In this document: positions 1 to 64,000 of the stretch, piece after piece
Layout: each line of letters opens with the position of its first letter
Numbering within the stretch: the stretch's first letter is position 1
Assembly: GCA_025594325.1 (NCBI GenBank)
Contig: JANHCV010000006.1
Span: 1,240,001 to 1,304,000 of the forward strand
Source of the DNA: Blastocladiella emersonii ATCC 22665
Taxonomy: Eukaryota; Fungi; Blastocladiomycota
Reading direction: 5' to 3'
Length of the DNA stretch: 64,000 nt
Position numbers and translations under genes: made by a program
The notes under the pieces: generated by a model
What the model was told of the DNA's origin: nothing
Seen by the model: only the letters and a program-made list of their open reading frames with translations
The model's database searches: none

Positions 1-1820
1 GCGACCGCTGAGAGCGGGCGCGAGGGGACCACGGGCGGCGGGGGCGGCATCTGCATCGGCGGTCCCGCGTACTGCTGCTGCGGCCCTTGGGGGTTGCCGC
101 CAAACGCCATGACCTGCTGCGTGGCGTTCTGCGACGTCGAGACGTACATGTTCCACAGCACGTCTTCGAGGCGCGCGCGGTACCGCTCGAGGTCGAAGGT
201 GGTGCGCACGAGGTCGCGCTCGGCCGCGTACCGCGCGAGCACGTGCGACGCGGCCACGTCCATGGTGTCGAGCAGCGAACGCAGGCGCAGGTCCGACCGC
301 AGCTGCACCTCGTGGTGCGTCATGCGCTCGCGCAGGTAGTTGGCCGTTGACAGGTCCGGCTGTGCGGGCGGCGCCGGCGCGGTGGCGGGTGCGGTGGCGG
401 GCGTGGTGATGGTGGTTGTGGTAGGGGCGGCGACGGCCGTGGGGCCCGAAATGGCGACCTGGTTGTGCTCGGTGGCCGTCGGACCAGCGGTCTCAGCCTC
501 GCTCGCGGGCGGCGCGATCGACGGCGCGGGCGACTTGATGGACGCGGGCATCGGCGACGCCGACATATGGCGGTCGCGCAGCAGCGCGTGGATGCTGGCG
601 TTGGAGGGCGTGGTGGCGGGCTCGGCGGGCTCGGGGGCGGCCTCGGCCTCGGTCTCGACGGTGGCGTGGGCGGCGGGCTCGTCGACGACGTCGTGGTCCG
701 AGAGGATCATGGACCCCGAGTGCGCATCATCATCGACCACAGCCGCCTCCTCGGTGCGCGGAGCAGCGGCAGCAGCAACGGCGGCAGCGCTGTCCGACGC
801 AGCCGACTCGGACGCAGGCTCGGGCTCCGACTCGGCAGCGGGCGCGACGATCATGGTGTCGCCGACGATGGCGCCGTCGGCGTGCAACGGGAGCGCCTTG
901 GCCCAGTCGGAGAAGGAGATGGGGTGCTCGTCGTCCTCGGCGTTGGCGTCGTCTTGGGCGGGTTCAGCAGCAGCGGCCGCGCCGTCATCGTCCTTGACGA
1001 GCGTCACCACCTGCTCGTCGGCCGTCTCGGACGCAGCCGCCGCCGCGATCTGGCGCTGCTCCGATTCGTCACGATGAACGGTCGTCCCCCAAATCACGCC
1101 GCCGTCCTGCATCTGGTGCGCGGCGACGCGCGCGCGGTGGGACTCGACCGCGAGCTCCTCGGCGCGCCGCGCGGCCTCGCGGTGCTCGTCGACGAGCGCG
1201 CGGTGCCGGCGACACCGAGCCTCGATGACCGCGACATCCCGGCGCGCGCGGTCCGCGACCTTGCGCACGTCGCCCTCGAAGACGGCCGAGAAGCTCTCCC
1301 ACGGCTCGGCGCGGTACTTGCCCGTGCGCATGCCGAAGTCGCCGACACTCCAGGCGGCGAGCGTCGCGACGAGCGCGTGGCGCAGGTGCGCGGCCTGCGT
1401 CGCGTACACGGGCAGGTCGTGCGGCACGTCGGCGGCCGACTCGACGGCGTGCAGCGCGATCACTGCGTCGGTCAGCGGGCGCAGCGGCTCGGAGAAGTAC
1501 GGGTGCAGGTCGTGTGTCGTCGCTGAGTGCAGGATCAGCGGGCCGGCGGCGGCGGCGGATGCGTCGTCGTCGGCGACGCGCATCGTGGTGGTGGTGTTGG
1601 GGTCGGCGGAGCCGGAACCGGCGGCTCGCGGGTCGGAGAGCGACATACCGGCGGCGGAAGAAGACAGGCGCGGGCCGGGGACGGCGATCGAGGCGAGCGA
1701 GGCGCGGCGGGCGCGCGGGCGGAACGGCGGCAGCGGCGGCGGCGGGAGGTGCTTGATGGTGTGCGGGTCGGGGCGGGCGGGCAGCGGCTGGTACAGTCCG
1801 TACGGCGGACGGTAGTCCAT
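1..1820 (-). CDS. Hypothetical Ala/Pro/Glu-rich protein, 3'-partial (runs off the left edge)
   Basis: ATG at 1820 (MDYRPPYGLYQPLP...) opens a frame with high-GC3 codons and no stop down to base 1. It is absent from the ORF track, probably because it has no stop. No family recognised. Confidence 0.7.
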   Translation of the reverse strand, partial: MDYRPPYGLYQPLPARPDPHTIKHLPPPPLPPFRPRARRASLASIAVPGPRLSSSAAGMSLSDPRAAGSGSADPNTTTTMRVADDDASAAAAGPLILHSATTHDLHPYFSEPLRPLTDAVIALHAVESAADVPHDLPVYATQAAHLRHALVATLAAWSVGDFGMRTGKYRAEPWESFSAVFEGDVRKVADRARRDVAVIEARCRRHRALVDEHREAARRAEELAVESHRARVAAHQMQDGGVIWGTTVHRDESEQRQIAAAAASETADEQVVTLVKDDDGAAAAAEPAQDDANAEDDEHPISFSDWAKALPLHADGAIVGDTMIVAPAAESEPEPASESAASDSAAAVAAAAAPRTEEAAVVDDDAHSGSMILSDHDVVDEPAAHATVETEAEAAPEPAEPATTPSNASIHALLRDRHMSASPMPASIKSPAPSIAPPASEAETAGPTATEHNQVAISGPTAVAAPTTTTITTPATAPATAPAPPAQPDLSTANYLRERMTHHEVQLRSDLRLRSLLDTMDVAASHVLARYAAERDLVRTTFDLERYRARLEDVLWNMYVSTSQNATQQVMAFGGNPQGPQQQYAGPPMQMPPPPPVVPSRPLSAV

Positions 1821-2522
1821 GCGGAGGGTGGGGGCGCGGTCGGGGGCTACATCGGCAGGGATCGGTCAGCGCAAGGTCGCTGCGGGGGGCGGCGAGTGCG
1901 TTGCGAGCATACATGGACTCCCGCAGGAGAGGAAGCGTGTGAAAGAGGCAGATCACACTCTCAGTCGCCGAAGTCACCGCGCGCTGTCGCAAGCACACGG
2001 GGCCGTCGAAGCGAGAGAGGGGGCGTTGGTCGGTCGGCAGACGCCCTGGAGAGTGCGTGGGGCGGCACCACACGAGGTCGAGGTTGGTGGTCGCCGGATC
2101 GGGCAGGTGGCGTATTGCGCCGAGTTGTGCGTGCGTGCGTGCGCGAGGTCCGTTTCAAGCGGGTCGGTCGGTGGTGGCTGGGAAGGTCGCTGCTGGCTGA
2201 CGCGTCGTTCATGGGAGCGGCGGCGAGCGACGGGCGCCGCGGCGCTTTATGCCTCTCTTCCCTCTCGCGCGGTCGACGCTGCTGTCGGAGAGGCGGTCGG
2301 CCCGGATCGGAGCCGCCGGGGCCGCCCGTTGTCTGCGGAATAGAGTGCGTGTGGCGGTTCCAGCACAGCAGGAACGAGGACGGCCCGGCTCGCGGCGGTA
2401 GCAACGTGCAGCAAACAGACTCGACCGACGCTCCCGCAGCGGGTCCAGCGATGAGTGAGGGAGGAAGAAGAAGAACAGGATTCGAATGACGACACGACGA
2501 CGACGCGCGAGCGGGAGCAGAT

Positions 2523-3119
2523 TTACATGACATTGTCGTACTTGACGCCGTTGATGCTCGCGCCGCGCATGGTGCGGGAGACGAGCTCGACAAACTGCTT
2601 GCGGTTGGTGAGCAGGACGTTGGCGGCCTCCTTGTTGAGCGGGTCGTCGGCGTTGGGCTCGAGGAACAGGTACTGCAGGCCGACCAGCACCGCGTTGAGG
2701 TTGAGCACGGGCTTCCAGTCCTCGCGCAGGATGTTGAGGCAGATGTTGCCGTCGAGGTCAATGTTCGGGTGGTAGATCTTCTGCGTGCACATGACCTTGG
2801 GCGGCTCGTGCGGGTAGTTGGCGTTCACCTTGAACGTGAACCGGTACGTGCCGCCCCGGAAGAAGCCCTCGTCCGGCTTCACCACCACGTTGAAGTTGAG
2901 AATGTCGTTGGCGTCCGGGTGCTCGAGCTTGATGGTCCGCGGCAGGTCGAGTTCCGCAAGGTCTGTATCCGGGGTGTGTGAGAGCCTCGCGCTCGCTCGC
3001 ACCGCGTAAAGCCGCGAAAACGTACCCTTCTGCACGCGGATCTGCGCCGCCGACACGGTCGACTTCTTCTTGTCGCCGTCCTCCTTTTTCTTCTGTTTCA
3101 AGGACATGAGCTTGATCAT
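2523..3119 (-). CDS. UBC12: NEDD8-conjugating E2 enzyme Ubc12, one intron (2963-3025)
   Basis: N-terminal MIKLMSLKQKKK extension, AAQIRVQKD, and UBC core IYHPNIDLDGNICLNILREDWKPVL with the catalytic Cys. Removing the 63-nt GTACGT...ACAG intron restores QKDLAEL. Confidence 0.96.
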   Translation of the reverse strand: MIKLMSLKQKKKEDGDKKKSTVSAAQIRVQKGTFSRLYAVRASARLSHTPDTDLAELDLPRTIKLEHPDANDILNFNVVVKPDEGFFRGGTYRFTFKVNANYPHEPPKVMCTQKIYHPNIDLDGNICLNILREDWKPVLNLNAVLVGLQYLFLEPNADDPLNKEAANVLLTNRKQFVELVSRTMRGASINGVKYDNVM

Positions 3120-3471
3120 GGTGGCGACTCTTCTGGTTGATGGGTTGCGCTACAGGCGAGACGGGTCGCGCCGAGCCGTTGGTCTCCGTCTCTCTCTCTC
3201 TCCCGTCGCTCGCGCAGAATCGGTTGCGCCAAGTGTGCTTACATGGTATCGTCCGTCAAGATGGGTTTTGGGCTGCGAGAGAGGGGAGAGCGCGCGAGTG
3301 AGGTGTCTTGAGCGAGAGCGGCGTGGCGCGCGCGAGGCGAACACGGCCGAAAAACCGACTCACTCAGCCCGTCACATGACTATTGCGCGCTCGTATTTAT
3401 TGTGTCTCCACGCTGACCCCCCTTGGAGCTTGGCCCCGGCCGATGGCCTAGACCTACACCTCGAGAGGCAA

Positions 3472-4341
3472 TCAGTCCTTGAGCATGACGACGCCCTCGT
3501 TCGAGTTGTTGGCGGCAATCACCTGCTCGAGCTTGGCAAACTCCTCGTTGGCGATGCGCTCGGCCTCGTCGAGCACCTGCTCGACGGCCTTGACCTCGGG
3601 GATAAAGTACTGCAGCATGTTCTCGATCCCGTTCTTGAGCGTGACGACGCTCGAGTCGCACGTGCGGCACGCGCCCTTGAGCTTGAGCTTGACGACGCCG
3701 CTCGCCTCGTCGAACCCGCAGTACTCGATATCGCCGCCGTCGTCCTGGATCGTCGGCCGGATCCGCGTGTCCAGCAGCTCCTTGATCATGGCCACCACCT
3801 CCGAGTCGTCCGGGTGGATCACCGTGTCGGCCGGCGCCTGCATCGCCAGCGCCGCGTCGACCACGGGCGCCCCGCCCGCCGCCGCGCTCGCGAAATGGTC
3901 CGTCATGGTCCCGAACACGTCCGGCTTGACCAGCTGCCACGCCGTGTCGGCGTCCTTGGTCACCGCCACAAAGTCGCTGCCGAACAGGACGGACGTCACG
4001 CCCTCGATCCGCAGCAAAGCGGCGGCGAGCGGACTCCCGGCCTCCTGCGCCTCGCGCGACGTCGTGAACTCGAGCGTCGTCCGCGCCTCGGCACCCAGCA
4101 CGGGGACCCCCGGTTTGAACTTGAGCGAGTCCTCGCTCGGCGTCGACTCGGTCTGGATGAACAGCGACCGCGCGCTCGCACGCGTCTTGACGAAGGGGGT
4201 CGTCGCGGCGGTGGCGATGCGCATCGCGGCGAGCGGGCGGACGGCGCCGGCCAGGACCGTCGAGTGTGCGCGGGCCGCCGCCGGGCGCAGCGCCACGGCC
4301 AGCGTGCGGCGTGCAAGTTGGTGCATCATCGACGAGTACAT
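3472..4341 (-). CDS. NFU1: Mitochondrial Fe-S cluster carrier Nfu1 (NifU-like)
   Basis: Arg/Ala-rich presequence, FIQTESTPSEDSLKFKPG N-domain, and IRPTIQDDGGDIEY...LKGACRTCDSSVVTLKNGIENML with the CxxC motif. Confidence 0.95.
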   Translation of the reverse strand: MYSSMMHQLARRTLAVALRPAAARAHSTVLAGAVRPLAAMRIATAATTPFVKTRASARSLFIQTESTPSEDSLKFKPGVPVLGAEARTTLEFTTSREAQEAGSPLAAALLRIEGVTSVLFGSDFVAVTKDADTAWQLVKPDVFGTMTDHFASAAAGGAPVVDAALAMQAPADTVIHPDDSEVVAMIKELLDTRIRPTIQDDGGDIEYCGFDEASGVVKLKLKGACRTCDSSVVTLKNGIENMLQYFIPEVKAVEQVLDEAERIANEEFAKLEQVIAANNSNEGVVMLKD

Positions 4342-4497
4342 GGTTGTGTTTTTGAGGGAGAGAGAGAGCGGGGACCTCCTCGCGTCGGCCGCTGACTGTT
4401 GGCCCTCGGCGATCGCAAGTGGCGCCGATGCATTTGGCAGGGCACAGAAAGAGCTCTATTCTACACTCACGCATACAGTACAGATACACTACTACCC

Positions 4498-6648
4498 CTA
4501 CTCGCGCGGCGCCGGCGGCTCGGCCGCGCTGACCGACTCGGGCATGGCCGTGACGTTCCACGGCTCGGGCATGCTGATGACGGGCGGGATCCGCGGGTTC
4601 CAGTCGCCGGGGATCTGACGGAACGCCATCCCCTCCTCCTCGCCCGCCGCGTCCTGCTTTGCCATGAGGGGCGGCGCCGACGCCGGTGAAGGCCAGCATT
4701 CGTCGACGCCGACACCGCGGTACCCGGCCTTGGCGGCCTCGGCCATGAGCCGCGGCAGGATGCTGATCTCGGGCGGCGTCGACGCCGACACGCCGAGCAC
4801 CCACCCGGGGATCCCCGGGTGCGGGCGGGTCACGGACTGGAAGAGTGCGGCCACGAGGTCGCCCTTATCCCCGCGCCCCTGGACGAGGAACGGGTCGTTG
4901 ACGGGCAGCCCCGGCACGATCAGCGGGACTTGGTACGCGGCGAGCACGCGCGCGATCGTCGGCGACACGGGGAGCGCCGTCGCCGGGTTCACGGCGAGGT
5001 ACATGGGCGCGTCGGCGCCGAGCACCTGGCGGTGGATCTTGCCAACAAACTGGACCGCGGGGACCGACAGCGGGCCGTGCGGCAGCGCCCACCCGAGCGT
5101 GTGGTTCTCGGCGCGCACGCGCACCAGGACGTCGCGCACGGCCTCGGGCGTGCTCCCGAAATCGTCGGGCCGCAGCACCCGGTACGCGTCCGCGAAGATC
5201 AGGGCCCCCTGGATCCCCGCGTCGCGCAGCGTGTCGAGCAGGTGGCTCGTGCTCGGGCCCGGGTGCTCGCCGCGGACCGCCAGCAGCGCGGTGCCCTTGC
5301 GCGAGCAGAATTGCCGGTACTGCGGGCTCGCGCAGTGCAACGTCAGGAACTTCTGGCTCAGCTGGCCGCCAACCCCCGACGAGGTCGTCGGGTCCGCCCA
5401 CATCACGTCCTGACCGACCGAGCAGTCCTGCGGGCACGTCGCGCACGACTCGGTCACCCCGCACCGCAGGTCGCCGCACCGGTCCGGGCCCACGGGCGCG
5501 TCGGGCGTGGGCGACGCGGGTGGGGGCGACGACGGGTCGGACGAGGAGCCCGACGGCGCAGTCGGCACCGGCGCGCCGCCATTCCCGTCAGCTGGCGTCA
5601 CCGGCGTCGTCGGCGCGAGCCCCGGGATCGTGATCCGGATCCCCGGCGTGAACGTGACGGACGGCAGCGTGGCCGGGTCGCGCCCGCTCGCGATCGGCGG
5701 GAGTCCCGGCACCGTGGACGGTTCGGGCAGCATCACGACGGGCGGCGACGAGGGCGTCGGCACGGGCGTCGCGGACGGCGTCGGGTCGGGCTCGAACAGG
5801 AAGATGCGGCGGATCGGGTCGGCCGACTCGGTCGGCGTCGCACTCCCCGAGGATGATGATGAGCGCGACGTCGGGTTCGGCCACAGCGCCTTGCCGCGGC
5901 GCGCCGCCGACCGCGTGGGTTCGGGCAGGTCCGACGGCTCTTCGGGCCACGGCGACGGGTCCTCGGTCGGCATCGGGTCGTCGATGGGAAGCAGCTCCAA
6001 TGGCGGCGGCGGCGTTGGCGACGGGTCCTCTACGGGCGGCGGCGTCGGCAGGATTGGGAGGATCGGGAACGGCCGCTCGAAGGTGCGAGTGCGCACGGGT
6101 TTTGAAGACGTCGTAGAGGACCGCTTGCGCGCAATGGGCGTCGGCAGCGGGTCCACGGTCTCGGTGGCCGTCTCAGCGACGGTGCCCGTGGTCGCGGTCA
6201 CGGTCGTCGGCGCGGCAGGGGGTGGCGGTGGCGGGAGCGACAGGGACCGGCCGCTGCGTGCCGCCGCGCGCAGCGTCGTCGCCGACGTCGTGGACGAGGT
6301 GGAGGTGGCCGACGCGCGCGACGTCGCGGTGGTGGTGATGCGGCCCGACCGAGTCAAAGATGTAGTTGAAGTGGCGGTTCTGCTCGTGGTCGTACTCGAC
6401 CGCTGCCGCTGCACGCTCGGGCGATCGGCGCCCGGGTCGCTCGGCGCGTCGAGCCACGCCGGGCCCAGCAGCCAGTCCCAGAACTGGTCGCCCGTCGGCG
6501 GGCGCGCGGGCTCGGCGGCGACCGAGGCGGGGCCAGCGGCGAGCAGCGCCACCGTGACCGCGGCCACGGCCAGGATGCCGGCGACGACATGGAGGCGCGA
6601 TCGTGGCGGTGCGCGGGGGGCTCGCCTTGGCGGTCGTGGTCTTGGCAT
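4498..6648 (-). CDS. Secreted/membrane-anchored Pro/Thr-rich protein with a Cys-rich module and a degenerate NodB (polysaccharide deacetylase)-like domain
   Basis: Hydrophobic N-terminal segment (VVAGILAVAAVTVALLAAG), long P/T/S linker, CGDLRCGVTESCATCPQDC, then TALLAVRGEHPGPSTSHLLDTLRDAGIQGALIF...RVRAENHTLG, resembling the NodB pattern ALTFDDGP...LDIL....ATFF...EGHEIG. Confidence 0.65.
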   Translation of the reverse strand: MPRPRPPRRAPRAPPRSRLHVVAGILAVAAVTVALLAAGPASVAAEPARPPTGDQFWDWLLGPAWLDAPSDPGADRPSVQRQRSSTTTSRTATSTTSLTRSGRITTTATSRASATSTSSTTSATTLRAAARSGRSLSLPPPPPPAAPTTVTATTGTVAETATETVDPLPTPIARKRSSTTSSKPVRTRTFERPFPILPILPTPPPVEDPSPTPPPPLELLPIDDPMPTEDPSPWPEEPSDLPEPTRSAARRGKALWPNPTSRSSSSSGSATPTESADPIRRIFLFEPDPTPSATPVPTPSSPPVVMLPEPSTVPGLPPIASGRDPATLPSVTFTPGIRITIPGLAPTTPVTPADGNGGAPVPTAPSGSSSDPSSPPPASPTPDAPVGPDRCGDLRCGVTESCATCPQDCSVGQDVMWADPTTSSGVGGQLSQKFLTLHCASPQYRQFCSRKGTALLAVRGEHPGPSTSHLLDTLRDAGIQGALIFADAYRVLRPDDFGSTPEAVRDVLVRVRAENHTLGWALPHGPLSVPAVQFVGKIHRQVLGADAPMYLAVNPATALPVSPTIARVLAAYQVPLIVPGLPVNDPFLVQGRGDKGDLVAALFQSVTRPHPGIPGWVLGVSASTPPEISILPRLMAEAAKAGYRGVGVDECWPSPASAPPLMAKQDAAGEEEGMAFRQIPGDWNPRIPPVISMPEPWNVTAMPESVSAAEPPAPRE

Positions 6649-6947
6649 GGTTGGTGGCGTGTGGAAGAGAGGAGGAGAGGACGAGGCGGAGCGAGGAAGC
6701 AGGGTGATGACGCGAAAGGTTTGCACGGAGCGGGGAACCTCATGGCGATGCATGGAGAAGGTCGGCGGTGTCTTCGTCGCCAGGGCGGCAACGGCGACGG
6801 TGGCGTAGCTTTCGACCACTCGAGCTCACGAGCTGGCTCACGAGCACGAGCGAACGAAGGCGGTGGTGGTCAGCGTGGGCCCCGCGGCGGCGGACTCGCA
6901 ACGGGTGCGCTGGCTTGACAGGTCACGCGGCACCTGCGAGACATCAA

Positions 6948-6972
6948 ACGCGAGACGCGTTTCGCGACGCGT
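6948..6972. promoter_or_regulatory. Near-palindromic CGCGA-G-ACGCGT-T-TCGCG element plus a second ACGCGT (MCB/SCB/E2F-like boxes) between divergent genes
   Basis: Sequence acgcgagacgcgtttcgcgacgcgt lies between the divergent ATGs at 6648 and 7071. The regulatory role is inferred. Confidence 0.35.
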
Positions 6973-7070
6973 CCCCCCTCCCGTACTCACTCGCTCGCGC
7001 GGCTTCAACGGATCAAAGAAGCCCCCGACTCCGGCAGCCCTGTACTCTGACCACCAACCCTGAAAATCAC

Positions 7071-9126
7071 ATGCAGCACTCGCCGTCATCGACGATCCGT
7101 CGCCCGGCCTTCGCCACGCTGCGCCGACCCTCGGGATCCGGCGGCGGCATCGACGGCGGCGGCCCGCTGTCGTCGGGTCCCTCGAGCCCCGTGCCGTACG
7201 GCATGGAGCAGGACCTGAGCTACGCCGGGTTCCTCGTGAAACGCCCGCGCACGTCGGCGACTGCCAACAATGGCGGCATCGCGTCCGGCGGGGCGGGCCC
7301 GGCCACGGGCATCCGGTCCTCGATCCAGAGCCTGACCAACGCCAACTCGCGCTACTTTCGCCTCGCCCCGCTCACCACGCTGCGCGAGCGCGCCGTCGTG
7401 TGGTGGCTCAGCTACCACGGGTCCGAGGCGCCCACCTCGCGCGAGCGGTGGGGGACCAGCGTCGAGGAGATCGTCCGCGTCGCGCGGGTGCCTGACCCGC
7501 GCCAGCAGGTATTCACGATCGTGACGCGCGATCGTGTGCTCGAGCTCGTTGCGCCGGTACGCACCAACACTTGATGATGCGAAATGTCGCTGACCTGGCG
7601 CCGTGTAGTCACAAGCCATCCTCGACGCGTGGATCCGACACATCGAGCTCGCGCGCGCCGCGACCCGCAAATCCATGTTCCTCGCGCAGCTGAGTCACCA
7701 ACACCCGCAGTCCACGAGCCCCGTCGTGTCGCCGCCCGGCTCGACCCCGGCCACGCGCCAGGGCACGCTGGCTCGGCTCCCGCAGTCGCCCATGGCGCCC
7801 GTCCGCGGCCGGCCCTCGCACAGCTACTCGACCAACAACCTGCTTGCGACCATCACCACGGGGCCGGGCAACCGGTCCACGATCGCGGCGTCCGCCGCCG
7901 ACGCGGTCGCTACGCCGCGCGCGTCCGAGTTCAACAGTAACCGGCCGTACACATTCGCGGGCGCGGCGGCGAGCGAGGTTGAGTCGGAGACGCTCGGGCT
8001 GCCGCGCCGCGCCTCGATCCGCCGCAGCTTCTCGGCCGCGGCGGGGGTCAACTCGATCGGGTCCGCGCCGACACTCCCGACCTCGTCCGCCGACGCCGTC
8101 CATGCGCCGCCGAAACCGACGCTCCACTCCGCCGCCGTGTCGACATCCACCTTCTCCGTGTACCCGACGTCGACGCCGGACCTCCTTGTCGCCCAGCGCG
8201 CGGGCGAGCAGGTCCTCGCCGCCTTCGCCGACGGCAAGCCCGAGGGCAGCGGTGCGGGCGATGACTCGACGTGGAGCGGCATCACGACGCAGCTCCAGGA
8301 AACGCTCGCCGACCTCGAGCGCATCGTCAACTCCGAGACCCCGAACTCGCCCATCACGCCGACCAGCCCGCCGCCCATCGTCCGCGCCTTCACCGTCAGC
8401 CCCGACTCGCCCGAGCACCCGCCGCTCGACCCAGAGTACCGCCGCAGCAGCAGTACCAGCCAGGCGCCGACCGTCACGGCCGCGGATCCGGTGACGCCGG
8501 CGCCGACGACGGCACCGGTTCCGGTCGCTGCGGCACCGCTGAACCCCGCGACACGGACCATCGTGCAGGGCGCGCTGCACCCCGAGTTCGTCAGCCTGAT
8601 GCAGCAGCGCGCGGCCGTCGCGCCCGCGCCGCCACCGCGCCCGACACCGGCCCAGATCCAGTCGCAGGCTCAGTCCCAGCCGACGGTCCAGGAACAGCGG
8701 CGCGGGAGCAACGAGACGGAGCGCACACTGTACCGCGACCGGTCCGCCGATCGGTACGCGGCGCGACTCGACGAGGCCGACGGCGACGCGGACCCGCCAA
8801 GGTCGCCGACCGCTACCATCATGCCCAACACGCCCGCGACCATCACGCCCGGGATGTTCCGCGGGACCAGCAACAACGACGAGGAAGGGGAGGTGACGCC
8901 GGCCGTCGCGGTACCGCGCGTCCCGCCCGCGCGGGGCCGGTCGACCGTGTCCCCGTCCTCGTCGTCGTCGTCGCGCAAGGCGGCGGCCGTCGCGGTGCTC
9001 GAGGGACTCGACTGGGACCCCATGGCCGCCCTCGGCATGATCCATCAGCACCAGGCGTCGCCGTCGAGCGCAACGGGGTCCGGTCATGGGTCCGGGTCAA
9101 GACCGGCGAATGGAGCGGCACAGTAG
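7071..9126 (+). CDS. PH-domain protein with a long Pro/Ser-rich disordered C-terminus; intron 7557-7608
   Basis: LSYAGFLVKR...RYFRL...LSYH...FTIVTRDRVLELVAP, then after the 52-nt GTACGC...TGTAG intron SQAILDAWIRHIE (PH C-terminal helix Trp), joining the 7675-9126 frame. Confidence 0.8.
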
Positions 9127-9299
9127 CCCCAGTAGGAGCTTAATAAAATTCGTGACATGGAATCTCAATCGTGTCGTCGCCGGGCCCGAGGGTGATTTTA
9201 CTGTGCAGAGCAGTCGGCACGGCGTTCGGGCGACCGCTCCGGTTCACCCTCGTCGAGCGAGCGGGCCTGCAGGGCAGCAGCCCAGGCAGCAGGGACGCC

Positions 9300-9410
9300 G
9301 TGGCGGTTCCTGGTTCCCGGTACCGATCGAACCACTCCCAGGCAGCTTCTCGAAGACGGTGCTGCAGCTCGCCATGGGCGGGAAGTCGTCGGCCGCACTT
9401 GTCATCCGAG
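9300..9410 (+). pseudogene. C-terminal remnant of an F-box/RCC1 paralog
   Basis: Encodes SKTVLQLAMGGKSSAALVI (9353-9406), matching SKVVIDLVMGGDSSAAVVI and SKAVIHLAMGGWSSVALVV at the ends of the two intact paralogs. Confidence 0.65.
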
Positions 9411-9764
9411 CTCCGCCACAGTTGAACGTGCGCTCAGCGCGAACCTGAATGGTCTGATACGGCATTTCGTGGAATAGAAATGCTATTGTTAGTGCGTTTC
9501 CACGATCGTGGTAGCCGATTTCAAGTCGTTGGGGCCGAGAGGGAGCAACGTAACCGAGACCTCGCCGGCGGACCGCGCGAGACGTGTCTTAACGTGAAAC
9601 GTGATTGATCGACGCGTCGTGTTTCAGCCATGTTCTTCCAGGCTCCGGCTAAAAACGGATCAAGTTGGTCGTCGCACCGCAAGTTCCAGATCAGGGAGCG
9701 GGGCCACGAGCACCCGCGCCGGCGAACGCGGTCGACTCGTCCTCTCTCTCCCCAACGTAGCATC

Positions 9765-11036
9765 ATGAAGTCAACTTATAACATGGAACCTATGCATACA
9801 CCGGCGAGATTTGACGCGCTTCCGCACATCGCGCTTGAAATGGTGCTGCGGCGGTCCACGCCCCGCGACGTGCTTGCCGTGTCCCGGCTTTCGCGCAAGT
9901 TCAAGGAGGCCCTCTCGAGCACCGACGAAGCGCTCTGGCACGCCCTTCTCCGCGCCCAATCGCCGCATCTCGCGTCGGCTGCGATCAGCTGCACTCGCCA
10001 GCTCGCCATGTCGCCGCGCGACCTGTACTTTGCCGTGACTTGCCGCGCCGAGATTTACGCTTGGGGCGACGTCGCGGCGGAGCTCAACGAGGACCGCGAC
10101 GAGCCGCGACACGTCCCGATCTTCCTCGAGCTTCCGAGCGCCGCGAAAGATTTGCCCATCAACCAGGTCGTGTTGGGTGGCCGCGCCCTCTACGTCACGT
10201 TCGCTGGCGGGATGCTTGCAGTTTTGGGCACCGTTGTCGCCGACGAGCCTACCTGGCGACACAACCTCATGGGCGCTCGCCGTGACCTTTTTCGCGTGAT
10301 TCCTGCGCACTACGGCGCGGCTCTGCTCACGGCCAAGGGAAAATGGGTCCGCAGCGAAGTTACGACTGACATCGAGGACGATGGACAAGCCCCTGTTGAC
10401 GACTCCGACGTCGAGCTTGGTCCGTCATCGTTGATTGTCGGATCCGGCTCACACTGGCTCATCACCTTCGACCCGTCGACGTTCAAGCTTCGCGCATACC
10501 AAGGCAACAAGGAGCACGACGCCGTGTTTCCGTTCCCTGGTGTCAAATTTGTTGGCAATTCCGAGGACGACTACGTTGTCGCGACTACGACCACCGTGCA
10601 CCGCTGCCCCATCACGCGCGCCGTCAACGACTCGCTCGACAGCGATTGGACCATCCTACACACTTGCGAGCCTGGCGAGTCCATTCTCCAGCTGTCTTGC
10701 TCGTACATGGCGATCGGGATTCGCACCACGCACGCCGCCATGCTCTTTACCCTCGACCGCCTCGACGGTCCCGTCTTGCACAAGCTGCCAAGCACCGTCA
10801 GCTCGCTCGCGACTGGAATCGGGCACCACGGTTACCTCGACACCGCTGGCGACGTGTACACGCGGGGCTACGGTGCGTGCTCGGACGGCGTCTCTGGACA
10901 CGATGACAGCGAACGCGCTCCAACGCTGCTCAAGGTTGTCAAGAATCAATCGAAGGTCGTGATCGACCTGGTCATGGGCGGGGATTCGTCGGCGGCGGTT
11001 GTCATTCCGGTCCCTTTTAACGGTATTGTGCAGTGA
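9765..11036 (+). CDS. F-box + RCC1/BLIP-II repeat protein (Saf1-like), paralog 1
   Basis: F-box-like FDALPHIALEMVLRRSTPRDVLAVSRLSRKF; RCC1-like IYAWG and SLATGIGHHGYLDTAGDVYTRGYG. Intronless, with visibly more T-ending codons than paralog 2. Confidence 0.8.
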   Translation: MKSTYNMEPMHTPARFDALPHIALEMVLRRSTPRDVLAVSRLSRKFKEALSSTDEALWHALLRAQSPHLASAAISCTRQLAMSPRDLYFAVTCRAEIYAWGDVAAELNEDRDEPRHVPIFLELPSAAKDLPINQVVLGGRALYVTFAGGMLAVLGTVVADEPTWRHNLMGARRDLFRVIPAHYGAALLTAKGKWVRSEVTTDIEDDGQAPVDDSDVELGPSSLIVGSGSHWLITFDPSTFKLRAYQGNKEHDAVFPFPGVKFVGNSEDDYVVATTTTVHRCPITRAVNDSLDSDWTILHTCEPGESILQLSCSYMAIGIRTTHAAMLFTLDRLDGPVLHKLPSTVSSLATGIGHHGYLDTAGDVYTRGYGACSDGVSGHDDSERAPTLLKVVKNQSKVVIDLVMGGDSSAAVVIPVPFNGIVQ

Positions 11037-11139
11037 TCGGTGAATATACGTGTTGCTTCTTCTTCAAACACTCCGTCCTCGTCATCCAGCAAGATTGATC
11101 AACGCGTCCGCGTTCGGCACGCCCTCGGAGACGCGTCGC

Positions 11140-11220
11140 TCGAGCATTTTGCCAAGGACAGCACGAACGCGCGCGGTAATCCAGCTCGCCTTGGGCTGGT
11201 GTTCATCGGCCCCAGCCCAT
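11140..11220 (+). pseudogene. Frameshifted C-terminal remnant of an F-box/RCC1 paralog
   Basis: LEHFAKDS in one frame, then RAVIQLALGWCSSA in another, matching ACFEQDRSKAVIHLAMGGWSSVA of paralog 2. Confidence 0.5.
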
Positions 11221-11409
11221 CCGAAGCTTGTGGAGTGGAGTGGTTCTCGAAAAGACGCGTTGTTCATCTGGGCTTCGAGAACGTGATTCATCCGATGGCG
11301 CTGACTTGAACCAGGGGTCCTGCTCGAACGGGTGGGTTCGCCGGCGCGGAAAATCAGCGCCGCGGTCCGCCGACGGTTCTCGCTCTCCCCCATCAACTCC
11401 ATGCATTCA

Positions 11410-12684
11410 ATGAGCGACCCGAAACCCAAGGTGACGCTCGACGACCTGCCGCTCGTCGCGCTCGAGAACATCCTGGCGCGGTGCACGCCGCGCGACGTGC
11501 TGGCCGTGTCGCGCCTGTCGCGCAAGTGGCGCACGATGTTGTCGAGCGCCGACGAGGAGCTGTGGAACGGGCTCCTGCGCGCCCACGCGTCGCGGTTCGC
11601 CCACGTCGTCCTCGCCCGCGCGCGCCGGCTGCAGCTCGACACCGTCACGCCGCGCGACCTGTACTTTGCGACCGTGTGCCGCGCCGAGATCCACGCGTGG
11701 GGCCAGATGGCGTGCGAGGTCGAGTGGCGCAACCCGGGCCACGTCCCCGTCGCCCTCGACGCGCCCGACGGCGTGCGCGAGCCCATCACGCAGATCGCCA
11801 TGGGCGGCAAGGCGCTGTACGTGGTCTACGGCGACGGCACGCTCGCGGTCCTCGGGCGCGTCCTCGAGTACGCGGGCCGGCGCCGCGACGAGCTCACGGT
11901 CATCCGCCGCGACGTGCACCGCGTGGTGCCCGCGCGGTACGGCGTGGCGATCCTGACCAAGGCCGGGAAGTGGGTCCGGTCCGAGGTCCGCAACAACGAG
12001 CAGCAGGAGGAGAAGGAGTACCGGCCGCGCTGGACGGGGCACCAGGAGGAGAGCAGCGACGAGGAAGAGGAGGACGACGAGCTCGGGCCCGCGTCGCTCG
12101 TCGTCGGGTCGGGCTGGGAGTGGATCGTCACGTACGACGCAAAGACCAAGAATCTCGTCGCGTCGCGCAACGGGACCGAGGTCAAGTGCACGTTCCCGCA
12201 CCCCGGCGTCCGGTTCGTCGGCAACACCGAGGACGACGTGGTCGTGGCCACGGCGACGCACGTCTACCAGCGCGCGATCCATCCCGCCGCCGAGTCGGAC
12301 CCGTGGCGCGAGCTGTTCGCCGTCACCACCACGGGCCCGCGCGAGGCGATTGTCGAGCTCAACTGCTTTTACCGCACCATCGGGCTCCGCACCACGCGGC
12401 GCGCGCTGTTCCTCGAGCCGGGCAACCCTGTCCCGCGCGAGCTCCCCGCGGGCGTGTGCAGCCTCGCCACGGGCGACTGGCACCACGGGTTCATCACCGA
12501 CGACGGGTCCGTGTACACGTGGGGCGCCTACTCGGACGGCGCCAACGGGCGCGAGCGCGGCGCGGTCAAGGAGCCCGAGCCCATGGCGTGCTTTGAGCAG
12601 GACCGCTCCAAGGCCGTGATCCATCTCGCGATGGGCGGGTGGTCGTCGGTCGCGCTGGTGGTCCCGCTGGGCCCGGTGTCCTGA
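11410..12684 (+). CDS. F-box + RCC1/BLIP-II repeat protein (Saf1-like), paralog 2
   Basis: LDDLPLVALENILARCTPRDVLAVSRLSRKW F-box; SLATGDWHHGFITDDGSVYTWG RCC1 motif; collinear with paralog 1 along its whole length. Confidence 0.85.
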   Translation: MSDPKPKVTLDDLPLVALENILARCTPRDVLAVSRLSRKWRTMLSSADEELWNGLLRAHASRFAHVVLARARRLQLDTVTPRDLYFATVCRAEIHAWGQMACEVEWRNPGHVPVALDAPDGVREPITQIAMGGKALYVVYGDGTLAVLGRVLEYAGRRRDELTVIRRDVHRVVPARYGVAILTKAGKWVRSEVRNNEQQEEKEYRPRWTGHQEESSDEEEEDDELGPASLVVGSGWEWIVTYDAKTKNLVASRNGTEVKCTFPHPGVRFVGNTEDDVVVATATHVYQRAIHPAAESDPWRELFAVTTTGPREAIVELNCFYRTIGLRTTRRALFLEPGNPVPRELPAGVCSLATGDWHHGFITDDGSVYTWGAYSDGANGRERGAVKEPEPMACFEQDRSKAVIHLAMGGWSSVALVVPLGPVS

Positions 12685-12870
12685 CGGTTGGACGCCGCTC
12701 GGAGAGAACATAGATGTGAGTTTTGATCGAGTCCGACTGAGAGGAAAGTGCTTGAAACCGTCGCTGGATCTCGCGCGCGGTGCTCGCTTTCCAAGCGACC
12801 ACCGCCCAACATAACTCACATGCAGACTACTGATGAACGTGGGGGAGAAGCACAGCAAGAGCGTGTTGTG

Positions 12871-12969
12871 GCTCTCATAGACCTGTCGCTCGTCGCGCTG
12901 GAGACCATCCTCGCGCGGTGCGCACCACGAGACGTCCTGTCCTCATGGTCCCGCTGGGCTCCGCCGTGA
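12871..12969 (+). pseudogene. Internally deleted F-box/RCC1 copy (F-box start fused to the gene's 3' end)
   Basis: LIDLSLVALETILARCAPRDVL is followed almost immediately by tggtcccgctgggc (12946-12959), identical to 12659-12672 at the end of paralog 2. Confidence 0.75.
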
Positions 12970-13312
12970 AGCCTTGATAGACCCTTATATGCGCGAAACG
13001 AGCTGAGAGAGCAGTGAGGTCGAGGCGGAGCGGCGGCGCATGCAGCGGTGGCGGAGTCGCGAGCGCGAGTCGGTCGGCGCGCTCGCTGAACGCTTCCGCT
13101 CCTCCCTCAACATTGCCACGGAACCACTCCCTACAACGCACCAAACGCACCGCCAGCAACAGCTCCTGGCGCCTGTAATCACGCTTACGGCGCGAGTGAC
13201 CCGCCGCCGCCGCCGTGTGCAGGAGCGAGTGAGAACCGCCTCCCCTGAACCACGCATCAACAACAGTCTTCCACCGGGATCTCGGCCGCAATCGAGTTGA
13301 CCGTGGCGTAGC

Positions 13313-16300
13313 ATGTGTACGTCGGAGCACGCCACCGCGGCGCCATCGACCAGCGAGCGCTGACCCGCCGCCGCATACAACGTGCATGTAGCCACGCCGA
13401 CGACGCCCTCGCCGCCGCCGGCCTCGGCCATCCGCGGCCCGCAGGTCGCCGGCCTGCTCGCGTCGCCGAGCCTCGCCATCGGGATCCCGCTGCCGCCGTC
13501 GCCGCTCGAGCCCATCCGCACCCCGCGGCCCGTGACGCCCGGGTCGACAGCCGGCACCTCGCGGCTCGTCCCGCTCGCCACGAGCCCCGCGCCGCCTGTC
13601 CCCGCCGTCCCGAACCGCCCCTCGCAGCACTTCCGCCCCGCGCCCGGCGGCGGATACCCGGACGGGAGCGCGAGTGAGAGCGAGGGCGAGGTGCTGCACT
13701 TCCACGACGACGAGGAGGAGGAGAAAGATCGGAGCAATGTCCCCCTCGCGCTCGTGCCTGCGCCGAACGTCGGCCTCACCTTCTCCTTCAACCCGCGCGA
13801 CTCGTTCCTGTACGACGAGCCCGCCGGCCCGCACCTTGGCGGCAACGATGAGGATACCAGCCGGTACCTCGACCCCGTCGACGAGCTGCTCGACGCGCTC
13901 GAGGCCGACCGCGACCTCGTGCACGACCACCCCGGTGCCGACGACGACGACGGGCGCGGCGATCGGCACAACCAGCCGCCGCACGACGAGGACGACCGCG
14001 AGTCGTACCTGCTGCAGTCCGAGATCTACACGGACTCGGGCGACACGTCGACCATGGACCCGGAGCTCGCCGCCGTCGCCGACGCGCACCCGGAGTTTGC
14101 CCGGTACCTCAAGCAGCTCGCCGCGCTGCGCACCATCTGCGACCGCATGGAGGCCGACAACCTGCGCGCGTGCCAGGAGCGCGACGACGCACACGACCAG
14201 ATCGAGGACCTCGCCGCCCGCGTCCAAGACCTCGAGGCCGAGCTCGCCGACGTCGAGCCGCGCGCCGAGGCTGCCGTCGCCGAGATCGAGACCCGCGCCG
14301 AGGCCGAGATCGCGTACCTCCAGGACGCCCTCGAGAAGGCCGAGGAGAACCTCGCCAACTCCCACGCCATGCTCGCCGCACGCGAGAACGCGCACAATAA
14401 GCAGACCGAGCTCGTCCAGGAGACGCTCGCCGAAGTCAAGCTCGCCCTCGCGCTCGCTGAAGGCGCACGCGACGACACCCTCCGTGAACGCGACGATGCA
14501 CTCGCCGAGCGCGACGCTGCACACGAGCAGATCGAGCAGCTCGTCGCTGAGCGCGACCGCGCCCTCGCCAAGGCCAGCGCCGCCGCCGACTGGCGCCGCC
14601 GCGCCGAGGCTGCCGAGAAGGCCCGCGACCAGATGGCCGAGGATTTCGCCATGCTCAAGGCCCAGCAGATGCAGTACCCGCCCGCCGAGCCCGTCGCTGC
14701 TCCCGCCGCCGACGAGTCTGACCGGGTTCGTGACCTCGAGGCCCAGCTTGCGATGCTCCGCGCCAACCTCGACGCGCAGGTCGAGGCGGTCAAGAAGGCC
14801 GAGTCGGCTCGCGCGCTGCCCCCGGCGGCGCCCGCGAGTCCGCGCCCCGCCTCGCCCGCTGCCGCCGCACCGGCGACTTCGTCCCGCTCCGCCACCCCCG
14901 CCGCCGCCGCTGCGGGCTCGTCGCGCCCCGCGACCCCGGCCGAGAAGGCGACCGCCGAGCTGACGCGCGACCGCGACGCGGCGCTGTACCTGGCGCAGGA
15001 CCTGAAACTCGATCTCGCGCGCGAGTCCGAGGAGCGCGCGCGCCTCGCCGACGCGCTGACCGACTCGCGCGCCTCGGCGACCGCCGACACCGCCGAACTC
15101 GAGGCCACACGCGACGCGCTCGGGGCCGCGCAGGCGCGCATCTTCGACCTCGAGGCCGACCTGACCGCCGCCACGGGCGAAAACCAGCTCCTCGCGTCGC
15201 GCTTCGAGCAGGCCACCGCCACGCAGTCGACGCTGCAGCGCGCGCTCAACGAGGCCCACGGCGCGCTCCAGCAGCTCCGCGCTGAGGCCGGCGCGCTCCG
15301 CGAGAAGCTCGAGGCCGCGAACGCCGACCGCGCCACGTTCCTCGACGATAACGCCGACCTCATTGAGCGGGTTCGCGAGTGGAAGGCCCGCGCGGTTGAG
15401 GCCGAGGAGCGCGCGAACGAGTGGAAGGCGCGCGCGACCGCGGCCGAGGAGTGCGCCAACACGCTCGGCGCGGATATCAAGGAGTCGTCCGCCATCCTCA
15501 AGGCGTCCCTCGGCCGTGTGGTCGAGATGGCCACTGCGGCCACGTCGCCCGAGCCGCCCGCCGCCGAGGCCGAGGAGCGGGCAGTGGAGGAGGCGCTGGC
15601 GCCCGGCATCGACCCCGCCCACGTCGCTGCCCTCGAGGCCCGCATCGCCGAGCTCGAGACGGACCGCGAGCGGCTCAACGACACGCTCGCAGCGTCGCGC
15701 GCGACCGCCAGCGCGCAGGCCGCGTCGCTGCAGGCGCGGTGCGCCACGCTCGACCACCAGGCACACGAGGCCGAGCAGCTGTGCACCCAGTACCAGGCGT
15801 CCGTCGACCAGCTCGAGCGCGACCTCACCGCCGCGCGCGACGAGGCCGACCAGCTCGCCGCGCAGCTCGACGCCGAGAAGGACGCCGCTGACACCGCCCG
15901 CGCCGCCGCCGCACACGCCCAGGAGTCGGCGACCCGCGCCGCGGCCGAGCTCGAGAACGCCAAGCGCGCGGTGCGCCGCCTCGAGGCCGACCGCGAGCAC
16001 CTCGAGGACCGGCTCAAGGTCCTCAACGGGCAGTCGGTCGCGGCGCTCGACCGCCTCGATGCCGCGACGCGCGCCCGCGACGAGGCTGCCGCGACCGCCG
16101 CCTCGGCCACGGCCGCCGTCGCCGCGCTCGAGTCGCAGGTCCAGGACGCCCTCGCGCGCGCCATGACCGCCGACGCCCTGCAGGCGCGCATCACGGACCT
16201 CGAGGCGCAGCTTGCGGCGTCCGCCGAGCACGTCCAGGAGCTCGAGGTCAAGTGCGCCGGCGCCGCGCACACGCTGCTCGAGGCGCAGTCCGCGCTCGCG

Positions 16301-18953
16301 GCGCTGCAGCGCGAGGGCGACGAGGGCGAAGCCGCCGAGGCCGAGCTCGAGGCACAGAACGACGAGCTGCGCGAGGCCGTCGACTCGCTCAACGAGGAGG
16401 TCGGCATGCTCAACCGCGAGCTCGACCGCGCCACCGAGCAGCTCGGCGAGGCCCGCCGCGCGGCTGAGCGCGCCGCCGCCCGCGCCGCTAAGCTCGACGA
16501 GGAGAAGGTCGCGCTCACCAACGAGCTCGTCGCCCTCCAGACCCAGCTACGCGACGCGACTGACCGCGACCGCATTGCGGATCTCGAGCGCCGCGCAGCT
16601 GCCGCCGACGAGGCGATTGCTGCCGCGCAGGCCGCCGAGCGCGCCGCCGCCGAGGACCGCGACCGCATCGAGGCCGAGTACGTCGAGGCCATGAACCGCG
16701 TCACGGACCTCACCGCCGAGACGGGCCAGCTCACGGCCGAGCTCGAGCAGCTGCGCCGCGACGTCGCCGCGGAGCGCCAGGCCGCCGAGACCGCCACGCG
16801 CCAGGCTGCGGCGGCCGAACCCGCGCTCGCGCGCGCGACCGACGCCGAGACCCGCGCGGCCGCCCTCGCCGCCGACCTCGACGCCGCGCGCACCACCGTC
16901 GCCGAGGTCTCGTCGTCCCTCGCCGCTGCCCGCGAGGAGGCCATGGACCTGCGCGCCCAGGCGACCGCCGCCGAGCGCGACCGGCTCCTTGCGCAGTCGG
17001 CGCTCATCGAGACCCAGAACGCGCTCACGCTCGCGCAACGCCAGCTCGAGCGCGTCCGCAGCACCACGCCCGCGCAGCATAGTGGGAGTACCACGCCGCC
17101 GTCGCTGTCGCGCACCCTCACGGGCCCGCGCGGCGGAAGTCCGCGGCCGCGCACGCCGAGTACGCCGGCGCAGGGCCATTTCTCGTCGTCGTCATCGTCC
17201 TCGGCCGCTGCCGCCGCCGCCGCAATGCAGCACGACATCCAGGTGCGCGACAAGCAGCTCGCGGCCATGACGGAAAAGTACGCGACGGTGGTGGCGCAGT
17301 TCCAGGCCATCTCGGCCAAGTCGGCCAACATGAAGCGCGCCGTGGCCGCGAAAATGGCCGAGCTCGAGGCGCGCGAGCGCGACCTCGACGCCCAGCGGCT
17401 CGAGTTCGTCGCGCTCGAAAAGGAGTACCTCGCCCAGGTCGAGTCCCTGCACGAGAACATCCACGCGCTCCGCATCGCGCTGTCCGAGGCCAACGCCGCC
17501 ATCGAGGCCAAGGACGGCGCTATCAACGCCCTCGCGAACGCCATCGACGCGTACCGCCGCGCCGTCGGCGAGATCCCCGGCGTCGATCTCGGCGAGCTCG
17601 CGGCGACCGTCGAGGGGTCCGACCATCCCGGTCGCGGCGCGTACCACGGTAACGGTGATTACGAGGAGGACGAGGACAGCGACGAGCTCGAGATGGGCGA
17701 CGAGCTGGACCGGCACGCGACCCCGCGCCCGTCCAAGTCGCCGCGCTCCGCTACCGTCGCGTCGCCGCCGCAGGCGACCCCCGGCGCAACGACGACGACG
17801 ACGACGACTACGACCATCGACCGCGAGCTCGAGCAGCTCCGCGACGAGGTGCACGACCGCGACCTGCTGCTCATGGAGCGCGAGACGGACATCGAGAAGC
17901 TCAAGACGGAGCTCATGTGCCTGCAGCACGACGTGGAGCGGGTCCGCGAGGAGCGCAACCAGTACGAGGACCGGTGGCAGCGCGCGCAGGCCGAGGCGCA
18001 GGCGCTGATCCAGCAGCAACAGCAACGCGCCGCGACTGCGAATGCGGGCGACGACGAGTCCCTCCAGCAGATGGCGCAGGCGCTCCTCGAGCTCAAGCGC
18101 GAGTACCACCACCGCGTCGCCGAGCGCGACGAGCTCAAGCGCAAGGTGCACAACGAGCGCGCGTATTTCGCCAAGCTCCAGTCCGAGGCCAGCGCCGAGC
18201 GACAGCGGCTCGAGGACCGGCTCGCGCAAGCCGAGGCCGCTGCCGCAATGGGAAGCAGCAGCAGCTCCGCGGCCGCGGCCGCCGTCGACGCGTCCGCCGT
18301 CGCGGCCGCCGACGAACGCGCGCAGCGGTACCGTGCAAAGTACCTCCGCGAGGCCGCGCACCGCGCCGCGCTCGTCCAGCAGAAGGCGTACCTCACGTCC
18401 GTCCTGCGCACTTACAAGCAAGGGTACGCGCCGCCGTCAGTCGGTTTGGGAGAGGTGCGAACGGTGATCACTGACACACGACGATGATTATAGGGAAGAA
18501 ACATCATGGCGTCTGATCCAGGACCTCGGCATTCCGCGCCCGTCGCGCCGCCGCGCCGCCGAGGCGCACCCGCGCACGCGACTCCGTACTGCGTTCGCCG
18601 CAGTGCTCGCCGCCGTTCGACTCGCCCGGTTCGCATCGGCGGCGGCCGGTGCTGCGCCCGTCGCACCCGTCCTCTCGGCCGCGTCCAGCTCGTCGTCGGT
18701 CGCGACGGTCCGCGCGTCGAGCTCCAAGCGGTCGGCTGCCACAGTGGCGACGCCGATTGCCCGGCCACGCACCACGAGCGGGGCCGCGGCTGGCGCGAGC
18801 GCGTCGCTCGCTGCGGGTGCTGCTTCATCGTCGTTGTCGCGGCGGAGGCGAGACTCGCTCGTTGGCGGCAACGCGGCCGCGGGCGAGCACCACCACCGCC
18901 ACTACGCGCACCAGCAGCACCAGTACCAGTATCAGCACCACGGCGGACAGTAG
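13313..18953 (+). CDS. Large coiled-coil centrosome/SPB protein with a C-terminal PACT domain (pericentrin/Pcp1-like); introns 13317-13391 and 18424-18493
   Basis: Over 1,000 aa of heptad-rich coiled coil. RAKYLREAAHRAALVQQKAYL plus, after splicing, RTRLRTAFAAVLAAVRL match the two PACT halves. A 4-nt first coding exon ATGT + CC gives MSTPTTP in frame. Confidence 0.82.
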
Positions 18954-19039
18954 CGAGTATGAGTAGGGAACACAACAACATGTAGATTCAATCAATCAAA
19001 TGCAAACATCACCATCACCATAATCACAGCGGAATGAAG

Positions 19040-19424
19040 GGGCGAATCCCGCCCGGCTGGACGCGCGCGTTGATCAGCTTGCGGACGTGCTTGCGCGAGC
19101 CCTCGAGGGTGGCGGGAAGCTCGTGATCCAAGGGTAGCGGCGTATTCTTTAAAGCACAACGCACAGTTTCCGGAGCGCGAGCTGATCCGCCTGCTCGTCA
19201 ATTGTGATCTGGACGTTGTCCTTGGCTTCGTGTCGCGCATTGGGTTCCCAACCAGTGTTGATTTCTGACGCCAGGTCCCTGATGGCGCGCTGGACACACT
19301 GCGCGGCGCAGCGTGGCTTTCGCGCGTCATCGCCGCGTGCGAGCGCGATTCGCGCACGGAAACCGTTGCGGAGCTCAAGCGCGTTGCCCCAGCCGGATCA
19401 TCAGCGGCTGATGGGAGCGCATGA
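19040..19424 (+). pseudogene. C-terminal remnant of the dispersed F-box-like family (homologous to the end of 31142-33417)
   Basis: DF*RQVPDGALDTLRGAAWLSRVIAACERDSRTETVAELKRVAPAGSS aligns with DFRRLVPDGALDRVRDAAWVRRAVSTCKRWRLDATIEELKRVAPIGSS. In-frame stops present. Confidence 0.8.
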
Positions 19425-19686
19425 CTCTAATGCCCGTGTCAAGGAGTTCAGAGCCGAAATACAAGGTTTAGTTCTAGTCAATATGAGTGGAGCGTCCATA
19501 GTTTTCTCTAAGGTTTAAGCGAAACATCGGCCGCAGTTAGCGCTGCGAGACGCGTCGCGAAATCATGTGAGACGGCTGGCCACCAGGCGCCCTGCCAGGC
19601 AGCCTGCCAGGCGCCCAAAGTGCGCCACCTGCGAAACCACCAGCGCTCCCCGGCGAAGCTTCACAATGAATCAACACCCGCTCAAC

Positions 19687-20530
19687 ATGGATCATAACTC
19701 CTTGCATTATGGTCGAGGCATCGAACCTATAGCAGATCCGAGCTGCGGTGAGCTTGTTCGCTTCGGCCTTGGCGACGTCCCGTCGGAGCTTCTTGATGTC
19801 ATCGTGCAGCTCGTTGCGCCGCGTCGATGGCTGTTTACGTCGACGCGTGAGTTTTGAGATACGGCATCAGTTCCGACAGTCAAACGGGTGTGGACTCGCC
19901 GCTGCTTGGCCTCGATGCTACAGGGCGCCAACGCACGGGTCAATCTCCAGAGCTACGCGCCTCTCACCGACCTTGACGGATACCTAGTCCGTTTCAAGCC
20001 GAGTACCGCAGCCTATCTCCATCACGACATTTATCGTGCGGCTTCGGACGTGTTTCTTGGGCTCATCCAGCCGCTGCGCGCAACGTGGGCGTCTGATCCG
20101 GGTGGGCTCGTCCAGCTTGCCAAAGCTCTCAAGGACGGCGAAATCATTTTCAAACATGTTCGTCGAGTTAAAGCTAAGAAGAGCGTCCCGTCAAGCTTCA
20201 ACTCGCCCGTCTGCTCTCAAGTTCAACTGCTCGTTGCGGCCGTCACTCAAGGCAATGCGATCGCGACCCATCAACTGCTCAAGGTACAATCGAGTAGGCA
20301 ACCGAGCTCCCCAACGTCTCGCTCAGAAACTGGTACAGCGAGCACCGAGCCTTCCCGCGAATCCGCATTTTCACCTTTCGCAGGCTCTCGCAACCTCTCC
20401 GCCTGCTCAAGCACCTCGCGCTTCTCTCAATCCTATTTTGGAGGCCGGCTTCTTCGACGCACTCGATGACCTGAACCTGATCTTGGACACGAATGCGCTG
20501 GTTTCGCGTATGCAAGGCGGAGATGGACTT
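19687..20530 (+). pseudogene. N-terminal half of a dispersed F-box-like family member, with stop and frameshifts
   Basis: LGDVPSELLDVIVQLVAP...REF*...VKRVWTRR; SQVQLLVAAVTQGNAIATHQLL vs SQAQLFLAAVASGDAAICQLL; QPLRLLKHLALL vs HPLRLLDFLTLL. The matches fall in different frames. Confidence 0.75.
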
Positions 20531-22119
20531 TGACCGTATCCTCAAGGACCACTTCTCCAAGAGCAGCACACATGTCAACGAGCCATCGCGCACCCCAGTC
20601 TTCTCCCACAGCGCAGCTCATATATAAATTTGCGCGATCGTTTTCCATTCTCGAATCGTGTTGCTCATCATCCGCGCGTCGAAGGAAAAGGGCAGGAACC
20701 GCCGCCGTGGTCGCTTGCGATGGCCATGGCTGCGCACCTCACCCTCGCCCGTTTTACCACAAATGGTCATGGCCCCCGAAAAATCCCTCAATTACTCCTG
20801 ACTTTGAAACGTGTCGCATGATGCATAGCTGGATCGCTTAACTCCGATCGATCGAAACTGACCAAGGTACGGTCGCGTCGCTCATTGCACGTGCGCTCGT
20901 GACGCCACGATGTGCACAGCGCCGGCACGCTCGTGAGGGTTGCAACGTGCGCAATCTCGTAACCGATGCATAAAATGCTTGAGGAGTAGCACCAGAAAAG
21001 GGGAGGCCGCCTCCCTCGCCGCGGCGGCGGGGAGGGCAGAGAATTGAGGCGGAGGCGGAGGAAAGAGGTGGAGAGAGTGCGGGCGAAACGGTGCGCGTTG
21101 CGCAGGGATAGGTGTATCGAGTGCGTGGTAAGCAGTGAGTCGGGTGGGGACTGCGTCGCTCATGTAAGCGGCGAACGTTCGAGTCGTGCGCGTGCAACGA
21201 AGAGGAGCAGCTCCCGGCGCATCATGTGCTGATGAACGTCGCGTCTCGGTGCGCTCGCCGCTCGCATTCTTATCGCGCCCGCGTACTTCGAGCGCTCCAA
21301 TGCACGCTTCTTGTCCCTTCGATCATCGTCTGGAACCTCGTGAGCGCGGCGGCGGAGATGGCCACAGTGCCGCGCGGCGAGGACTCGCGCGGCACACGCC
21401 CAGGCGCGGCGTTCATGGTCACCGAAGGGCACGTTTTCAGGAAACTCTCGAGCACACCTTCCACCAAGCCTGGGTCCGTTTGATTCACACAGTCCGCAAA
21501 GCAGGCGAATTGGTTCGAAGGCAGCAGTGTCCATGACCACGGCGAAGGGGATGGATCGCAGCGCTTGTTCGCTCTTCACCGCACACGCAATGAAGCTGGG
21601 CTGGTGGTCGACACGCCATGCACCGGGGAGAGTCATCACTTCCCCGATCACGTCAATGGTCATCTCGTGGCCGCGACCGACGATCGGTGCAGCTGCGGCG
21701 CAGCGACGCAGCGAGCCGCTGCTGCAGCAAGCACCGTACTGCGTGTTTTGAGCGCGTCCGCAGTAAGCGTTGACCGCATCCGCAGCGTCTCCTGTCCCGC
21801 GTGGAACATGCTGCGGTCAGTTCTCTTGCTGCGGTGGCGGTGGTTTGAGCTCGCACGCGAATCAAAGAAGGCGAGCGGCTTCCACGGGAGATTTCTGGAG
21901 CGCGCGCGTGTGGCGTCGCTGTTCACGCCCTCCTTGACCGAGCAAGCCGGTTGCGCCCATGAGCAATCCGATGGCGAGCAAGCCCGCCCGGCGTCCCTTC
22001 CCATAAGATCGGGCGACCCCCGCAGACCCGGGTTCGAGGCGTTGTTGGCGCTGGCGGAGCACATGCGGCTTAACCCGACCATTTACCAGTGCCAAAGGAC
22101 TAGTGGGGTAGCTAATGCG

Positions 22120-22785
22120 ATGACTATGAAGCGCGATACAACGACAGGCGCGTTCGTCAGGGAGAATCGCGGCGCCAACAAGCAGTTGGTATACGACGAC
22201 AAGAAGGGGCTGCGCGTGGTGCAGCGCAACAGAAACGGCGATGGCAGGTATGACGTGACCAAGTCGTACCGCGACGGTAAGCTGGTGTGGGCGGCGGCCG
22301 ACACCAACGGCAATTACCAGATGGACTACTTCATGACGACCGGCGCCGACGGGTCCATCACGTACACGTACGACAAGAACGAGGACGGGATCGCCGAGCG
22401 CACGATCGTCGTCAAGGACGGCGTGAGCATCGAGCAGCACGACTACGACGGCAACGGCAAGGTCAACGCCACCGTGCACCGCTACGCCGACGGCACCACG
22501 TACACGGAGTACGACATTTCGAACGACGGCATCCTCGACGCCGCCACCACGTACCGCGACGGCCGGCTCGTGTCAGGCGCGTACGACAGGAGCTACGACG
22601 GTGTCCTTGACACGAGCGTGGTGCGCAACGCCGGGGATGGCAAGTACAACATGTTCAAGGACACGGGCCAGGACGGCACCTTCGAGACGGAGCTCGGGCC
22701 CGACAACGGCGCCCTCTCCAACTTCCTCAACTCGGTTGCCAGGTTCACTGAGTTCAGGGACGTAAACGTTGGTTACGAGGCTTAG
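22120..22785 (+). CDS. Dx[DN]xDG-like repeat protein (seven acidic turn motifs about 23-24 aa apart); start uncertain
   Basis: NRNGDGRYD, DTNGNYQMD, DKNEDGIAE, DYDGNGKVN, DISNDGILD, DRSYDGVLD and DTGQDGTFE, separated by beta-strand-like Tyr/Thr/Val segments. High-GC3 codon usage begins near ATG 22120. Confidence 0.75.
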   Translation: MTMKRDTTTGAFVRENRGANKQLVYDDKKGLRVVQRNRNGDGRYDVTKSYRDGKLVWAAADTNGNYQMDYFMTTGADGSITYTYDKNEDGIAERTIVVKDGVSIEQHDYDGNGKVNATVHRYADGTTYTEYDISNDGILDAATTYRDGRLVSGAYDRSYDGVLDTSVVRNAGDGKYNMFKDTGQDGTFETELGPDNGALSNFLNSVARFTEFRDVNVGYEA

Positions 22786-23052
22786 TAAGAGTTTGCATGT
22801 GCTTCGTTGTGTTTTTGATACATTTTATTCATGACTGCCCGCAGCCTTTTTGGGAAACAACAAGCGTCCCGCAGCGAGCGCGAGACAGATTTACGAGAAT
22901 CATGTGGCGGCACCTGACCGCCACCTTCACCGTTTGTCTCTCTGCCTCTCGCCGCTCCGGCGCAGTAGACTCTGATCGACCCCCGGCCTTTGGGTATCAC
23001 GCATCGTACCATTCTCACCTACTGCAACGCATCAAGCATCTTCCACCCTACC

Positions 23053-23763
23053 ATGTCACTCGGGTCCACGGTGTTCCGGCGGTCGTTCGCGACGGCGCGG
23101 CCGCAGCTGTCCAACATTGGGCGCAAGCCGGTCGTCTACGATCCGGCGACGACGTCGATCCTGTTCCGCAACCCCTACCCTGCGCCCGCGGCGAACGCGG
23201 GTCCGCCGAGCAAGCACGCCATGGACCGGCGCGCGCCGTACACGGTGACGGTCAAGGGCCCGCTCGGCACGCTGTCGCGGACGGTGCCGCCGTACGTGAA
23301 GCTGCTGCCGCGCGAGGACGCGGACGTGGCGGCCAAGCAGAAGGCAGCGCTCGCGGTCGGCGTCGACTTCCCGACCGTCGACAAGCAGCGCGCGGCGTGG
23401 GGCTCGACGCGCGCGCACCTCGCCAACATGGTGCACGGCGTCACCGAGGGGTGGAAGTGGACCGTGCGGTTTGTGGGTATCGGGTACCGCGCCGCCGTCG
23501 AGACGGACGCGGCGTCGGGCCAGGCGTCGGTCCTGCTCAAGCTCGGGTACTGCAACACCATCTCGCTGCCCGTCCCCGCGGGCGTCAAGGCCGTTGCCGT
23601 GCAGCCCGACCACCTCGAGCTCACGGGCGCGTGCAAGGAGGACGTGGCCCAGTTCGCCGCCGATATCCGCAAGTACCGCCGGCCCGAGCCCTACAAGCAG
23701 AAGGGTGTGTTCGTCAACGGCGAGACCATTGCCAAGCGCCACCCCAAGGGCAAGAAGAAGTAA
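23053..23763 (+). CDS. MRPL6: Mitochondrial large-subunit ribosomal protein uL6m
   Basis: SNIGRKPV, VKGPLGTL, WGSTRAHLANMVHGVTEG, VGIGYRA, FAADIRKYRRPEPYKQKGV; presequence-like N-terminus. Confidence 0.95.
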   Translation: MSLGSTVFRRSFATARPQLSNIGRKPVVYDPATTSILFRNPYPAPAANAGPPSKHAMDRRAPYTVTVKGPLGTLSRTVPPYVKLLPREDADVAAKQKAALAVGVDFPTVDKQRAAWGSTRAHLANMVHGVTEGWKWTVRFVGIGYRAAVETDAASGQASVLLKLGYCNTISLPVPAGVKAVAVQPDHLELTGACKEDVAQFAADIRKYRRPEPYKQKGVFVNGETIAKRHPKGKKK

Positions 23764-23838
23764 AGCGGTCCTCGGTGCTATCGTCGTGTCCGTGTCTAGT
23801 CTACCTGTGTTTGCCTCTCCCCCACCACCAATTTTCTA

Positions 23839-24603
23839 TTATCTGTTCTGTATCGCATCCCACTCTGCCGGCATCGACTTCGTGGTCGCCGCGTGCGCCG
23901 CCTGCATCCCGCGCAGCAGCGAGGCAAACTCGGGCAGCCGCTCGCGCCAGTCGATCGCTGGTCCCTGCTCCGACGCGCCGAACCCGTTCAGCAAACTCGC
24001 GCGGTACGCAGCCGCGAGCTCTACACGTCGCGTCAGTCAGTGTGCCCCTCCACCTGAATCCAACGAGAGAGCAACCATACCATGCACCGGCCCCTGGTCC
24101 TGCGGGAACACCTCATTCACGAGCCCGACGCGCGCAGCGAACGCAGAGGACCGCCGCCCGCCACCGTCGCCCGCGCCCTCGACCTCGAGCCGCGCCTGGA
24201 CGTACACGGCGTCGAGGTGCGCCTGCGCGGCGTACTTGCTCTCCTCCGTCAGCCCGCACTCGTCCCCGGCCGACTCGGCGATCCATTTCGCCAGCAGCGA
24301 CCGCGCGTGGATCACGGGCCGCAGGAGCGCGGGCCACTCGATCGTTTTTGGGGTGACAGCCGACTCGAGTGCGCGCACGAGGACCTGTGACGCGGTCCAC
24401 CACGGGTGCTCGGTCTTGGGCGAGGACGCGGAGGAGTCCGAAGAGGATTGGGAATCGTCCTGCCGGATCGCGGCCGCGCATGACGGATCGAGCGCGGTCA
24501 GTGCGGCGAGGACGGCGGCTGTTGGACCCTCGGCTGCGACGCGCGGGTCCGAGTAGAAGGCGGCCATGGCCGTGGTCAGGCTCTCGTGCTCCATTGGTTC
24601 CAT
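23839..24603 (-). CDS. Hypothetical protein; intron 24021-24080
   Basis: ORF MEPMEHESL...QGPVH, then a 60-nt GTATGG...TGTAG intron, continuing ELAAAYRASLLNGF...WDAIQNR to a TAA at 23839. Confidence 0.65.
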
Positions 24604-24780
24604 GATTCGTTCGTTCTGTTGACTGAGGAGCGCAGAAAGTGGCGCGGCGCGCTCCGAGTGATCGACGTATGAGAGCGCGTGGCGACGGGTCAGGTGACGC
24701 GAGACGCGCTTCTGCAAGCTGTCTCCTCCCTTGTCTCATTGTCTCTCCTCGACCAACGCGTCACTCAAACGTCACACACC

Positions 24781-25358
24781 ATGAAGGCAAAGAAACCTAT
24801 CACGAGCGGCAAGAAACCCGCCTCCGCGTCCGCCTCCGCCGCCGCGAAACCCGCGAGCCGGCTCGAGGCCGCGGCCAAGGCGAGCCTGTCCAAGACGCTG
24901 CACGCGATCGGGAAGAAATCGCCCGCCGCGACGCCCGCCAAGGCCACCGCGCTTGCCTCCGGCAAGTCGCCAGCATCGTCCGCCGCCACGCCGCGCCGCA
25001 CGGGCCCCGCGACGCGCGCCCAGGCCACGGCCACGGCACAGGCGCTCGACGCCGTGTACGACGCGATCGTGCGGAGCAGCAGTCTGCCCGGATCGGCGGC
25101 GGGGTCGCCCGCGACGTCGCCCAAGGTGCGTCCCACCGCCTACGCGAAGCCGTGAACCACGCGGCTCACGCGTGAACCGTGCGGCGATTGTAGAAGAAGA
25201 AGCTCGTGGGCGCGAACCAGCAGCCGCTGCTGTCGCGCGACGAGCTGCGCGCGCGGACCGAGGCGGCGCAGCGCGAGTTCGAGGCGCGCGAGCGTGCGGC
25301 GGCCGCGGCGAGGGTGCAGATCGATGCCGCTGTCGACCAGCTCGCGGACTTGCTCTAG
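24781..25358 (+). CDS. Small Lys/Ala-rich basic protein with a C-terminal helix; intron 25126-25193
   Basis: MKAKKPITSGKK...SPK, then a 68-nt GTGCGT...TTGTAG intron, then KKKLVGANQQPLLSRDELRAR...VDQLADLL*. Head-to-head with the 23839-24603 gene. Confidence 0.7.
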
Positions 25359-25478
25359 CCATTTTCCCTGACGACGTGTATATAGACCTGATCATTAGCA
25401 TCTGAAGAGGGGTGGGTCATGTATGGGTGGTGGTGGTGCAATGGTATGGGTGTAATGACAGCTGCGCAGACTCTACGA

Positions 25479-27722
25479 CTACGGCGACTGCGGCGGCGAC
25501 AGGTCGTTGGCGGTGGACTCGGGCCCCGACGTGTCCGCGGTGTCCGCGATCCCGGCCGCGCGGAGGTCGGCGGCGAGCTGGGCGCGGACGCTCTCGAACT
25601 TCTGCTCGATGAGGAGCCGGTTCTTGATCTCGGCGAGCTTGCCCCACGTGTTGCGCTGGCCGAGGCGCAAGAACCGGGTCATGCGGTACTCGTCGGGGTC
25701 CGAGAGGATGTGGACGCAGTCGATGAGGGCGAGCTGCGGCAGGATGTTCACGTTGCCCCCGAAATTCTGTAACCAGATGAAGCTCCAGTCCTGGTCGAGC
25801 ATGGGCGGCAGCAGGCGCAGGTCGCGCAGCATCTTGAGCCACTTCTTGAGGTCGAGCTTGATGAGGTGCTCGAGCGCCGTCAGCACGAACCCGCCGCGCC
25901 ACCCGCGGCCGCCGCGGTGCGCTGTCGGGTTGCCCGACCCACCCGTCGGCTCGAAGTGGAACGGGAACACGTGCGGGTTCACCTGGCTCACGATCGTGTA
26001 TGTCACGTTGAACAGCTGGTGCAGCGAGCGCGTCGGGCTACGGTGGGCGAGCGAGCGGTGGGCGAGCGAGGGGATTAGCGTACGATCAGCGAGCACAGCG
26101 AATCATACCAAACGAGCGTACATGTCGGTGCGCAGACTGCCGTCCTGCCACTTATCGCCCCAGCCCGTGAACGGCTCGATAACGACGTCGCCGGCGCGGT
26201 TGACTCGCTTGATCATGAGCTGGACGGGCTCGATGACGCCGGGCACGGCCGACGAAGCCATGACGGCGGACCAGATGACGACGTTGGGCGAGGTCCGGTA
26301 GTTGAGCAGCTTGGGCCGCGTGTTGCGGCCGGCCGTGACCACGGACACGTTGAGCACACGCCCGGTGCGGCGGTACGCCTCGAGGAACGTGAGGTCGCCG
26401 CCGGTAACCCACCCCATCTTGCTCTGCCATCGGGCCGCCGAGAACAGAACGCCGTCGGTCCACAGGCGGCGCAACCGCACGCTCCACGGGTCGTCGCACG
26501 CCGTGAGGTGCACGTGGATCCCGGGCTCGAGCTCGTTGTGCAGCTCGGCGTCGGTGCGCGTGCACACGATGGCGGCGATCAGCGACCCGGCCGAGGTGCC
26601 CGTGATGACGCGCGGCAGCAGGTCCGCGTCGAGCAGCGACCGGATCACGCCCAGGTGGTAGTACGCGAACGAGGCGCCGCCCGACAGGCACAGCGCGGTG
26701 CGCCCGTACAGCTGCGCGGCGCGGGCGAAGAAGACGCGTTTCGCGCGCGCCGACTCCCATGCGTGCGCCGGGTCGGCGGGGTCGACGGGCGCCGCGGCGA
26801 GCGAGTCGAGCGCCGAGACCGTCTCGTGCACGTACTCGTCGATCAGCGACTTGGTCCCGACCAGGCAGTGCGAGTACAGGTGGCGCGTCTCGACGCCGCC
26901 GATGTTGGCCTTGCACGCGCTCTCGAGGCACAGGTCGCGCAGTTTCGGGAGGCTCGCGGGCGGCGCCGGTGCCGGTGCCGTGTCCTCGCCGAACTCGGGC
27001 GCAGCGGGCGCAACACTCCCGGCACCACGGCGGAACCGGCGCAGCTTGGCCGTGATACTGCGGATGAGCCGGTAATCGTAGATAGGCGACGCGGCGATCT
27101 CGCGCCACGCCTGACGGCCGAAATGGTTATCGAGCGCGACGGCCGCGTCGCACCACGCCTCGTACGTCGTGGACGCGAGCAGCTGCTTGCGGAACGCGCC
27201 CGCGCGGCCGGTCCACACGACACACGACTCGTAGACCGCGACGCACTGGCGCACGAGAAAGTAGAGGACCAGCTCGGCGACCAGCGTCACGCCGATCGCC
27301 ACGATCAGCGGCCACCGCAGGAACGTGTACGTGACGCCCTCGGGGCGCGGCTTCATCCACGGGCGCAGCGTCGTGCCCAGCACCGAGTTGTTGCTCCAGC
27401 GCACCGCCGCGGCCGGGGTTTCGGGGTCGGACTGCAGCGCGTCGTCGTCCGAGTCGGAGCCGGCCGACCCGTGCGAGTGCGAGTGGTAGTCGCTCGCGGC
27501 GCGCGCCGGGTCGACGAGGTCCGCGTCGTCCTCGTCGTCGAGCTCAAACTCGGACCCCGAGTCTGCCGGGGGAGGCGGCGGCGGCGTCACGGTCGCGGTG
27601 CGCGCGCGGCGCTTGTGCATCATGGCGGACCCGTTGCCGTTGCCGTTGGTCGCGACGGCGGGTGATGGCGGGTGGTTGGTGGCCGACGACGACGACGACG
27701 CTGAAGACGTCGTGATGGCCAT
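25479..27722 (-). CDS. Patatin-like triacylglycerol lipase (Tgl3/4/5 or Sdp1 family); intron 26038-26121
   Basis: TALCLSGGASFAYYHLGV (oxyanion loop), ITGTSAGS (GxSxG), WQDGSLRTD, then after splicing IPTRSLHQLFNVTYTIVSQVNPH; N-terminal TM segment. Confidence 0.92.
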
Positions 27723-28080
27723 GGGTTGGTGTAGGTTGGTGCGTAGCAAGTTCGTAGCAGGTTGCGGGTCGGTTGGTTGAGGAGGGGAGAGCGAGAGCGC
27801 GAGGGCCGGGCCCTCCTTATGCCTCGGCCTCAGCAACTCTACCGAGGCTCATTCGCCGCCCGTTTCCGGGGTGTAGCGCGTCATCGCGGGCGTGTGAAAA
27901 CGACGAGTCGGCGAGGGCGTGGAGGAGAGCCCCAGCGGCGCGCCCCAACGCGGGCGAGGTCGGCCGCCGCGGGCCGGCGGGTCGGCTCAGCTGTAATACG
28001 TCTCGCACCCGATGTCTCGCGCCCCACGCGTCAGCTGCGACTACGCCACCACTATCAAGTGTATTCACCCAAACATCAAC

Positions 28081-30910
28081 TCACTGCCACTGGATCCGCA
28101 GCAGCTTGCGGTTAAGCACCGCGCGCGCCGCAACGGCGGCGACCGCGAGCCCCGCGCACGTCAGGAGCAGGGTGCCCTTGCCAAACGACTCGGAGAGCTG
28201 GTCAAAGGCGCCCGACGGCGTGACGCGGGTCCAGAACACGTCGAACCCGAACGCGAGGACCGCCGACGTACTCTCGAGGTGCGTCGCAGCGGTCGCGATA
28301 CGCGGCGCGACGACGTGGCGCGTGTGTGAGACCACGGACCGGTCGTCGGTGCCCATCGGCAGCATGTGCGCGTAGGGGACGATCCCGGCCTCGGCGAGCA
28401 CCTCCTTGGGCTCGGTCGACGCACGCAGGGCGTCGGCGAGGCGGCGCGGGATCGTGGCGACGCTGCGCGTCGTCGTGTACACGACGTCGGCGACCGCGAT
28501 CCCGTTGCGCGTCGACGTGACGCCGAGCCCCGTGATCACGTCGCGCACCGCGAGCGCAAACGACGCCGCGTGCACGATCGGCCGCGGGCCCGCGAACGAG
28601 GTGGCCGCGAGCGGCGCGGAGTCCTGGTCCACGGCAAACATCTCGAGCACCGTCACCGTCCACCCCGCGGGACCGACGAGGCCGCGGTTCCAATACACGA
28701 GCACCGTCCAGTGCTCGGCCCGCACCGCGTGCACGGGCAGCGTCCAGTCGACGTCGACCTGCGCGTAGCTGCCGAGCACGTGCCCCGACACCGTGTCGAG
28801 GAGCGCGACGCGCAGCTCGCCGACGTCTACGTCAGGGCGCGTCACGACGGCCGCCACGTTCGGGTTCAGGTACTTGTACCGGACGGACCGGTCGCCCATG
28901 ACGCGGCCCGCGGACGCCACCTTGGTGCGGCGCGGCAGCGCGACGGCCGCCGTGCGGTCGCCGGGGAGCGTGATGTTGAACGTGGACACGACGTCGCCGC
29001 CGTCCACGACCGCGAACCCCTGGACCGTGGTCCCCTCGATCCGGTGCACGTGCGCGGGGAGCGGCGTCGGGAGCGCGCGGCCCACGACCTCCTCGGCGGG
29101 CGTGACGATCCGCATGCCCGTGGCGATCTCGCCCGTGAACGGGTTGACGGTGAGCGTGGCGCGGTCCGTGACGACGCGCACGAGCGCGGGGTCGCTGCCG
29201 ACGGTGCCGCGGATCAGGTCCATGTACTCGGCCTTGTCGGCAAGCACACGCGACCACACAACGTCGCCGCGCGCCGAGTCGACCGCGTACATGGCGTTGC
29301 TGTGGGTCAGGAACACGGCGAGCTTGCGGAACCCGAACGCGTCCATGTTCGCCGCGTCGGTGCTGGGCTCGAGCGCCGCGAGGAGGACGCCCATCGGATC
29401 GGCGACGAACGCGTTAAGCGCGCCGCGCGCCATGGCCAGGTGGCTCGACCACCGGTCCATCCACCGCGTCAGGACCGACGCGGACGGCAGCTCGGCCTCC
29501 TCCCACGAGTGCGGCTCCGGGTAGTCAACGATCACGCCGTCGCGGATGCTCGCCAGCGCCTCGTGTCGCGTCCACGCGACGGCGCCAGAGTCGGAGACGA
29601 GGTGCAGGTTGTGGTCGGCCGTCACGACGAGCACGACGCCCGTCGCGGGCGAAGGGGCCGACGCGAACTCGATGGTGGGGAGCGTGACGCTCGCATCGTC
29701 CTCGTCGGCGGCAGTGGCGCGGAACGACGCGGTCTCGAACACGGTCGACGCGGCCTGCGAGCCGTCGTCAGCGACGTCGAGGATGCGGTCCGCGTACTGG
29801 ACCTGGACGTGGTGCGTGGTCGGGGAAACGGTGACGCGCGCCGAGTCGGCGGCGCGGGGACCCTTGTACACGACAGCGTGCTTGCCGTCGACCGCGTCGA
29901 GCTTGATGACCGCGGTCGCGCTGCCGCCGTCGAGGCGGAGGAAGCACGAGTCGCGGACCGCCGAGAGAGCGATGTTGCCCGACACGGGGAGCGGCGAGAC
30001 GACCGAGTCCTTGACCTCCCACTTGGGCGTGACGCGCGCCGCGTGCACGGCGCCGGCCTTGAGGAACACGACCCACTTGTTCTTGGTGCACCCGGCGAGC
30101 TTGGCGCCCGCGACGGGGCCCGCGGTGGCGCGCACCGTGGTCGGGACCTCGTCCGCCGTGGCCGCGCCGTACACGATCGACAGCGTATCGCTGTGCTGCG
30201 TCAGCGCCCACAGGTGCGTACCCGTCCACCGCGCCTCGCGCACGGTGCCGCGTTCGGCCGACGTGCCCCACGCGGACGCCGTCAGCGTGCCCGCGCTCGT
30301 CGCGCGGTCGTGCCCCAGCACGTACACGGTGCCGTCCAGGACGAGGACCGCGTCGTCGCCCGCCGTGCACACGACGGACGCGCTGCCGGCGGCGGAGGGC
30401 GAGGCGTTGGAGACGTGGGTCTGTGCGACCAGCGAGCCCGACGCGGCGGTCCACACCTGGACCAGCGGACCGTGGCGCGTGTCTGCCACGGTCGCCAGGT
30501 GCTTGCCGCACACGGCAGTCGTCGCGAGGGTCTGGTCGGCGGGGAGGACGTGGCGCCAGACTAGACGTGCGGCGTCAGGCGGGTTAGCGACGCGTCGTTG
30601 CGAGTTGAGAGGCGGGAGAGCGCACCGAGCTTGCCCTGGTTGGCGGCATCCGCGAGGCCGACGGCGCGCTCGCTCGCGACCACGGCGTGCGTGCCCTCCT
30701 TGGCCCAGTGCAGGTCCTTGGGCTTGCCGATCGATTCAATGTGCCTACGCGCACGCGCTGTCAGGATCGAGAACATGACGCGTACAGGTGAGAGGAGTAC
30801 CAGTCAAACTTGCCCGCCTGGTCCTCATACATGGCGCTGGCCAGGGTCGGGAGCGTCGCCGCAACGGCCACGGCGGCGAGCGCCAGGCCGAGCGGGTTGA
30901 GCGGTTGCAT
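28081..30910 (-). CDS. EMC1: ER membrane protein complex subunit 1; introns 30745-30800 and 30561-30625
   Basis: Signal peptide + MYEDQAGKFDWH; DAFGFRKLAVFLT; GRVMGDRSVRYKYLNPN; AEHWTVLVYW; THLESTSAVLAFGFDVFWTRVTPSGAFDQLSESF; C-terminal TM helix. Confidence 0.95.
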
Positions 30911-31141
30911 GGCGAGTGGTGGTCTCTGAGGCAGATCGAGCTGCTTCTCAAGGAGGGAGGGGAGGAAGAGGGAGGGCGGCGGCGGCGGCGGCGCGAAAAG
31001 AGCTCCGCCACGTCGCTGACGCCCGCGCCGTGAGTCACCTGACGCACGCGTGCCGATCGCCACGCGCGAATACGCGTCGCTCCTCGCCGCCAAGTCGGCG
31101 CTCCCGCAAGCACACTCGCCATGAAGAATTAACCAGCTAAC

Positions 31142-33417
31142 ATGGAGCATAACATCATGCAATCTGCCCAAAGTGGCAGCAGCGGCGACCCGGTGCCTCT
31201 TCTTGCTGAACTGCCTACCGAGCTGCTTCTCCAGGTTTTGCAGCTCGCAGAGCCCCGGGTTTGTCTCGTTGAAGCAACCCTCACGCTCTATAACGTTGTT
31301 TCCGAAGTGTCTGTGAAGCGAATCTGGGACCGCCGCCGTCTGACCGACTGGCTACGCCACGCGCGCGTTGGTGCTGGTCACGGCCATCGGCTTTTCTACA
31401 ACGACCTCGACGCCTACCTCATGACGACTTGCTTAGACGGCAGCTCATATTCTCCAAACGGTCACTTCTACGGTGCTGTCGCGGGCGTCGTTCTCGATCT
31501 CGTTCGGCGGCAACGCGCTTCGAAGCCATCCGCGTTCGCCGCGGCATTCAGCTCTACGCGTGGGCGTCCAGCAAACCACTCAGGCTTTCAACCGGGCGCG
31601 AGACTCCTCGACCTCGAATCTCTGTGGGACGACCCGGACATCCCCCTTGGCAGTAACTCTCCGCTGTGGTCGTGTCTCGACTTCCCGATCCTCTCTCAAG
31701 CTCAGCTGTTCCTCGCCGCCGTCGCCAGCGGGGACGCAGCCATTTGTCAGCTCTTGGAGGACACGCTCGAGTGGGTGCCCGAACTGCTTGAGGCCGTTCG
31801 AAGCGACTGGTCTCTCGCCCTGCCGCTCCCACTTGACATGCCACTCAAGCTCCAACACCCGCTTCGCCTCCTCGATTTCCTCACGTTGCTTGCTGTTAGT
31901 TCTTGGAAGCCCGGTTTCCTGGAGGCCGCCTCTGGCTTGGGACTCGCCATCGACACTCTCGAGCTGGCCCGCGTTTGTTCTCCGAACACTGCCTTCAGCC
32001 ATGGCATAGAGCGGCGAATTCTCAAGTCGGCGGCGGCCGCGGCCGAGTCCAACGTCCTGGATACGATCGGTTAGCTCGCCCGCTTCTCTCCACCGCTCCT
32101 CGAAACTTTACTCGCTGTTGGGATCATCAAAGCTCTCAAACAGTGGAACATGCATTCCACGCTCGGTCTTGTGCTCACTCGTTTCGCGGACAAGCTGCGC
32201 GCAACCGTGGCACCTGCCGAGCGCTCGCTGCTCGCTGTCCTCGCGTTCGAAGGCGGAAACGGGCCAGATATCGTCAGTGTGCTCGTGTCGCACCAAGTGC
32301 TCGACCCGGAAACTTTTGCATATCTCCTGGCGCGCTCACTCAGAAACGATTACGCTGGAAGATTTCCTGCTCTCCGAGGGCTTGTGGTGCAACAAGCTGG
32401 CCCACAGCTCATGGACGTGACGTTCAATGGTTCTTGCTCTTCCCTTCCCCTGCGCCCTGACGTCAAGTTCCATTGCTGACGTGCTCCTGTCCCGCGCGCG
32501 CAGCCTTCCGGATTTGTTCGCGGTCCGTGCTTCCGGATATCCCGGGTTCGCTTTACGTCCTCACCTTTGCGGCGGAAAACCTTTCGTCGGATGACATTCA
32601 GATCCTCTTGGACAGGTGCACAGAGTACCTGTGCACCGCCGGCGCGGCCTTCAATTACGGCAACCAACCAATTGACTACGGCGGGATCAATCAGGCCTTC
32701 CACGCACCACCCGGCTGCAAAGTGAACATTATGATCCCCTTTCGACTTGCCGTTGCGGTCTTTAGCCGCATGGACGAGAGCTTGGTCCGATCATTTTCCT
32801 CGGCGTATTGGGCTGTTGTGGGCGCGCTTCAGAACCCTGCGACCCTAGTGGCCGCCCTGAACTTCCTCCAAGGGCGGCCGAGTCTGGCCCAGAAGTTGTT
32901 TGGAATCGTGATTGAAGCTGGCGATACTTACACCGTATCACCGCCACTCATTGCTGGCCCCAATGACATGCGAACGTGCCGGCACTGCACGCTTCCATGC
33001 CAGGCCCCGTGGTTGGCAACGCTCGCCGATCTCGTTGCGCTCAGCGGTGGACTCGCAGCGATCCCGGACTTTGCCAAGAAGACGGTAAGCGACCATCTCA
33101 AGCGAACGCAATACCCGAAACGCTTACCAGACGCGTGCCGGGAACATGGGGTCGCATACCAATCGCTTGAGCTGGCTCGCACCCTCATTCGCACCGATCT
33201 CGATGGACTTCTCCGGGTTCTCTGCAGTGACGATACCTCCGGGAACAATGTCTTGGTCAATGACGACTTTAGGCGTCTGGTTCCCGACGGGGCTCTGGAC
33301 CGCGTCCGCGACGCGGCGTGGGTTCGCCGCGCGGTTTCAACGTGCAAGCGCTGGCGCCTGGACGCGACCATTGAGGAGCTCAAACGTGTTGCTCCGATCG
33401 GTTCGTCCGAGCAGTGA
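31142..33417 (+). pseudogene. Near full-length member of the dispersed F-box-like family, disrupted by TAG (32072) and frameshift(s) near 32470
   Basis: LAELPTELLLQVLQLAEP F-box-like start. ORFs 31142-32074 and 32150-32479 are in one frame across a TAG. The 32473-33417 frame ends with the VPDGALD...ELKRVAP motif shared with 19040-19424. Lower GC; I could not place GT-AG introns that remove the lesions. Confidence 0.7.
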
Positions 33418-33749
33418 GTTTCCCGTACTAAATCGAAAGCCTTGAGCATTTTCAGCGGTGAGGGAATGGAAGATGGTGATCCGCGAGCAAGCTATGCGGC
33501 GGCGCCACATCACCTGAGTGGCGCATCGCGCCTGTGCCCATGGCGGCGAGTAAGATTTTGAAGTCACAGGTCTACCTACCACTGCCGCATTTAGTATCAC
33601 ATTCCTTCATTCCAGATGCAACGTGCAAGCTTGGACTGAGGTGCTTGTGGATGGCGACGCCGGAAAGGTATCAAAACCTTTTGTGAAACAGAATCAAGAG
33701 CACGCCACTACACTTCGAAGCCAGACCATAGAATCCGTCGTGCACGCCG

Positions 33750-34370
33750 CACACACTCATGGCACTCCTCGAGCTCGAGCGCTTGGACTAGTTCCGCGAA
33801 AGTCACGCTGTCGCACACGTCGCCGAAGAGACTCTCGACAATGTCGTAGCGGAAGTCGCGTCGATGAGGTCGTTGGCGCGAAAGAACCACTTGAGCGTGC
33901 CGATGAACAGCGTCGGTGGGATCGAGCGAACGTACGTGGCCGAGGCGAGCTCGTACCAGTCGTATGTGTAGAACTTGAAAAAGAACGATTCTGAGTCGAA
34001 ACCGTACTTGGGCGTCGCGACAACGGGAAGCATCTCGGGGCGCCACCATTTCAGGCACGCGAGAATGAGGTAGTCGATGAAGGAGACGCGAGTGTCGTCG
34101 CCGTCGCCCAGCTCCTTCCTGTGCTTGATGTAAGCGTGCGTCACGACCTTGCGTCAGTCAGGATCAAGGCGCACCCAGTCGGCGAGCTTAAGCGCAAGCG
34201 TCATGATGCGCTCATCGGGGATTGCGTCCAGCACGAGGAGAAGGCCGTCGACGTTGCCCACCGCAATCAGGTACAACGAGAGCGCAAAGAGTGTGGCACG
34301 GGCGCGACCAAGTCGACGCGATCGACCTGCCAAGAGGGAACGTCGTTGGACCCGCCCATGTCGAGGTGCA
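33750..34370 (-). pseudogene. Helical/hydrophobic gene remnant of unknown family, upstream part lost next to the LINE
   Basis: ...ATLFALSLYLIAVGNVDGLLLVLDAIPDERIMTLALKLADWVRLDPD*RKVVTHAYIKHRKEL...YLILACLKWWRPEML...; protein-like frame with an internal TGA. Confidence 0.4.
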
Positions 34371-34444
34371 CCGCGGCGTTACTGTTTACCGCGTACCCGC
34401 GTTTCTCGACCGCGACGACGGCGCCGTTTTGAGGCCGGACCGCG

Positions 34445-36700
34445 ACCAGCCGTCGATTCCGCGCGCGTCAAGCTGCCCGAGCAGTTCGTCGAGTTCTACC
34501 TCGACGGGATCGTGTCCTCGCGCGAGGTTTCGCAGCTCACCAGCTTCGGCGTGACCAAGACGGTCCCAGTCGGCCGCGGCCTCCCGCAGGGCGGCGTCGA
34601 GTGCCCGCTCCTCTGGAACCTCGTCTACGACCCGCTCTTGTGCGCCCTCAAGAAGTGGACCGCCGGGCTCGAGATGTTCTTCGAGCTCCCCGCGGCGCAC
34701 CCTCGTTCTGCGACGCGGTCGTCGCGCCGCCACCGCCGCCCGTCTCGATGCGCGTGCACGCCTTCGCGTACGTCGACAACCTGACGCTCGTGACGCCATC
34801 GCTCGAGGCGCTCGGCGAGGGCGCGGCGATTGGGTCCGAGTTCAGCGCGCTTAACGGGCTGCTTGCTAACCCGAGCAAGAGTCTCGTGCTCCGTGCGGGT
34901 CGCACGCCCGCGGCTGCGCGGCCCCTGCGCTTTTCCGTGGGCGGCGAGGAGGTCCGTGTCCTCGGACCCAAGGAGCCCGCGCGCTTTCTCGGCGCGTGGT
35001 TCAGCGGCGACGGAAGCAACGCGCCCACGCTCGAGACGGTCACTCGCGAAGCACTCCTCGCACTCGCGGCCGTGGCGCCCCGCCACCTCACGGCTCGAGC
35101 CATCGTCTACGCCATCAACATGGTCATCATCCCGCGCGCGCTCTACCGCATGAAGGCCGCCGTCCCGCTCATCACGAGGCTCGAACAGCTCGACGCCAAG
35201 TTCCGCATGCTGGTGCGGCGGAAGCTCGGCGCTTCGGTCAACCTGCCGTCGGCCGCACTGCGCGCGCCTGCTGCTCTCGGTCTCCGCTCCATTGTCGACG
35301 CCGTGCTGGAACAGTCGGTAACCGAGTTCACGATCGGGCTCTCCTCGCCCGGCCTCGTCGGCGACACGTGCCGCGTCCTCGTTGCCCTGCTGCAGCAGGA
35401 GCAGTGGCTCCCCTCGAGTTGCCGACCGGCGAACGCACGCTCCCGTCTCGGCACCCTTGGGGCCGGCTCCCGTCGCTCACGTTCGACCGCGGCGTCTCGA
35501 TCCAGGACGAGCACGGCGAGTTTCGCTCGCAGCAGGGTTCGGTCCCGCTTGCTGCGCTCGACCCGTGGCCCACTCTCCAAGCGAGCCGCGAGAACATGCG
35601 ACACTGCGGCATCCTGTTCGCGCCGCAGTTTGTTTCGCCCGACGGCGCGCTCGTGACGCGGGCGACAGCTACGGTCACGTAGGGCGTCACGAGCCGTGGC
35701 CGCCCGCCTGGCTTGTTCGGACAGGTCACCGACATTTTGGGCACGGCGCTCGCAGCCTCGGACGCGCTCCGCATGCACGCTGGCGCTGGCGCGTTGGTGT
35801 GCGCGCGACCAGCTGGCCGCATCCGCAGGCGGGAGCCCGAGCCTGAGCCTGAGCCCGAGCCCGCCCTCGAATTTGTTTCCACGGCAGGCGTCACCTTTCT
35901 CGGGCGCAACATCATGGCTCCCGCCGCGGACTCGGCCGACGAGGTCTACTACGTCTTCCACGTCGTGAGCGGCGAGGACGGCGAGGTCGAGGACTGTACC
36001 GGCTGCGCCAACCTCGTATCGGTCCCTGATCGCTCCCCGGCGGGCATGCCGTGTGGCGGCCCGCCCTTCGCGACTAAGCTGCTCGGACCGTGTCTTCTCT
36101 TTGCTCGCCGCGCACTCCCTCCCGACACGCTCGCCCCAGTCGTCCGTGGTCCCGCGGCGCAGCTCGAGCAGCTTGCGTGCATCATGGACGAGGCCGCGGT
36201 ACCGGAGCCCGCTGGCTTCGCGCAGTCGGTTCTTTCGCTCGACCTCGCCGAGGACGCGCAGGGTATCGCGGGCGGCATCGTTTACACGGACGGGTCTCTT
36301 CGTGGCGCGGGTTTGCCAGACGTGGCGGCCGGCGCGGGTGTCTACGTGAGCGGTCGCTGGAGCTCGCTGTCCGCGTCCCTGACAGGAACCACTCGAGCTT
36401 CCGCTCCGAGCTGTGGGGCGCCCTCGCCGCCGCCGCGTCCGCTTGCCGCGGCGCCAAGCTCACCCTCACGCTCGACAACAAGGGCGTCGTCGACTCGGCC
36501 GTCAAGATGCTCTCGCCCTCTCCAAGGGTGCGTGTCCGCGCGACGTGCTCGCTCGAGTGGGCCGTACTCCGATGGATCATTGCGGCCCGCGAGCTCCGGG
36601 TCAGCTTCGAGTGGGTCCGCGGCCACGCCGGGAACTCGGGCAACGAGGAGGCCGACGCACCCAACAAGCAGGCCGCCGCCGCGCATCTACATTGAGGGTT
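34445..36700 (+). mobile_element. 5'-truncated, frameshifted non-LTR retrotransposon (LINE) with RT and RNase H domains
   Basis: RT: GRGLPQGGVECPLLWNLVYDPLL, FAYVDNLTLV (YxDD changed to YVDN), ARFLGAWF. RNase H: IVYTDGS, SFRSELWGAL, LDNKGV, WVRGHAGNSGNEEAD. Domains are split across frames. Confidence 0.9.
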
Positions 36701-37084
36701 GAGGGCGCCGCCGCCACGGATCGGAGCATGCCTCTTACGGTTCGCCACCACGGTTGAGACCTCAACTCGGACCTGCGACCCGCTCTCCGCCGCCTGCACG
36801 GCGCGCGACACGACTCGCCGCTCGCCCTGACCACGGCCGCTGGCGTCGCGCCAGCGCTCATCGACGTCCCAGCCCTCGCCACCGCGCTACAGGTTGGCCC
36901 GCGTCGCGCCCGCCCGAGCGAGTCCCTCGCTGCAAACTCGCTCCTGCGCTTCCAGCTCCGCGCGCTCGCGGGCCAGGTGCCGACCCGCGCTCACAAAATG
37001 TTGGACACGTTTGTTAGTGTCGGGGACTACGAAAGCTGCGCAAAACCGCAATATCAGAGTAATATCGGTGTGCTCGTGGCACCC

Positions 37085-37395
37085 TCGATGTCGATAAGTG
37101 TCGCCGATGGCCATGGTCATGGCCACGGCCTTGTTTTCCAGCATGGGCGCGCAGGTATTGACCACCGAGTTGCACCGCGTCTCGTCGTACTCGGAGCAAA
37201 ATAGAATTTTCTTGAGCAGCGTGACGTTCAATATAAACAGTTCTTGAGGCACGTACGCGATCGAGCCGCACATTGTGACAAGGCCGCCGAGTTTGCGTAT
37301 CTCGCCCAGGATCGCAGCCCGCACGCTTGCTCTCGCCCACACGGCCAACGAAGGCCGTCAACTTGCCGCTGAAAACAATGAATTTCCGAGCGCAA
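37085..37395 (-). pseudogene. Isolated ABCC/MRP transporter NBD1 fragment
   Basis: GKLTAFVGRVGESK (degenerate Walker A), frameshift, then AAILGEIRKLGGLVTMCGSIAYVPQELFILNVTLLKKILFCSEYDETRCNSVVNTCA (Q-loop region typical of ABCC NBD1). Confidence 0.8.
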
Positions 37396-37808
37396 ACTTG
37401 GGAGAGGGGCAGCCCAAGGTGAGTTGACCACGCTCCGGGATGTGGCGCATCGCGTCTCCGATCAAACGATGGGAGTGGCAGGCGTGGCTGCGGGCCAGGT
37501 GACCAAGCGGTCACGGAGCGTTACGTCACCGGGCCGAATTCGCGCCGATTTCAATGGGCCTGTGAAAAGCACACGCGTCATGCGGGTCGCTCGGCAACTT
37601 CGGCGCGGCGAGAGAGCGCGTTGCGATCGGCCGCGCGCCGCATCTTCGCACTCGGCGGTCCTCAAAGCGGTCGGTCGGTCTCACACTCTCCCTCTCCCCT
37701 CGCAATAGCGGTCTTGCACCCTCCACGTATCTCATTTTGAACGCACTGCGCGTCGTCGCAACCAACACTCGCTGCAACTGCACTCGGTTTCACGCACCAA
37801 CCAACACC

Positions 37809-39644
37809 ATGTCTCTGCGCACCTTCACCGTCGACGAGGTGGCGCGCCACAACACGGCGTCCGACGCGTGGATCATCGTCAAGGACCACGTCTACAACGT
37901 CACGGTGCGTGCGCGCTGCTGGGTCAGCCCGCTCGCGAGTCCTACGCTCACGCGGCCACGTCTCTCGTAGGACTTCCTCAACGTCCATCCCGGCGGCCGC
38001 AAGATCCTGCTCAAGCACATCGGCACCGACGCCACCAAGGTGTGGCTCAACTTCCACAACCCCATCATCCTCGAGACGGTCGGCAAGAAGTACCTCATCG
38101 GCGCCGTCGGCGAGGCGTCGGCCGCCGCCGAGGCCCCCGCCGCGTCGACCGCCGTCGCCACGCGCGACCAGCTGTACCCGATCCCGACCGACGTCGACGA
38201 GCTGCGCGCGCCCTTCGGCGACCAGATCCCCTACACGGACCCGGCCTGGTACCAGGACTTCCGCTCGCCTTACTACAAGGACAGCCACCGCCGCGTCCGC
38301 GCCTTCATGCGCGCCTTTGTCGAGAAGGAGATGATGCCCTTCTGCCACGAGTGGGACGAGAAGAAGCAGGTCGACCCCGAACTGTACATCAAGGCCGGCA
38401 AGGCCGGTATCCTGCAGGCTGTCGGCGGCCCGCTGTGCCCCGAGTTCTTCCCCGCACCGCTGCCCGGCAACGTGGACCCCAAGGAGTGGGATGTCTTCCA
38501 CGAGTTCATCGTCGCCGACGAGCTGTGCCGCACCGGCTCCGGCGGCGCCGTCTGGGCCCTGATCGGCGGCCACGGTATCGGCCTGCCCCCGCTCATCGCC
38601 TTCGGCTCTCCCGAGCTCAAGAAGAAGGTCATCCCTGGCTGCTACGCCGGCACCAAGAAGATCTGCCTCGCCGTGACCGAGCCCGAGGCCGGGTCCGACG
38701 TCGCCGGTCTCGTCACCACCGCCCGCCTCACGCCCGACGGCAAGCACTACATCCTCAACGGAACGTACGTACTTTTGCACGGCTTTTGTGGGTGACTCAC
38801 GTCGCGCGGGGTCGGTGACCTTGACTGGGGTCGGGGTCGTCGACCTCCCCCACCACCCCCACACCTCACTAACGTCTCCCTCAACATCGTGGACGCTGAT
38901 TCGAAAACGCTCAGGAAGAAATGGTCGACTACGTCAGTTTGGGCCGATTTCTTCACCGTGGCCTGCCGTACGGGCGGCGAGGGAATGGCCGGGATCTCGC
39001 TGCTGCTCGTCGAGCGGTCGATGCCCGGTGTCACGGTCCGCCGCATGCAGACCATGGGCATGTGGGCGTCGGGCACGGGCTACGTGACCTTCGAGGACGT
39101 CAAGGTGCCCGTCGAGAACATCATCGGCAAGGAGAACAAGGGCTTCAAGTACATCATGAACAACTTCAACCACGAGCGCATGGGCATCGTCATCCAGGCG
39201 ACGCGCTTCGCCCGGTGCTGCTTCGAGGACGCGCTCAAGCACGCCAACCGCCGCAAGACCTTCGGCAAGAAGCTCATCCAGCACGACGTGATCCGCAACA
39301 AGCTCGCCGTCATGGCCATGCGCATCGAGACGGTGCACGCGTGGATGGAGTCGCTCATGTACCAGTCGCAGCACATGAACGAGCAGGAGGCCATGATGCG
39401 CCTCGGCGGGCCGATCGCGCTGCTCAAGGCGGCCTCGACCCAGATGTTCGAGTACGTGGCGCGCGAGGCCGCGCAGATCTTCGGCGGTCTGTCGTACACG
39501 CGCGGCGGCCAGGCCGAGCGCGTCGAGCGCCTGTACCGCGAGGTGCGCGCGTACGCGATCCCCGGCGGCTCCGAGGAGATCATGCTCGACCTCGGCATGC
39601 GCCAGTCCATCAAGGTCGCGCAGATGCTCGGCGCCAAGCTGTGA
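37809..39644 (+). CDS. Acyl-CoA dehydrogenase with an N-terminal cytochrome b5 domain; introns 37905-37970 and 38765-38914
   Basis: FTVDEVARHN...WIIV...VYNVTDFLNVHPGG (cyt b5). ICLAVTEPEAGSDV, GISLLLVE, FEDVKVPVENIIGKENKGFKYIMNNFNHER and AIPGGSEEIM (ACAD). Confidence 0.93.
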
Positions 39645-40124
39645 GTCTCGTTGTTTCTCGTTGTCGTCGCGGAAGCGTGTTGCTTCCTCCTCTCTCCCCT
39701 GTCCTTGTCCACGGTTTCTCCCCGATACAATGGGAATCATTCTTCCAAACACTTCCGCAAGGTCTCCTCCGCTCCAGGGTGTGTGGCGCAACGCGACTCG
39801 TCTCATCGTCAGCCGCGATGTTGTTGAAGTCGATCATCACGCCGCCCTAAAAGGTCGCGACAGCGGTGAACTCGATAAGAACAGAGCGCGCTCGCTCATG
39901 GGCTGCTCGACAGATTGGCAACCATCTCGCTGTCAGCAGCATCCCATAGTTTTGATCGAAACTCGCTCAACGTGGTTCCTCGCAGTGCAACACGACGCGC
40001 GTCCGAACTGAGCTTGAGTCGAGCGGGGGACATAGATCAGAGGAAAAAACCCGATCGTGATATATATGATATAGTAATGTACTCATTGACATCGCGTGCC
40101 CTTCTACTGAGGCGTCACATCAGG

Positions 40125-40326
40125 ACTAACCCGAAAGGAACCGCCGTCCTCGCTTCCGGTCGCGGCGTCGAGGACCCCATCTTGTCGGTCCGAGCCAGCC
40201 AAAACAAACAAAACCCATCATCATCGAGACCTCGAGCGCGCCGCCGACCCACCCGAAAGGCACCGTACATCTCTTTGTCACAGGTGGGGTCAGACTACGA
40301 GGACCCTCCATCTTGTCGGTCCGAGC
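40125..40326 (+). repeat. Two-copy imperfect direct repeat (acccgaaagg.acc ... gaggaccc(tc)catcttgtcggtccgagc)
   Basis: ccgaaagg at 40131 and 40253; gaggaccc..catcttgtcggtccgagc at 40170 and 40299; spacers unrelated. Confidence 0.7.
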
Positions 40327-41793
40327 GACGATGCGGCGCGCGAGTCTTTGGAGCGGCACGGCACGCACGCGCGCGGGGCCATGGACCGTACGTACATGGT
40401 ACCACCCGCGCGCGCGCGGCCGGTAGTTGCGGAACGGGATGCGCACACGCGCACGCACACGCACACGCACACAAACGAGTGAGGTGCGAGCGGTGGTCAC
40501 TACACGCGAGGAAGCGTTAGTCGTGGGACACGAGAAGGAGCTCTCAGAGTCGGATCCGTACCGCTCATGCGCGAGCGCGATCGTGCCTAGTCTTGATCAG
40601 GCCGTCGTGGCGCTCGAGGATGATGATGATGACGACGCGCAAGAGCAGCCCTTGGTGATCATGATCTTGGAAATGCCGACCGTCGACGAGACCAGGCGCT
40701 CGAGGCCGACGAGGTGAGGCGCGGCGACTTGAAGGGCGGGAAGTGGCGCGCCGACTTGATGTGGTTGATCAGGTCGTCAATGAGCAGGAGCAGCAGCAGC
40801 GCGAGCGCGAGCGCGAGCACGAGTCGATCATGGCGAGGTACTTGGTGGTGACGATGCCGAAAGAGCTGCGGCCGAACGCTGATGTTGATGGCCGTGGTGG
40901 ACCGCGATCATGGCGACGAGGCGGTGCTGGTCGTGCTCCTTGTTCGAGCCTTGGTCCGTTGTAGCAAGTGAGGGTAGTGGTGATGGATCATGATCATGGT
41001 GATGAATAGTTGGTGAGGAAGGAGAGAGGAGGGTGGCGGGGACCCAGGCCGAGCTTTGTAACGGTTGGCCGAGCCCGACCGTGCGCGGCACTGGCATCAC
41101 AGGTGCGACGTGATACTTGATAAAACCGGTTCCCAGCCTCGGTTGTGCAAGCAAGCTGTCAGGCGCGTGCGCGAAACTGCCAAGAAATGGCCGCGAGGCA
41201 CAGGCGGGAGGCAAAACCACGCGAAACGCGCCAAACGCGTGGGACGAAACGCGTCTCGCATCGAGCACGTGAGTTTCAAGTGACTGATTCTTGCGTGATT
41301 TTGACTCCCTTCGCGACACGGCTGGCCATCTATACGCGTTTGGGGCACTGGCAGCGATCCCGAACCTCATCACCCTCACGCACGCGGCCATCTCGTTCGG
41401 CATCGTGGCGACGGTTGCGATGGTCGGCGTGGCCGTCGTCGAGGAAGCTTCAGTTTCGGGAGTGCTGTTCCTCGGCCTGCTACTCATCGTTTCGTTCAGG
41501 GAGCTGATCCCGGTCGGCACCATCACGGCCACGGCACGAGATATTGCCCAGTGGCCTCATCTTGCTTTGCGTGTAACGAAATGATGGGCAAATATCATTC
41601 TCGACTCCCGAATTACTGCTTAGCAAGTTCAAGCGTCCGTGTCCATCAGTCGTACGATCAATTGCTCGCTCTCGTGCACCCAGTGAGCACACCCTGCTCC
41701 CTCAACAAGGCCGAACGTTATAAACGAAAGCGATCGATCTATTCCTTACACAAAACTCGACACGATTGCCTCGTCACACAAAACTGGACACGC

Positions 41794-44700
41794 TCAGTAC
41801 GTCTCCGCGACCTTGGTCGGGCGCACGGGGATGCACTTGGCGGGGGCGGGCTTGGTCGGGGCCACGACGATGGGCGCGGGCACGTCCTTGCCGCCATTGG
41901 GCGGGTACCCGGCACCGTTCGTGGGCGCGGGAACCGGAGCCGCGGACGGGTAGCCGGGCTGTGCGGGAGCTGGGGCAGCGGTGGCGGTGGGCTTGGCGGC
42001 GTCAGTCGTGGACTTGGACGGCGCGCGCGTGTACGCGGGAGCCGTCGGGACCGCGGTCGCGGACGAGGACGCGGTCTGCGGCGGCACGACCGACGTGGGG
42101 ACCGTGGTGCCGCTCGGGACGGGGTAGGTGCCGCTGGGAACCGTGGTCGGGGCGGCGGTCGACGCGGGCGCGCTGGTGGTCGTGGTGCGGCGGCCGTACG
42201 GCGCCGAGGTCGACGACGTGATGGTGGCGGTCGAGGTGGACGAGACGGTACCGGTCTGCGACTGCGACTGCGTCGGCTCGACGGCGACGGTGGTGGTGGT
42301 GGTGGTGGTGCCAGAGGTCTTGGTCGGCTTGACGACGACCGTGGTGGTGCCGTACGTCGAGGTGGGCTCAACGGCGGTCGTAGTCGGCGTCGCGGTCGCG
42401 GTCGAGCTCGAGGCGGTCGCTGTGGGCGTGGGCTCGACAATGCGCGACGAGGACGTGGTCGAGACCGAGGGCTCGGCGATCGAGGACGAAGCGGTAGCAG
42501 TGGCCGTGCGAGTCGGCTCGACCACGGCGCTCGTAGTGGTGGCCGTCTGCGTGTACGTGGGCTCGACAACGACGCTGGTGTGCGGCAGCGTCTCCGTGGG
42601 CTCCACGGCCGAGGTCGAAGCCGAGGTGGTCGAGGTCGCCGACTGCGAGCGCGTGGGCTCAATGGACGAGGTCGAAACGGAAGCGGTAGCCGTGGTCGAG
42701 GCCGAGGTGGTCGAAGTGGCGGTCTGCGACTGCGAGGGCTCAGCGTACGACGACGAGGCCGTAGCCGTGGACGTGGGCTCCATGGGCTCCATGGCCGAAG
42801 CCGAGGTGGTCGAGGTCGCCGACTGCGAGCGCGTAGGCTCAATGGACGAGGTCGAAACGGAAGCGGTAGCCGTGGTGGAGGCCGAGGTGGTCGAAGTGGC
42901 CGACGACGTGACCGACTGCGTCAGCGTGGGCTCGATGGCCGACGTAGAAGCGGTGGAGGTCGCCGTGGGCTCGACGGACGAGGTCGTGATCGTCACGGTG
43001 ACGGTCTGACAGGGCTCGGCGTACGACGACGAGGCGGAGGTCGTGGGCGCGGGCTCAACGGCCGAAGTCGAGGAGGTCGTTGACGTGGCCGACTGCGACT
43101 GCGTGGGCTCGACGTACGACGACGAGGCGGTCGCCGTAGCCGTCGAGGTCGTGTCGGCAGCGGTCGTCGACGACGTGGCCGTCTGCGACTGCGTGGGCTC
43201 GACGTACGACGACGAGACGGTCGTTGTGACGGACGGCTCGGCGGCCGAGGTCGTCGTAGAGGCAGAAGTCGTCGAGGTCGCCGTGGCGGTCGGAGTCGGC
43301 TCCACGACGTCGGTGGTCTGGGTCAGCGTCTCCGTGGGCTCGATGTACGAGGACGACGCAGTCGCTGTCGCCGTCGGAGTCGTGTCGGCGGCGGTAGTCG
43401 TCGACGTAGCCGTCTGCGACTGCGAGGGCTCAACGGCCGAGGTGGTGGCGGTCACGGTCGCCGAGGGCTCAGAAGCCGACGTCGAGGTGGTGGCGGTCGC
43501 CGTGGGGGTGGGCTCCGCGGCGGAGGTCGAGTCGGACGCGGTTGTAGATGCCGTAGCGGTCTGCGACTGCGACGGCTCGACGACGACGCTCGTCTGCGTG
43601 TACGTGGGCTCGACGACGGTCGTGGACTGCGTCAGCGTCGACGAGGGCTCAGCGACCGAGGACGACGCGGTCGTGGTGGCCGTGGGCTCGACGACGGTCG
43701 TGGAAACGGTCGTGGTGGCGGTCGGCGTCGGCTCATGAGCGGAGGTGGTCACGGTGGCGGTCTGCGACTGCGTGGGCTCAGCGGCGGAGGTCGAGACGGT
43801 CTCGGTGGCCGTCAGCGTTGACGAGGGCTCGGCGGCCGAAGTGGACGCGGTCGACGTGACCGACTGCGACGGCTCAGCGGTCGAGACGGCCGTGGTCGTC
43901 GTCGCGGTCGCGGTCATCGTCGGCTCGACGATATCGGTCGTCTGCGTGGCCGTCTGGGTCGAGCTGGGCTCGGTGAGCGAAGTCGAGGCCGTGTGCGTCG
44001 TCGTGGCCGTCGGCGTAGGCTCGACAACGTCAGTGGTAGTAGAAGTGGTCGCGGGGGCCGACGTCGTTGAGACCAAGTCGGTCGTGGTCGTCGGCGGGGC
44101 GGGCTCGGCCGACGTGGTGCTGGCCGACGACGAGGTGCTGGACTGCGTCGGGATCGGCTGCGACGGCTCCGGATCGGCGGTGGTGGTCGTGGCGGCCGAC
44201 GACGAGGTCGAAATGGAGGACGAGGTGGTAGTGGAGGTGGTATCGGTCGCCGAGGTCGAGGAAACCGGCGCCGTCGTCGTCGGAACCGACGAGTCGGTGC
44301 TTGAGGACGCGGGCACCGAGGTGGTGGGAGGCTGTGTCGCCGACGAGGTCGGCTTGGGATCGGCAGTCGAGGTCGGGAGCGGGACCGTGGTGGTCGGCGC
44401 CAGCGACGTGGTGGTGACAGGCGGCTCGGGGTCCGCCGTCGAGGTCGGAATCGTCGTGGAGGTGGACGACGCCGAGGTCGAGGGCTCGGTCACGTAGGTC
44501 AACGTCGGGAGCGGCACCGAGGTCGTGGTCGTGGTCGTGGTCGCGGCCTGCGTAGTGGTCGAGGAAGGCTCGGGGTCAGCCGTGGACGTGGGGAGCGGCG
44601 CGCTGGTGGTCGAGGTGGGGACCTGCGTCGCCGACGAGGTCGGAACGGGCGCAGAGGTAGTGGGAACGGGTGCCGACGTGGTCGAGGGCAGCGGGTCGGC

Positions 44701-45997
44701 CGTGGTGGTCGGGAGCGGCGCCGACGACGACGTGGGAATCGGGGCAACCGTCGTCGACGTCGGAATGGGCGCCGACGTGGTCGGGACGGGCGCGGTGGTC
44801 GTGGGGACCTGAGTCGCGGACGTGGTGGGGATCGGGGCGACCGACGTCGTGGTCGGGACCGGGGCGGCGGTCGTCGTCGTGGAGGTGGTCTTGGACGACG
44901 AAGCGGACGACGAGAAAGAGGACGACGTACTAGTCGAGGTAGTGCTGGTCGTGCTCGAAGCGGACGTGGTAGTCGACGTGGTCGAGGCCGAGGAGGTAGT
45001 AGACGTCGACTTGGACGACGACGAGGACGAGGTAGTCGTGGTGCTGGTCGTGGTGAAAGTAGACGTAGGCTTGGCCGAGGTGGTGGTGGTGGAGATCGAC
45101 GACGTAGCGGTAGTCGAAGACGAGGTGGGCTTGGCCGAGGAGCTCGCCGTGGTTGAGCTAGTCGTGGTGGCAGTCGTAGTCGTACTAGTAGTCGCACTAG
45201 TAGGCTTGGCCGACGTCGTGGTGGTCGAGGTCGAGGTGGCCGTGGCGATCGTCGACGTGGGCTTGGCGGGCGGGCCGCCGAGCATGACCTCGAGGGCGCT
45301 GAGGACGTAGCTCTGGCGCGTAGTGCGGTCAGCGTTGAGGGCGTCCTTGCGGATGCACATGGCCTGGGCGTCGAGGAGGCCGAGGTCGGCGGTGGACGAG
45401 TCGTGCTTGTACTTATCCGAGTTGGCGCCGTTGGCGGCGCACTGCGAGCCCATGGCGCGCGAGGAGCCCGTGTTGAACCACCACGCGGCGACGCGGTACA
45501 TGTACTTGGCGTTGGTCATGAAGCCCTTGGCGATGAAGTCGGTGCGCGTGTAGTCGCCGAGCAGCGAGAACTTGATCCAGCCGTCGTCGAGGTACTCGAA
45601 GCCGTAGCGCCAGTGCGCCGAGGACTAGACGAACGATCGATAAATACGCGGCACGCGGTCAGCGAACGCGGGCATCGCACACCACCCCGTGAAGCAAACG
45701 TACGATGCGCAGCGGCGTCGCGGCGCCGTCCCAGGAGAAAGTGCGGAGCATGCCGGACTCGAAGCCCATCTGGCCGATCCAGGCGCCGAACCGCTTTGGC
45801 GAACAGAGCCCGTGCTCCTCGGCGGCCTCGAGGATGTAGTCGAAATGGTCGGGGTTGTTGCGGGTGCCAAAGTACGACTTGATGTACTTGTCGTAGCCCT
45901 TGCACGGCGACGGTGCGCGCGGGGAGAGAGGCGCGGCGGTCACGGTGGCCGCGAGGGCCGAGAGGACCGCGAGCAGGAGGATGGCGGCGTGGCGCAT
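41794..45997 (-). CDS. Secreted protein: GH19/lysozyme-like N-terminal domain + ~1,100-aa Ser/Thr-rich mucin-like stalk; intron 45625-45703
   Basis: Signal MRHAAILLLAVLSALAATVTA; CSPKRFGAWIGQMGFESG; after splicing ...YMYRVAAWWF...RTTRQSYVLSALEVM; then many S/T-rich VEPT units. Confidence 0.75.
42617..42900. repeat. Intragenic direct repeat, 104 nt x2, period 180 nt, 2 mismatches
   Basis: 42617-42720 vs 42797-42900, encoding the duplicated ATSTTSASTTATASVSTSSIEPTRSQSATSTTSAS. Confidence 0.9.
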
Positions 45998-46922
45998 CGC
46001 GCGGTGGTGGTGATGGTGATCGAGCGGGTGGTGGTGGTGGTCGTGGTCGGTGGTGGTATGAATCAGCGAACCGCGCGTCGTCTATAGTCTATGGAGGCCG
46101 AGGAGGGCCGAGGTGCGTGGCGAAGCGGCCGCGAGCGAGCGAGCGAGGGGCGGTCGACAGTCTAGTATCACTCGGAGCAGCGCGCGCGGGAGAGCGAGAA
46201 CGGGCAGCAGGGCGACGGCTACGCTTGGGGCCCGGCGGCCATGGCGCGATCGCCGCCTGACGCGTGCAGTGTGGCCATGTCGGCCGGCGACCACGGCATG
46301 CCGGAAGGTCGGCACAAGCGTTTCAGGCGCAGTGGCGGTGGCGGCAGGAAGGCCGAAACAGGGCGCTGTTCGCGGCAGCCAACCACCGCGAGCGCAATCT
46401 GCGGGCCGTGAATTGTCCGTGGATTCCGAAATGAAGGAGGGCGTCACCGAATCCGATGATTCTGGAGTGGCGGCGGCGATGCGGCCGCGTGGGCACGTTT
46501 TGTGAACGTCGCGCGGGCGGCGAGGATCGGTGGCTGCGGGCGCGCCGGCGTTGAGCGCGATATCCGACAAGCCGCCAGCGCGTCGAATTCGGAAGACTCA
46601 TTGCTTCGAGCTCGAGGAAGGTCATCGATGAGCGTGTTGCATGAGGTTAGAGGCGCGAGATCCGCGTCGCATTGCAGGAGTTGAGGGTCGGTGCTGCCGA
46701 GTGACGCCACCCGCGCTCGAGCGCGAGCAAGCGCGACGATCATGGCATCGTCTCCGGCAACACGTGTCTGTCTCGCACCGGTGAGAGACGCGTCGCGCTC
46801 CGCGTCCGCATTGCACAGGCCGCGACCTGTCAGATTAGGAAGGAGCGCGCACCTCGCGCAGGTCGAGCCACGATACAACGTTGACGACAACTCGATCCAG
46901 ACACCGCCAAACTCGCATCATC

Positions 46923-47837
46923 ATGCATCACCAACGTCGCGCCACCCTCATCCTGTGTCTCCTAGCCGCCTGCCTGCTCGCCGTGCACGCGAGCGAGGCT
47001 CAGCTCGAGATCACGGTCGACTCAGAGCTCGGCAGCCGCGGGTACGAGCAGGGTTACGTGGTCGAGATCGAGGGCAACGCGGGGTTCGGCGTCTTGGGCG
47101 TCGTCGTCGCGGCCGATGGCGAGCCGCTGTCGGCCGTGTGGCGGCCCGAGACCACGCCGTGCGCGGAGCCCGGGTGCACGCCGGCAATCCGCACGTTCGC
47201 GGCCTCGACGGTTCCGCCCAAGACGCGCCGGTTCACGATCGAGTCGGATCTCGCGGCCGAGGTGTTCAAGGGCCTGCTCCAGATCAAGTTCAACCCCGAC
47301 TTCCAAACGTGCGGCGGCGGGAACGCGAACGGGTTCTTTGTCCCGCTCGTCGGCGAGGGCGAGGTGCCGCTCGAGTCGACTGTTGCCGATGCAGCGCGTG
47401 TTTGCCAGGGCGCGGGCGGGGAGCTCGCGGCCGTCGACGTGGTGAACGTGCTCGAGGTCACTGACGGTGCGCTTCAGTGTTGCGTTTTCTGCTAACGTGT
47501 GGGTGCTCACCAGCTGCTCGTGTGCGTGTAGTCGCGACCAAGTGTGTCGGCGGGACCAAGCGCGTTCTGGTCGGTAGCTGGTCCGGTATCAACTACGGTC
47601 TCGGCGCGCTGGTCCTCACGACCCCAAGTGCTCGCGGCGTGGTACGCGTCTCGCTCTTCCCGTTCCTGACTGGTTCACTCACCCGCAACGCAATCTCTCT
47701 AGGCCGGGACGATCAGCAGTCCGCTCGGCGAGGCGCTTCCTGTCCTGTGCAAGCGCCGGGCGCCGCGCACCGAGACCGTCTACGGCACGCTCACTGCAAC
47801 TTCGACGGCGCGTCCCGTTGCAATGAGTCTCGCCTGA
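46923..47837 (+). CDS. Secreted protein with a C-terminal C-type-lectin-like domain; introns 47467-47531 and 47642-47702
   Basis: Signal peptide; ADAARVCQGAGGELAAV, then after splicing KCVGGTKRVLVGSWSG...ALVL...EALPVLCK. Both introns are GT-AG and keep frame to TGA at 47835. Confidence 0.65.
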
Positions 47838-48303
47838 GCGAGATCACAGCACAAACGGCGATCGATCGCCGCGCCGGCGTACCGACGCGACTGCCGCCAT
47901 GGGGGCGCAGTAGAGAACCTTATAGAGCAGCCATTAGAGAGCGATGCATAGAGTCCTGAGCGAAGCGAGACGAGTGGTGGCGCAGCAGCGCGGGGGAGAG
48001 ACATCGCGGAGACACATGGCCACGCGCGAGTCAGGTGATGGCTGGGCGACGCCGGCGAAGAGTTCTCAAGCGGAGTCCGGCCGCGAGACGCGACGCGTGT
48101 GCGCCACGCCGCTCGCCCTTCCTCCTCCTCCCCTCCTCGCGTCGGCCCGATCTCGCCGCTGCTGCTGCTGTGGCGCGTCGCACTTGTCGCACCTGCGCCC
48201 GCATCGCATTCCCGTCTCATCGCAACGCATCACACCTCGCCCGCGACGGCACCCCCCTCGATCGCCCCGAACGCGTCCCGCACTTCCTGACCGCCACGCC
48301 ACC

Positions 48304-51053
48304 ATGGTGCTCAAGCTCAAGGACTTCATCAAGCAGATCCGCGCGTGCAAGACGGCGGCGGACGAGCGTGCCGTGGTCGCCAAGGAGTCGGCGACGATCC
48401 GGACCATGTTCAAGGAGGAGAACCCGGACAGCCGCCACGCCAACGTGGCCAAGCTGCTGTACATCCACATGCTGGGGTACCCGGCGCATTTCGGGCAGAT
48501 GGAGTGCGTCAAGCTGGTCGCGTCGCCGCGGTTCGCCGACAAGCGGCTGGGCTACCTCGGCATCATGCTGCTGCTCGACGAGAACCAGGAGACGCTCACG
48601 CTCGTCACCAACTCGCTCAAGAACGACATGAACCACCCCAACATGTACGTCGTCGGCCTCGCCCTCTGCACCATGGGCAACATCTCGTCGGTCGAGATGG
48701 CCCGCGACCTGTGCCCCGAGATCGAGAAGCTGCTCGGCAGCTCCAACAGCTACATCCGCAAGAAGGTCCGTTCTTTCGTTCTTGCCGTGGAACCCGCCAC
48801 CACTCATTCCAGACCACGCGTGTAGGCCGCCCTCGCCGCCGTCCGCATCATCCGCAAGGTGCCCGACCTGGCGGAAAACTTCGAGGCCAAGTGCCGTTCG
48901 ATGCTGGGCGAGCGCAACCACGGCGCGCTGCTGACGGGCCTGACGCTGATCCACGAGATGGGCAAGCTGAGCGCCAAGTCGCTGGCCGAGAACCGCGCCA
49001 TGGTGCCGTCGCTGGTCAAGATCCTCAAGCAGCTGATCACGACGGGGTACTCGCCCGAGCACGACGTGGCGGGGATCACGGACCCGTTCCTGCAGGTCAA
49101 GCTGCTGCGCCTGCTGCGCATGCTCGGCAAGGGCGACGCGACCGCGTCCGAGCAGATGAACGACGTGCTCGCGCTCGTGGCCACCAACACGGATGGGTCC
49201 AAGAACGTCGGCAACGCGATCCTGTACGAGACGGTGCTCACGATCCTCGACATCCAGGCCGAGCCGACGCTGCGGGTCCTCGCCATCAACATCCTCGGCA
49301 AGTTCTTGGGGAACAAGGACAACAACATCCGGTACGTGGCGCTGCAGACGCTCAACAAGACCATCGCCCTCGACAACCAGGCGGTGCAGCGCCACCGCAC
49401 CACGGTCCTCGAGTGCCTGCACGACGTGGACATTTCGATCCGGCGCCGCGCCCTCGAGCTGTCGTTTGCGCTCGTCAATGCGGCCAACGTGCGCGTCATG
49501 ACCCGCGACCTGCTCAGCTTCCTCGAGATGGCCGACGCCGAGTTCCGCGCGTCCATGGTCGTCGACCTGTGCGCGGTCGCCGACCGGTTCGCGCCCAACA
49601 AGCGGTGGCACCTCGACACCATGATCCGCGTCATGAAGCTCGGCGGCGCCCACGTCCGCGACGACATTGTCGCGCAGTTTGTCCGCCTCATCACCAACGC
49701 GCCCGACCTCCAGGGATACGCCACCCACAAGCTGTACGCGCTGCTCCGCCAGGACGCGTCGCAGGAGGGCCTCGTCCACGCGGGCGTCTGGTGCATGGGC
49801 GAGTTTGGCGACGCCCTGATCCAGCCCGCGCCCGCCGGGCTGGCCGTCGGCGACGCCGAGGACGCCGCGGACGAGGAGTCGTCGGCCGCGCTCGGCGCCG
49901 GGCTCGTCGGTGCGGGCGCGGGCGCCGCGCCGTCCGAGTCGGACGTGGTCGCGCTCCACGCGTCGATCCTCGACGGCGCCTACGTGACGCCCGTGACGCG
50001 CCAGTACGTGCTCGTGTCGCTCATGAAGCTGTCGACCAAGTTCCGCACCGACGCGGCGACCGCGAGGATCCGCGCCATGCTCGACAAGTACCGCACCGCC
50101 ATGAACGTCGAGCTCCAGCAGCGCGCCGTCGAGTTCACCCACATGTTCGCCCTCCCGACCGATACCCGCGTCGGGCTCTGGGAGCGCATGCCCGTCCCCG
50201 AGCTCAAGGAGGACCGGTACGCGAGTAACGCTGCGGCTGCTGCTGGTACGGCCACTTTTTTTCGTGGGATTGTGGGTGCGGCGACTGACTGATCCTCGAC
50301 CGTGTAGTCGCGGCCGAGCCTGGCACCGCCCCTACGGCCCCGGCAGCGGGCACCAGCAACGTGGTGTCGGCGCTCCTCGACCTCGAGGGCCTGTACATCA
50401 ACTCGGCGCCCGGCCAGGGCGCGACGGCGGCGGCGGCGGCTCCCGCTGCGGCGAGCAACCCGCTGGCGGACCTCCTCGGCGGTCTCGGCGGTTCGGCCGC
50501 CCCCGCTGCTCCCGCTGCCGCGGCGGCGGCCCCGCAGGACCCGCTCGCGATGCTCATGGGTCTCGGCGGCGGTCTCGGCGGCGCTCCCGCGGCGGCCCCG
50601 GCTCCCGCGTCGAACCCGCTCGGCGACCTCCTGGGCGGCGGGTCCTCGTCGCCCACGGCGTCCCCGCTGGCCGGCCTCGGCGCCACCGCCGGCGGGTGGG
50701 ACCGCCCGTACCCGGCGTACAAGTCGGGCGACCTGTCGGTGACGCTGGTGCCGACGCAGGTGAACGATCCGTCGGCGGGCGCCCTTGTGCAGGTCGTTGC
50801 GACGCTGGCCAATATCGGCACCGCGCCCATCTCGGACACGCAGCTGCTCGTGGCGGTGCCCAAGACGCACCGGGTCGCGCTCGCGCCCATTTCTTCGTCG
50901 TCGATCCCCGTCGGCGGCACCGCCACGCAGGCGTTCCGGATCCTCAACCCGGAGCGCAAGCAGATCAAGCTCCGGCTCAAGATCGTTTACAGCGCCGGCG
51001 GGCGCGGCGTGGATGAGGTCGCGGCGTTCGAGTTCCCGGCGTCGGTGCTGTGA
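48304..51053 (+). CDS. APL4: AP-1 complex gamma-adaptin; introns 48766-48825 and 50246-50307
   Basis: [22 protein letters not shown]...[19 protein letters not shown]; [10 protein letters not shown]; [19 protein letters not shown]; ELQQRAVEF; hinge; ear domain TQAFRILNP...LRLKIVY. Confidence 0.96.
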
Positions 51054-51172
51054 TCGGAGGGGTTGAGGTTGTTTATTGTTGACTTGCAGTGCAGAGAAGA
51101 AGAATGAAGTGACCATGTTTCACGCGCATCGCCAGGTCGCTCTCTACTACAACAACTTGAATGAACACTGGA

Positions 51173-51931
51173 ATGAATCTCGCGCGCGACTTGGTGCAAT
51201 CGGCGCGGACTGCGGCGCCAAGGCGGTCGCTCGCGGCGGCCGGTGTGCGCGCCAAGGGGACCTACGCCGGCGAGGGTGTACGTCGCCGTCGTGGGTGTCG
51301 ACCCTCAACCGCCACACGCCGCTCACCTTGACAAGTGTAGCCGGCGCCCGCGCGGCCCGTCGACGCGACCGAGGTCTCCCTGCGACAGGTGATGCGGCAC
51401 CAGGCGTTCCCCGTATGCGTCGTCGGCAGCGCGATCCCTCCGGCGTACGCCAACCCGCACGCGCCCGGCCCGCTCCCCGCATGGGCTTCCGGGTTGGACG
51501 CCGACGGCGCGTGGCCGCGGCACCGCATGGCGACGCTGTCGAGCTTCACGTCGGTCTCGCTGTCGCCGCCGATCGTCAGCTTCGCGCTGCGGCACCCGTC
51601 GCGCATGGGCGACGTGATCGCGCACCGCGGTGACCGGCGGTTCCTGGTGCACCTGCTGGCGGCGGACCAGGCGGGCGTGTCGCAGCGGTTCGCGGACCCG
51701 CGGACGCAGACGGAAGTTGGGGGAGATGTGCAGTACTGGCTCCACGGCGAGATGCCTGTCCTCAAGGGGTGTCTTGCGGTGCTCGAGTGTGTTGCGGAGA
51801 AGGGGACGCCCGTCGAGGTCGGCGACCACACGGTCTGGTTCGGGCGCGTGGTGCGGGTGCTCGAGGTGGATAAGGAGAAGAAGCCGCTGCTGTACGTCGA
51901 CCGCAAGTACACGACGGTGGAGGAGGCGTGA
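51173..51931 (+). CDS. Flavin reductase-like FMN-binding protein, probably mitochondrial; intron 51278-51340
   Basis: Presequence-like exon 1; LRQVMRHQAFPVCVV, TLSSFTSVSLSPPIVSF, PVLKGCLAVLEC, VGDHTVWFGRV, PLLYVDRKY. Confidence 0.88.
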
Positions 51932-52645
51932 GAGATATACACCAACTGTCGATTGCACTGCACTGGTGGGAACGCGGAGCACGCGATCGGTCGGCGCGAT
52001 TACGCGCTGGTCATCAGCCAGGCAGGAATTCATTAGGCGCGCGGACGACGGCCACGGCGACGGCGACGGCGACGCCTTAGTCAGTCGCTGCCGGTGACGC
52101 GACGCGCGCGCGGCACGGGGGTGGCACTTGCGCGCGTGTCGTCCGCCGGAGGGGAGGGGAGGGAGACGCGCAGCAGCCGGCGCGGCCGCATCGGTCGTCG
52201 GCGGCATCCCGCGCGCCGCTCTCGCTCCCGCCGCTCTCCCATCGCTTCCCTTCCCTGCCCACCCACCGTCCTGCCATTCCAGCAGTGGCGCCCGTCCGCC
52301 CCCACCCATCCCGCCCACGTAAACGCAACGTATCAGCAGCAGCGAGTCATTCGCCCCCTCCATAAAACGCGCTCGCCATCGCGTCACGCCCGCTTCGTCA
52401 CGCCGCTGCACACGCCCGCGCGCCCTCCCACGCCCGCGACTTGCTGCATTCGCCCCTCGGGCATCCCGCCGGCCCCGCGCGCGTCATTGCGCGCCCAATT
52501 CGCGCCGCTGTCCGCGTCCTCGAACGACGCGTGCGTGCGTGGCTCATCCTCCCGCCGTCCGTGACGCGTCAAGGCTCGCGTTCCGCCACCTCGCTCTCCA
52601 CCACCGGCCCGCCCACCCGCACTCCGAACCCGTCACACACACGAC

Positions 52646-55600
52646 ATGTCCAGCCCATCAAGCAGAGGGCCCAGGCCCGACGCGGGCCCGCCACCACCAC
52701 CGCCCGCACCGCCCGCGCAGCAGCGCGCGGCAACGGTCGGCCCAGGCGCGGCGACCGCGACCGCGGGCCCGTACCCGCCCAACGTCCCAACACACGATGC
52801 GCTCCCCGTTCCGCGCCCGCCCGCCGCCGCGCCGCACCCGCTCCCGCCGCTCGTCCTGCTCGGCGAGTACACGGTGTGCGAGGAGATTGGCCGCGGGTCG
52901 TTTGCGACCGTGTACCGCGGCGTCGCCGCCACGGCGCCGCACGCCAACGTCGCCGTCAAGGCCATCCCGCTCGCCAAGCTCACGCGCAAGCTCATGGCCA
53001 ACCTCAACTCGGAAATCGATATCCTGCGCGCCATGGCCAAGCTGCGCCACCCGCATATCGTCAACCTGATCGCCTGGGAGCGGCGCGACGCCGACGCGGT
53101 CCTGGCGGCGGCTGCGGGGACAGCGGCGGTGCCGGGTACTGCCGCGTCGGCGCCGTCCGGGATCGCCGTCCCCGAACGCCCGCGCGCCGTCTACCTCATC
53201 ATGGACTGGTGCGCGTGGGGCGACCTGTCCCAGTTCCTCCGCAAGAAGACCAAGCGGTCCGCCGGCCCGCCCGTCACCCGCGGCGCCCTCCTCCAGCTCG
53301 CCGCCCGCATCTGCGCCCGGCCTGGCCAGCCCGTCGCCGCCGACGCGCTCCCGCTCGCCGGCGAGTGGGGCGGCCTCCACCATACCTACGTCATGTACCT
53401 CCTCGGCCAGCTTGGTACGCTCTTTCGTTCATTCCGTGTCGTGGCAGCCGCTGACGCGTTCCCGCCAATTAGTGAGCGCGCTCGACTTCCTCCGCGCCCA
53501 CTCGCTCATGCACCGTGACCTCAAGCCACAGAACCTGCTCCTGCACCCGCCTACTACGCCCGGCGCCATGCACTCCGGCGCGTCGCCGCTGTTCCCCGCC
53601 GCCAACGTCCCCGGCAACTCGCGCTTCGCCCACCTCTTCCCGCCATCGTCCTCCTCCCCCGACGCGGCCGGCGGCGGCGGCGGCGTGCTCGGCGACCTGT
53701 CGAACCCGGCCCTCGCCATGGCCATCCTGCCGCGGCTCCCCGAGCTCAAGCTCGCCGACTTTGGCTTCGCCCGGTACCTGCCCACCCCGACCTCCCTCGC
53801 CGAAACCCTGTGCGGGTCGCCCCTGTACATGGCGCCCGAGATCTTGCGCTACGAAAAGTACGACACCCGCGCCGACCTGTGGTCCGTCGGCGCCATCCTC
53901 TACGAGCTCCTCTTCGGCCGCGTACCCTTCCGCGCACAGAACCACATCGAGCTGCTGCGCAAAATCGAAAAGTACAAGGACCGTATCCGGATCCCGCAGC
54001 GCGCGCTCGCGCCGGGGTCGAGTAGCAGTACTGCGGTTCCGGCGGGGGTGGGGGCGGCGAGTATACCTACGCCGCCCGGCGCTGGTGGGGCGCGGACTGC
54101 GCCGGTCCCGATCGGCGGCGCGTCGTCGCGGCCGGCGTCGACGGTCGCGGGCGGCGGTGGAGCCGGTGGGAGTAGCGCGCCCGTCGTCGGCGGCCACGCG
54201 CACTCGGCGCCCTCGGCGCTCCGCATCGTGCCCGGCACCGGCTCGAGCCCCGTCCACGCCGCGCTCCTGTCGCCCACCAGCGAGGGCCTGCGGCTCGCCG
54301 CCATGGCCACGCCCGCCGGCACCGTCATGGCGACCAACCCGGCCACGGGCTCCCACGCTGCCGCCGCCTCGAGTCACCCGCTCGCAACGGTGTCAACCGA
54401 AGACGCCGACGCGATGCTCCCGCTGTACCTCGCCGAGGACGAGCACGACCTGATCTGCCGCCTGCTCAAGCAGCAGCCCGCGCAGCGCATGACCCTCGAC
54501 GATTTCTTCCGCCACCCGGTCGTCGTCGAGGCCCGCGCGCTCTCGGACGCGGTCGCCAAGTGGCGCAAGGGCGCGTACGTCGACTCGCCCGCCACCGCCG
54601 CGGCGGCTGCACCTGTCCAGGCGCCCGCCGACCGCGAGGCCGCCAGCCAGCGTGTCGTCGAGCAGGTCCGCCGCGCGCTGCCCATGGCCGTCGTCCAACA
54701 AGGTCAGCATCCGTCGGCGTCCGCGCCGCCCGCACACGCGGCGGCGCCGATCCCGATCGCGTCGGCGGGCACCCGCCACGCGCCGTCGTCCCGCGCGAAC
54801 CACCGCAGCGGTGGTGCTGCCGCGTCGAACGCCGCGTACCGCGACCACTCGGTCTCCCCGTCGCCGCCCGACACGCACGTCGGCCGGCCCATCTCGATGC
54901 CGAACCAGTCGTGGGCCAACCCGGCCGCCGCGGCGCACGCGCAGCGCCCGCGCAAGTCGAGCGGCAGCGGGAACGGGTCGGTCGTCCTCCCGCGCCAGCC
55001 GAGCATCCCCGAGATGCCCCTCGCGGGCTCACCGACGGCGGGCACGAGTCCGCGGTCAGCAATGGCGGGCCCGCTCGCCGCGCCACCGCCGCCCGCGTCC
55101 CCGCCTGCGCCCGCGCGCCGCCACCCGGCGGTCTCGGACGAAAGCTCGGCGACGCCGCGCGAGCAGCCGCTCCGCAAGACGCCGTCGGTCGGCCAGATGA
55201 TCCTGCAGCGCAAGTCCCTCGCGTCGTCGTCCTCGGGGTCGCCGCCTGGTTCGGCGGCGCCGGTGCCGGTCGCTACCGCGCCGCCCACCAGCATGCTCAC
55301 GGCCTTGATCAGCACCATCGACCGCGACTACATCCTCATCGACAAGGAGGCGGTCGAGGTCAACGTGCTCGCTGACCACCGCGCGTTTCCGCCACATGCG
55401 CGGCCTGCGTCGACGCCGCCATCGTCGAGTGGTGGGGGTGGGAGTGCGGCGCGTCGGACCTCGGCCGCGTCGCCATCGCCGAGCATTGGCTCGAACTCTG
55501 CGGCAGCCGCAGCGGCGGCCGCGGCGAACCCGCGCCGGTCCAGCTTCTCCCTGTTCGGCCTCGTCGGCAAGATCATCACCACGACCGCGTCGGCGATCCA

Positions 55601-56831
55601 GAGCGGCGCCAGCGCGGCGACGGGCGGCGGCGGCAGCAGTAGCAGTGCCGGCGGGTCCGGGTCGTCGCCCGGGTCCTCGGTCGGGTCCCTCGGCCGCACG
55701 CGCGGGCATTCTGGGTCCGGCGTCGTCGAGAGTCTCCAGCAGCAGCACCTCCTCGCCCAGCAGCAGCAGCAGCAGCAGCAGGTTTCGGCGGCGGGGACCG
55801 GGTGGGTCGGGATCCACTCGGGCTCGGCGCCGCGCGCCATCGACGCACCCGCCCCAGCACAGCCACAACCGCAGCAGTCGGACGAGGACCCGCGCGTGCC
55901 GACCTTCACGCCGCCGCGCACCGCCGACCCGCAGATCATTGGTCTCGTGGCGCAGTTCGAAGCATACGCGCGCAAGGCGTGGGCGCTCGCGACGCTGACA
56001 CAGACGCGGCTCCCGGCCTTCATCCGCGGGCGCACCGCCGATCACGACCGCGCGCTGCTCGACGAGGCCGCGCGCACCGCCGACGAGATCGTCGGCATCT
56101 CGAACATGGCGCTCGCGATCCTCGCCGCCGCCATGGACCGCGTCAAGGTGTTTCTCGCGGCGGCCGGGCTCGAGGGCGCGATCGACGGCGTCGACGCGGT
56201 CGCCACCGCGTACCAGTCGCACTCCCAGTCGTCGAGCTCGAAGGGGGGAGACGGCGGGTTCACGCCGCCGCCGTCGCGGCCAATCGGCCCGCCACCCGCG
56301 GCGCCCTCGATCCCCGCCCACGAGGTCCGCCATTTGGCGGCGGTCGTCGAGTACATCCGCAAGCTGTTCAACCGCGTCCTCGAGCAGGCCGAGAACGTGC
56401 AGGCCGGCCGGCCGCGGTGCGCGCGCGCCGGGCTCGGCGAGCCCGCCGAGGCACTCGTGTACCGCGAGGCGCGCGCGCTCGTCCAGCACGCCTTCGACCA
56501 GGCCGCCGGCCAGGAGCACCACGAGCGCGACCGCGTCTACGCCCTGCAGAAGGCGCTGTTCCTGTTCGAGGCGCTGCTCCTGCACGAGGACGCGGCGGCG
56601 GCAGCGGCGGGCGATGGTGGTGGTGGGGAGGGGGCAGGCCGGCTCGCGGAAGAGGACGTGGTCACGGTCACCATGTACGTCAGCGAGATCAGCAACCAGC
56701 TCGTCGCGTACGAGGAGCACGTCCATGGCCAGCTGCTCCACCAGATGCAGAAGCTGCACCTTGGGCCAGGAGGAGCAGCAGCAGCAGGAGGAGGAGGGGT
56801 GGCGGCGGCGGCGGCTGTCCCGCCATCGTGA
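52646..56831 (+). CDS. ATG1: Autophagy Ser/Thr kinase Atg1/ULK; intron 53415-53472
   Basis: [57 protein letters not shown]; C-terminal [19 protein letters not shown] start of the tMIT region. Confidence 0.93.
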
Positions 56832-57007
56832 TCGCCCAAGGGGAAACCCGGGCTCTTATCATTATTTTCTGACCGGTTTCGTTCGTTCGTTCGACGCACA
56901 CGCAAATGCAAAGGTTCAATCAATATAAGCACCACATCCGTTCTGTTCCATGCCACTTGGCTCCGTTCACCTTGAGCGCGATGGCCACGGCCGCCGCGCC
57001 GCGACGC

Positions 57008-58022
57008 TCAACAGCATCGAAGCATGGCCAGCAACACGTCGAGGGTGAATGCCACCACCGCGGCCACGACGTGCGTCCCCGTCAGCATGTTGGCCGTCAG
57101 TGCGTCCGACTTGGCCTCGACGACCTGCTCGAGCGTCGGCCACACGTCGTGCGCGGCCGAGACGCCGAGCGGGATCAGGAACGGCGCAAAGAACAGGATC
57201 AGCATGTCGAGCGGTTTCACCTTCCGGTACCACACGGTGCGGACGACGATGAAGGGGAAAATCGCGATGAAGACCGAGTTGACGGCGATCAGCAGGTTCC
57301 GGTTCGACCGCGAGCTGCTCCATTCGGCGTCGGGGAGTTGCAGCATCGTCACGACGGCGAGCGAGATCATGAGCGGGAGGAGCGCGAGGAAGGCGATGGC
57401 GGAGATGCCGAAGAGCAGCCATTCGAGTGCGGTGGGTGAGTTGGTGTTGGTGCTGGGCCGAGGCTGGATCAGGCCTTCTTCGTCCGAGCTGGGCTCTACA
57501 CGAGGGCAGTAGTTTGGATGAGCCGGCGGCGATGGCCGCGGCCATGGCCATGGGCAGAACTCAATGGGACAGCGCACTCGCAGACTTGGCTGGCGCGTCA
57601 AACAGCTTGTAGATGACGACGAGGAAAAAGTTATGCACCGAATTCGTGACCAGCACCAGAACGTGCATCAGCGCAGGCTCGCCGAGCGGCGTCGGGTTCT
57701 TGGGCACCTCGACGCCGAACAGCCACCCAATCTTGGCCACCTCCATGAGCAGCGAGACCAGCACAAACAGGACGTAGAACCGGCCCTGCGGCCGCTCGTG
57801 CCGGTTGAAGCAGCAGCAGCAGCAGTACCGCCGGACCGCCGGCAGCATGAAGCACGCGCCGACCTGCAGCGCGCCGAAGACCAGCGGGAACAGCGCGCCC
57901 GGCCAACCGAGGACCAGCGGGTACGCCCGCAGCTTCGCGAGGATCGGGTCCGTCCCGTTCGGGTGCGCGAGGACCGAGGTCAGGTTCAGGTGTTGCGCGA
58001 GATAAGGTGCATGGGGTTCCAT
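57008..58022 (-). CDS. Orphan multi-pass (7 predicted TM) membrane protein; intron 57496-57577
   Basis: ORFs 57561-58022 and 57008-57601 join in frame through an 82-nt GTGCGC...TGTAG intron. About seven hydrophobic segments; N-terminal sequons NLT and NGT; CCCCC after TM1 and RCC at the C-terminus. Confidence 0.72.
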
Positions 58023-58321
58023 TGTGTGGCGGCGCTTAGGCGGCCGGATGCATGGGCAGGCAGGTAACGAAGGAGGAAGGAGGGAACGAGCGGGCCGAAG
58101 CCCAAAAGCTTATCTGGGAAGGCCGGGTGTGGCGCCGCGGGCACTGGATCGAGTGCCCTGGATTTGAAACGGCCCTCATGTGACCTGTGACCGACGCGTC
58201 GATTGCCTGACTTCGGTTAAGGCCAGCGCCCAACGCGAGGCCCAGGATTTCGCCCAATCGTTGTGGGAGAAGGTCATCTGAGAGTCATTCCTGCGGGAAA
58301 GCGAGGCTCACCCAGCAGAAA

Positions 58322-58361
58322 ACGCGTCTCACACGCCTCATGTGAGATTGCGACGCGTCGC
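58322..58361. promoter_or_regulatory. ACGCGT boxes (acgcgtctc and the palindrome gcgacgcgtcgc) in the bidirectional promoter of the two 7TM genes
   Basis: Seen at 58322-58330 and 58350-58361, with another gacgcgtc near 58194. Function inferred. Confidence 0.3.
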
Positions 58362-58445
58362 TTGATCCGAGACCCATACTTTTACGATGGAACACCCATG
58401 TGCACCAATGAAAAAAAGTCATGAACGACTTGCTGCATTGAATCC

Positions 58446-61400
58446 ATGAATCTTGCCACTATGATCCGCGGGGCGCGGCGGTCGCCTGGGACACGACGGT
58501 GCAGCCTGCTTGCCGCGCTCGTCGTGGCCACGGCCGTGTTGCTTCTCGTTTCGACCGCCCAGGCACTCAAAGTCCGGTTGGTTTCTGATGCCAATGTAAC
58601 AGAACCCTTCGCTGCGCAGGCGCTGCGCGGGTGCACGGCGATAGCAAGCGTCAATCCGGACGTGACTTGCAGCTTCTCGTTTGTCTCCGATGTGCTCTTG
58701 CCCGATGAAATGTACTCGACGTGGATGGACATTGTCCGCAACTGTACGACTTTGTTCATTGCTCATGACATCGATTGACCGTACATTCGCTATTGTAGCC
58801 AGCGACGACGTTTTCATTGGTCCAATCTACGTCTACGTCAACGTTATGTTGGTGCTCGCCGACAAGTACCCGGACAAGATCTTTGTCGCTGTCGACTCGT
58901 CTATCACGCCGCCCAAGGACAACGTCATGGGCGTTGTCTTCGCCGAGGACCAGGCCGGCTACCTCGCCGGCGCGCTCGCGGGCGTGTTCAGCAGCGCCAA
59001 AAAGGTCGGCGTTATTGGCGGCGTTCCGATTCCGTACGTTTGCGAGCGATTACGGCCGTGAGCAACGCTCACTCACAGCGCGCACACGTAGTCCAGTCAA
59101 GCGGTTCGTCAACGGCTACCTCGCCGGTGTCCTGTCGGTATGTCCGACGTGCGAGGTGTACTCGACGTACCGTCCGAGCTTCGACAACTCGACGGTCGGC
59201 CAGCTCGCGGCGCGGTCGCTGATCGCGCAGGGCGCCGACGTGATCTTTGGCGCGGGCGGCGGGATGGGCAGCGCGGGCATTCTAGAGGCGGCGCGCAACC
59301 GCGTCTTCGCGATCGGCGTCGACTCGAACGAGGCGCTGACCACGTTCAAGGACCTGCCCGAAATCGACTTCCTGCTGTCGACGGCCGAGAAGAAAATGGA
59401 CGTGGCCATCTCGAGCGCCATCGCGTCGATCCTCTCGGGAAAGCGCGGCGGGTTCAACCTCGTCCTTGACGCGAGTCTGGGCGGCACCGGGCTCGTCGCG
59501 CCGTTCAACTCGACCGCGCTGCACAATTTCTCGACCCCCGTCACCGTGCTGATGAAGAACCCGTACGACGTGTGCGAGACCGCGTCCTTTTTGCCTCGAT
59601 CGACGATCCTGACCTTGATCAACAACTCGCTGAAGAGCAAGCTCACCTTCACTTCCGTGGTGCCCGCGTCGGGCGACGTGCAGCCGCTCACGACTTTCGC
59701 CAACAAATCGTGGGTCGACATGGCGCCGTTTGGCCAGCGCAACAGCATGCCTGCGGGTACGCAGGGCCTCGGCGCGGCCGTGGTCGGCGGCAACCGCATT
59801 CTCGCGTGGGGCGGTCAGACCGCGTTCGGCGAGCACCCGACGGCCATGATGGCGCTCGATTTCGACAGCTTCACGTGGACCCAGGTGGCCGACGCGAGCT
59901 CGGTCAAGCCGACGGGCCGCGCGTTCCACGCGCTCGGGTTCGACGCGGCGGGCGGCAACATCTGGATCTACGGCGGGCAGTCGGCGTCGAGCGTGCTCGG
60001 CGACACGTGGAAGTACTCGGTTGCGACAGCGACGTGGACGGCCGTGACGCCGGCGACGAGCCCGGGTACTCGGACCAACTTTGCGCACGCGGTGCTCGAC
60101 CGGACGCTGTACGTGTACGGCGGCGTGACGCCGACGGGCGAGATCCAGCGCGATCTGTGGGCGCTCGACATGGCCACGGGCGCGTGGTCGCCGGTCGCGG
60201 CCAAGGGCTCGGTGGTGCCACCCGCGTTGCAGCACGCGGCGCTCGTGGCCGTCAACGGGACGCAGCTGGCGCTGTACGGCGGGACCAACGAGCAAGGGTC
60301 CGTGACCAACGCGCTGTATGTTCTCGACGTGGCGACCATGACGTGGCGCTTCGAGCAGCCGAGCACCCTCAAGACGGGCGCGCCGCCGGCTGCCGAGCGT
60401 ATGCGCGCCGTGTACCTCGACCCGCGCCGCGTCCTGTTCACGGGCGGACTCGGCGCGTCGGGCCCGCTCAACGCGACGTGGGTGTGGAAGATGGACGAGA
60501 GCGAGTGGTCCAACAACGCGTACGGGTCGCTGCCCGCGGCTTTGCACAGCCACGCGCTCGTCACTTTCAACCAGAGCGCGTACGACAAGGCGTGTCAGTA
60601 CTCGGACATGCCCGTGTTCTCGCTGTGCACGCCTGCGACTGTCAACGCTGTCGTCGCCGTCAGCGGCGTCACCAACAGTCCCGGAGGCGGCGTGCTCGTG
60701 TCGTTTGCAAGTCCGGATCCTCCGCCGCCGCCGGTCGGCGTGATTGACGCGGGCGCCAAGTGGGCTGTCACGGTGCTCAACGCGATCGGCCTGCTCCTCG
60801 CGCTCGTGTTAGCCACGTTCCTGTGGGTCAAGCGCGCGCACAAGGTTATCAAAGCGAGCAACATCCGTTTCGCGGCCCTGATCCTGCTTGGCGCGATGCT
60901 CGCGCACATCGGGTTGATCGCGAGCTCGTGGGTCACCGACTCGCGCACGGCCATCATGCTCACCGCTTTCTTGGTCGGATCCGGGTACACGCTCATATTC
61001 AGCGGACTCGTCGTCAAGACGTACGTCATCTACGGGATCTACGCTTCGCGGGGAGCCGCGATGCGTAGTCCGCTCAAGTACCGCGCCGCCGTGGCGTTCG
61101 CTCTCGCTGTTCAGCTGCTTCTCGTCAGCTTGTGGTTCCGGTTTGACGCCAACGACTTATTCTCGATCAGCGTGGGTGGAACCGTGTGGAGCGTGCGATC
61201 CATGGACTCGCACTGGGTACTCTTGTGCGCTTCGCCGGTGATCATTCTCACCATCGCCGGCGTCATTCTCAGCTACAGGACCCGGCAGATCGAGAGCAAG
61301 TTCAACGAGGCCTACTTCATTGCGATCGCGACCTACGTGATTGCTCTCGCGCTCCTCGTCGTCGCCCCCGTCGTGTTGCTTCTGCAGGCGCCGCTTTTAC

Positions 61401-61708
61401 AGTACCTGATCTCGTCGATTGTCGTGGCGCTTGCGACCATCAGCGTCCAGCTCATTTACTTTGCGCACAAGGTGACGGCCGTCTTCGTTCCTGCGTTCAT
61501 GCTGGAAGACGACAGCTTCGTCGCGAGCCAGATCGCCGACAACGAGAGCGCTAACTCGGGCTCTGTGCGATGCAAGTACTGCCGCCAGGTCGTTCCGGGT
61601 GGGCCGAACGCCACTGCGTCGGGCCTGGGAGTACAGCAGAGTAAGAGTAAAGGTGGCGCGGTCGTGTCTGCGCGCCCAGTAATCAGCTCTGTAATTATAG
61701 AGGATTAA
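58446..61708 (+). CDS. Class C (GABA-B/Grl-like) GPCR: BMP-family binding domain + Kelch beta-propeller + 7TM; introns 58744-58798 and 59034-59091
   Basis: Signal peptide. BMP/PnrA motifs LADKYPDKIFVAVD, FAEDQAGYLAGALAG, KVGVIGG, FVNGYLAG, LIAQGADVIF, AIGVDS, STAEKKMD. Six Kelch repeats (e.g. LYVYGG...DLWALDMATGAWS). 7tm_3 hallmarks KVIKAS, LVVKTY, YRTRQIESKFNEA, FAHKV. Confidence 0.88.
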
Positions 61709-61885
61709 TAAATATTTGTCAGCGATATTAAAGTATGTTTGGCGGCTCGCGCAAACTGTGCTCAAACGCGGAGCGCGTTGCGCCACTCACGACGAGCCCA
61801 CGTGGCTGTGATCAACCCGCCGAAATGAGCCAAATGTGGAAGGCGAACGCTCGCCCAGACCCTCGCTCTCCCGGCAGATGCAACC

Positions 61886-62053
61886 ATGGACGAAACGAAT
61901 GAACTTAACTTGCTGCAATGTGCCGGGCTTACGGCGATTCCTACCGAGCTGCTGACGTTGGTCCTGCAGCTCGCTCGCCCGCAGCTCGTCATCTGCACAT
62001 CGGTGCGGGAGCTCCATGTCGTGGCCGGGTCTGCGCTCGTGAAACGTAACTAA
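61886..62053 (+). pseudogene. Truncated N-terminal copy of the dispersed F-box-like family
   Basis: LTAIPTELLTLVLQLARPQLVICTSVRELHVVAGSALVKRN* aligns with the 31142 and 19687 starts; TAA follows VKRN, where the homologs continue VKRIWDRR / VKRVWTRR. Confidence 0.75.
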
Positions 62054-62508
62054 ATTGCTCGGATCCTCGATTGCGGGCCTTCTCGGTCCTGGTCGAGCGA
62101 GTACGAGTCCAGCGAGGGCCACTTTGTCTCGTACAGCGGCGCTCTGCTTGAGTACGACTTCGCGGGCGAGACGAGTCGAGTCGCACCCGGCGACCCTGGT
62201 TTTGATTATGTCACCTCGCTCTTCTCCGCTCTTCATGATCACATTCTCCCCTTGGCTTCGCAGGCCCTCCGATCCTGCACGACTGGAATAGAAAGCCTTG
62301 TTTTGGGGCTCAAGGATTCGATTGCCGATCCGACTACCATCCTTGCCACTTGTATCAGGAGCGGGACAGTATTGCGCGCGTAACATTGCTTCGGATTTGA
62401 TGAACGATACATGGGTGTATCCAGAAGGGTGATGTATCTTTTCGTGCTTTAAAAGCGTAAAGTTGCGATGACCAGCGAGGTTCAATTGTTACAAAGACGC
62501 GAGGGTCG

Positions 62509-63901
62509 TCAACCATCAAAAGCAGCGAGCTTGGCCGCCTCATCCTTGGCGGTAACGCGGCCCTGCCAAATCGACACAGCGCCCTGCTTCCCCTTCCCGC
62601 CGCCACCACGGATCGATGGAAAGGCTTCCGCGGCCCTCGCGATGGCAGACGCGAGCGCGGAGCCAACAGGTCCCACGATCAGGACGGCGCCAGCACCTGA
62701 GTCATCAACGGCGGAGAGGACCGCAGGGGTGGCCATCTTGGGTTCCTTGGACTTGAGCGCATTTGCCATGGCGAGTAGCAAGTCCATGGAAGCCGGCTCC
62801 TCCGAGTGGAACCGGCGAACCGCCACGTCCGCGTCGGCGAGGTGCAGGCGAACGAGCGCGGCCGCCAGCGAGTCGGTCGCGGCCTTGATCTTGCGCTTGT
62901 CAGCGCGCGACGCCTCCACGAGCTTGCCGACCTTGTCCTCGAACTCGGGCGCGCCGCTGGACAGAATGGCCGTGAGCGCCACGTCGCGCGCGTGGGCGAC
63001 GGCCAGGTGCTTGCGCACGCGGTCGCCAAACGCAAAGAAGATGCGCGTGTGGGTTCCGCGGGCGCGCTCGGTCGTCGGGCGCACCGTCACCGATTGGATG
63101 TGCAGCGTGGTGGGCGGATGCGTGCCGCAGCAGAGACTGACGTCGACGTCGCCGATGGTCACGTAGCGAACAATGAGCTCAGCGGCGCCGACAAGGTCGG
63201 CGGGGATGGTCGAGTTGATGATCTGCGAGGGATCCGTTGGCGCCGTCTCCGAGACGGTCACGGCGTGCGCGGCGGCAATGTGCTCGGCCACGCGCGCCTC
63301 GAGCTCCGCCAGCGTCTTGGCGTTGATGGGCTGCGCGGGCACGCCAGGCACGTCGGGCGCCACCTCGATATAAGTCCACTCGGGACCGCACGACCTGGTC
63401 AGGGGAGGAGAGTGTGAGTTACATGCGCGGCTCCAGACAAGCGCAGTTTCGCACGCAAAGCCAATCGTACCAGCTCATGGTTCGCCAACCAAACTCGCGC
63501 TGAGCCACCGCGGACAGGAGGTGCTGGCCGCAATGCTGCTGCATGTTATCCAGCCGACGCGCCCAGTCAACCGTAACCTGGACGGTTGCGCCGGCCTGCA
63601 AGAGCTCGGCCGCAGCATCGTCGGGGACGGCGACAGTGTGGACGGCGGTCGTGCCCTTGCGCTGCACGTCGACGACGTCAAACGTGGCGCCTTGGGCCTC
63701 GAGCTTGCCGTAGTCGGCGGGCTGGCCGCCGCCCTCGGGGAACAGGACCGTGTCTTCGAGGACGACAAGGAGCAAGGCTGAAGCGACGGCGGGCGGCTCG
63801 ACCGACACAATTCGGGTTACCAGTGACCGCGCGAGCGAGTCGCGCTGACAGAGCAGGGTGCCAACCGGTTGAGTCGCGAGGGCAGTCGTTGCAGAGTTCA
63901 T
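62509..63901 (-). CDS. Freestanding alanyl-tRNA editing protein (AlaX/AARSD1-like); intron 63395-63470
   Basis: VLEDTVLFPEGGGQPADYG, RRLDNMQQHCGQHLLSA (HxxxH), SLCCGTH (CxxxH), and a C-terminal GGGGK..QG DHHA1-like tail. Confidence 0.92.
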
Positions 63902-64000
63902 GGCGGAGGGAATTCGGATGCGGCTTGGGCGGCAGCGAGAGCGAGGAAAGAGCAGGACGCGGCTTTCGACGGGATACAGTACCCCCTTGGGCAGGGACGC

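Follow-up and report, generated by a model that had tools for sequence, protein, structure and literature searches.

A class C receptor gene of Blastocladiella emersonii with a predicted ectodomain of a Bmp-type flytrap and a six-bladed Kelch propeller

The gene H9P43_005756 of Blastocladiella emersonii was confirmed, by sequence comparison with its relatives, as a genuine gene for a predicted class C G protein-coupled receptor (GPCR). The reading that we favor, with a probability of about 0.6, is that of a plasma-membrane receptor with a Bmp flytrap followed by a six-bladed Kelch propeller, which stands on a polyproline stalk and replaces the Cys-rich domain of metazoan class C receptors. The flytrap would sense a nucleoside and the propeller would act as a spacer.

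Results

Domain organization

The gene lies on the forward strand of a 64,000-nucleotide stretch of contig JANHCV010000006.1, hereafter the window, to which all nucleotide positions refer. Its three exons (58446-61708) encode a product of 1049 residues (Table 1).

Table 1. Features of H9P43_005756 in window coordinates
Feature	Position	Strand	Remarks
Start codon and signal peptide, aa 1-40	58446..58565	+	basic n-region, hydrophobic core 19-37, AQA before predicted cut
Bmp/PnrA-type Venus-flytrap domain, aa 41-372	58566..59674	+	Pfam PF02608; split by both introns
Six-bladed Kelch beta-propeller, aa 385-717	59711..60709	+	Pfam Kelch families; AF2 model of the paralogue; Foldseek
Proline-rich stalk SPDPPPPPVG, last propeller strand to TM1	60710..60739	+	
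Class C 7tm_3 seven-helix domain, aa 733-975	60755..61483	+	PF00003, phmmer, hydropathy
Cytoplasmic tail, aa 976-1049, and stop	61484..61708	+	C-x-x-C-x-Q motif (CKYCRQ) from 61571
Exon 1	58446-58743	+	
Intron 1	58744-58798	+	55 nt, phase 1, GTACG...TAG; position and phase as in paralogue
Exon 2	58799-59033	+	
Intron 2	59034-59091	+	58 nt, phase 2, GTACGT...TAG; position and phase as in paralogue
Exon 3	59092-61708	+	

An earlier sequence-only reading of this DNA had proposed a signal peptide, a Bmp domain, Kelch repeats, seven transmembrane helices and a CKYC motif in the tail, and had suggested InterPro/HMMER searches as a check. In a Pfam search PF02608, the Kelch families and PF00003 all scored above their cut-offs, so that the Bmp domain and the three-part architecture were borne out. 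The hydropathy profile agreed with the proposed signal peptide, giving an N-terminal signal-like segment at residues 19-37 followed by AQA and a Leu after the cut, and then seven transmembrane segments within residues 737-972. The signal peptide region is homologous to the N-termini of a paralogue in the same genome and of the Catenaria and Allomyces orthologues. The ectodomain contains ten N-x-S/T sequons, and the stalk is rich in proline in the chytrid members of the family too. The CKYC motif was found at 61571-61582; in the longer form C-x-x-C-x-Q it was seen in 9/9 of the proteins examined from Blastocladiomycota and in several of those from chytrids.

The Bmp flytrap and its predicted pocket

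Bmp is a member of the Periplas_BP clan (PMC3251606), and a large N-terminal domain of the periplasmic-binding-protein type is present in the receptor, immediately after the signal peptide. PF02608 scored 45 bits in exon 2 and 55 bits at the start of exon 3 (cut-off 24). The conserved cysteines of the flytrap are residues 63, 75, 195, 198 and 339. A search of the PDB with the N-lobe alone gave no useful match, but a family profile retrieved the solved relatives Lbp, PnrA, TmpC, BmpA and BmpD with E values of 6e-48 to 3e-34, while the riboflavin, atrazine and Med relatives scored 13 to 38 orders of magnitude poorer. These closest solved relatives are all nucleoside binders; Lbp, for example, binds guanosine (PMC9601137).

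The positions conserved across nucleoside-binding Bmp proteins are F27, D98, F151, F176, V224, D225 and K242 in BmpA (PMC13325309). When these were mapped by sequence alignment and offset arithmetic, rather than by structural superposition, they aligned with F55, D132, F183, F208, V254, D255 and K278, so that 7/7 are kept, and they are retained in most of the 22 family members as well. The predicted pocket has both the aromatic sandwich (F55, F183, F208) and the Asp/Asp/Lys triad for ribose. The ligand is probably a (ribo)nucleoside or a close analogue, and the comparison of the pockets makes pterin, folate or riboflavin less favored candidates. The suggestion of a nucleoside- or pterin-like ligand made in the sequence-only reading thus survives in its first half, since the pocket and the nearest solved relatives are of the nucleoside type, and loses ground in its second.

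It is possible, although we consider it rather unlikely, that the architecture is as described but that the flytrap takes something other than a nucleoside. Candidates would be a sugar, riboflavin, a pterin or folate, or a purine base, for instance adenine. Germination of B. emersonii zoospores is reportedly triggered by adenine, which counts in favor of a purine base. Among the solved members of the Bmp family, 4IIL binds riboflavin and 6PI5 binds atrazine/guanine, and the existence of family proteins that hold riboflavin or hydroxyatrazine also weighs against the favored reading. Moreover, the loop before the first aromatic residue, by which PnrA and TmpC adjust their specificity for the base (PMC13325309), is strongly diverged, reading ANVTEPF as compared with G-x-x-D-D-x-S-F-N, with the Asn after the Phe replaced. 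The flytrap of fAR1, a class C receptor of Dictyostelium, takes folate and LPS (PMC5969738). Against these points, no residue of the Asp/Asp/Lys set that contacts ribose has been lost, nor has either stacking aromatic, and the relatives with other ligands lie at a much greater distance than those that bind nucleosides.

The Kelch propeller

The Kelch family PF24681 matched with an E value of 1.7e-43 and four to five further Kelch families exceeded their cut-offs, the families matched being Kelch_1/2/3/4/6 and PF24681, and also PF24981. An AlphaFold2 model, made for the 81%-identical paralogue and not for the window protein itself, contained six four-stranded sheets; its mean pLDDT of 64 and pTM of 0.42 make the packing of the domains and the 316-400 segment unreliable. 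Foldseek matched the modeled domain to the six-bladed propellers of LZTR1 and KLHDC2, and also of KLHDC3 and KLHDC10, with target TM-scores of 0.7-0.8, the value for LZTR1 and KLHDC2 being about 0.8. The tandem Kelch motifs, the six sheets of the model and the Foldseek matches together point to a closed propeller with six blades, the number that had been counted in the sequence-only reading.

Blade 6 carries an insertion (60593-60628) with a cysteine pair, Cys679/Cys690, that is conserved in 21/22 family members. An extracellular location of the propeller is supported by its position between the signal peptide and TM1, by conserved sequons and by this near-invariant cysteine pair. As had been supposed, it occupies the part of the ectodomain that is taken up by the Cys-rich domain in metazoan class C receptors. 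The accompanying remark that Kelch propellers are usually cytosolic holds for the solved LZTR1 and KLHDC examples, but extracellular precedents exist, as indicated by the match to the attractin/LZTR1 Pfam family and by the weak, sub-threshold Pfam matches of some relatives to the sugar-binding NanM propeller.

The mean identity across the family is 33% for the propeller and 35% for the flytrap. With conservation at the level of the flytrap over about 330 residues, a purely structural role for the propeller is unproven, and this similarity is one reason to consider the two-input sensor suggested in the sequence-only reading, in which the flytrap would take a small molecule, the top face of the propeller would separately bind a second ligand, such as a glycan, a polymer of the cell wall or the surface of a protein, and both signals would be integrated. 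Kelch propellers commonly bind their partners on the top face (RAS proteins for LZTR1 and degrons for KLHDC2, according to the structure titles), several relatives show the weak resemblance to NanM, and fAR1 has an ectodomain that recognizes a ligand in solution as well as one on a surface (PMC5969738). However, much of the conservation of the propeller falls on the structural Kelch motifs (GG, W, R), and the propeller is always membrane-proximal on a short rigid stalk, an arrangement that suits a spacer. A second input through the propeller is possible but considered unlikely, and a role in zoospore chemotaxis or settlement, also suggested in that reading, is conjectural.

The class C transmembrane domain

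The 7tm_3 profile (PF00003) matched from position 7 to 251 of 251 with an E value of 3.5e-27 and a score of 96 bits (cut-off 33.5). In phmmer comparisons mGlu2/3/7 (E 2e-8) scored slightly better than GABA-B2 (5e-6), so the predicted domain is generic class C and the label "GABA-B-like" given to it previously was dropped. The signature motifs VVKT, KFNEA and FAHKV align with LTKT, NFNEA and FAPKV of mGlu2, which places the class C hallmarks, a Lys at the end of TM3, FNEA before TM6 and the PKxY region of TM7, in register. At this site of TM7, Catenaria and Allomyces have PK, and the two copies of B. emersonii have HK.

The cysteines at the top of TM3 and in ECL2, the disulfide pair of class C receptors, had been thought to be missing and indeed are: in the phmmer alignment a Met and a Ser stand opposite the two cysteines of mGlu2. 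Both cysteines occur in the relatives from Phlyctochytrium, Chytriomyces and Corallochytrium but are lacking in all Blastocladiomycota members, so that on the sequences compared the pair is lost only in Blastocladiomycota, perhaps also in Fimicolochytrium. Given the missing disulfide and the HK in place of PK, the mechanics of the transmembrane domain may be atypical. The Cys-rich domain NCD3G (PF07562) gave no Pfam match in the B. emersonii protein or in any relative scanned. GABA-B and all non-metazoan members lack it too (PMC3251606), and it is thus not class-defining.

Distribution of the architecture

Profile searches recovered the Bmp, Kelch and 7tm_3 combination in Blastocladiomycota, with B. 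emersonii (two copies), B. britannica, Catenaria, Allomyces and Sorochytrium among the listed members, and in Phlyctochytrium, Chytriomyces, Blyttiomyces, Chytridium, Chytridiales sp. JEL 0842 and Corallochytrium. The models from Fimicolochytrium and Obelidium, which were not Pfam-scanned, are shorter, with the profile covering them into the 7TM region. The combination was also present on a metagenome contig that is eukaryotic by its neighbors; a second metagenome contig had no telling neighbors.

The same ectodomain was found with other outputs in unicellular holozoans, as Bmp, Kelch, PK and Guanylate_cyc in Pigoraptor and Chromosphaera (Chromosphaera perkinsii in the EukProt record) and as Bmp, Kelch and PK in Pigoraptor; a sequence from this set shows a single transmembrane segment. 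No prokaryotic Bmp-Kelch protein was seen among the relatives retrieved in a non-exhaustive search. The backbone of a tree of the ectodomains was unresolved.

The architecture, which had looked unique in the sequence-only reading, is in fact widespread in Blastocladiomycota and Chytridiomycota and occurs also in Corallochytrium, and the Allomyces orthologues were catalogued by Krishnan et al. 2012 as Bmp-type Glutamate GPCRs. The claim that it is undescribed fared better, since the Kelch part was mentioned neither in the papers on GPCR evolution that were read nor in full-text literature searches, and we found no published description of the predicted Bmp-Kelch ectodomain. The reservation that it might prove to be both common and already characterized was justified in the first respect, for many zoosporic fungi, and on these searches not in the second.

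Gene model

The ATG at 58446 and the stop codon at 61706-61708 agree with the gene span proposed earlier. Several observations support the splice model by comparison with the paralogue and orthologues, 1) the positions and phases of both introns are common to the gene and its paralogue, 2) the product can be aligned colinearly with its paralogue and eight orthologues, and 3) removal of intron 2 re-forms the motif GGxPxPPVK(R/K)F that is conserved in the relatives. Introns of 55-333 nt have been reported in B. emersonii (PMC2773782), a range that includes intron 1. Exon 3 has neither a stop codon nor a frameshift and forms a single open reading frame from the Kelch propeller through the 7TM domain, which rules out the possibility, raised in the sequence-only reading, that the Bmp/Kelch and 7TM parts belong to separate genes.

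By the same comparisons, the deposited GenBank model of H9P43_005756 looks wrong in three places. It omits the signal peptide and 87 nt that correspond to TM5 of the 7tm_3 fold, and every segment missing from it is kept in the paralogue, Catenaria and Allomyces. The 1049-residue model keeps 61186-61272 and reads on past CKYCRQ. The departure of the deposited model from the 1049-residue model at these three places might be taken to mean that a GC-rich open reading frame has fused unrelated pieces, or that the gene is a pseudogene, and that the shorter 893-aa GenBank product is the true one, but with the omitted segments conserved, a transmembrane helix among them, exon 3 intact and the architecture recurring in >15 species this is very improbable. 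The deposited gene model for the locus could be corrected.

Discussion

Proposed mechanism and wider significance

In the favored reading, the receptor would work as a dimer, by analogy with other class C receptors. The flytrap would close on a small ligand, for which a (ribo)nucleoside or a near analogue is the most likely candidate, and the propeller, mainly a rigid, glycosylated and disulfide-braced spacer, would transmit the resulting reorientation of the protomers to the 7TM domain, which is predicted to pass the signal to a heterotrimeric G protein.

The occurrence of Bmp-Kelch on a GPCR, a cyclase and a kinase is an argument for regarding the cassette as a self-contained sensor able to drive any dimer-operated output. 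A broader proposal, which we regard as tentative and on balance doubtful, is that Bmp-Kelch is an ancient opisthokont sensor of extracellular nucleosides or purines that was placed on three outputs, that the propeller is its obligatory mechanical or dimerizing element, and that in zoosporic fungi it gates zoospore behavior or germination. If this were true, receptor sensing of extracellular purines would predate animals and would employ machinery unrelated to the animal P1 and P2 receptors, and the ectodomain would represent a previously unrecognized type.

Class C GPCRs are the textbook example of a bacterial binding protein recruited as the head of a eukaryotic receptor, and how the head is coupled to the 7TM domain is an active structural question. 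Here a natural receptor family has a rigid beta-propeller instead of a Cys-rich domain or short stalk, and in other lineages the identical head-propeller cassette is carried by guanylate cyclases and kinases, so that what is required of the membrane-proximal element can be studied by comparison. To our knowledge, the chemosensory receptors of zoosporic fungi, including the chytrid lineages, are essentially unknown, and nucleosides offer a concrete ligand hypothesis for an orphan receptor family in these organisms, chytrids included.

Comparison with known systems

The Grl receptors of Dictyostelium are likewise non-metazoan class C GPCRs with a flytrap of the Bmp type rather than ANF_receptor and without NCD3G (PMC3251606), and the nearest large ESM-Atlas cluster to the B. 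emersonii receptor is the Evosea Bmp and 7tm_3 group. The characterized member fAR1 (GrlL) is a chemoattractant receptor (PMC5969738). However, the Grl proteins have about 700 residues with the flytrap almost directly on TM1 and no globular domain between them, whereas the B. emersonii protein, with 1049, has about 345 residues in this interval, of which the inserted propeller accounts for about 330.

With the metazoan mGluR and GABA-B receptors the B. emersonii receptor has in common the 7tm_3 fold, the KT (TM3), FNEA (pre-TM6) and P/H-K (TM7) motifs and the flytrap-plus-7TM logic, and like GABA-B it is without a Cys-rich domain. The flytrap of the metazoan receptors comes from a different PBP family, and the propeller stands where they have a Cys-rich domain or a short stalk. 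The sequence similarity to mGluR is low (E about 1e-8), and the TM3-ECL2 disulfide of mGluR is missing.

Bacterial PnrA, TmpC, BmpA-D and Lbp have the same fold as the B. emersonii flytrap and the same residues at 7/7 pocket positions, but they are soluble or lipid-anchored parts of ABC importers, while the domain of B. emersonii is placed as the sensor at the N-terminus of a eukaryotic receptor, with extra conserved cysteines and a diverged base-specificity loop.

In animals, the ANF_receptor flytrap family is carried both by class C GPCRs and by single-pass kinase-homology/cyclase receptors. This dual use, seen in the animal receptor guanylyl cyclases, appears to be mirrored by Bmp-Kelch with 7tm_3 and with PK and Guanylate_cyc, although the ectodomain family differs, a propeller is present and the cyclase members are in Pigoraptor and Chromosphaera.

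Finally, LZTR1, KLHDC2/3/10 and the attractin/LZTR1 Pfam family share with the B. emersonii propeller its six four-stranded blades. The solved LZTR1 and KLHDC propellers are cytosolic substrate adaptors with an identity of only 13-18%, whereas that of B. emersonii is predicted to be extracellular, with N-glycosylation sequons and the cysteine pair of blade 6.

Gene structure and deposited annotation

The window consists of GC-rich eukaryotic DNA. The receptor gene comprised three exons and encoded a product of 1049 residues. What the sequence-only reading had observed, a class C receptor with a BMP domain and a Kelch propeller in its ectodomain, was confirmed. Both introns were short (55 and 58 nt), began with GTACG and ended with TAG, and their sizes fell within the 55-333 nt reported for B. 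emersonii (PMC2773782). The gene for the paralogue H9P43_000555 (1067 aa, 81% identical) shares both introns, which match in codon position, phase and GTACGT donor, and has one further intron after codon 52.

The closest database protein was H9P43_005756 (P0001), from B. emersonii ATCC 22665, the residues of which are identical although the gene was modelled differently. The deposited model has 893 residues and 1) starts at Met89, so that the signal peptide and the first flytrap lobe are missing, 2) splices out an in-frame 87-nt 'intron' (GT..AG) that codes for the conserved TM5 of the 7tm_3 fold, and 3) terminates directly after CKYCRQ, ahead of a GT at 61589. The paralogue and the Catenaria and Allomyces orthologues were colinear with the 1049-residue model across every segment missing from P0001, and their retention of all three segments indicates that the three departures are annotation errors. 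The three-exon model is supported by this comparison rather than by transcripts.

Two overlapping-frame ORFs, whose multi-TM product contains a CCCCC run, lie head-to-head with the receptor gene; a Pfam scan of both gave no match. Another ORF had a match to tRNA_SAD, the second additional domain of Ala/Thr-tRNA synthetases, and by that match looks like a free-standing editing-type protein.

Coordinates of the receptor gene, its landmarks, neighbouring ORFs and the paralogue gene (window positions, except for the paralogue)
Feature	Position	Strand
Receptor gene	58446-61708	+
Exon 1, receptor gene	58446-58743	+
Exon 2, receptor gene	58799-59033	+
Exon 3, receptor gene	59092-61708	+
TM5 segment, 'intron' of P0001	61186-61272	
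Tail segment with the C-x-x-C-x-Q motif	61565-61588	
CKYC motif	61571-61582	
Two ORFs, multi-TM protein	57008-58022	-
ORF with tRNA_SAD match	62509-63363	-
Paralogue gene (L001, region of contig JANHCV010000001.1)	L001:4001-7381	

Domains, topology and fold

Pfam identified all three predicted domains: Bmp/PnrA (PF02608), split over exon 2 and the beginning of exon 3, a Kelch propeller (PF24681, E 1.7e-43, plus Kelch_1/2/3/4/6) and a 7tm_3 domain over its full length (PF00003; 96 bits, cut-off 33.5). The hydropathy scan gave an N-terminus resembling a signal peptide, ending AQA|L, and placed seven transmembrane segments within residues 737-972. Ten N-x-S/T sequons lay in the ectodomain, after the signal peptide and before TM1; the only others were two in the tail, where the CKYC motif noted earlier was also located.

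An AlphaFold2 model of the paralogue was obtained from a 10-sequence alignment (mean pLDDT 64; flytrap 70-87, propeller 70-94, helices 60-80). It consisted of an alpha/beta two-lobe domain, six four-stranded sheets (404-718) and seven helices in that order; interdomain packing and the 316-400 segment were of low confidence. At target TM-scores of 0.7-0.8, Foldseek matched the model to the six-bladed propellers of LZTR1, KLHDC2 and KLHDC10, in agreement with the six blades originally counted, and also to S. pneumoniae PnrA and mGlu3. In the receptor, the stretch SPDPPPPPVG joins the final propeller strand to TM1, which seats the propeller directly on the membrane. No NCD3G domain was detected in the receptor by the Pfam scan, and the propeller occupies the site of the Cys-rich domain in metazoan class C receptors.

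The transmembrane domain had been called GABA-B-like. This assignment was rejected, as phmmer against PDB sequences ranked mGlu2, mGlu7 and mGlu3 (E 2e-8 to 7e-8) above GABA-B2 (5e-6), a result that argues for a generic class C domain. In the alignments, landmarks of class C were kept: VVKT at the end of TM3 lined up with LTKT of mGlu2, KFNEA before TM6 with NFNEA, and FAHK in TM7 with FAPK. The TM3-ECL2 disulfide cysteines of mGlu2 were paired with Met and Ser, so the absence of this pair had been read correctly. In the 22-sequence family alignment, both cysteines were kept in Phlyctochytrium, Chytriomyces and Corallochytrium and were missing from all Blastocladiomycota members, a distribution that identifies the loss as a derived trait of the phylum, not a property of the architecture.

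Distribution of the family and exchange of outputs

A word-indexed search retrieved Bmp+Kelch+7tm_3 proteins from Catenaria anguillulae and Allomyces macrogynus and a Bmp+Kelch+kinase+guanylate-cyclase protein from 'Nk52' (Chromosphaera perkinsii). Searching 1.84 billion representatives with a family profile, followed by Pfam scans and source look-ups, extended the receptor architecture to Sorochytrium, Phlyctochytrium bullatum, P. planicorne, Chytriomyces confervae, Blyttiomyces, Chytridium lagenaria, Chytridiales sp. JEL 0842 and the holozoan Corallochytrium limacisporum. Relatives outside the Pfam-scanned set were a short Blastocladiella britannica model and the shorter Fimicolochytrium and Obelidium models, the last two of which the family profile covered as far as the 7TM region. 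An intronless gene of the same architecture lay on a metagenome contig with eukaryotic neighbours (SH2 kinase, U-box and MATH proteins).

The Bmp-Kelch ectodomain was also joined to other outputs. In Pigoraptor chileana and Chromosphaera perkinsii it precedes a single TM helix, a kinase-homology domain and then a guanylate cyclase, and in another Pigoraptor protein it precedes a protein kinase alone. The ectodomain tree strongly supported a Blastocladiomycota clade; its backbone was unresolved and gives no order for the outputs. Among eight full-length members, mean pairwise identity ranged from 35% in the flytrap through 33% in the propeller to 27% in the 7TM.

Several sequences stood apart. 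An MMETSP transcript of the green alga Chloroparvula japonica (P0096) has Bmp+Kelch+7tm_3 (7tm_3 E 2.5e-45) and represents either the architecture beyond opisthokonts or a contaminated transcriptome. The receptor forms the C-terminal third of a 2932-residue P. planicorne protein named after CC2D2A (P0070), and a 1249-residue Chytridiales JEL 0842 protein (P0066) carries a galactose-oxidase-like E-set domain beyond the 7TM; both are probably fused gene models. Four proteins of 3000-4700 residues, mostly from Logan assemblies (P0054, P0055, P0058, P0061), each matched the Kelch or Bmp parts of the profile at 9-22 separate places.

Conserved cysteines and the tail motif

Ectodomain Cys63, 75, 339, 679 and 690 were conserved in at least 20 of 22 members, and the C195-x-x-C198 pair was kept in most, as would suit an extracellular, oxidising environment. 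With an odd number, one cysteine is left over, which, speculatively, could form a bond between protomers. In chytrid and holozoan members, the flytrap loop between Bem1 residues 315 and 325 of the family alignment has an additional C-x(4-7)-C pair; Blastocladiomycota members lack it, and Chytridiales-type members lack the C-x-x-C at 195/198. Each of the nine Blastocladiomycota proteins examined had the cytoplasmic C-x-x-C-x-Q motif (LRCKYCKQ-like), as did several chytrid members, including Phlyctochytrium and Chytridium lagenaria, and one Logan protein. Metal-mediated tail pairing and lipidation are possible roles.

Ligand pocket and proposed mechanism

A profile built from 14 family flytraps was run against solved Bmp proteins. 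The best matches were Lbp (5.7e-48) and S. pneumoniae PnrA (5.5e-45), then 4PEV and TmpC (6e-42), followed by BmpA (9e-37) and BmpD (3e-34); an atrazine/guanine binder (1e-21), Med (5e-20) and a riboflavin binder (2e-9) were far weaker. The Lbp crystal structure contains guanosine (PMC9601137), and nucleosides are also the ligands of PnrA, TmpC, BmpA and BmpD (PMC7093131, PMC13325309). The conserved pocket residues given for BmpA are F27, F151, F176, V224, D225 and K242, with D98, D225 and K242 contacting the ribose (PMC13325309). By HMMER alignments and residue spacing, F27, F151, F176, V224, D225, K242 and D98 corresponded to receptor F55, F183, F208, V254, D255, K278 and D132. All seven were present in the receptor and in most of the 22 relatives, those linked to cyclases and kinases among them. 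In PnrA and TmpC, the loop preceding the first aromatic tunes the preference for a base (PMC13325309); the receptor has a very different loop, in which another residue takes the place of the Asn that follows the Phe. The pocket residues and the nucleoside-binding relatives favour a ribonucleoside-like ligand, whichever base it carries; some other class of flytrap ligand is less likely, though by no means improbable. The earlier interpretation was supported in part: it held for the architecture and the nucleoside-type pocket and failed for the GABA-B-like 7TM.

Domain order, topology signals, the conserved pocket and the pairing of one cassette with three different outputs are established. Ligand-induced dimer reorientation would drive class C receptors as well as guanylate cyclases and kinases of the receptor type, and one cassette serving three dimer-operated outputs is most simply seen as a self-contained dimeric sensor. 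A small ligand would close the flytrap, and closure would be relayed through a rigid membrane-proximal element, the propeller and polyproline stalk. The sequence-only reading had instead proposed a two-input sensor in which the propeller also binds a ligand, which we regard as unlikely. The receptor may plausibly serve in zoospore chemotaxis, settlement or germination.

Relation to known receptors

The Allomyces orthologues retrieved in the present searches, AMAG_08984 and AMAG_12053, had been catalogued by Krishnan et al. (2012) among Glutamate-family GPCRs that carry a BMP domain; the authors also noted 13 such Dictyostelium receptors and reported that NCD3G is absent outside Metazoa and that the family was lost in Dikarya (PMC3251606). 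De Mendoza et al. (2014) described Bmp-7tm_3 as a conserved configuration (PMC3971589). The word 'Kelch' is absent from PMC3251606, PMC3971589 and a GPCR survey of animal relatives published in 2025; full-text literature searching found no description of a propeller in a class C ectodomain, and GPCRs are treated in generic terms only in the genome paper for B. emersonii. The suggestion that the architecture is undescribed was therefore sustained in that no published account of the three-part ectodomain or its modular reuse was found, though the proteins are in databases. Its singularity is reduced, since the receptor belongs to a sizeable, partly catalogued family, while its interest is raised by the swapping of outputs and by the breadth of that family, which spans unicellular holozoans as well as zoosporic fungi. 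The ESM Atlas held no large cluster with the Bmp+Kelch+7tm_3 architecture, the nearest being an Evosea Bmp+7tm_3 cluster of about 700 residues. The receptor is a class C GPCR with a Bmp flytrap, a known type, in a new form.
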